Positions 1 through 34,845 of a stretch of DNA of 34,845 nucleotides are shown one piece after another. Within the stretch, counting starts at the first letter, position 1. Each line of letters begins with the position of its first letter. The position numbers were made by a program, and so were the translations under genes. The DNA is taken from the IMG/VR virus record IMGVR_UViG_3300037991_000852, positions 1-34,845 of that record. The stretch is one strand, 5' to 3'. This DNA is from a virus (taxonomy: Duplodnaviria > Caudoviricetes). The notes below the pieces were generated by a model. It did not search any database and was not told the origin of the DNA. It saw only the letters and a list, made by a program, of their open reading frames with translations.

Positions 1-2165
1 CCTGCATCATAGTTTTTAAGTGTAAATGGTCTATTAGATGCTGCACCTGTAAAAGTTGCGATAGTTCCAGTTGCACCTGTATTAACGTGTAACTTAGCAC
101 TAGGCGAACTCGTTCCTATACCAACTCCAGTAGTGTTAATACGCATCAATTCATTTGCAGTATTTCTAGCTCTGAAGATATGTCCGTTATTATCGTAGTA
201 GTTGTTTTGATCTGCACCACCTAAATATATTTTTATTTCGCCGTTGTTCGCATAAAGTTTTGTATAATTACCTTCTTGGATTGCAAATCTACTATTATTT
301 AAAGCGATTGCACCAGATACTTGTAACTTCTCACTTGGCGAACTAGTTCCGATCCCGACATTGCCTGAGCTGTCTATTCGTAGACGTTCAGAAGCATTAG
401 TTCTAAAACGCATACTATCGTCAGCATGAGCATATATAATTTGTCCTCTGTCATTATCGCCTGAATCACCAAAATAAATTTTTGTTTCATCTGTTGTACC
501 TGCTGTTTCAATTCTAAATACAGCATTAGAGCCAGAAGCAGATTTTATTCTAGCTTGTCCTGCACCTGTAGATTGAATATCTAAATTGTAACTTGGCGAA
601 CTCGTTCCTATGCCGACTCGTTGTGAACTATCAATAACAAAAGCATCAGCTGAGCCTTTTTTAACATGAACTAAATTACCAGAACCATCTCCTCTAACAA
701 ATAAAACTGTACCTGAAGAAGAGGCATTGTCACTATAAGCAGCTAGGATAGATTGAGTAGTTACTCCTGTATGTACAGCATTACTATAAATATAAGCAGC
801 ACCTGTAGTAGTTCCTGCTGAATCAAGGTGTAATTTTCTTGTTGGATTTGTAACTCCGATACCAACATTACCTGAACTGGTTATTCGCATACGTTCTGCA
901 GCACCACCAGTAGAAGCACCAAAAGTAATTTCACTTGCTTTGATGTCGAAAGGTTTGTAGGCAGAACCCCAGTCAATAGCATTTATTCTACTTCTATTAC
1001 TTGCTACATCTATTGAAGTAACATGACCTTGTGAACTATTAGCATTAGTAGCACCTGAAGCTGCAATAGCACCTGCAACTTCAACTTTATCGTATGGAGA
1101 ACTAGTTCCTATCCCAACGTTGCCTGAAGAGTCTATACGCATACGTTCAGAACCAGAGCTTGAAGTTCCAAATGTTAAATTATCACCTATACCATTTAGA
1201 TGTACTTCACCTGAGTTATCTTTTAAAACAATACGTGCAGTTCCATCTGTGCTTTCAAATTTAGCTACTGTATTAGTGCTGCCTGAATTGACGTGCAAGT
1301 TAGAACTTGGTGCAGTCGTGCCGATACCAACGTTGCCTGTAAAGTCTTGGACAAAAGAACTTGGGTAAGAAGATGAGCCTATATTTAATTTACCATTGGA
1401 GTCTTTCCATATTCTATGAGAAACAGAATCACTGCTAGTAAGAGCAATACCATCAGCATTTGTATCGCCTTTTTGTTTTACTATTAAAGTTCCGCCTGAT
1501 GTAGCAACACCCGTACCACCATCAACAGTTAAAAGTCCTGTTGGTGAAGTAGTTCCTATTCCAAGCCGACCATCTGAAGTTAAACGAGCTTTCTCAGCAC
1601 CATCTATATGAAACTGTATGTTACTGTCTGCACCTGCATTATTAACATCTGCACTTAAAAATAAATTATCTGAGTTTGCATATATTTCAGCAGTTCTATC
1701 AACATCTGAATCAGTTAAACTAATTTTTGGTAAAGAGCCTGAAATACCTATACCACCAGTAACATTTATACCTGTTGAGGTGGTTTCAAATTTTTTACTG
1801 TTGTCGTGGTAAAGTTCTACAGCACCATTAGCTGTGCCATGTAAAAAACTTTCACCACTGGCTGCTTGTAGTCTTAATTGTGTAGCTCTTATTAATAAGC
1901 TACCAGAACCTTTTTCATCTATAAAAGAATTTGCACCATCAGAATATATTTCTAAATCTTGACCAGCACCTAGTCTAATCTTTTCGTTGTCGCCTAGATC
2001 CAATCTATCGACAGAGACATTACCAAGTGAAACAGATGTACCACCATTACCAAAGATAGCATCAATGGTATCTAAGTTGGTATTGAGTTTATCACCCCAG
2101 GTATCTTCGGATGCACCTGGTTCTGGTTTAGTTAGGTTTAAGTTTGTTGTAAATGTATCTGCCAT
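1..2165 (-). CDS. Long modular tail fibre, 5' part; runs off the window start (not in the ORF track)
   Basis: Hand translation from ATG at 2165 is open to position 1: [39 protein letters not shown]...; seven (ERMRI..)GxxGIG(T/V)xxP linkers separate unrelated 71-86 aa modules. Confidence 0.9.
102..1570. repeat. Seven dispersed copies of the fibre linker repeat (GIGTSSP-encoding); an eighth is at about 34673-34700
   Basis: Pro codons of the linker at 102, 336, 594, 843, 1095, 1308 and 1542 (spacings 234, 258, 249, 252, 213, 234); exact 17-mer GGCGAACTCGTTCCTAT at 103-119, 595-611 and 34674-34690. Confidence 0.9.
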
Positions 2166-2708
2166 CTATGCTGCCTTTTGTTTATCTAATTCTGTCCAAG
2201 TAGTTGATGGGTTTGTTTGATCGGTCCAAGTTGCTGCGGCAACATTTTGATCTGTCCAAGTGTCCGATGGAACTACAATATCTTCCCATTTTAGCCCACC
2301 TATCGCTATAAGTGAACTTGTTTCAGCAATGGTTGAAGCTGCTGAGAATATTATACCACCACTTGCAGCAAAGCCTGAACTTTGTGCTACAACCGCTTCA
2401 CCCTTGGCTGTAATGAAACCAACACTTATAAAATCTGAGTTTGCGGCTATGGTTGCTTGAGCACGATCTATTTGTGTGCCTTGAGCATTAAAACCTGAAA
2501 CAGCTTGTATGGTTGCTGTCGCTTTATCAATCTGTGTACCTTCTGCACTAAAACCAGAAGTAGCAGCGATGACTGCTGTTTCAACGTGAACTTGTGTGAG
2601 TGTGCCAGCTCCAGAAGTTGTGGCTGCAATAGTTGAGGTTGCCTGAATAGACAGGTCATTCCATTTAGACCTGCCATAAAAGCCTCTACTGTAGCCGATG
2701 CTGGCCAT
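2166..2708 (-). CDS. Virion structural protein (Ala/Thr/Ser-rich)
   Basis: N-terminal GYSRGFYG, repeated ATIxAxSGF units and a C-terminal WTDQ repeat; lies between head-tail genes and the fibre. Confidence 0.65.
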   Translation of the reverse strand: MASIGYSRGFYGRSKWNDLSIQATSTIAATTSGAGTLTQVHVETAVIAATSGFSAEGTQIDKATATIQAVSGFNAQGTQIDRAQATIAANSDFISVGFITAKGEAVVAQSSGFAASGGIIFSAASTIAETSSLIAIGGLKWEDIVVPSDTWTDQNVAAATWTDQTNPSTTWTELDKQKAA

Positions 2709-2711
2709 GTG

Positions 2712-3104
2712 TTATGCCAAGGTTATATCTAAATCACCAGCATTGAATCTGAAAACATCTCCTGTGCTAACAACTTTAGATGAAGTTAAATTTGCATAAG
2801 CCATTAAGTTGCCACTGGAAGAAGCATCAAAAATACCAACAGCTACAACTGTGCCATAGTTGGCTGTTGCAGTTGGATATTCTATTGCTGCTGTATTGCT
2901 TGCTTGTGTTGGGTCTGTGCCTGACACAGTAAAAGCAGCAGTTTGTCTGGCGTAACCACCACCTGATACCTCAGTACCACCACCTGTATCGGTAGGAGCA
3001 ACTGTGTAAAGTGCTACATATAATGTTGATGGTGCAGTATAAGCACTGCCACCAAAAACGTGTTTTAAAACTTTATCTTCTAAATAATCTGAAAATCCTG
3101 CCAT
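2712..3104 (-). CDS. Tail-associated virion structural protein
   Basis: FSDYLE...LYVALYT...GTEVSGGGYARQ...GD.FRF.AGDLDITL pattern of a widespread ~130 aa phage structural family. Confidence 0.75.
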   Translation of the reverse strand: MAGFSDYLEDKVLKHVFGGSAYTAPSTLYVALYTVAPTDTGGGTEVSGGGYARQTAAFTVSGTDPTQASNTAAIEYPTATANYGTVVAVGIFDASSSGNLMAYANLTSSKVVSTGDVFRFNAGDLDITLA

Positions 3105-3114
3105 AATTTATTCC

Positions 3115-3759
3115 TTACTTCATGTGGTAAACATTTCTTTTTGATTTGCCGTAGGTCTTTCTTCTTTGCATTAAAGATCCTTTGCCAAATTCAGCTTTCT
3201 CTTGTTCCATTTTGATTTCCTCTAGGGCCTTTTCAAATAGAGCAGAAAACATTGCTACTCTGTCATCTTCCATTAAATAGATAGATGCGTGCTTTAAAGC
3301 TCCATATAAGTAAACGTCTTGATGGTTAGCCAAAACAAAATTACTTGTGTTGGTATCGCTTAAAGCATCAACTTTTGCGTAGTAGGTTAATTGTAACGTA
3401 TAACTGCTGTCAGGTGTAGGGGCAAGTTCGATTGTTGAATCAACAAACGCATAATATACTGGTTGCCCTGTCGAATTGTTAATTGACTTTCTATAAACAT
3501 CTAAACTTTCAACTGATTGTTGAAACAAAGGGCTAAAGTTATTTGATGCTATTTCAACATTAATACCTTCTAACCAATCGGTTGGTAATGATAAGTATTG
3601 AGCATCTGCTGTGGCAGTAGCTCTTTTAATCATTTCTTTTGTTCTTATTCTTCTATTTAGTTCACCCTCGACACTATCAATAAACATATCCATCTGACCT
3701 GTTAGGTCTGACCTATTTAAGTAGTTTGCTATGTTTGTTTTTAGTTCAGAGTAGTTCAT
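3115..3759 (-). CDS. Head-tail adaptor / tail tubular protein A-like
   Basis: NYSELK..IA.YLNR.DL, LP.DWLE, G.P.YY, L.PTPD, DVYLYGAL motifs; downstream of capsid gene. Confidence 0.75.
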   Translation of the reverse strand: MNYSELKTNIANYLNRSDLTGQMDMFIDSVEGELNRRIRTKEMIKRATATADAQYLSLPTDWLEGINVEIASNNFSPLFQQSVESLDVYRKSINNSTGQPVYYAFVDSTIELAPTPDSSYTLQLTYYAKVDALSDTNTSNFVLANHQDVYLYGALKHASIYLMEDDRVAMFSALFEKALEEIKMEQEKAEFGKGSLMQRRKTYGKSKRNVYHMK

Positions 3760-4070
3760 ACCTTACCTTTCCATGTTCTAAATAGTTTGTTGTCTGGGTC
3801 GTTTAGCCATTTTTTCCATGCTGCTCGGTCATTCACCCAACCTTCTCGTACAGCTTTATTATAAATTATTATTGGCACTTCTGCGACATGACGTAAATCT
3901 TTACCAGGTTTGTTATCACTGAGCATTTTAACGTGCTCTAAGACTGGTTGAATGTTTTGTTGAGTGTGAACGTGATAAGCCGTATCACTATTGTTGTCTA
4001 GTTCTTGAGTGACAACAGCAGATTTAAAATCTTTTTTACTATCTACGATTGTAGTTTTTTTAGTGGACAT
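3756..4070 (-). CDS. Conserved hypothetical protein downstream of capsid gene
   Basis: HVAEVP...KKWLNDPDN..FRT pattern; stop overlaps next start (ATGA). Confidence 0.7.
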   Translation of the reverse strand: MSTKKTTIVDSKKDFKSAVVTQELDNNSDTAYHVHTQQNIQPVLEHVKMLSDNKPGKDLRHVAEVPIIIYNKAVREGWVNDRAAWKKWLNDPDNKLFRTWKGKV

Positions 4071-4099
4071 AAAGAAAGCGGGAGAGCCGAAGCTCTCCC
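4071..4099 (-). terminator. Rho-independent terminator after the major capsid gene
   Basis: Minus strand GGGAGAGC-TTCG-GCTCTCCC then GCTTTCTTT; 8-bp stem with a cUUCGg tetraloop, 8 nt after the capsid stop. Confidence 0.8.
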
Positions 4100-4107
4100 T
4101 AACTAGG

Positions 4108-5043
4108 TTATGATGCGTTTAAGTCTGCAACTATACCATGAGCAGCTTCGTTACTCATTTCTAGTCCATACTCAGCGACAATCATTTTAGTGTCAGCATC
4201 ACCAATTTTAGCAATGTCCTGAACATTAAAATCTCTTAGGTAAGAAACTTTTGCATATTCTGGATCAACTAATAGTAATGATCTTTCTCTACTTAGATTT
4301 GATGGTACGATTTTTAGATCGCCAAAATCAGAAGAGTAGATAGAAACAGATGCTTCTACTGTGTTTGCATCAACAAATTGTCTTGCTTGTGATCTACCTG
4401 TAAAACCAGAAATAACTTGTTTGTTAACTGGGCCACAGATTGCCATTGATGGTTCACCACCATTGGAGAAACAAGATTGTAGAACACCTTTAAGTAGAGT
4501 TTCTGATAAAGCTCTTTGTGTTCCGTCTGTTGGAGCAGCACCGCCACCTGAACCAGATCCGCCTGAACCTCTGGAAACATTAGATGTAATCCAAGATTCA
4601 AAACCACCAGTAACTCTTGCTGTTGAAGCATTACCAGTTGTTTTAGCACCTTTCTGACAAAGAGCTACTTCCATGTCTCTCTTTAATGCTTTTGACATTA
4701 TAGAAAGTTGGTGAGCCATTTCAGACCTTTTGCCTGCTGGGTCAGAAGATTCTTGTGAACCTGATACTGTTGCATCTCTTGATGAGATTTGACATACGTT
4801 TGAGACTCTTGTTGTTGCTGTTGCTGCACTTCTTGAAAGCTCAAAACCTTCTAATTGACCTGCACCACTTGCTGTTGGAAGTGATTCTGTTTGCCAATCG
4901 AATACTACATTTTTTACGTTATTTTTGCCGATTGATGACATAAACGGTGTTTGCTGTGGAGAGATGTTATATATCACATTGGATAATGCTTCTCTGTCAG
5001 CTTGTGCTGAATATGTATCAAAAGCGTTTGTTACTTTTGCCAT
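4108..5043 (-). CDS. Major capsid protein (DUF5309/SU10-like)
   Basis: REALSNVIYNISP..TPFMS, FDWQTE.L, N.CQIS, LKRDME, Y.SDFG.L..VP, LAK/IAK.GDA motifs; follows acidic scaffold; followed by terminator. Confidence 0.9.
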   Translation of the reverse strand: MAKVTNAFDTYSAQADREALSNVIYNISPQQTPFMSSIGKNNVKNVVFDWQTESLPTASGAGQLEGFELSRSAATATTRVSNVCQISSRDATVSGSQESSDPAGKRSEMAHQLSIMSKALKRDMEVALCQKGAKTTGNASTARVTGGFESWITSNVSRGSGGSGSGGGAAPTDGTQRALSETLLKGVLQSCFSNGGEPSMAICGPVNKQVISGFTGRSQARQFVDANTVEASVSIYSSDFGDLKIVPSNLSRERSLLLVDPEYAKVSYLRDFNVQDIAKIGDADTKMIVAEYGLEMSNEAAHGIVADLNAS

Positions 5044-5067
5044 TTTATGTACTCCTAAAAGTTAAAG

Positions 5068-6066
5068 TTAATCTATTAAATTTTCAAAGACTTTTGCTGC
5101 ATCACGCAATTTGCCTGACTTAGCTAATCTTTGTTTTGCTTTTTTCAAAGGAGTTGCTGTCTTAGGTTTGTTAGCACTACCTGGCTTACCTACTCTTGCT
5201 GGAGCTTTCTCAACGGGCTTCTTTTTAATAGCCTTGCCTGTTTGGTGATGTAGCCATGCTCCTCTTAAACCAAGTAAAGCTCTGTAGTCATAGACTTGAT
5301 TGATTTCATCTTGCGAATAACCAAGTACATCCATGGCGTACTTTGCGATACTTTGTTTCTCTTTAAGAGCAACGTCTGCATCTTTCCATTCAGGTACAGC
5401 TTCAAGAAGTTTCTGATTACCAAGTTCAACGGCTTTCTGTATTTCTGCCTGCTGACTTGTCAGTTGTTCTTGCTGAAGTCTTTGTTGTTCAGCTTGCACA
5501 GCTTTGAACTTTTCTTTCTTCTCATTAAATAAATCTTTTTCCCTTACATAAGCAATGGGATCTGATTCATAGAGAGACTTCCAGTCTGGTTCATTAGCAA
5601 GTTCACCTTCTAATGTCTGTTCCATCCTAGGTAGCAATTCTTTGTAAATCGCATCCTTTTTCGCTAACTCTGCTTGTTGTGCTTCAAAGTCTTTTCTTTG
5701 TTGCGACAATTCTTGAGTCTTACGAGTGTAGTCTTGTTGACGTGAATAACCTTGTTGGAGTTCTTGTAACGTGACCTTTTGTTCTTGTCCGTCTATTTTA
5801 ACGGAGTAAACTTGTGGTTGTTCTTCTTCCTCAAACGATTCTTGTTCGTCTAATTCTACTTCTTCTTCTGTTTCTTCAATATCTTCGTCAATGTCATAAT
5901 CATCTTCGACAACATCTTCTACAGCTTCTTCTTCGACTTCTTCAACTTGCTCTTCTTGTTGCTCCTCTACTTCTTCAGTGGGAGTCATAAGATTTTCAAA
6001 CTGATCTGCCGTTTTCTGTAATTCGGTTTTAAATCCAGTCGATTCTACGTTGCTGGGTTCACTCAT
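5068..6066 (-). CDS. Capsid scaffolding protein
   Basis: Very acidic N-terminus, VKIDGQE..VTL.EL..GYSRQ.DYTRKTQ motif, basic C-terminus; directly upstream of capsid gene. Confidence 0.85.
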   Translation of the reverse strand: MSEPSNVESTGFKTELQKTADQFENLMTPTEEVEEQQEEQVEEVEEEAVEDVVEDDYDIDEDIEETEEEVELDEQESFEEEEQPQVYSVKIDGQEQKVTLQELQQGYSRQQDYTRKTQELSQQRKDFEAQQAELAKKDAIYKELLPRMEQTLEGELANEPDWKSLYESDPIAYVREKDLFNEKKEKFKAVQAEQQRLQQEQLTSQQAEIQKAVELGNQKLLEAVPEWKDADVALKEKQSIAKYAMDVLGYSQDEINQVYDYRALLGLRGAWLHHQTGKAIKKKPVEKAPARVGKPGSANKPKTATPLKKAKQRLAKSGKLRDAAKVFENLID

Positions 6067-6132
6067 AGTTTAATCCTATAAAGTTAATTGTTATATGTAT
6101 TTTAAAGAATTTAAGATGAAATAAAAATAAAA

Positions 6133-6387
6133 TTACTTTATTTTTTCTAACTGACTTTTTGTAATCTTACCCTTTTCTACTAATATGCGAAGATGTTTCT
6201 CAACAGTAGTTAAGTTTTTAATTGCTAAATATAATTTTTCTCTCAAGTTTGAATCTAGTTCTTTAGACTCTTGCCACATATTTAGGTATTCAGATTTTAG
6301 ATTTTCAAAAGCCAGTTTGAACACTTCACTATTTAAAATAGTTTCTGCTTCGTGACCTTGTTGTAGTTGTGTTTGTTTATCTGACAT
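6133..6387 (-). CDS. Conserved hypothetical protein upstream of scaffold
   Basis: G..A..IL....F..AF..L...Y...W........RE.LY pattern; TAATG coupling. Confidence 0.65.
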   Translation of the reverse strand: MSDKQTQLQQGHEAETILNSEVFKLAFENLKSEYLNMWQESKELDSNLREKLYLAIKNLTTVEKHLRILVEKGKITKSQLEKIK

Positions 6388-6785
6388 TAACGAAGTTGAT
6401 TAAATCTTTCATAATCGAAATCAATCATGCCACCACCGCCCATTCCTCCGCCAAGAAAATCTATTGGGGATGGCATACCAGGATTAGGTACTGGCATTGG
6501 CATTGGTGGTTGAACTGGAGGTTCTTCTTTGGGTGGTAAGACTGGCCCAAACATTGAATAGCCTAGTGGTTGTTCTGATGAATAGCTAATACCAGGTGCA
6601 ATCATGTTAGCAATGTTTTGTCCACCAGCTATAGATTTAGCAAAGTTGTGACCAGAAGTATAGTTAGGATCTGAACTTGGCATAACGTAACTTGATGGTT
6701 GACTAAACAAACCTTGTAGTTGGCTCATGTCTTTCATTGAATTTATTAGTGGGTTGTATGCGAATTGGTTTAAGAAATTATTCAT
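6387..6785 (-). CDS. Hypothetical Pro/Met/Gly-rich protein
   Basis: ORF fills the gap and is tightly packed with both neighbours; low-complexity PPMPMPVPNPGMP and GGGMGGGGM. Confidence 0.55.
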   Translation of the reverse strand: MNNFLNQFAYNPLINSMKDMSQLQGLFSQPSSYVMPSSDPNYTSGHNFAKSIAGGQNIANMIAPGISYSSEQPLGYSMFGPVLPPKEEPPVQPPMPMPVPNPGMPSPIDFLGGGMGGGGMIDFDYERFNQLR

Positions 6786-6786
6786 A

Positions 6787-7029
6787 TTAATTTTGTATCA
6801 GTTTATCTATTTTACCATCTAACTTATCCAGATAGTCAAATATTCTTTTTAAATCTTCTTCAAGATCATCTTTGGTTACATAGTGTTTAGCCATTTCTTC
6901 TCTGGTTTTGTTTAGCAATATATCAACTCTTTTTAATTCGTTAGCGTTTTGTCTTATGCTGTAAATCAATGGTGCGTACACCAAAGTTAAAATAATGTTC
7001 CAAAAAATAACAGGGCTCAAATCATCCAT
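6787..7029 (-). CDS. Small membrane protein (N-terminal TM plus coiled coil), lysis-cassette associated
   Basis: Start moved to ATG at 7029 (GGAG upstream, TGATG overlap with endolysin stop); hydrophobic VIFWNIILTLVYAPLIY. Confidence 0.6.
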   Translation of the reverse strand: MDDLSPVIFWNIILTLVYAPLIYSIRQNANELKRVDILLNKTREEMAKHYVTKDDLEEDLKRIFDYLDKLDGKIDKLIQN

Positions 7030-7406
7030 CAATAACTCCAAATATGAGGTCTTGGTCTGTCATAACTATTATTAGCTATGTCCAGGTGTATAAAGCGTGT
7101 AGCATAACCTCCTTTCTGACTAACGCCTATGCCACTAAAACCACATTCAAGAGCGTAACCGACAACTTCGTAGGCTTCTGCTCCACCTACCTTTATATCG
7201 ACTGCTAATCCTTCAGCATGAATACCTGGTTTTTCTTTGGCAGCTTCTATTGGGTGCTCCTTAGAACGATAACCAGAATTGATTATTATTGGGAATCCAA
7301 CTTTATTTCTCAATAATTGTAACTTATCTATTAATTCATGTGAAATGTTATTTTCGCCTGTATGTTTACACGCAAACTCTTCTTCTTTAAAGTTTAACCA
7401 AGACAT
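7029..7406 (-). CDS. Endolysin, peptidase M15A family
   Basis: F...EFAC, NSGYRS, H..G.AVDI and FIHLD zinc-peptidase motifs. Confidence 0.85.
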   Translation of the reverse strand: MSWLNFKEEEFACKHTGENNISHELIDKLQLLRNKVGFPIIINSGYRSKEHPIEAAKEKPGIHAEGLAVDIKVGGAEAYEVVGYALECGFSGIGVSQKGGYATRFIHLDIANNSYDRPRPHIWSY

Positions 7407-7702
7407 TTGAGATTCAGCTCCTCATTTTCTATTTCTTTTTTGTAAAATTCTATTTCAGTATTTAAGATTAAAACTTCTTTTTCTAATTGTATCACTTGTT
7501 GTTCAAGGGTTCTGATGTCTGGAAACAAATAGTTATTTTGATTTCCTCTGAGTCTTTTTGTTTCTTGCAGGTTTGTGTCTATTCTTTCATTGATGCTGGC
7601 ATAACCCCAAACAACAACAGAGCTAATAACTATGATTTGAGCTAAGTAAGAAAGCGATATATTTAAAGAGGACTTATCATCGAACTTTCCAATCTTGGTC
7701 AT
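7394..7702 (-). CDS. Membrane-anchored coiled-coil protein in the lysis cassette
   Basis: One hydrophobic segment (YLAQIIVISSVVVWGY) then heptad-like helix; between holin and endolysin. Confidence 0.5.
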   Translation of the reverse strand: MTKIGKFDDKSSLNISLSYLAQIIVISSVVVWGYASINERIDTNLQETKRLRGNQNNYLFPDIRTLEQQVIQLEKEVLILNTEIEFYKKEIENEELNLKCLG

Positions 7703-8085
7703 TTGGTAAGGCCCTTAACTTTTTCATAAGAACGCATACCTCCTAATCCGAGCATACCAAGTAAGACAGTCATTAAAGAACTCATATCAAACTCTGGTAA
7801 ATTGTATGATAGGCCTGCAATAGATATTGCAAAAACGGCAATCGGCTGAAGAATGAAGTGATATGCCATAGCGAACGAAAGACACCATCCAAGAAAAGGT
7901 CGCCACCCTGCAACGAATATACTACGATGGCCAGCTTCAACTTTATTAAGCTCAATTTGGGCCATATTAGCTCTATGTAATTCTGTTTTAAGTTCATGTT
8001 CTAGTTTTTGTTTTAAATCTTTATCAGCAACAAACTTATCCAAGATTGTTGAGACTGGATCTATTAATTTGTCGATGACGTTCAT
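7699..8085 (-). CDS. Holin (3TM / GTA-holin family)
   Basis: DKF..DKD, FVAGWRPFLGW and LLGMLGLGGMRSYEK signature. Confidence 0.85.
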   Translation of the reverse strand: MNVIDKLIDPVSTILDKFVADKDLKQKLEHELKTELHRANMAQIELNKVEAGHRSIFVAGWRPFLGWCLSFAMAYHFILQPIAVFAISIAGLSYNLPEFDMSSLMTVLLGMLGLGGMRSYEKVKGLTK

Positions 8086-8090
8086 CTGAA

Positions 8091-8243
8091 TTATTTTTTA
8101 TTTTTTAATGCTATAAGTTTTACATAGTCGTAAATCTTTTTTAGCTTCTTATCTTTAGGCACAGGTAGTGCATAGATAATAACTGATGCAAGACCAATTA
8201 TTATAAAGATAAGACAAATTGCGTTAAATAGTAAATCAATCAT
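8091..8243 (-). CDS. 50-aa membrane peptide, holin-like (below ORF-track cutoff)
   Basis: AAGGAG SD; MIDLLFNAICLIFIIIGLASVIIYALPVPKDKKLKKIYDYVKLIALKNKK. Confidence 0.6.
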   Translation of the reverse strand: MIDLLFNAICLIFIIIGLASVIIYALPVPKDKKLKKIYDYVKLIALKNKK

Positions 8244-8252
8244 TATTGCTCC

Positions 8253-8396
8253 TTATTTTTTATGTTGTTTAATCACTTTAAAATCCATGCTTAAACTTGC
8301 TCCTTTGTGGGGAACATATTTTTTACCATGCTTCATTAAGGAAATATTCTTTCCTTGTTTCATAAAGTGATAACCTTTTGGTGCTTTTATTTTCAT
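8253..8396 (-). CDS. 47-aa basic peptide
   Basis: MKIKAPKGYHFMKQGKNISLMKHGKKYVPHKGASLSMDFKVIKQHKK; ATGA overlap with upstream ORF. Confidence 0.65.
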   Translation of the reverse strand: MKIKAPKGYHFMKQGKNISLMKHGKKYVPHKGASLSMDFKVIKQHKK

Positions 8397-8506
8397 TTCT
8401 TTTTCTTCTTTTTTAGTTTTTTAAAATCTGCACCTGTAATTTTCTTACGAGGTTTAGCTACCGCAGCTAATTTTTTTTGTTTAGGTGAATATTTGCTATA
8501 TGGCAT
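8393..8506 (-). CDS. 37-aa Lys-rich peptide
   Basis: MPYSKYSPKQKKLAAVAKPRKKITGADFKKLKKKKKK; packed between neighbours. Confidence 0.65.
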   Translation of the reverse strand: MPYSKYSPKQKKLAAVAKPRKKITGADFKKLKKKKKK

Positions 8507-8507
8507 T

Positions 8508-8552
8508 TTATTTTCCTTTCTTTTTCTTTTTCTTTTTTCCGTAACCGTACAT
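8508..8552 (-). CDS. 14-aa poly-Lys peptide
   Basis: MYGYGKKKKKKKGK; TAATG overlap with upstream stop and GAGGAG SD upstream. Confidence 0.5.
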   Translation of the reverse strand: MYGYGKKKKKKKGK

Positions 8553-8809
8553 TACTTACTCCTTCTCTTTATTATAGTCTTAACATTAGTGGGTTTGCCA
8601 CCAACGCCTTGAGGTTTTGCCCTCTTTCTTTTAACAGCACTTCTTTTTTGTGCTGCTGTCATACTGGCAGCCTTTGATGCAGGAACACACTTAGGATATT
8701 TTCTTTTAGATCCTTTAGCTTTCTTTCTGCCACAAGACTGATACTTACCTTTCTTTTTTGGTGAACCAATATCGACCCAGTTTTCTTGAAACCATTTGGT
8801 CAAAGACAT
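8552..8809 (-). CDS. Basic hypothetical protein
   Basis: L.KWF.E.WVDI...CGR......RKYPKCVP pattern; TAATG coupling. Confidence 0.7.
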   Translation of the reverse strand: MSLTKWFQENWVDIGSPKKKGKYQSCGRKKAKGSKRKYPKCVPASKAASMTAAQKRSAVKRKRAKPQGVGGKPTNVKTIIKRRSK

Positions 8810-8952
8810 TAGTATTTACCACCACGCTTTTTGTATTCACGCACTAGCCAAGCATTTGCATAGGCACTTGGGTAAACTTTAAATTTTCTTTTTGCTGCTG
8901 CTTTTACTCTAGCGTATAAAGCTGGGTTTTTTGGTTTTGGGCTCTTAGCCAT
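8809..8952 (-). CDS. 47-aa basic peptide
   Basis: AGGAG SD; MAKSPKPKNPALYARVKAAAKRKFKVYPSAYANAWLVREYKKRGGKY. Confidence 0.7.
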   Translation of the reverse strand: MAKSPKPKNPALYARVKAAAKRKFKVYPSAYANAWLVREYKKRGGKY

Positions 8953-8961
8953 AATACACTC

Positions 8962-9219
8962 CTACCATTTTACTTTGTTAGCCCAGTAAGCTGCTGACAT
9001 TTTACCTTTAGCAATATTTTTACCATGACGAGCTTTGAATGATTTAGCTCTTTTCGTCATAGTTTTATCGCCTGTTTTGCCTTGCTGACCAAAGCGAATA
9101 GTTTTAATTTTATTGCCTTCTTTAGCAACAACTACATGGGATTTTGTTTTATGACCTGGTGTGCGTTTAGGTTTATTAAAACCAGACACACCTGCTCTTT
9201 TTAATCTTGAGTCTTTCAT
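8962..9219 (-). CDS. Basic hypothetical protein
   Basis: NKPKRTP.H.TKSHVV.AK, K.IRFGQQG, SFKARH, SAAYWA.KVKW pattern. Confidence 0.75.
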   Translation of the reverse strand: MKDSRLKRAGVSGFNKPKRTPGHKTKSHVVVAKEGNKIKTIRFGQQGKTGDKTMTKRAKSFKARHGKNIAKGKMSAAYWANKVKW

Positions 9220-9407
9220 TAGTGTATCTTGTTCTCCTCAAACCTAATTATTTCTGCATCATCAGAAAGTAAAAAGCCAAATAAAATCATAGCTTTTAGT
9301 TCTGCTTCTTCTTTGTTTTGAGCAGTGATGTTTTCACCTGTGTAGATTTCATCACCGTCTTGTATTTCAATAAAATAACTTTTATTGGTTGCCTTGCTGT
9401 CCGCCAT
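9219..9407 (-). CDS. Small acidic hypothetical protein
   Basis: Probable start MADSKAT at 9407, overlapping the portal 3' end; TAATG coupling downstream. Confidence 0.55.
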   Translation of the reverse strand: MADSKATNKSYFIEIQDGDEIYTGENITAQNKEEAELKAMILFGFLLSDDAEIIRFEENKIH

Positions 9408-11505
9408 TGTTAAATAATCCTTGTGCTTGTGTTTTAGCAACTTGTCTAATTACTTCTCTATCACGTTCCATCAGAGCTTTAATTTCAGCCTGATTGATTT
9501 GTGCACCATATTTAGCTTGTAGTTCAGCAGACTTAATCACCATGTCTGCTTCAGCTTCGTCACGTTGTCTATCATCTTCCATTAAGATTTTCATACGATC
9601 TGTTTCAGCATCTATCATAGCCTTCTGAGCTTGAACTTGAGCTTTCTGTAGCTCTGCTTGAGCAAGCAGTTCAGCAGGATCAGGTTTTTGCTGTTCAGGT
9701 TGTGGTGGCATAGGTGGTACTTGAGGATTGATAAAGGCATCAACATCTTTGAAGCCTGACATCTCAATCACCTTGCCTAAAGTATTGGCATACTGTTGTA
9801 GTGATACCAATGGATTACTTGGCCCTAGGGTTTGTAGGATTTGTTCTTGCTTTTGGGAAAGCTGTAACAAGAAATTGATTTTTTCTGCATCACTTGATGG
9901 TGAGAGAGCTATATTAATAGACACATCTTTATCAGCATCCCAGAAACGTGGGTCTATTGGTACAAAAGTATTATTAAGTCTGACCATTTCTTGTTGTTCT
10001 TGGTGTTTAATGATTAAACGATAAACCAATTTGAATAATGCTTTCATACCGCTTTCAGCAAAATGACGACATATTAGTTCTATTCTGCCCTGTGCTCCTG
10101 ACATTGTAGCTGAGACTGCTTGAGCAGTTGAGCTTTGTAGAGCATCAGCATTTAAACCAGCACTAGCTTTAGAAACACCACTACGGTTTTCTTTTGATTC
10201 ATCTAAGTAACCTAAAACTGGGAAGGCTTCTTTACCAACAAAAGGTACAGCGAATGGTTGGACCATACCTGGTGCTCTCATTCTAATTGGTTGGCCAATG
10301 TCGGTATTGAGGACATCATCAACATTGACTTGCCCTTCTACTATTCCCATTCTTGGGAAGATGGCGTGACCTAAACTGTCGAGTGTGTCTCTCATAATCT
10401 GAGATTTTGCTCTTTGAATAGGCATTAGATAATCTGCTGGGCAACTACCAATCGAAGTGTGTGGTTCGGGATCAGGAGAAAAGAGAACTATTGGTAGATC
10501 ATCCCAAGGGGAGACGTGTACCACATTTACACCGTTACCAGCAGTACAAACCCTTATTCGTTCGTCTATGCCATCGCCATCTAAATCATAATTTAAATAA
10601 TGTTCAACGTATAATACGTTTTTGTTTTTTGGATCTGGGCTATTAAGCTCGTTATCAGCGTATGGGTTTCTGGCATTTTCTTCATCGTAAGAATCTGCAT
10701 CAAGCATATTGCCTGACCCTGCATACTGTTCCATATCTTCTTGGTCATAACCCATAGCAACTAACTCACCGACTGTCTTAATCATACGGTGAGCAACGTA
10801 GCTTGCTGATTCTAAATCTCTAGCATCTCTGGAGATTAAAACTTCTTCAGGTGGTATTGATTCAATAACCACTTGGTTTTTCTTTTTGACTCTTCTAATT
10901 TTAAGGTCATAGCGGACTGGAAACTCTTGCTCAACTTGCTCGCCTGTCACTTCATCCATGACCATCATCATTTCTGTTTCAACTTTTTCTTCGACTATCT
11001 CTACATCTTTGTCGAGTAGTAGTGCATCTCTGGATTGTTTATCTAAACCTGTGTATTCGTGGTTGCTAACTGATATGTTGTCATCCCAGAAGGCTTTGAC
11101 ATAACCAGTCTTTCTAATCAAGGCATCTTTGAAAGCATCATAGAAAACTTTGAAGCCATTGTTCTTTTCTTGAATGATGTAGTTTATGTAATTAGTTTGT
11201 TGTTCTGCTATCGGTACATCTTCTGGGTTGGTTGGTACAAACTCTACGGACTTCTTAGTACCAAAGAAAGTTCGCATGATGGAAGGCAGCATAAATAAGA
11301 TTGTGTCTCTGACATCAGTTGAAACAAATTCGGATTGCATTTCGCTTGAACCTTCAGGTTCGTGACCAAGATAATATTCTGTGGCTTCGGCTCTATCTTC
11401 GCCTACTTGGTCAATATAATCTTTGGCATCATCGTATTCGGCTTGTATGCAGCTTTCTAGGTCATCATAGCTTGCATTTTCTAATTGATCTTTGTATTCT
11501 TTCAT
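9382..11505 (-). CDS. Portal protein (P22-like, with long C-terminal helical barrel)
   Basis: 707 aa after terL; YYLG, VS.DVRD, FKDAL..KTG.VK, IPPEE, Q-rich helical C-terminus. Confidence 0.9.
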   Translation of the reverse strand: MKEYKDQLENASYDDLESCIQAEYDDAKDYIDQVGEDRAEATEYYLGHEPEGSSEMQSEFVSTDVRDTILFMLPSIMRTFFGTKKSVEFVPTNPEDVPIAEQQTNYINYIIQEKNNGFKVFYDAFKDALIRKTGYVKAFWDDNISVSNHEYTGLDKQSRDALLLDKDVEIVEEKVETEMMMVMDEVTGEQVEQEFPVRYDLKIRRVKKKNQVVIESIPPEEVLISRDARDLESASYVAHRMIKTVGELVAMGYDQEDMEQYAGSGNMLDADSYDEENARNPYADNELNSPDPKNKNVLYVEHYLNYDLDGDGIDERIRVCTAGNGVNVVHVSPWDDLPIVLFSPDPEPHTSIGSCPADYLMPIQRAKSQIMRDTLDSLGHAIFPRMGIVEGQVNVDDVLNTDIGQPIRMRAPGMVQPFAVPFVGKEAFPVLGYLDESKENRSGVSKASAGLNADALQSSTAQAVSATMSGAQGRIELICRHFAESGMKALFKLVYRLIIKHQEQQEMVRLNNTFVPIDPRFWDADKDVSINIALSPSSDAEKINFLLQLSQKQEQILQTLGPSNPLVSLQQYANTLGKVIEMSGFKDVDAFINPQVPPMPPQPEQQKPDPAELLAQAELQKAQVQAQKAMIDAETDRMKILMEDDRQRDEAEADMVIKSAELQAKYGAQINQAEIKALMERDREVIRQVAKTQAQGLFNNGGQQGNQ

Positions 11506-11509
11506 AAAA

Positions 11510-13042
11510 TTATCCTACTCGAAAAATTTTTGATTTGAGTGGTCTTTTGAAATTATACCCCATAAATGACGAATTTCCCGAAAAAGTTACGGCAGAACTT
11601 GCCATTGTCAACGCTAGAGCATCAGCTTTATCTGGTGACTTCAATCCACGTTTCTTCATTTGTTCTTTACTTTCTATTTTTATCTTACCTGATGAATTAT
11701 ATGAATAGCTAGGTGCAACCAATTCAGCTATCAATTCATCATCGCTTGGCAGTCGGCAATTACGTTGGGCCAACCACTCTTTAATTTGAAACCAAAGTTC
11801 GGCTCGCAAATTAATAAATTTCTTTTTGCTGGCAGGAGACTCTGACACATTCACCCCTCGGGCAGGTAGATTGAGTTCAGCTAGTCTATCGACCACCCCA
11901 GATCCTAAACCAATGGAGTCAACTAGGATTTCTTGCGGTGTCTCTAAGGCCGTACACTCTTCATACTCATTATGAATCGCTCCACATAATTGCATTAAAT
12001 CCATAGATTTAAAAGTTTTAATTTCAGTAACAGTATTACCTTGGCGTTTGCAGAGGGCAGTATTGTCACCACCGAACCTGGCTACGTCTAAACCCCAAAC
12101 GATTGGATCGGAAGCGGTAATGCTTACGTCTCGGTCAACGGCAGCTCTGGCTAGTTCGATTGGTATGACGGCATCATCATCGGCTCTTGGAAATTCACCG
12201 AGGACTTCAACACGAGCAACGGTTGAATCTTCTCCGTATTGTTCGAGCATACGATTGAATAGTTCGGTGTCAGTGTTTTCGACTGAACGGGAATCAATTT
12301 GTTCGGTGTGCCAGTATTTCTTGTTAGAGTGGAAGCTGTCGTAGAACGGACCAGTGTTTCTTCTGGGGTTGGAGAAAGCACACCAAAATCTGTTTTGGGT
12401 TGGTTCAGAGAAGAAACCTTCCGAGACTGAGTAGATGGGTGATGGAATACCACTGGCTTCGTCCATGATTAATAAGACACCGTAGTTGGAGTGGACACCA
12501 GCAAAAGCATCTGGGTTTTCTTCACTCCAGAGTTGGGCTTGAGCGTAGTAATAGCCTGTGTCGATTTGTAAGTCTCGTATGAGGGCTTCTTCATACCAGC
12601 CTGCAGGTTTGATGGTGGTGGCTGTCTTATTAAACCAGTGGGCGTTGATAGCGAGGGTGAGCCACTTACCGAGTTCCGCCCAGGTTCTTGAGCGAAGCTG
12701 TTGTTCGGTGTTGGCGGTAACAATGATAGTTGACCCCATGCGGGTAGAGAGCATCCAGAGTATAAGCCAAGCGACTAAGGCTGATTTACCTATACCCCGA
12801 CCTGATGCTACGGCCAGGCGGAACATCTCTGGGGTGACTTTGCCATGGTTGCGTTGTATGTGTGTGCCAATTTCTAATAAAATTTTTTCTTGCCATGCTC
12901 TTGGACCAGTGAAATCTTCGAGGGGGGTGTCTTTCTGACCCCAGGGGAAGATGAACTTAACGAAGTTTAGTGGACTGTCTTTGACAGCAGGCGACCAGAT
13001 GTCGGTCATTAATTCTTGTTCTTCTTTGGCTGAGTATTTCAT
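11510..13042 (-). CDS. terL: Terminase large subunit
   Basis: Walker A ASGRGIGKS, Walker B LLIMDEAS, FSNP coupling motif, nuclease GLDVARFGGD and SPDKADAL. Confidence 0.93.
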   Translation of the reverse strand: MKYSAKEEQELMTDIWSPAVKDSPLNFVKFIFPWGQKDTPLEDFTGPRAWQEKILLEIGTHIQRNHGKVTPEMFRLAVASGRGIGKSALVAWLILWMLSTRMGSTIIVTANTEQQLRSRTWAELGKWLTLAINAHWFNKTATTIKPAGWYEEALIRDLQIDTGYYYAQAQLWSEENPDAFAGVHSNYGVLLIMDEASGIPSPIYSVSEGFFSEPTQNRFWCAFSNPRRNTGPFYDSFHSNKKYWHTEQIDSRSVENTDTELFNRMLEQYGEDSTVARVEVLGEFPRADDDAVIPIELARAAVDRDVSITASDPIVWGLDVARFGGDNTALCKRQGNTVTEIKTFKSMDLMQLCGAIHNEYEECTALETPQEILVDSIGLGSGVVDRLAELNLPARGVNVSESPASKKKFINLRAELWFQIKEWLAQRNCRLPSDDELIAELVAPSYSYNSSGKIKIESKEQMKKRGLKSPDKADALALTMASSAVTFSGNSSFMGYNFKRPLKSKIFRVG

Positions 13043-13593
13043 ACTTCATTACCCCAGACATCCCAACCTTCTGTTTTGTGTCGAGCGAACAATTCAATTT
13101 TTGGTAAGTCTTTACACATTTGTTCTATTCTTTTTCTAACTTCCTCTGGTTTCTTGCTGTGTTTGGTTCTAATGTCTGCCACCAAACCCTTGATGTCGTT
13201 TCTTTCTTTTATATTTGCTAGTTTGCCTTTCATACCAATTAAACATATCTCTGTTGATTTCAAAAGGTAGGGAGAAAAGTTATAACAAGTAGAACCACTT
13301 TCATAATGTTTTACCCATGTGAAACCAATGGTCTTATAATTGAAACCCCAACTATCTATAACTTTCAAACCCTCTTTGAGATGGCTGTCTGTCACCCACA
13401 TAAACAGAATACAGTCATCGTTTGTTATGTCTTTTACTGGTAGAGAACATATTTCTGCTTCTGTCATGGTTGAATAATGTTTTTCAAGACTATGCGTAAA
13501 GCCCCTGTTCTCTTGATGTATTCTGCTGTTAAATTGCCAAGGTGGATCTGCATATATGATATTGTATTTTTTGTTTGGAAATGGAATGTCTAT
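13039..13593 (-). CDS. MT-A70-family adenine (N6) DNA methyltransferase; inferred ATA start
   Basis: The frame extends 42 codons upstream of the tracked ATG (13467) and contains KYNIIYADPPW; also LFMWVT, WGF.YKT..F.WVK, HSKKP, IELFAR, GWDVWGNE. Confidence 0.85.
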   Translation of the reverse strand: MDIPFPNKKYNIIYADPPWQFNSRIHQENRGFTHSLEKHYSTMTEAEICSLPVKDITNDDCILFMWVTDSHLKEGLKVIDSWGFNYKTIGFTWVKHYESGSTCYNFSPYLLKSTEICLIGMKGKLANIKERNDIKGLVADIRTKHSKKPEEVRKRIEQMCKDLPKIELFARHKTEGWDVWGNEV

Positions 13594-13606
13594 ATCTTTA
13601 TCCTCT

Positions 13607-13819
13607 CTATTCTTTGCTTTTGAAATATAAGCGAGTGTAATAACGTCTTATAATTGCAGCTAATGTTAGAACCATGAGTTGTATAACTGCGATCTTCAAT
13701 GGATCTGTTGTAAATGCCAAACAAGCAGCGAGTGTTGCCCAGGAGATTGGGAAGTTAAACGCTGCACCTAGTATTGTGTCAGTGATTGATTCTTCCATGG
13801 CTTTCCTATCTATTTTCAT
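13607..13819 (-). CDS. Small two-helix membrane protein (DUF7220-like)
   Basis: ESITDT..G, two hydrophobic stretches, IRRY..RLYF end. Confidence 0.6.
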   Translation of the reverse strand: MKIDRKAMEESITDTILGAAFNFPISWATLAACLAFTTDPLKIAVIQLMVLTLAAIIRRYYTRLYFKSKE

Positions 13820-13879
13820 AACTAAAAAAAAATTATCGCAACACTTACATATACGATACTACTGCCGATAAATTAAAGG

Positions 13880-13939
13880 GGGGGTGTTCGGTGATTTTCA
13901 ACGGGTAAAAATTGAAAAAGAGAGAGAATAAACACCCCC
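13880..13939. repeat. Nested inverted repeat downstream of terS
   Basis: GGGGGTGTT (13880-88)/AACACCCCC (13931-39) enclosing TTTTCAA (13895-901)/TTGAAAA (13912-18). Confidence 0.7.
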
Positions 13940-13946
13940 TGCCTAT

Positions 13947-14438
13947 TTATTTCTTGTCTTTATCCTCCTCTGGTTGAGAACCCATTCCTTGTTGAGACTT
14001 AGCCTTTCCTGCTTGTATCTCTTTTATATCAACGGTCTTAGCTTCTATTATATGTTCTTGGTCGTTGCCTAGTCGTTCTCTAGCGTTGTCGATTACGTTT
14101 TTTAGATCCACGTTGAACGTTGTTTCTACTTTGTCCGCCCAAGCTTTAGAGTCTCTATTTTTTAAATAGAATATTTGAGCAGTGACGTTGCCATCATTTG
14201 CGGATTGATATAAAGAGTTTGTGACTGTTGCCAATCCTCTTGCTTGTCCTCTTTTTAAAGCATCCTCAAATTCAGCAGAACGTTTCCTATTGCGGTCTAA
14301 TGTATCCCAAGAAACGCCCAAAGCACGAGCAATTTGAGTATTACCAAGACCTTGTGAAGCCAAACGCTCAACCTGTTCAATATCTATATTAATTAACTTT
14401 CTTCCAGGTTTTTTTCTCTTTTTCTCTACCATTTGCAT
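13947..14438 (-). CDS. terS: Terminase small subunit
   Basis: GR....D...VE.LA..G....QIA.ALGVS HTH followed by A..GNVTAQIFYLKNR....W.D; upstream of terL. Confidence 0.8.
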   Translation of the reverse strand: MQMVEKKRKKPGRKLINIDIEQVERLASQGLGNTQIARALGVSWDTLDRNRKRSAEFEDALKRGQARGLATVTNSLYQSANDGNVTAQIFYLKNRDSKAWADKVETTFNVDLKNVIDNARERLGNDQEHIIEAKTVDIKEIQAGKAKSQQGMGSQPEEDKDKK

Positions 14439-14534
14439 ATTTTTTTTAACTTTTTTTCATGCTTTTGATGCCTTTAATAATAACACTTTACAGAGATTTA
14501 ATAACTGTTTGATAAAAATATTTCTCCGCATTAC

Positions 14535-14564
14535 TTGTAATCTCTTTACGTTTACACCTATAAT
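14535..14564 (+). promoter_or_regulatory. Sigma70-like promoter for the plus-strand small-gene operon
   Basis: TTGTAA (14535-40), 18 bp spacer, TATAAT (14559-64); GGAGG and ATG at 14605 downstream. Confidence 0.55.
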
Positions 14565-14604
14565 TACTTCATACCGACAATTAAGTCGGAGGAGAAAAGA
14601 GAGA

Positions 14605-14949
14605 ATGAAAGATTATTTTAAATATGACGAGATCAAAAGTTATTTCGATAACTTTGTAGCTGAAAACTCAGAAGCATTAAATGATTCTGATTTCAGAGAT
14701 GAATTACACTATCATGCATTTAATAGTGACTATTATATTATTGGCACTTACCAGGCTAAACAATGGTTAGGTGATAAAGCCTTTGATGTAATTGGCATTG
14801 TTAAAGATTATGAAAAATTTAATTTTGGCGAAGTCACAACGGATTTATCTGATCCTGAAATGCTGGTAAATATGTATGCCTACATTGTAGGCGTAGATAT
14901 TGTTGCTGAATGGTTAGAAGCCAACCCATTAGAAGAGGTGGAAGCATGA
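14605..14949 (+). CDS. Acidic 114-aa protein, candidate Ocr-like DNA mimic
   Basis: Start moved to ATG 14605 (SD upstream); about 25 Asp/Glu versus 8 Lys/Arg; first gene after the promoter. Function is inference. Confidence 0.55.
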   Translation: MKDYFKYDEIKSYFDNFVAENSEALNDSDFRDELHYHAFNSDYYIIGTYQAKQWLGDKAFDVIGIVKDYEKFNFGEVTTDLSDPEMLVNMYAYIVGVDIVAEWLEANPLEEVEA

Positions 14950-15293
14950 GCCACCCAATAGATAATATTTACGATTACTTATTACAAAACTTTAGCGAAG
15001 CAGATATTAAAACTATCGCTGAATGTACAGGCGATTCTGTTGGAGTTAAGGGACTAGAAACATTTGAAGAAACATCAAAGGTTTACGACTTCTTAAAAGA
15101 AGATATTTGGTCTTTGATACAAGACGATATATTCGGAACAGATACAACACCGTTACAATATATCGCTGATCTAAATGGCGGAGATCTCGTAACTAATGAC
15201 CAAGAACTAAAAAACATATTGGTTTGGTATGCCTTAGAGATTTCAGCTTCTCTTTGGTTAGATATTGAAGAAATGGAAAAGGTGAAAGCATGA
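14946..15293 (+). CDS. Acidic 115-aa protein (DUF7222-like)
   Basis: Start at 14946 by ATGA overlap; about 24 Asp/Glu versus 7 Lys; YD...EDIW and KN.LVWYALE motifs. Confidence 0.55.
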   Translation: MSHPIDNIYDYLLQNFSEADIKTIAECTGDSVGVKGLETFEETSKVYDFLKEDIWSLIQDDIFGTDTTPLQYIADLNGGDLVTNDQELKNILVWYALEISASLWLDIEEMEKVKA

Positions 15294-15448
15294 AACACAT
15301 TAAAAACCATATAGACGTATTCATGCACAACCTATTCATTCGCAGAATGTCTAGGAAGTACGATAAACCATTTAACCAAATTAAATGGGTTGAGATGACC
15401 AAACGTGAGCAATCAGACTTTATGGACTTTGTGAGGGTGAAGAGATGA
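15290..15448 (+). CDS. 52-aa hypothetical protein
   Basis: MKHIKNHIDVFMHNLF...VRVKR; ATGA overlaps at both ends. Confidence 0.65.
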   Translation: MKHIKNHIDVFMHNLFIRRMSRKYDKPFNQIKWVEMTKREQSDFMDFVRVKR

Positions 15449-15834
15449 AAAGAAAATTTATTAAATCTAAGTCTAAAGATAAAACCATAGACAATATTAA
15501 GCTCTTAGCTTTGTCAGAAGATGTGTTGCAATACATACTAAGTAAAAAAAGATTGCAATTAACAAATGCTGAATTCTGCGAGTTCCTGAAAGCTTTCAAC
15601 CTAATGCTTGATACTGCTTTTTTCTTTTTACCTTATGGTGAAAGAAATAACATATTAGAAAAATTGCAGAACGGAGAAATTACACCCAGTCAAGCTGAAA
15701 AAAAGATATTTGTTAGCGAAGGCATACCTAAACCCTCCGACATGAAAAACCATGTCTATCGTGGTGGTAAGTATGAAAGAGGTTATGCTAACAAAGACAA
15801 AGTAGATTTAACCCCATACATTGATTATTTATAA
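15445..15834 (+). CDS. Hypothetical protein
   Basis: ORF track; SD and ATGA overlap. Confidence 0.6.
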   Translation: MKRKFIKSKSKDKTIDNIKLLALSEDVLQYILSKKRLQLTNAEFCEFLKAFNLMLDTAFFFLPYGERNNILEKLQNGEITPSQAEKKIFVSEGIPKPSDMKNHVYRGGKYERGYANKDKVDLTPYIDYL

Positions 15835-15845
15835 GGAGCGAAGAG

Positions 15846-16028
15846 ATGAGCCAACCAAAAAAGAAATACCGAGTTATAACTATGCAACCTGTTTATTATT
15901 ACCTGGATGTAATGGCTAAAGATAAAATTGAAGTCATGCAGAAAGCAGAAGCAACAGGCGGATCTAAATTCAAACTACTCTATAAAGGAGATTGGCAAAA
16001 CCATGAAGTAAAGGAGTTAAACGAATGA
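15846..16028 (+). CDS. Hypothetical protein
   Basis: AAGGAG SD; ATGA overlap downstream. Confidence 0.6.
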   Translation: MSQPKKKYRVITMQPVYYYLDVMAKDKIEVMQKAEATGGSKFKLLYKGDWQNHEVKELNE

Positions 16029-16240
16029 CTAGAGAATTTAAAGATTTTTATAAATGGTTTTCTGATAAATTTAACGAATTAAGTGGTTTAGATCATACAA
16101 GCAAAGAAGCAGAAAAAATAAAAATAGAAATGGGATATTCTGCTAATGCTGACTATTGGGATATAAACCATGATGTAGTAAAGATAAGAGACGTTGTTGA
16201 TTGGTATGAAGAATGGAAACAAAAGGAGGATAACCAATGA
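16025..16240 (+). CDS. Hypothetical protein
   Basis: AAGGAG SD; ATGA overlaps at both ends. Confidence 0.6.
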   Translation: MTREFKDFYKWFSDKFNELSGLDHTSKEAEKIKIEMGYSANADYWDINHDVVKIRDVVDWYEEWKQKEDNQ

Positions 16241-16388
16241 AACTTAGCCAAGAAAATTTAACTAAAGTATTCAATTATGTTTCTGAACAAATTGAAGATG
16301 ATAAAGGTAGAGGAGAGTTTGATAAAGATACTTTATTGCTCTCAGCAGTATCAAGAACTATTGAAATGATTGAGGATAACCAATGAAA
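16226..16388 (+). repeat. 17-bp exact direct repeat flanking one ORF
   Basis: GAGGATAACCAATGAAA at 16226-16242 and 16372-16388. Confidence 0.85.
16237..16386 (+). CDS. 49-aa hypothetical protein
   Basis: MKLSQENLTKVFNYVSEQIEDDKGRGEFDKDTLLLSAVSRTIEMIEDNQ; GGAGG SD; ATGA overlaps at both ends. Confidence 0.65.
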   Translation: MKLSQENLTKVFNYVSEQIEDDKGRGEFDKDTLLLSAVSRTIEMIEDNQ

Positions 16389-16712
16389 ACAACAATTAGA
16401 AAATATAAAGGATACATGATTGATGCTTGGTATAAGCAAGACACCGATAGAGTTGATTATTATAGAGCAAGGCCAATGCGACATAACGAAGCTCAAGAAA
16501 TAAGAAAAGAAATAATAGATAAACCTTGGCATGGTCCAGATTGTAGGTGTGCAGAATGCACTTATACAGAAGATGAACTTAAACACAATGAAGAGGTAAA
16601 TGAAAGGGCAAAACTTATTATAAATGAAATTAAGTTAGCAACTTTTCAAAGACCTACTCTGAAAGAGTGCAAACAAGAAATTGATAAAAGAGAAAATAAT
16701 GAAAAAAATTAA
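16383..16712 (+). CDS. Hypothetical protein with HxxxCxCxxC cluster
   Basis: ORF track; HGPDCRCAEC may bind metal. Confidence 0.6.
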   Translation: MKTTIRKYKGYMIDAWYKQDTDRVDYYRARPMRHNEAQEIRKEIIDKPWHGPDCRCAECTYTEDELKHNEEVNERAKLIINEIKLATFQRPTLKECKQEIDKRENNEKN

Positions 16713-16797
16713 ATACGATTTAGAAAAAATACTTATATGGTTTGGCTTAACTGTTTGCCTAATGTTCTTTTGGTGTTGGATCTTAGGACTGACTTAA
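16699..16797 (+). CDS. 32-aa single-TM peptide
   Basis: MKKIKYDLEKILIWFGLTVCLMFFWCWILGLT; its stop shares TTAA with the convergent gene. Confidence 0.5.
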   Translation: MKKIKYDLEKILIWFGLTVCLMFFWCWILGLT

Positions 16798-17294
16798 CCC
16801 CTTCCGATCTCTTGGGCTTCCTTCCTTGCTCGCTCTCCCAAATATAGAGCTTGGTTGGTTGCCCTCTCCCTGCCCTCCTTGCTGACCTCATAGGCCAAAC
16901 CAACAAACAGAAAATGTCTCTTCCCACCCCTCTCCAGACTTTCGTAAATCTTATCTTCCTCGCCCTCACCGTCACGAACCAATAAAATAATACCCTTCTC
17001 CATCAACCCTCTAATAGCTCGACTGACTGCCGACCTATGCAGTCCAGTCATTAAACCATAATAAACTACTGCATCATGACTGCTCCAGGTATCTAATCTA
17101 AACCTCTCGAGCATAGCCCAAAAAACAATTTTCTCCGTAGGTGTTAAGTCCTGCCTTGCTATCACCTTCCTACCTTGCTTCCATAATACCTTACGGTATC
17201 GCTTAACGTTCAAACTGCTTTGTAATTCCCGACTGATTCCGCCTTCCTGCCTTCCTGCCTGAAGTCCGAATTTAATCCACCACTTTCTCTTCAT
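16794..17294 (-). CDS. Winged-helix DNA-binding protein
   Basis: LTPTEKIV.WAM.....TGLHRSAVSRAIRGLMEKGII HTH pattern, as in replication-initiator or regulator N-domains. Confidence 0.6.
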   Translation of the reverse strand: MKRKWWIKFGLQAGRQEGGISRELQSSLNVKRYRKVLWKQGRKVIARQDLTPTEKIVFWAMLERFRLDTWSSHDAVVYYGLMTGLHRSAVSRAIRGLMEKGIILLVRDGEGEEDKIYESLERGGKRHFLFVGLAYEVSKEGRERATNQALYLGERARKEAQEIGRG

Positions 17295-17315
17295 ACTCTC
17301 TACCTAAAAAATAAT

Positions 17316-17403
17316 AAATGAGCCTCAAGCTCATTTTTATTATATGGATATTATAACTGGATATATGTCGCTATTTGTATCTCCTCGAAACAATAAGCGA
17401 CAT
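17316..17403. promoter_or_regulatory. AT-rich intergenic segment with two inverted repeats
   Basis: AAATGAGC-N5-GCTCATTT (17316-36); ATGTCGCT-N23-AGCGACAT (17365-403); TGGATAT twice between them. Confidence 0.5.
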
Positions 17404-17427
17404 GTTTTTACCAATATTGGCATAATA

Positions 17428-17787
17428 TTACCCTCGTTTATCAATATTTATTAATAGTTTTTTTAACTTTGGCATGAAATTATTATGAATATTATAAACT
17501 CGTAAGCGTTTGTCGGTGTTGTGATTTGTCTTATGGTAAACCTTAATTGCTACCCCATCATTGAGTAATAATTGTATCGTGGATCTTGAACCAAACTTAT
17601 GATTGGTGAGCCGACATATTTCTTCGTAATAGACGGGTTTATTAATAAATTGTTGTTTGGCTATGGTATTGGTAACAACAAAAGATAAAGGATCAGCAAA
17701 ATAAAATCTAAACATCTTATCTAATATTGCTTCTTTGTAATCTTTATCCCAATTACCTAATATTCTGAGATAGTCGCTAGTCTCCAT
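17428..17787 (-). CDS. Hypothetical protein, probable winged-helix fold
   Basis: GSRSTIQ.LLN.G and DKR.R.Y wing-like motif; GGGGG SD. Confidence 0.5.
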   Translation of the reverse strand: METSDYLRILGNWDKDYKEAILDKMFRFYFADPLSFVVTNTIAKQQFINKPVYYEEICRLTNHKFGSRSTIQLLLNDGVAIKVYHKTNHNTDKRLRVYNIHNNFMPKLKKLLINIDKRG

Positions 17788-17841
17788 CTTATCCCCCCTG
17801 TTTGTTACAATATTACATATTAGTAATATCGGAGTAATAAC

Positions 17842-17973
17842 CTATTTATTTTTAGTGGGTTTATTTTTTTTCCAATGCTTTTTGTGCGGAGATTTAAATA
17901 TTGAATCCCAGCGATTTTTAAACTCTTCGTCTGAGATTTGTCTTGGTCTTTGATCTGATCCTTTACCTGCCAT
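17842..17973 (-). CDS. 43-aa basic peptide
   Basis: MAGKGSDQRPRQISDEEFKNRWDSIFKSPHKKHWKKNKPTKNK; GKGS..RP...F...WD.IF pattern. Confidence 0.65.
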   Translation of the reverse strand: MAGKGSDQRPRQISDEEFKNRWDSIFKSPHKKHWKKNKPTKNK

Positions 17974-17997
17974 AATTGTAATTAGACTAATTCTAAA

Positions 17998-18147
17998 TTA
18001 ACCTTGCCCTCGATATTTCTTCCAACTTCTTTTCATGTTCTTATTCATGGTTGAATGTCCAACATTATTTCTACCCAGAGAAGTTTTTTTACCTCTTCCT
18101 GGTGTCGCTGATCTATAAGTATTAACTGTTTTAGCTTTTCTTACCAT
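17998..18147 (-). CDS. 49-aa basic peptide ending KKYRGQG
   Basis: MVRKAKTVNTYRSATPGRGKKTSLGRNNVGHSTMNKNMKRSWKKYRGQG. Confidence 0.65.
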   Translation of the reverse strand: MVRKAKTVNTYRSATPGRGKKTSLGRNNVGHSTMNKNMKRSWKKYRGQG

Positions 18148-19558
18148 TTATGTATTTTAGAATATGTTTAATAACTTCGACAGTCCAACCATTACCTAAC
18201 ATTTTATATCTCTGTGTATTAGACACATGATTAGTATAATTATCTGGCACTGTCTGTAACCTTTCGCACTCTAAAGGTGTTAGCTTTCGCCAGGTTAAAT
18301 CTTCTTGCTGAACACCTGTTGCTGAAAACTTACCACCCTTACTCGTATCGTTTTCAAAGTTAGCTCTTGATGATTTGTAATAGTTTGCTTTGATTGGGTG
18401 TGACTTTTCAATACTTATTTCGTGGTCTTTATTAAGGCTAGGAGTGACCGTTCCAACTTTACCGTCTTTTCTAGGCTTTAATTCCTTTGCTCTATAAGGG
18501 GTGTGATCTTTTCCTGTTTTTTGCCTTACCATTCTACGCATTTTCTTAGCTTCGTCTGTTCTAACTTCTCTATAAGATTGAACTACCACCTTTGGCTCTC
18601 TGTTACCACCACCCATAGTATTTAATGTCGGAGACTTACCCTCTGGGCTATAAACTCTTTTTAAAATATCGTGACCATTTATGTCGGCAGCAACACCAAC
18701 TTGTTTTGGCTTATTAGGAACTAAAGTTGTTCCATTATTGCCAATACCTTTATATGTTGATGCTAAAAGCGGAACTGCCTTTTCATCTAAATTTCTTTTG
18801 TTTCTTTCAATCTTTTTTTGAGTAGTTGTTTGTGCCACACCAACTTGTTTGGGTTTGCCATCATAATCACAAGCTAAGTAATCGCCTTGTCTACCATTCT
18901 TGACATATTCCATAGCTGACAAATTACTGGCTTTTTCTTTTGTGTAATCAATTAAACACTTTCTGCCTTTTTGTCTTTTAGCAAACTTATCAGACATCTT
19001 GGTAAAATTTTCTGGCTCTGTCTCTAATATATCTCTCAAAACAATACCCCTATCTTCTGGTTGCTGTATGTTAGGTATATTAGTCCAATAATACCTTTGT
19101 CTTGATTGAGCGCTCAGAAGAGAACTGTTTATAAGAAGGGGTTCTATGCCAAAAGCTATTTCTGGGTAACACTTAGATACTTCTTGCGAAATAATATCTA
19201 AAAACTCTTTCTTCATTCTCACATTTTCTAATAAAAAATATTTTGGCTTAATTGCTTTGAGCAAACGAATAAATTCAAAAAACAATGCCGATCTAGGATC
19301 ATCAAAAGCCAACTGCTTACCTGCAAAAGAAAATCCCTGACAAGGACTACCACCCATGATTAAATCAACATCTGCAAAATCTTTAGGATCTAACTTGGTA
19401 ACATCACCCACTTGTATAGTGTTAGGATAATTAGCTTGTGTTACCTGGATAGCATACTTATCTATCTCACTAGCATAATATTTTTCGACAGGTATGCCGA
19501 GCTGATCTAAAGCTATCTGACCGCAGCTCATACCATCAAACAAACTTAAAACTTTGAT
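18131..19558 (-). CDS. C5-cytosine DNA methyltransferase with expanded variable region; inferred ATC start
   Basis: Motifs (I)KVLSLFDG, EID, GDV, GGSPCQGFS, ENV, QSRQRYYW, RKLTPLECERLQ, YKMLGNGW. Confidence 0.9.
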   Translation of the reverse strand: MKVLSLFDGMSCGQIALDQLGIPVEKYYASEIDKYAIQVTQANYPNTIQVGDVTKLDPKDFADVDLIMGGSPCQGFSFAGKQLAFDDPRSALFFEFIRLLKAIKPKYFLLENVRMKKEFLDIISQEVSKCYPEIAFGIEPLLINSSLLSAQSRQRYYWTNIPNIQQPEDRGIVLRDILETEPENFTKMSDKFAKRQKGRKCLIDYTKEKASNLSAMEYVKNGRQGDYLACDYDGKPKQVGVAQTTTQKKIERNKRNLDEKAVPLLASTYKGIGNNGTTLVPNKPKQVGVAADINGHDILKRVYSPEGKSPTLNTMGGGNREPKVVVQSYREVRTDEAKKMRRMVRQKTGKDHTPYRAKELKPRKDGKVGTVTPSLNKDHEISIEKSHPIKANYYKSSRANFENDTSKGGKFSATGVQQEDLTWRKLTPLECERLQTVPDNYTNHVSNTQRYKMLGNGWTVEVIKHILKYINGKKS

Positions 19559-21400
19559 TTACCAATCCTCTCTTATTTTATTAGCTTCAATAGGCTCAAG
19601 GATAACATCTTTTCTAAATAATGTTTTAGGCGTGAAGTCTGCTTTACCATTAGACTTAACCATAGCAAATTGAGCTACTCTATTTATATCTGGCTCAACA
19701 TCATTTTCTAAACATATCTCTTCAGCTAAATCTTCTTTGACATGAGTTAAAACTGCCGCCCACCTTGCCGAGTCAACGATTGCCGAAGCCCCTCTAATAC
19801 TTGCTCTAAAACCAAAAGCATCACTAGCACTAAACGCTGACTTACTCATATGGTGGGAAGTAATCACCGCACTATTTGTTTTCTTGGCCAAACCAGCAAC
19901 ATAAGTTCCCCAGAGTTGACCGACTTCATTTGAAGAAGATACAGATGCAGAGCAGAAACTACTCAAGGGATCGATGATAAGGAGACTTAGAGAATGAAAA
20001 GACATCAACTCCTCTTGCAGTGACCACCCTGCATCTGTAATTCTTAAACCTTGATTATCTTCCGCAATAATATTAATCGGAGAAGCATCAGGAACGCAGT
20101 AGACAAAAACATTATTCGGATAACCAAATCTTTTTTCATTTGGATCTAGTGAATGTAGCCTATGATGTATTTCGTCTTGTGAATCTTCACCTGTTAAAAA
20201 AACTACATCACCACCTGACATAATTGGTTGATTGAGCCACCGACCTTGACCACTTGCTACCTTCAAAGCCAAGTCTAACAGCAATCCAGATTTGCCAATC
20301 CCACCCAAACCAGCAAAAACTCCTGCAACTTCTTTTGGGATCAAATCATTGACTACATATTCACGTTCTAAGGGCTTTCCCTGTAAGTCACGAATACTAA
20401 ACCCTCGGATTTGGAATCCCGTTTGATACAGCTCATTTCTGACTCTCTCAGCTCCAAACTCCAAAAATAAGTCATTATAATCGCCTTTTACAGAGGGTAT
20501 TCGTGTAATACAGTTAAATATTGCAGACTGAACCTCTTTTGCTCGGTCTTGGCCAACACCTGAATCATCATTATCAAGTGCCAAAATAAATTGACCATTA
20601 TAAATCTTCCTAAATCTAGTTAAGGCTTCTAAACAAAAATTTGCTGAGAACACAACCAAGACTGGAATGTTGCAACTTTCATAAACACTACAAGCAGTTG
20701 CATAACCTTCGACTACTGCAATTTTTTCTACCTGGCTAATTGAAGCTAGGTCTGTGCCAATTAAAAAGAAACTACCTTTAGTTTCTCCTGCACTCGCAAA
20801 TCTTTTCTGACCATCAGACATTATGTATTGCACAGAGCGTAAATCTAATTCTTTTGTTTCAGGGTGTAGCCGATACATTGGTATTAATAAATTACCATTG
20901 GCTTCTTTAATGCCATAAGATCCTATTTGTTTTGCTTTCAAATATGGGTGTGCTGTTACTTGGTCTGCCTTACTAAATTTATCTTTAACGTATTCAGCAG
21001 TTTCTTCTTGCTTCCTTGCTTTATCTTCGGCAGCTTTTGCCTTAACTTCTTCTAGTTTTGCATATAGTTGTTTTTGTTCTTGTTTAGATAGACTTGCCGT
21101 TGAGCCTGTAAAGAATTTCTTTTCTTCACCTGTTCGCCAATTACCATAGACACAACAAGCATAGTCTGGATTGATTTGATGATAGATATACCATCCGCTA
21201 GTCTCGCCTGACTTATCAGGTCTTTGGCCACCAATAGCATTAACACCCACTCTTTGTAGTGAACCTTCTTTTAAAAAATCAACACGTAAACCAAAGTCAC
21301 GCATTGCATTAAGAAGATCATCAACAGTATTGCTATCTTGAGCAAATTTAATTGAGTTGTCTAATTTTATGCCGCCATCAAAGTATTGGTCTAATTTCAT
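19559..21400 (-). CDS. Primase-helicase (TOPRIM plus AAA_25/RepA-like helicase)
   Basis: HPYL..K, VVEGYATA, ALDND, GDYND TOPRIM motifs; Walker A AGLGGIGKS, TGED, LLIIDP, HH..K, RGASA. Confidence 0.88.
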   Translation of the reverse strand: MKLDQYFDGGIKLDNSIKFAQDSNTVDDLLNAMRDFGLRVDFLKEGSLQRVGVNAIGGQRPDKSGETSGWYIYHQINPDYACCVYGNWRTGEEKKFFTGSTASLSKQEQKQLYAKLEEVKAKAAEDKARKQEETAEYVKDKFSKADQVTAHPYLKAKQIGSYGIKEANGNLLIPMYRLHPETKELDLRSVQYIMSDGQKRFASAGETKGSFFLIGTDLASISQVEKIAVVEGYATACSVYESCNIPVLVVFSANFCLEALTRFRKIYNGQFILALDNDDSGVGQDRAKEVQSAIFNCITRIPSVKGDYNDLFLEFGAERVRNELYQTGFQIRGFSIRDLQGKPLEREYVVNDLIPKEVAGVFAGLGGIGKSGLLLDLALKVASGQGRWLNQPIMSGGDVVFLTGEDSQDEIHHRLHSLDPNEKRFGYPNNVFVYCVPDASPINIIAEDNQGLRITDAGWSLQEELMSFHSLSLLIIDPLSSFCSASVSSSNEVGQLWGTYVAGLAKKTNSAVITSHHMSKSAFSASDAFGFRASIRGASAIVDSARWAAVLTHVKEDLAEEICLENDVEPDINRVAQFAMVKSNGKADFTPKTLFRKDVILEPIEANKIREDW

Positions 21401-21752
21401 TCTCTTTAGGTTTTAATTCTCCTGTCTCCGCCACATAATTTTGGTGGTTAAGAAAATGTCTGACCGCATCTTTTACAAATGCTAACTTACTCTCTCTTGA
21501 CCACTGATTCATTTGTCCTGTTTTCTCTTTCTTTATTATTTCGTAAAAAGTATCTTTCAAATTTGTTAGAGCGTATTCCACACCAGCATCAGAAACTCTT
21601 GCGATATTTCTCACAAGCTCACCTTTATTAATTTCTTTTTGATGTTCCATTGAACACGCTCCATATACAAATCGCCCTTCGCCTTTTATTACGAGGAATG
21701 GCAATGCTGGGCGACCACATTGACACAAGCTGGGGTAGTTATCTTCTACCAC
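21378..21752 (-). CDS. Hypothetical protein with Cys/His cluster
   Basis: PSLCQCGRP...GACSMEH; overlaps both neighbours. Confidence 0.55.
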   Translation of the reverse strand: MVEDNYPSLCQCGRPALPFLVIKGEGRFVYGACSMEHQKEINKGELVRNIARVSDAGVEYALTNLKDTFYEIIKKEKTGQMNQWSRESKLAFVKDAVRHFLNHQNYVAETGELKPKENEIRPIL

Positions 21753-22207
21753 GCAGCATTATCACCTTCAGTTTCAGTTTTAGTTTCTGCAACTTTAGGT
21801 GTATCTTTTCCAACACCAGGAAGAATTGCTGCTTCCCAATTAGATCCATAATTGTCATCTATTTCTAAATAACCATTATCGTTTCTTTTGAGATCACAGC
21901 TTACAGTTCTACCTGCAAGGAGGTCTGTATCGGAAAAGTTATCAATACCTGCTGCTTTCGCTAACAGATACAAACTCTTTTCAGCAACTTGTTTTGCTTT
22001 CTCGCTACCTTCCACCGTGAACAATGCTCCAACTGTTATGTTGGTATCTTCCACTTTAAAATGTAACTTCAGACCAGAACCACCATTTTGGTATGGCTTA
22101 TGTTCTGTGTGGCTATAAACTAAATTATATCTTCCCTCTTCAAGTTGAGGTCTGTCGTCAGTAGGTTCTTTAATCCCACCCTCGAAATGTTTTGACAAAT
22201 CTGCCAT
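21746..22207 (-). CDS. Probable single-stranded DNA-binding protein (DUF669-like)
   Basis: L.EG.Y, L.L.F.V, acidic tail ending in W; downstream of Sak4-like ATPase. Confidence 0.65.
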   Translation of the reverse strand: MADLSKHFEGGIKEPTDDRPQLEEGRYNLVYSHTEHKPYQNGGSGLKLHFKVEDTNITVGALFTVEGSEKAKQVAEKSLYLLAKAAGIDNFSDTDLLAGRTVSCDLKRNDNGYLEIDDNYGSNWEAAILPGVGKDTPKVAETKTETEGDNAAW

Positions 22208-22225
22208 TTGCTTTTCTCCTATTTA

Positions 22226-22429
22226 TTAACCAGTGTAGGAGCGAGGATCATTGATGTATTCGATAGTGTTATCTAATCCCTCAATAGTCTCCTCAATGCT
22301 CTCAGTTACACCGACTGGATAAATCGTATCTAATTCGTAAGTTGCTCTTGGATCGTCTAAAACTTTTTGCAAAGTTCTTCGCACTCTCATAAGAGTCTTA
22401 GGAATGTCGATTGGTTTCGGTTTACCCAT
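22226..22429 (-). CDS. Hypothetical protein
   Basis: ORF track; co-oriented in operon. Confidence 0.55.
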   Translation of the reverse strand: MGKPKPIDIPKTLMRVRRTLQKVLDDPRATYELDTIYPVGVTESIEETIEGLDNTIEYINDPRSYTG

Positions 22430-22487
22430 TATTTATCTAACAATATTTAACCATTAAGAATCCAATGAATTTTCATACGAAAAAACA

Positions 22488-23228
22488 TCAGTTGTTTTTA
22501 ATGGCTTTTTTAATAGCATCCCATTTGAGCGGTAACTCAGCAGGTAAGCTATATCTATTCTTCGCTAAGAACGCAGGACGTTCTTCAACGTGCAGAACTC
22601 GCTGTCCAGTAGAAACAGCGCGAGTCCTTTCGCCACCTCTGCTTTTTTCCACAACTGTTCCAGTTTTGAAATCAGCAAAGCCAACGATGTCTGAGACTTC
22701 TAAATATAAAAAACCATGCTTGGCATTTAATTTAATCTCATATCTATCGTAAGCTTCTGAGGTAGGATCTTCAAAACGCTTGATTACTGAATGAGCTAAC
22801 ATACAGATAATCATGCCTTTTTGTTCTCGTAATTGATTTAGTAAGTCAATTATTTCCCTAGTGTATTTCAGGCTTAAACTGAAACCTTTACCATAACCAG
22901 GTTCATTGATGTCTTTGAAACCTTCAACCTTACAAGTCTTATCAAAAATAATTGGTTCTAAATGATCCAATGAATCAATAACCAAAGTTTTATATTTATG
23001 ATCTTCTGCAAGTAATGATTTTAGTATTTCAATTATGTCATCATAATTTTTTAATAAATCAGTATGTGCTACATCAATCACACCTAGACCATCTTCGGTC
23101 ATAAGAAATATTGGTTCAGGAAACTCTGAAGCGATAGTTGTTTTACCAACTCCAGGTTTGCCATGAATTAATATTCTTGGTGGTTTTAAAGTAGCTTTAG
23201 TTTTTATATCAGCTAATGAAAAAGCCAT
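22488..23228 (-). CDS. Sak4-like / AAA_24 ATPase (ssDNA annealing)
   Basis: IHGKPGVGKTT, TEDG, TLVIDSLD.LE, GYGKG, AH, AKNR. Confidence 0.85.
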   Translation of the reverse strand: MAFSLADIKTKATLKPPRILIHGKPGVGKTTIASEFPEPIFLMTEDGLGVIDVAHTDLLKNYDDIIEILKSLLAEDHKYKTLVIDSLDHLEPIIFDKTCKVEGFKDINEPGYGKGFSLSLKYTREIIDLLNQLREQKGMIICMLAHSVIKRFEDPTSEAYDRYEIKLNAKHGFLYLEVSDIVGFADFKTGTVVEKSRGGERTRAVSTGQRVLHVEERPAFLAKNRYSLPAELPLKWDAIKKAIKNN

Positions 23229-23509
23229 TACTTAGACTCCTTTCCTATTATGCCAGTAGCAGTTTTATCTTCCTCAACTTCTTTTACTTCAGGAAGCATT
23301 GGTTTTAGTTTTTCAACTAACAAGGCTTCATTCTTTAGTAATGAATTGAAGTGAGCTACTTTCTTAGCTGCTTCTTGTGCTTCAGCCATAAGGCTTTGCT
23401 TTTCTTGCAATACTCCTACCAAGTCTTGCACGACAGGTCGGCTTTCGTGTGTAAGGTCATGTTCAAATATGTCACGACCATCCATCGTAATTATCGGGTT
23501 GGTTTCCAT
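23228..23509 (-). CDS. Hypothetical coiled-coil protein
   Basis: GGAGG SD; TAATG coupling downstream. Confidence 0.55.
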   Translation of the reverse strand: METNPIITMDGRDIFEHDLTHESRPVVQDLVGVLQEKQSLMAEAQEAAKKVAHFNSLLKNEALLVEKLKPMLPEVKEVEEDKTATGIIGKESK

Positions 23510-24228
23510 AAAATCTTTCCTCCATTTTCTGTAAAATCATTATAAGACTTACAATAAGTCTTACCCTTGCAGAGCAAACACTGTTGCCCTACTACTTCTT
23601 TCGGATTTTTTTCCAGAGCTGCATCAACACAGTCTTTCAAATATCCTAAACCCCAATCTACAAGTTCATGCAGATCAAGAGTTGTTTCTTTAGCTTTACC
23701 GTTTTGAAAAATAACATTTTCATATTGGTAATCTCCACCCCACCTTGCTACCGCCCCTAGGGTGTATATCTTTAGCTGTCCGTTATCTATGACCTCTACT
23801 GGCCACTTACCTGACTTCAAATCAATCAGGCTTATCTTGTCTTTACCAATGAGAATAATATCTGCTGTACCAAATAAATGATCGTTAACTTCATGCACAT
23901 AAAGTTTTTCTTCAATCAACATTTCAGCTTCCATCTCCTCTTGCTTTTTGAAAACATAGTTTGAATAGGCTAGTGCTTTCTTTACTAACTTTTCATCTAT
24001 TGTTACTTCTATGTCTCCATCCTTATATTTCTGTCCAACAAAGTGTTCTGTTGGATCTAAGTCTATCAACTCTTGTTTCAAAACTTTCTCAGCCATCCAG
24101 TGACAAGCACTACCACTTACGGTCGCCTCGCTGGCAACATACGGAGCTTTACTACTCAGTGTTGCACTAGCTGGACACTTGCTCCAGAGCTTATCAAACC
24201 CTGAAGGCGACACTATTGAGTGCGAGAT
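23491..24228 (-). CDS. DUF2800 / Cas4-like PD-(D/E)XK exonuclease; inferred ATC start
   Basis: (I)SHSIVSPS..W..CP, G...H..AE, FGTAD, IDLKSGK, NGQL.IY.LG, C..C.....C. Confidence 0.8.
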   Translation of the reverse strand: MSHSIVSPSGFDKLWSKCPASATLSSKAPYVASEATVSGSACHWMAEKVLKQELIDLDPTEHFVGQKYKDGDIEVTIDEKLVKKALAYSNYVFKKQEEMEAEMLIEEKLYVHEVNDHLFGTADIILIGKDKISLIDLKSGKWPVEVIDNGQLKIYTLGAVARWGGDYQYENVIFQNGKAKETTLDLHELVDWGLGYLKDCVDAALEKNPKEVVGQQCLLCKGKTYCKSYNDFTENGGKILWKPTR

Positions 24229-24230
24229 AA

Positions 24231-24425
24231 CTACTCCTTATTAATAGGTTGCTGTATTTGTTCGCTCTCGTAAGCTGTCACATCATCAAAATCGTACAGC
24301 ACTTTGCCACCGATTTTGTAATATGGGATTCCAATACCTCTTGAACGCCAGTTCTCTAATGTACGCTCACTTCGCTTCCAACGCTCTGCTAGTTGTCCTT
24401 GATCTATGAAATTTCGGTCTTTCAT
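24231..24425 (-). CDS. Excisionase/AlpA-like HTH protein
   Basis: LAERW..SERTLENWRS.G.G.PY.KIGGKVLY...DV..YE. Confidence 0.8.
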   Translation of the reverse strand: MKDRNFIDQGQLAERWKRSERTLENWRSRGIGIPYYKIGGKVLYDFDDVTAYESEQIQQPINKE

Positions 24426-24474
24426 TATTTTTCCTTATATGTATTAGTAATACTTAAATGTTCTCTATTTGTTC

Positions 24475-24503
24475 ACTTTATGAAAAAAAAGAAGTAATAT
24501 CAA
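24475..24503 (-). promoter_or_regulatory. Sigma70-like promoter for the replication operon
   Basis: Minus strand TTGATA (24503-498), 17 bp spacer, TAAAGT (24480-475), about 50 nt upstream of the HTH start. Confidence 0.5.
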
Positions 24504-24551
24504 GTAGTAAGAGGAAAAAACTCATAATGAATTTTAATAGGAGAAACAAAT

Positions 24552-25007
24552 ATGAGTATTGATAAAGTTACACCAGAAGAGTGGAACAAAGCTAACAGAG
24601 AGCTTGCAACAGAGCGACAGGTTGGTGGCAGTCACTACAAAGGTAGAGCTCAACCAATAGAATATATTATCAAGAACAACATTAGTTGGTGTCTTGGGAA
24701 CAGTATTAAATACATTACCAGGTCTGGTAAAAAGGGTAAAAGAAAAGATCATATTAAAGACCTGCAAAAAGCCATACATTATATAGAGCTAGAATTGCAG
24801 CATACTTATAATGTAGATCCAAACGGCAAACCCTTAACAAGCAAAAATATTGATTGTGAAAAAATAGATTGGGAAATCTTTTTAGATAAGCAATATCTTT
24901 TCTACTACCAGCAAAATGTAGGTGAGATAATTTTAGATTACGATGAATGGCTAAAAGAAAATGAAGCCGATTTAAAAGAGAGGTATAAAGATGAAGGGAT
25001 TGTTTAG
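24552..25007 (+). CDS. DUF3310-domain protein with C-terminal extension
   Basis: QVGGSHY...QPIEYI......CLGN.IKYI.R.GKK......DL.KA.HY. Confidence 0.8.
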   Translation: MSIDKVTPEEWNKANRELATERQVGGSHYKGRAQPIEYIIKNNISWCLGNSIKYITRSGKKGKRKDHIKDLQKAIHYIELELQHTYNVDPNGKPLTSKNIDCEKIDWEIFLDKQYLFYYQQNVGEIILDYDEWLKENEADLKERYKDEGIV

Positions 25008-25149
25008 AGAGTTTGTTACACAAAAATTTTATGACTGTAACAGAAACAAAATTAAGTATTACAACGAAGAACCATATGGATCAGTGCTTGAATACTTTAG
25101 AGCAAACAAGCACTTTTTGATAGAAAAGTTTAAAGCTAAAAGAACTTAG
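24991..25149 (+). CDS. 52-aa hypothetical protein
   Basis: AGAGAGG SD; MKGLFREFVTQKFYDCNRNKIKYYNEEPYGSVLEYFRANKHFLIEKFKAKRT. Confidence 0.6.
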   Translation: MKGLFREFVTQKFYDCNRNKIKYYNEEPYGSVLEYFRANKHFLIEKFKAKRT

Positions 25150-26197
25150 AGTGAAACTTACCCATCCTATTGATGTTATCAATGGTGGTTTCTTCTAATA
25201 GGTGAGCATACCTATTTGTAGTTTGGGTTGATTTGTGTCCTAACAAATCGCCCACTTCTTTCAGTGTCATCTTCTCAAACGAAATACAATGACTGGCAAA
25301 ACTATGTCTTAGATCGTGTAGTGTAATGTGATCTAAACCAAACTTTGCTCTAATGTTTTTCCACATACGATAAGGTGTTTTAATCGCAAAGATATATTCA
25401 TGTCTTTTGCCATTGGTTCTAGGTTGTCGCTCTATTATCTTTTGTGATTGAGCATTAAGATAAATGACACGCTTATCACCTGTTTTGTTTGCGGTCTTAT
25501 GTTCGTTTAAAACGATCCTATCTCCTTTGAAGTCACTCCATTTAGCATTACCTATTTCAGAAGCAGACCTTGCTCCTGTTAAGATACAAGCCCAAATAAA
25601 ATCTACTGATACTCTTTTACGATGTATTTCATATCGGCTGTTTAGTTCCTTTATAACCTCTACAAGCTGGTCTTGTGTTAAGTAGTTTTCTCTAATACTT
25701 TCAGTGTATTTCTTAACCAAGTTGAAAGGATATTTCTCTGTGTATTCAGAAGCCTTTGCTTCATTGAACACCTTTTTGAACACCATTAAAGATTTATTAG
25801 CCATGCTTTGTTTATCAATATCATAGAACCAATCCTTAACTTCCTGGTGGGTAATAGTTTTTATATCTCTTGAGCCAAAGACTTTTTTTAAGTAGTTGTC
25901 GTATATATTTTCAAAAGACTTTCTACTTTTCAGGCCCTTAGTTTTTTCTAAATATTTAAACCATGAGTCAGCGAAAGTTTGCACTGTCATAATTTTATTA
26001 TTTGATTTACCAAAAGGATCTATACCTTCTAATACCAAGGCATGATGTTTGGCTGCTTTAATTCTGACAGCTTCAATAGGTGTATTGATGTCAGCTAACT
26101 TGTTTTGTTTTCTTTTGCCATTGATGATGTAGGCAAAGGTATAACACGATGGATATATAAGTATGTTTGAGTCTTTGTTATCTCTTTTAAATTTCAT
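25136..26197 (-). CDS. int: Tyrosine recombinase / integrase
   Basis: LTGAR..EI, HKT, LHDLRHSFAS, LLGH, TNRYAH catalytic set; start placed at ATG 26197 because the longer tracked start runs into attP. Confidence 0.92.
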   Translation of the reverse strand: MKFKRDNKDSNILIYPSCYTFAYIINGKRKQNKLADINTPIEAVRIKAAKHHALVLEGIDPFGKSNNKIMTVQTFADSWFKYLEKTKGLKSRKSFENIYDNYLKKVFGSRDIKTITHQEVKDWFYDIDKQSMANKSLMVFKKVFNEAKASEYTEKYPFNLVKKYTESIRENYLTQDQLVEVIKELNSRYEIHRKRVSVDFIWACILTGARSASEIGNAKWSDFKGDRIVLNEHKTANKTGDKRVIYLNAQSQKIIERQPRTNGKRHEYIFAIKTPYRMWKNIRAKFGLDHITLHDLRHSFASHCISFEKMTLKEVGDLLGHKSTQTTNRYAHLLEETTIDNINRMGKFHSKFF

Positions 26198-26276
26198 TTT
26201 CTCTCTCTCTGGTTGTGCTGTGGTTGTATTTTGCTCTAGTTTTACCGTGAACAAAATAGAAACATAGCGTATATTT

Positions 26277-26306
26277 ATGATAACAAAATATTGAAAATCA
26301 GGTCAA
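26277..26306 (-). promoter_or_regulatory. Candidate integrase promoter
   Basis: Minus strand TTGACC, 18 bp spacer ending in TGn, TATCAT. Confidence 0.45.
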
Positions 26307-26332
26307 GTTTTCGAGAGAAAACTGGGAAATTA

Positions 26333-26377
26333 TGGTGAGCCCTGCAGGATTCGAACCTGCGACCCATTCCTTAAAAG
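26333..26377 (-). other. 3' half of tRNA-Lys(UUU), the attP core; not a full tRNA gene
   Basis: Minus strand CTTTTAA-GGAAT-GGGTC-GCAGG-TTCGAAT-CCTGC-AGGGCTC-A-CCA; no 5' anticodon stem, D-arm or 5' acceptor strand upstream. Confidence 0.9.
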
Positions 26378-26463
26378 CACTGTGATTCAGTAACTTTAAG
26401 CCCAGAAATCAGCCAAAAAAAAGACCTCATTTTCTTTGGTTGTTATCAGGTTGTATCAATAAA

Positions 26464-26886
26464 CTAAATGTCGTTTTCTTTCAACGCATTTATAATAGTG
26501 ATTGATCTTTCTAGGGATTTTCTAGGGTTTACTTCTTTGATGTAGTCTAATTCTTTCTGCCAGGTAGCAGTTAAGTTTCTGTTAGGTTGGAACTCTATTT
26601 GGTCATAGGGCAGATAACAGAAAGCAAATATATCTACTTCGTTTTCGTTGTAGTCTTTCTTAATTCTGTTGACTCTCTTCTTAATATCCCATCTAACCAA
26701 TTCTTTGTTTCTGTGATGGAAGGTTGACTCAGATGTTTTAACTTGGATCTTGTATGGGATGTCATCTTTCATAACCAAGAAATCGTATCTAGCTGTTGGG
26801 TTGGGTTCAAAGATTTCGTCAAAGTATTGGAGTAGGAAGTAGGCAGCTAAATGTTCGCCAGACCGCCCTACTTTATAAGTTGACAT
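26464..26886 (-). CDS. PD-(D/E)XK-family endonuclease
   Basis: G..GE......L, RYDFLV, KIQVKT, Y....VD.FAF. Confidence 0.75.
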   Translation of the reverse strand: MSTYKVGRSGEHLAAYFLLQYFDEIFEPNPTARYDFLVMKDDIPYKIQVKTSESTFHHRNKELVRWDIKKRVNRIKKDYNENEVDIFAFCYLPYDQIEFQPNRNLTATWQKELDYIKEVNPRKSLERSITIINALKENDI

Positions 26887-28421
26887 TATTTCATTGAGTC
26901 TAATAACTTTTGTAACTCTTCGTTTTGTGAAATTATGCCAGAGTATGCTGGTAACGGTTTAGTTAATACTGAACTTGGAGTTTCAATCAAAAGCTGTAAA
27001 GGAGTTACATTTCCAGGAACTAAGGGTACTTGTGAATAAGCTAAATCTGATAATATACCAGGCACAGCAAACTTTTTAGAAACTGTTGATATTGGTGATG
27101 AAGCTACATCCTGCATTAAAAGTCTTGCTGCTGTTCCTGAGTCTCCTAAAGTCGGCCCAATGACTTTTTCAGATAAATTTATTAATTCTGATGTTGGCCT
27201 ATCTCCAGCTATAGTTTTTAGTTTATTAGCAGTAATATCATTTTGCATTAATGATTGTCTATATTGAGCTGGAGAAAATGTTTGATCTACTCTAGCATTT
27301 CCTCTGCTTATAGCTTTGTAAATTGGTTTTACATTACTATAAACTGCGTTGACTTTATTCAACTCTGTTCCTGGATTCTGTAAATTTATTTCTGTTCTTA
27401 CTCTGTCTAAAACTTCTTCTAATGTTTCTTTTGCATTAATTTGTGTGCCAACTGCATTTTTAAATTTTACAACTTCATTATTTATAGTTGACTCAAGCCT
27501 TTTTAAATCTTTACCATCTAAGTTTTCGCCATCTTTCAAAAATGGTAAAACTTTTTTATTTATAGTTTTTGTAATAGAAGATAAATCAACTTCATTTGCT
27601 GTTGAGTTTTGTAGTATGTTATTTATGTCATTATTCAAAGATTTATTAGCTTTTAATTTCATACTTCCTAAAACTTCATCATATTTAGTGTCCATGGTGT
27701 CTTTAATGAACATTGCTAATTCATCACCGCTATTGATTGAAGCTGGAACTTTTACATCTAATGGATCTAAAACTTTATTTACAACAGCTCTATTAAAATC
27801 CTTCATACTGTCTAATCTTGCTTTTTGAATTGGCCCTGCAACACCTGGATATGTTGTTAAACCTTCTTCCATTTGACCAACAACATCACCCATAACATTG
27901 CTGCCTTTAACTCTTTGTCCAGGTGTAACATTTACTCCAAGTTCTTTTAATTTTTTTGCTTCTGGAGTTGCTTTAGGTAAAATCTTATCTGCTACTTTTT
28001 GAGTTGTTCCTGCTAAAACTGAACCTAAAGCTGCACCTTTAACTCTACTTTCTAAATCTTCACCAGCACCAGCCCCATAAACACCACCTTGGGTTGCTGC
28101 AATCTTTCCTGCTCCTTTGAGCCCTAATTTTCCTAAAATACCTGCCCCACCTGTTGCAATAGTTGATGGTATTGCTCCTAAAATTTCAGAACTATAAGCT
28201 GCTACAGGAGAATCTTCTCTAAATTGTTTTATTTGTCCTCTTATTTCAGGTAATAGCTCTTCATAACTTTTATTTTCTAGCAATGATCTTGTAAAGGCTT
28301 CTACTTCATCACCAAAACCAAACAACAAGCCTTGTCCTAAAGTTGTTCGTGCTAGATTAGCTCCTACATTAGATGGAGCATCTTCATTTGTTTTGTAATT
28401 TCTTTCTTTTGGTAATGCCAT
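26886..28421 (-). CDS. Probable DNA ejection / internal virion protein
   Basis: GQGL.FGFGDE, Gly/Ala-rich stretch, DSGTA.R motif; last large gene of the tail operon. Confidence 0.6.
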   Translation of the reverse strand: MALPKERNYKTNEDAPSNVGANLARTTLGQGLLFGFGDEVEAFTRSLLENKSYEELLPEIRGQIKQFREDSPVAAYSSEILGAIPSTIATGGAGILGKLGLKGAGKIAATQGGVYGAGAGEDLESRVKGAALGSVLAGTTQKVADKILPKATPEAKKLKELGVNVTPGQRVKGSNVMGDVVGQMEEGLTTYPGVAGPIQKARLDSMKDFNRAVVNKVLDPLDVKVPASINSGDELAMFIKDTMDTKYDEVLGSMKLKANKSLNNDINNILQNSTANEVDLSSITKTINKKVLPFLKDGENLDGKDLKRLESTINNEVVKFKNAVGTQINAKETLEEVLDRVRTEINLQNPGTELNKVNAVYSNVKPIYKAISRGNARVDQTFSPAQYRQSLMQNDITANKLKTIAGDRPTSELINLSEKVIGPTLGDSGTAARLLMQDVASSPISTVSKKFAVPGILSDLAYSQVPLVPGNVTPLQLLIETPSSVLTKPLPAYSGIISQNEELQKLLDSMK

Positions 28422-29632
28422 TATTCGTAAGCTGCTTTAATATCTTCTTTATCAATAATTATAAATTGACCAGTAACACCGTTATAAACAAAATCTCCTT
28501 CTTTTATTTTTTGGTTTTTAACTAAATTTTCATACTCATCTGGAGAATTGAAAGATTTGTATAAAGACCCTAATTCTGCATCAGCAAATTCTTCAAAACC
28601 AAATATTGTTTTCTTTTTATTTACATAATTTTCCATCAATCTTAGTCTTTCTTTATTATATTTTGTAATTGCTCTTAAACCACCAATCAAAAGTTTATTA
28701 CCTTCTTTTGTATTGCCAATAGTAGGTACAGCAGATTTGAATAATTCTATTTCTCTATCAGATGTAGCACCTGAACCCACAACTCTCATTCTAGGAATTA
28801 TATATCCTGTAAAACTTTGAAATAATTCTTGTTGGTTTAATTGTTCGAGCTCATCGGCTGGTAGAATATTTAAAGCAGCACCTAGTTTTTTAAATGGTAA
28901 TTTGAGTTCTTCTAAAGCTCCTGTATCAACATTATCAATAGATTTTTCTAACACTAATAATCTATCATCAATATCCCTGCCAGCAGCAACATTTTTTCTT
29001 TCCTCTTTAACAGTATCAATTGCAAGTTTAGCTGATTCTTGCTCAAATTGTTTAGTAGATGAGTCTATGTTTACAAGTGGGCCTTTTTTAGACTTTAAAA
29101 ACTCTGCAAATTCAGGATTTTCTTGTGCAAACTGAAATTCTTCAACACTTGTAGGTAATTTGTTTGTTTTTTGGTCAAAAGACGATTGAGCAACACTCAT
29201 AGCTAGCTGTGGGTTGCCTTTAATAAGCTCTATTTGTTCGGGTGTAGCACCAGCTTCTTTTGCAATAGCAACAGCATTAGTAATTAAATTTTGTTGGTTA
29301 GCTTCAGCTTTTCTTTCATCTGCTTGTTGTTGAAATATTTCTTGTCTTTGTAAAACACCTTGAGCTGGATTAACACCTCTTAAAGTATCACTAAAAGCCA
29401 AAAGAAAATTACCAAGCTGTTGGTTTTTAAGTCTTTGGTCTGCTTGTTTTTTATCTTCAACATTTTGACTAAATTGTTGTGTATTAAAAAGATTTTGCAT
29501 TACTGGTTTGTTATCAAAAGGTTTTCTGAAACCAGCAGCAATAAAGTCATTCATTTGATTGGTGTTAATACCACCACCCATAGGGTTGTAACCACCTTGT
29601 ATCATTAAATTAAATTTTTCTAATGGAGTCAT
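28421..29632 (-). CDS. Probable DNA ejection / internal virion protein
   Basis: Q-rich helical N-half, PTSVEEFQFA, GSGATSDRE; position in operon. Confidence 0.6.
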   Translation of the reverse strand: MTPLEKFNLMIQGGYNPMGGGINTNQMNDFIAAGFRKPFDNKPVMQNLFNTQQFSQNVEDKKQADQRLKNQQLGNFLLAFSDTLRGVNPAQGVLQRQEIFQQQADERKAEANQQNLITNAVAIAKEAGATPEQIELIKGNPQLAMSVAQSSFDQKTNKLPTSVEEFQFAQENPEFAEFLKSKKGPLVNIDSSTKQFEQESAKLAIDTVKEERKNVAAGRDIDDRLLVLEKSIDNVDTGALEELKLPFKKLGAALNILPADELEQLNQQELFQSFTGYIIPRMRVVGSGATSDREIELFKSAVPTIGNTKEGNKLLIGGLRAITKYNKERLRLMENYVNKKKTIFGFEEFADAELGSLYKSFNSPDEYENLVKNQKIKEGDFVYNGVTGQFIIIDKEDIKAAYE

Positions 29633-29638
29633 TTTTTT

Positions 29639-30454
29639 CTAAGTTTTAAAAAGTCCAAACGGGTTAAATCCACCCATATACATAGAGCCTGCTAAACCAG
29701 CAGCACCACTTAAAAAGTCACCAAAACCAGGTTTATAGCTTTGTGTTGTAGATTGTTGATTAGGCAATGCACTAACACCTTGAGCAAGCAAACCAAGTTG
29801 TTCTTTAGGAAAGTTAATAGCTCTCAAGAACTCGTTGTAACCTGCATCCATAGCTCCTTGTTGTAAGCCTTGTTGTTGTGCACCAATACCAGATAGTAAA
29901 CCTAAGTTTCTATACTGGTCACTAAGTAAACCTTGGTTAATACCAGAACGAAAGTTTCTGTCTGCCATAGCATTAGCAACAGAACTATCAAAACCTTGTT
30001 GTCTTAAATTAGCTGCAAGATTACCTGCTCTATCAGCAAAGTTTCTATTTGTTTCTGCTTCTAAGACTGCTGAACGAGATCCACCAAAAGCACCTCTGCC
30101 GATGGCTGCATCTTGATCTGATTGTATTTGTAATTGTCTCCCTCTATTTAAGTCAGCCATAGCATTATCTATAACTTGTTCTTGGAATGGATTATAAAAA
30201 GAGTTTATGTCTAATGGTGCTTGGCCCATACCAGCTAATTGACCTCTAGGATCAAGAGCCATTGATTGACCAAACATATTTCTAGTTGCATCAAAGCCAG
30301 CTAATTGGTCTGGATTAAATCCTGCAACTCTTGCTCCTGTGTAGGGTGTAAAAGGTAAAGCTGCAATGCCTTTAGCTCTATCATATAGGTCTGTTTGCAT
30401 TGCTGCGATTGCTGGATCAGTGGTTGTTGTTGTTGTTGATTTTCCTTTGCTCAT
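29639..30454 (-). CDS. Probable DNA transfer (pilot) protein
   Basis: SKG.STTTT start, PY.G.RVA.F, NPFQ..V, GAFGGSR, Gly/Ala/Gln-rich. Confidence 0.7.
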   Translation of the reverse strand: MSKGKSTTTTTTDPAIAAMQTDLYDRAKGIAALPFTPYTGARVAGFNPDQLAGFDATRNMFGQSMALDPRGQLAGMGQAPLDINSFYNPFQEQVIDNAMADLNRGRQLQIQSDQDAAIGRGAFGGSRSAVLEAETNRNFADRAGNLAANLRQQGFDSSVANAMADRNFRSGINQGLLSDQYRNLGLLSGIGAQQQGLQQGAMDAGYNEFLRAINFPKEQLGLLAQGVSALPNQQSTTQSYKPGFGDFLSGAAGLAGSMYMGGFNPFGLFKT

Positions 30455-30855
30455 AATTCTTTACTTATTAAATATTCGCTTTTCCAGCCTTTGCCTTTTA
30501 GCTTTCTAAGCCATCCTTTTCTGCCCCCACCGTAGAGGCGTTTAATTCCTAATTGTTTGGCAAACTGTTCAATAGAAGTGTCAACTATTGATTGTAGTTC
30601 TGAATAATCTCCCCCGCAGAACAGTATGTTAAGTGTCTTAATCTGGGGAAAGACAACTATCTCCGTTATTATAGCACTATTTTTGCCAGGCCATAAAGCA
30701 AAAATGCCCTTACGGATTTGTTCTTCTACATCCTCGATACTATACATATCTTGATGTTTGACCGCTTGCTCTATCCAAGGTTTACACCTTTGCCACTCTA
30801 TCTCCCACGGCTCTAGTATTTTAGACTGTTGCTGTGGCTGAGAGAGTTCCGTCAT
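30451..30855 (-). CDS. Acetyltransferase-fold virion assembly protein
   Basis: A.ITEIV.FP..K.L.I...GG and GRKGW.R.L...G pattern; start at ATG 30855 preferred (tracked 30885). Confidence 0.65.
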   Translation of the reverse strand: MTELSQPQQQSKILEPWEIEWQRCKPWIEQAVKHQDMYSIEDVEEQIRKGIFALWPGKNSAIITEIVVFPQIKTLNILFCGGDYSELQSIVDTSIEQFAKQLGIKRLYGGGRKGWLRKLKGKGWKSEYLISKEL

Positions 30856-31048
30856 CTGCGACACTAACTTTATATTTTGTTCCATTTGGGCTTACTAATA
30901 CTAATTCTGTTTGATCTCCGCCACCTACTTCTATTCGCTCACCTTTCTTAAAAGATAAACCATCTCGGTATTCTATTTCAGAGACTAAATAATTTTGGTA
31001 ATCAGAATCAAACTTGAGTAGAGGTTTACGAAGTGCTCTTCTTGACAT
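30821..31048 (-). CDS. Small tail protein
   Basis: LVL.SPNGT.Y.V.V.DDGTLS motif; TAATG coupling to the hub gene. Confidence 0.6.
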   Translation of the reverse strand: MSRRALRKPLLKFDSDYQNYLVSEIEYRDGLSFKKGERIEVGGGDQTELVLVSPNGTKYKVSVADDGTLSATATV

Positions 31049-32820
31049 TATCTCTTACCTCTTTTCTTAACGTCTAATCTAATCTTACCAACTTGGAATG
31101 GTTGTGAACCATCACCTGTAACTTTCATTTTAACTTGTCTAGCGGTAAATCTGGCATCGGTATAACCATCATTATCAAATGTAAATGTGCCAAAGTTTGT
31201 TTCAGGGCCAAGTGGAGTAAACCTACCTTTAAAACTTATTGCAACACCTGGTAAGGTCGTAGCTTCTTCATCAGGTAAAACTTGACTGCACTGCACATAG
31301 TTATCACCCATACCAATTTCTATTGGAGCTGTTTCACAAAAAGGTACTTGAATACCAACATTCTCAGAGTTAACTAAAGCAACATCGCTTTCATGTTCAA
31401 AGACATTACCATTGCTATCACAAGCAATCGGTAAGTCAAAGACACCTTGATCTATCCAACAGGATCTATCCATTGAACCAATAGACCAGACATTATCAAC
31501 ATAGTTCCAGATGACATATTTATTAGGTACTAAAGAAGTGCCAGTTGGGAAGAAAAACCACATTTCATTATAGTTAGAGTTATGACCAGCACAGGATGTT
31601 GGTCTATAAGTGTAGTTTATATTGTCATATATATAGTCATGTACTTCACATGGTATTTCTTTGACTGAACCATCAAAGATAAAGAAAGAGTTTTCACCCA
31701 TCCAAGCTAAGAAAGCACCAGCCGTTACGATTGTTCTAGGACTTATCGCTTTACAGTTTGTACCAGCATCTTGAATACCATATATAAAAGGAGAGCCAGT
31801 GTAATACATTCTAGCAACACCAGTATCAGTAAAGATAATGACATCTGTTTGCCATTTCAAAGCTGATAGAACTCGACCACCTGTTGGTACAATTAAATCA
31901 CCTGCTGTATTGGTAGCTGAAGCTGTCCAGGTATTTAGTGTTTCTCTTGATGACCAAGCAATCTTTCTAGGATCGCCACCTGCTCCTAAAGCTACAACGT
32001 GTCTTTCATTGGTAACTAACACACCCTCACAGTTTGTTGGTGCTCCTGTAACAACACTAGCTATCGTTGCTGGGGTATTAGGATTCCATTCATATATTTT
32101 GCCATCAGAGGGTGAACAGAATAAAAGTATTTCACCAAAGTTATCAAAAGAGAAAGTAGTAGTATCAAAAGATAAACCTGATTGTGAACGAGCATCACCA
32201 AAATCTTCTACGCCAAAATGGTGAGCACCAAAACCAAGTGGTGATAAAGTGTCATCACCTATAAAGCCTGTTGGGGTAATGTCATACCAGACTTCTTCGT
32301 AGTAAATTAAAACACCGTTTCTTGTACCAACTGCTAAAACCTTTTTACCATCGTTATCGTAGTAAGCATACATTCCTGTTGGTGTAGCTGTTAAGACAAC
32401 TTCTGAAGCACTTGATGTATGTGTTGAAGTGGCAGCAGTGCTTGGCACATTTGTTTGAAATGTGTTGATAGTAAATGTTGTGGTGCTTGGTACGGAAGCA
32501 ATCGTATAGGTTTGATTTATTTGACTAGCTGGCATACCGCCTGTTGCAGCAAAACCATTAAGATTAACACTAGCACCAACCAACGCTCCGTGTGCGGTAG
32601 TGGTAGTGATAGTAATAACAAAACTACCAGAGGTGGTACTAACTGTACCACTTAATATTCTGCCTACTGGATTTTGTCTAAGTTTATTCCACCCCTTGAT
32701 TGGAGTGAGATAGCCGTTCTCAAAACGGACTAAATCCCCATCAACCCAACGACCTTTGTTAGCATACTCAGTACCGTTCTTAACGATACCTGCTGGTGGA
32801 GTTACGGGGATTAATGCCAT
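31048..32820 (-). CDS. Tail hub / packaged-DNA stabilisation protein (P22 gp10 / tubular B-like)
   Basis: PPAGI..NGTEY...GRW.DG..VRF, DNFGE, I.WS..E....W......AG, E.WFFFP, WS.G...R, DARFTARQ. Confidence 0.75.
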   Translation of the reverse strand: MALIPVTPPAGIVKNGTEYANKGRWVDGDLVRFENGYLTPIKGWNKLRQNPVGRILSGTVSTTSGSFVITITTTTAHGALVGASVNLNGFAATGGMPASQINQTYTIASVPSTTTFTINTFQTNVPSTAATSTHTSSASEVVLTATPTGMYAYYDNDGKKVLAVGTRNGVLIYYEEVWYDITPTGFIGDDTLSPLGFGAHHFGVEDFGDARSQSGLSFDTTTFSFDNFGEILLFCSPSDGKIYEWNPNTPATIASVVTGAPTNCEGVLVTNERHVVALGAGGDPRKIAWSSRETLNTWTASATNTAGDLIVPTGGRVLSALKWQTDVIIFTDTGVARMYYTGSPFIYGIQDAGTNCKAISPRTIVTAGAFLAWMGENSFFIFDGSVKEIPCEVHDYIYDNINYTYRPTSCAGHNSNYNEMWFFFPTGTSLVPNKYVIWNYVDNVWSIGSMDRSCWIDQGVFDLPIACDSNGNVFEHESDVALVNSENVGIQVPFCETAPIEIGMGDNYVQCSQVLPDEEATTLPGVAISFKGRFTPLGPETNFGTFTFDNDGYTDARFTARQVKMKVTGDGSQPFQVGKIRLDVKKRGKR

Positions 32821-32824
32821 TCAC

Positions 32825-33169
32825 TTAACTTCCTATGTGGCCTGTTACGACTTTTGGATCTATTAAGTCAGCAATTTGTTCTGCTAGGTTATCTTTTAAG
32901 TTCTGAACTTCTTCTTCACCCATTACGCCTTCAACCCAACCAGTAACAATTTCATTGGTTAAGTCTGCGTAAGGGATAAAGTTTTCAATATCATCTACAT
33001 TTAAAGATTGTGTACCATATACGCTTGCTGCATAGAAATTATCTTCACTGTCTTTCTGATCGCTGACAGCATTGATTCTCCAATGCACATTAAATACCAC
33101 ATCTGAGTGGTCGTCTTTTTCTGGGTAATAGTCAACTGTCTGACAATCCCAATTATATTCTATAGCCAT
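32825..33169 (-). CDS. Acidic protein downstream of the fibre (tail assembly or structural)
   Basis: Y.W, DVV.NVHWR, FIPYADLT...V.GWV; AAGGAG SD. Confidence 0.6.
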   Translation of the reverse strand: MAIEYNWDCQTVDYYPEKDDHSDVVFNVHWRINAVSDQKDSEDNFYAASVYGTQSLNVDDIENFIPYADLTNEIVTGWVEGVMGEEEVQNLKDNLAEQIADLIDPKVVTGHIGS

Positions 33170-33170
33170 T

Positions 33171-34454
33171 TTAGTTTACTCCTTTTAGTTGGTCTATTTC
33201 ACTTTCTAGTGACTCGATTTTTGTTATTGCTTCTTGTAGTGCTGCGGTAATTAAAGGCACAAGTTTAGCTTGGTCAATGCCTTGTGGAATTATTCTTGTT
33301 TGATTATTACCATCTTCATCTTTATAAGTTTCAGTTGCATCTTTAATACCTGTAATTGCTTCTGGAACTACATCTGAAACTTCGTGTGCTATAAAACCAT
33401 CAACTTTATTGTCATCAACATTAGATTTCCAATTAAACTTTTTAACCTTTAATTGTTTAATTTTCTCTATGCCGTCTGTTTTTTCTTCTATATTTGTTTT
33501 AAGTCTATAATCAGATGTGGTGTTGTAATTAATTGCATTGTTTGATGAATTTCTTGTAATTTCACCAAGAGTTGTGGCTGCTGTTGCTCCATTTCTAAAC
33601 TGTATAAATGTAGTTCCACTTCCACTATTGTAGTCATACATTAACATTCCTTTTGTTGTAGCACCAAAACCTAAAACAACTTGTGAGTTTAAACCACTTA
33701 AAGCTGAATTAATTTTTAAATCGCCCCCACTATTAATGGTTAGTCTATTAGAACCAGCAGTTTTAAATAATATTTGGCTGCCACTGGTAAAATATAAATT
33801 GTCGTCATTATGGTCGTATTCAATTTTTCCCACATCATTATCAGCACTATCACCAAATGCAATGATACCACTAGCTTCGTGGTGAGATAAAATAGATAAG
33901 CCTGCACTACTAGAATTTTCTATAACCAATTCATCAGCACCAGAAAGTACACTAGCACCACTGTCACCTATCTTAAGATGTAGCCCAACTCCCAAGTCTT
34001 TGTTTGCTAAACCAGAAGAAGCAAAATAATTATCGGCTTGACCGCCTGCATCAGCAAATTGCAATAAACCTTCTGAACCAGATAAACTTGTTAGTTTTAA
34101 GAATTGCCCTGCTGTACCTTGAGCAGCAGGTAAAACTAATGAGTAATTATTATTGCCACTCATTTCGTTTGGAGCTTTAAGTGCTACATAGTTATCAGCA
34201 CCACCAATAGCTTCAAAAAATCTAAGTTCGTTTTGAGATCCAGTTAATTGAATTGTGCCTGTCGCTGTTAATGTACCACCAACTTTTAAAGTTTTGCCAG
34301 AGCCAACTTGTAGGCCTACAGATGTTCCTGTACCAGCAGCGTTAAAGATACCATCCAGGGTATCTGTGTTTGTATTAAGATAGCCACCCCATTGGTTAGT
34401 ATCACCACCGACTGTTGGTTTAGCTAGGTTTAAATTTGTTGAGTATGATGGCAT
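33171..34454 (-). CDS. Second tail fibre with C-terminal peptidase S74 intramolecular chaperone
   Basis: YNTTSDYRLK.NI, GFIAHEV..VVPEA, ID..KLVPL..A.LQE; N-terminus homologous to the first fibre. Confidence 0.88.
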   Translation of the reverse strand: MPSYSTNLNLAKPTVGGDTNQWGGYLNTNTDTLDGIFNAAGTGTSVGLQVGSGKTLKVGGTLTATGTIQLTGSQNELRFFEAIGGADNYVALKAPNEMSGNNNYSLVLPAAQGTAGQFLKLTSLSGSEGLLQFADAGGQADNYFASSGLANKDLGVGLHLKIGDSGASVLSGADELVIENSSSAGLSILSHHEASGIIAFGDSADNDVGKIEYDHNDDNLYFTSGSQILFKTAGSNRLTINSGGDLKINSALSGLNSQVVLGFGATTKGMLMYDYNSGSGTTFIQFRNGATAATTLGEITRNSSNNAINYNTTSDYRLKTNIEEKTDGIEKIKQLKVKKFNWKSNVDDNKVDGFIAHEVSDVVPEAITGIKDATETYKDEDGNNQTRIIPQGIDQAKLVPLITAALQEAITKIESLESEIDQLKGVN

Positions 34455-34504
34455 ATTTATTTCCTTTTGTTATTCATAAAATTATACATTATTTTCTGTT
34501 GTTT

Positions 34505-34845
34505 TTACCATGTGCTTAGTGCAACTCGTTTCCATGTATCGGTGTTAACACAAACATAAAGATAATTTGCATCCCATGAAATTTCACCAACTTCACCATT
34601 GTCATCTGCATTGGCTATTGTTCTTGCTGTTCTTATTTTTAATCTATTACCATTAATATCTAGTGGTGCATCTGGCGAACTCGTTCCTATACCTACATTG
34701 CCTGAGTTGTCTATTCTCATGCGTTCAGTGCCATTAGTGAAGGTTGCTAAAGAGTTAGTTGAATTGTTATAAACAATTCTACCAATATTAATTACATCTG
34801 AATCACCAAAGTAAATACCAGCATTACTAGAAGCAGAAGCTGTAA
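34505..34845 (-). CDS. 3' end of a modular tail fibre (5' part outside the window)
   Basis: Frame open from the window end: TASASSNAGIYFGDSDVNNIGRIVY...[18 protein letters not shown]...GEISWDANYLYVCVNTDTWKRVALSTW. Confidence 0.85.
   Translation of the reverse strand, partial: TASASSNAGIYFGDSDVINIGRIVYNNSTNSLATFTNGTERMRIDNSGNVGIGTSSPDAPLDINGNRLKIRTARTIANADDNGEVGEISWDANYLYVCVNTDTWKRVALSTW

Follow-up and report, generated by a model that had tools for sequence, protein, structure and literature searches.

Three genes on the minus strand of a marine Caudoviricetes virus appear to begin at isoleucine codons, which raises the question of whether these codons are genuine starts and what they would do for the phage. 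The 34,845-nucleotide stretch analysed (IMG/VR record IMGVR_UViG_3300037991_000852; hereafter the window) carries an MT-A70 adenine methyltransferase gene (13039..13593), a C5 cytosine methyltransferase gene (18131..19558) and a DUF2800/PD-(D/E)XK nuclease-like gene (23491..24228). A sequence-only reading had placed their starts at ATA (13593-13591), ATC (19558-19556) and ATC (24228-24226), and rechecking on the window confirmed all three positions. The frames are open for 184, 475 and 245 codons (184, 475 and 245 aa), the nearest in-frame stops are found 19, 1 and 4 codons before the starts, and in each gene the ATA or ATC occupies the family's Met position. The MT-A70 protein spans the full PF05063 domain (1.6e-32, profile 1-172 of 172; phrog_359) with an intact DPPW and PDB matches such as 7f4r. 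The C5 protein (PF00145, 4.7e-55) aligns to M.HhaI from residue 2 and has motif I at its N-terminus, PCQ, ENV and the C-terminal GN motif. The DUF2800 protein is a predicted nuclease, with an above-cut-off PF10926 match (9.9e-38) whose profile position 1 is residue 3, a PDDEXK_1 match and a phrog_69 exonuclease match. As had been observed, other genes start ordinarily, with ATG or GTG in 46 of the 49 window genes tabulated, including the integrase and a PD-(D/E)XK_5 endonuclease, both of which start with ATG.

The proposal that a conserved motif precedes any canonical codon in all three genes holds for MT-A70, where the first ATG is codon 43, beyond DPPW, but not for the other two. C5 has a TTG at codon 6 (19543), immediately before FDGMSCG, and DUF2800 has a GTG at codon 6 (24213), which leaves just five residues ahead of a canonical codon. 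Neither fallback codon has a Shine-Dalgarno (SD) sequence (-2.9 and +0.8 kcal/mol), and both are missing from intact alleles: in C5 allele L101 the fallback is replaced by CTG and the first canonical codon is codon 10, and in DUF2800 allele L092 it is replaced by GTT and the first canonical codon is about codon 45. For these reasons the isoleucine codons are the best starts; there is no usable ATG, GTG or TTG at the family N-terminus, and it is the isoleucine codon that aligns with Met1.

Contigs from other runs (contigs, not raw reads) span each codon with zero differing letters. Tabulating homologues at the Met1 position showed that isoleucine codons recur in relatives, with the DUF2800 ATC present in 21 of 22 contigs; it is also found in 15/15 unique alleles, a weak indication alone, as invariance is also seen in 8 of 12 internal Ile columns. 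Relaxed selection was not seen, dN/dS being mostly 0-0.15: values were 0-0.10 for DUF2800 and 0.02-0.15 for C5 (codons 2-115, four ATC alleles), and the window's MT-A70 differs from that of L411 by 14-17 synonymous and 0 non-synonymous changes. These comparisons support real, conserved non-canonical starts on genes that are apparently functional. The anticipated truncation by gene callers was also found, as a 142-aa MT-A70 stub on record on 68 contigs and a 240-aa DUF2800 protein on 50. Since the MT-A70 stub lacks the catalytic DPPW, phage methylase surveys will under-count such enzymes or mislabel them as broken. Isoleucine-initial full-length translations were absent from the sequence collection by exact look-up, which would also miss a Met-initial version.

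Normal SD spacing was borne out, with AGAGAGG or AAGGAG 5-8 nt before the isoleucine codons. The two methylase genes had been said to share an identical context, and AGAGAGGAT does occur exactly twice in the window (0.2 copies expected under a third-order Markov model), each time 6 nt before the isoleucine codon (13591..13608 and 19556..19573, minus strand). The identity is less distinctive than it seems, however, because the ATG genes at 22207 and 24552 likewise have a 9-mer in common with each other at the same offset. Among relatives conservation is confined to AGAGAGG, with variable spacers, as would be expected for an SD; AGAGAGGAT is an extended SD site, not a unique operator. The DUF2800 initiation region (24226..24240, minus strand) consists of TAAGGAG, 5 nt and ATC, 2 nt past the stop of the upstream excisionase-like HTH_17 gene (24231..24425, minus strand). 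The SD energies of the three genes (-10.1, -10.4 and -7.7 kcal/mol vs a median of -5.9; p=0.04; ranks 6, 9 and 18 of 49) rest on an alphaproteobacterial-type tail that may not be the host's own, and an E. coli-type tail leaves the advantage short of significance (p=0.08). Local mRNA folding at the isoleucine starts did not differ (p=0.27), and promoter and terminator scans gave matches at or below chance.

Both methylase genes are cargo of optional slots. The MT-A70 gene lies before the large terminase gene terL (11510..13042, minus strand; tblastn matches to an annotated terminase large subunit), and its stop overlaps the terL ATG. Upstream is a 70-aa gene (13607..13819, minus strand; matching DUF7220 weakly, under the curated cut-off) whose TAG overlaps the SD and which overlaps terL directly where the slot is empty. 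After this DUF7220-like gene, 5 of 9 junction types are filled (3 ATA, 2 ATT) and 4 are empty; the cargo may be any of five divergent MT-A70 alleles, a Dam-like methylase (phrog_111, ATT) or an N6/N4 methylase (phrog_67, ATA), always behind AGAGAGG (GAGGG once) and ATA or ATT at N7/8 spacing. A coding-anchored scan, in which the codon was not forced, gave ATA in 18/18 contigs, 16 of which precede terL with no ATG nearby and 2 of which have an ATG four codons upstream. An SD-anchored scan, which forces ATA, returned 16 true slot genes in 37 matches, and the 21 unrelated matches were dropped before later counts. The five ATA MT-A70 alleles are only 35-57% identical and fall on separate tree branches, several of them next to ATG-started sisters with strong support (five of eight rows labelled Ile count; L023, L036 and one L407 copy, mislabelled or unverified, were left out). 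A more distant terL lineage (L012, L038) carries at this position an MT-A70 that starts with ATG.

The C5 gene occupies the slot after the primase-helicase gene (19559..21400, minus strand; Toprim plus AAA_25), with AGAGAGGAT within the last primase codons, followed by TAA and a same-frame ATC. A 6-bp direct repeat, TGGTAA, flanks the cassette on the minus strand (left copy 19559..19564, right copy 18141..18146), the right copy overlapping the ATG of a 49-aa ORF (18147-17998) that directly follows the primase gene in relatives with an empty slot. The slot is empty in 5/13 junction types and otherwise holds one of three methylase types, including a phrog_757 methylase that starts with ATC. All eight filled types have AGAGAGG (8/8), with ATC in 6, TTG in 2 and ATG in 0. 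No canonical codon lies within the first 40 codons of the phrog_111, phrog_67 and phrog_757 cargos.

As judged from these junctions, the weak start is a property of the slot rather than of the enzyme: the initiation region (AGAGAGG, 7-8 nt, then ATA, ATT, ATC or TTG) stays constant while unrelated methylases change. Cargo appears to be swapped by recombination at or just past the start codon, and we infer that an incoming enzyme thereby loses its own ATG. The three genes are probably translated from weak isoleucine codons behind strong SDs, giving a constitutively low enzyme level, with the strong SD making the weak codon usable. By analogy with pcnB and S. aureus ccpN, constitutive low dosage would be a known device, and this is our best reading. 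Re-initiation after an upstream stop probably adds coupling (0 nt for C5, 2 nt for DUF2800 and 13 nt for MT-A70), and output would be about 1-30% of that from an AUG start, judging from E. coli and S. aureus data. Orphan phage DNA methyltransferases have an anti-restriction role. A temperate phage would probably gain by methylating its genome as protection from host restriction, and by carrying out recombination, at an enzyme dose too low to over-methylate or cut either its own DNA or the host's. Here IF3 would be the host's standing filter against isoleucine codons, not a phage-controlled switch. The slots are a natural experiment, and because several unrelated methylases entering one site take the same weak start, they suggest that phages tune their DNA-modification dose.

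Comparable starts are known from cellular genes. S. aureus ccpN (AUA) and cvfC1 (AUU) likewise combine a conserved near-cognate start with a strong, extended SD (bioRxiv 10.1101/2025.06.19.660503 = PMC13009471), and output was about 10% of that from AUG (PMC13009471). Those are single chromosomal genes with Ribo-Ret proof, whereas the phage genes are known from sequence, and one initiation region there can precede different cargos. Isoleucine starts against which IF3 discriminates are also found in E. coli infC and pcnB (AUU), and high expression is possible for non-AUG genes, infC among them (PMC5499595). However, infC forms a feedback loop on its own product, whereas no IF3 gene was detected in the window. 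As for termination-reinitiation coupling, C5 and DUF2800 fall within the predictive range of -8 to +10 nt, whereas MT-A70 falls in the variable zone (PMC10666635); the gene upstream of MT-A70 is not the same in all relatives. The methyltransferases (PF05063, PF00145, phrog_111, phrog_67, phrog_757) and the DUF2800/phrog_69 exonuclease resemble orphan phage enzymes in HMM matches and intact motifs, with activity predicted, but differ in that most homologues start with ATG, GTG or TTG.

The earlier reading took the enzymes to be potentially toxic, but intrinsic toxicity is doubtful: other phages carry MT-A70 alleles 87-92% identical (about 90%) with an ATG or GTG start, and the integrase and PD-(D/E)XK_5 genes have ATG. 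The presence of ATG on near-identical enzymes elsewhere is in line with tolerated drift, in which ATG was lost once per slot in low-need genes, the SD compensated, and the start was inherited passively by recombination within the first codons, low output being tolerated rather than selected. The few independent origins fit such a history, and the first codons common to MT-A70 alleles are a possible crossover site. Weak starts pair with stronger SDs generally, although not significantly in alphaproteobacteria, and the same source describes prokaryotic AUG loss as under purifying selection (PMC5622118). Against drift, ATG is found in 0/13 filled close-clade slot types though ATG donors are common, ATA, ATT, ATC and TTG are all found, and structural, lysis and replication-core families have no such starts. 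We therefore regard drift as unlikely.

The sequence-only reading had raised a possible shared control layer tied to IF3, which the data do not support. On that view the isoleucine starts would expose the methylases and the nuclease together to host IF3, ppGpp or nutrients, and DNA modification and recombination would then follow host physiology or the lysis-lysogeny state. DNA is indeed the target of all three gene products, ppGpp and nutrient limitation preferentially inhibit non-AUG mRNAs in vitro (PMC5499595), and ccpN AUA output rose from about 10% to 30% with medium; cvfC1 AUU, however, showed no medium effect (bioRxiv 10.1101/2025.06.19.660503). The window contains no IF3_N domain, tRNA or Rfam family above cut-off, although unannotated small ORFs could hide such a factor. 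Spacers vary, TTG, which IF3 accepts, occurs in 2 of 8 filled primase-slot types, and AGAGAGGAT is not on the plus strand, so no other site gives perfect antisense. Joint regulation is thus quite improbable. A combined version, in which fixed weak-start platforms receive unrelated DNA-modifying enzymes and the isoleucine starts tie an anti-restriction and recombination kit to host IF3/ppGpp, so that methylation dose would vary with nutrient state in a host that is an oligotrophic marine alphaproteobacterium, is improbable too. The slots offer ready-made constructs for asking whether phage near-cognate starts are merely low or also regulated.

Other routes to these proteins, namely a codon-6 TTG/GTG start, readthrough of the primase stop codon or a +1 frameshift from a TTG in the primase tail, are very improbable and were rejected. 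The codon-6 TTG and GTG are present in the window, the C5 ATC follows the primase TAA in the same frame, and a 9-codon ORF that is out of frame by one base begins with the TTG at 19565. However, no SD precedes the fallback codons, and intact alleles exist that have lost them; the MT-A70, Dam-like and phrog_757 cargos have no fallback at all. Between L101 and the window, codons 2-8 differ only synonymously when read in the methylase frame, and in every case the codon that follows TAA is start-like and aligned with the family Met. Sequencing error or silenced pseudogenes, for which nothing speaks beyond the missing ATG, deserve almost no credence and are largely refuted by the same bases in other runs' contigs and 21 related contigs, by intact frames and motifs, and by dN/dS far below 1.

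Gene classes were also compared among relatives. Among lineages dereplicated at 90%, no canonical start was found in 12/169 modification or DUF2800 lineages vs 7/480 others (Fisher p=6e-4), and GTG/TTG was also enriched in the former (28:128 vs 33:427, p=3e-4), p-values that overstate the bias, given non-independent lineages and loci retrieved through genes of the window itself. In six of the seven other lineages a canonical codon follows 4-11 codons downstream; the seventh is apparently spurious. The comparison supports the claim that non-canonical starts concentrate on DNA-modifying enzymes, although most homologues overall start canonically. An all-frame start survey of relatives, counted after filtering antisense shadow ORFs, found no Ile-type start in structural, lysis or replication-core families. 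About four origins of weak starts can be distinguished: the terL slot, the primase slot, DUF2800 and a PAPS-reductase-like gene, the last not a seed of the search and carrying AAGGAG and ATA (L249, L051). The literature searched held no report of isoleucine starts on phage methylase slots, weak evidence of absence as subscription papers lay mostly outside it.

Only small shares of the window were represented in RNA runs. No close cultured phage was found, the best DUF2800 matches being about 30% and the best terminase match under 50% identical, and primase and integrase searches of genome contigs found no relative. Host-wide tolerance of isoleucine starts is unsupported in a small sample, as ssb, gyrA, coaD and recG in tRNA-matching contigs all have an in-frame ATG, GTG or TTG. 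The host is likely a low-GC marine alphaproteobacterium; a clue to it is an attP-like 3' part of tRNA-Lys(UUU) that adjoins the integrase gene (26333..26377, minus strand).

Three minus-strand genes of the window open with isoleucine codons in intact frames: an MT-A70 methyltransferase (13039..13593, ATA at 13593), a C5 methyltransferase (18131..19558, ATC at 19558) and a DUF2800 gene (23491..24228, ATC at 24228). Each matches its family from the first profile positions onward. The sequence-only reading placed each conserved motif upstream of any ATG, GTG or TTG, which is correct for MT-A70, where the earliest ATG is codon 43 and already past DPPW, but not for C5 and DUF2800, where a TTG and a GTG, respectively, had been overlooked at codon 6. 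Neither codon has a Shine-Dalgarno (SD) sequence; starting there would cost C5 the residues aligned with the first strand of M.HhaI, which we take to be structural, and DUF2800 a conserved His. The fallback codons are gone from two related alleles (L101 and L092) in which the genes are still intact. Contigs from three other sequencing runs (X12, X14 and X15; contigs only) cover the Ile codons without differences. Starts elsewhere are ordinary, as stated earlier, with ATG or GTG opening 46 of the 49 window genes, and the 3/3 Ile starts all fall among the nine genes that we ourselves grouped as DNA-acting (p=0.005). The expectation that gene callers shorten such genes also held: databases contain truncated forms, and one database lists a 234-aa form begun at a remote ATG.

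Our main result, drawn from comparison of related loci, is that the weak start is a property of the slot. Before the large terminase gene (terL), the site after a DUF7220-like gene is empty in 4/9 junction types, in which the DUF7220-like gene overlaps the terL ATG. The other five are filled, all with AGAGAGG upstream, by MT-A70 with ATA (three) or a Dam-like methylase with ATT (two). In a scan anchored solely on coding sequence, ATA was present in 18/18 contigs; in 16 the MT-A70 gene is the immediate upstream neighbour of terL, AGAGAGG stands 7-8 nt ahead of its start, and the genes further upstream vary. The remaining two contigs carry one tandem methylase array (L407:1393-3986, same in L413) in which stop-start overlaps link three different MT-A70 genes and an N6/N4 methylase; its third MT-A70 has the N-terminus of the window family, but its ATA is preceded, four codons earlier, by an ATG. 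Five groups, 35-57% identical, can be told apart among the ATA alleles, and in a tree they occupy separate branches among ATG-started relatives, leaving out three further "Ile" labels that were erroneous or unverified. An N6/N4 methylase at the terL-slot position of another locus (L225) starts with ATA behind GAGGG.

The site after the primase-helicase gene behaves similarly. In 5/13 junction types it is empty, the primase tail is different and its ATG opens a small ORF; in the eight filled types AGAGAGG lies within the primase tail, followed by C5 with ATC (4), a phrog_757 methylase with ATC (2) or an N6/N4 methylase with TTG (2). In the window, TGGTAA repeats lie on either side of the C5 cassette, and this small ORF comes next. 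Two small basic ATG ORFs, both under the usual length cut-off, lie on the minus strand between the C5 gene and 17787: one of 49 aa (18147-17998), which relatives whose slot is empty also keep, and one of about 43 aa (from 17973). We infer that cargo is exchanged when recombination takes place at the start codon or immediately behind it. In a lineage further removed (L119, L132, L136, L137, L244, L266, L269, L275), C5 after the primase has a TTG start overlapping the primase stop, and a phrog_757-like gene in the primase slot of L007 has GTG; these are weak canonical starts at the same slot. Homologues differ in how long the middle of the C5 gene (18200-19100, target-recognition region) is, which suggests specificity swapping.

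The sequence-only reading had noted an identical context 6 nt before both methylase starts. Indeed, AGAGAGGAT occurs twice in the window against 0.2 expected. However, base-pairing is possible between AGAGAGGA and the CCUCCUUUC tail reported for Caulobacter (PMC5303271), AGAGAGG alone is conserved, spacer sequences differ, and two ATG-started window genes also have a common 9-mer at the same offset. The shared context reads as an extended SD. Because 13 bases are common to the terL slot of L086 and the window's primase slot, the two upstream regions may be of common origin. Excerpts of PMC10783764 hold nothing on the host tail.

The Ile-start observation is real and conserved, and substitution patterns mark all three as working genes under purifying selection. 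DUF2800 keeps its ATC in 21/22 contigs (94.7-100% identity), with dN/dS of 0-0.10 against the window at dS as high as 0.54; since 8/12 internal Ile columns are equally invariant, the constancy of the ATC is modest evidence alone. The 76% relative has TTG, and distant homologues have canonical starts in 12/12 rows. The four ATC alleles of C5 give dN/dS of 0.02-0.15. ATA without a nearby canonical codon was found in 6/80 MT-A70 loci, and the window allele differs from that of L411 only synonymously. The DUF2800 protein carries a Cys near its N-terminus and a C-x2-C-x5-C near its C-terminus, a candidate counterpart of the iron-sulfur staple found in nucleases like Cas4/AddB.

Dereplication at 90% gave 649 lineages, and a canonical start was absent in 12/169 modification or DUF2800 lineages vs 7/480 others (p=6e-4), and GTG/TTG starts were likewise enriched (p=3e-4), both p-values being optimistic because there are about four origins and the sample was fetched with the window's own genes. 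In six of the seven others a canonical codon follows shortly downstream, and one is apparently spurious. A PAPS-reductase-like gene (phrog_424; L249:2823-3668 and L051), not a search seed, starts with ATA behind AAGGAG; in L249 an N6/N4 methylase comes next.

Constitutive low dosage is the best fit and probably correct. A weak start behind an SD is itself a known device: a survey of E. coli, cited in PMC5499595, puts near-cognate codons at 1-2% of AUG output, S. aureus gave about 10% and at most 30% when an extended SD preceded them (bioRxiv 10.1101/2025.06.19.660503), stronger SDs tend to accompany non-AUG starts (PMC5622118), and a short stop-to-start distance favours re-initiation (PMC10666635). 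A search of openly available papers turned up no report of phage methylase slots with fixed Ile starts. Against low dosage, other phages carry MT-A70 alleles of 87-92% identity with canonical starts, and in two loci (L012, L038) the MT-A70 gene ahead of a more divergent terL begins with ATG. ATG also opens the window's integrase and PD-(D/E)XK_5 nuclease genes, and the stronger SD pairing is of borderline significance (p=0.04; p=0.08 with an E. coli-type tail). On these results toxicity of the enzymes would be a doubtful reason, and tolerated drift of the start codon is an unlikely second explanation. IF3 accepts AUG, GUG and UUG and discriminates against other codons (PMC5499595). A physiologically regulated layer, which the earlier IF3 proposal implied, is improbable: a search of the window for an IF3 domain, a tRNA or a known RNA family found none.

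The 34,845-bp window is a complete virus record of 36.6% G+C, present in marine metagenome runs, and it encodes a portal, capsid and adaptor of SU10 type along with an integrase and a module made up of DUF2800 - AAA_24 - SSB-like - primase/helicase genes; no close relative was found among cultured phages. An attP-like 45-bp 3' part of tRNA-Lys(UUU) (26333-26377, minus strand) precedes the integrase and has 88 exact matches among metagenome stretches, with a full tRNA-Lys in 45 of 60 scanned. The eight such loci read have 25-29% G+C and neighbours ssb-gyrA-(coaD)-recG, a lead to host and integration site. Of nine neighbour proteins looked up, one bears the label "Pelagibacteraceae bacterium", and a different cluster includes an "Alphaproteobacteria bacterium" member. 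On the strength of the exact matches, locus G+C, neighbour genes and taxon labels, the host is likely a low-GC marine alphaproteobacterium, a lead rather than proof. Small opposite-strand genes occupy 14500-16712 (+), a block variable among relatives in which none of four scanned had a Pfam match, and another at 24552-25007 (+) matches DUF3310.
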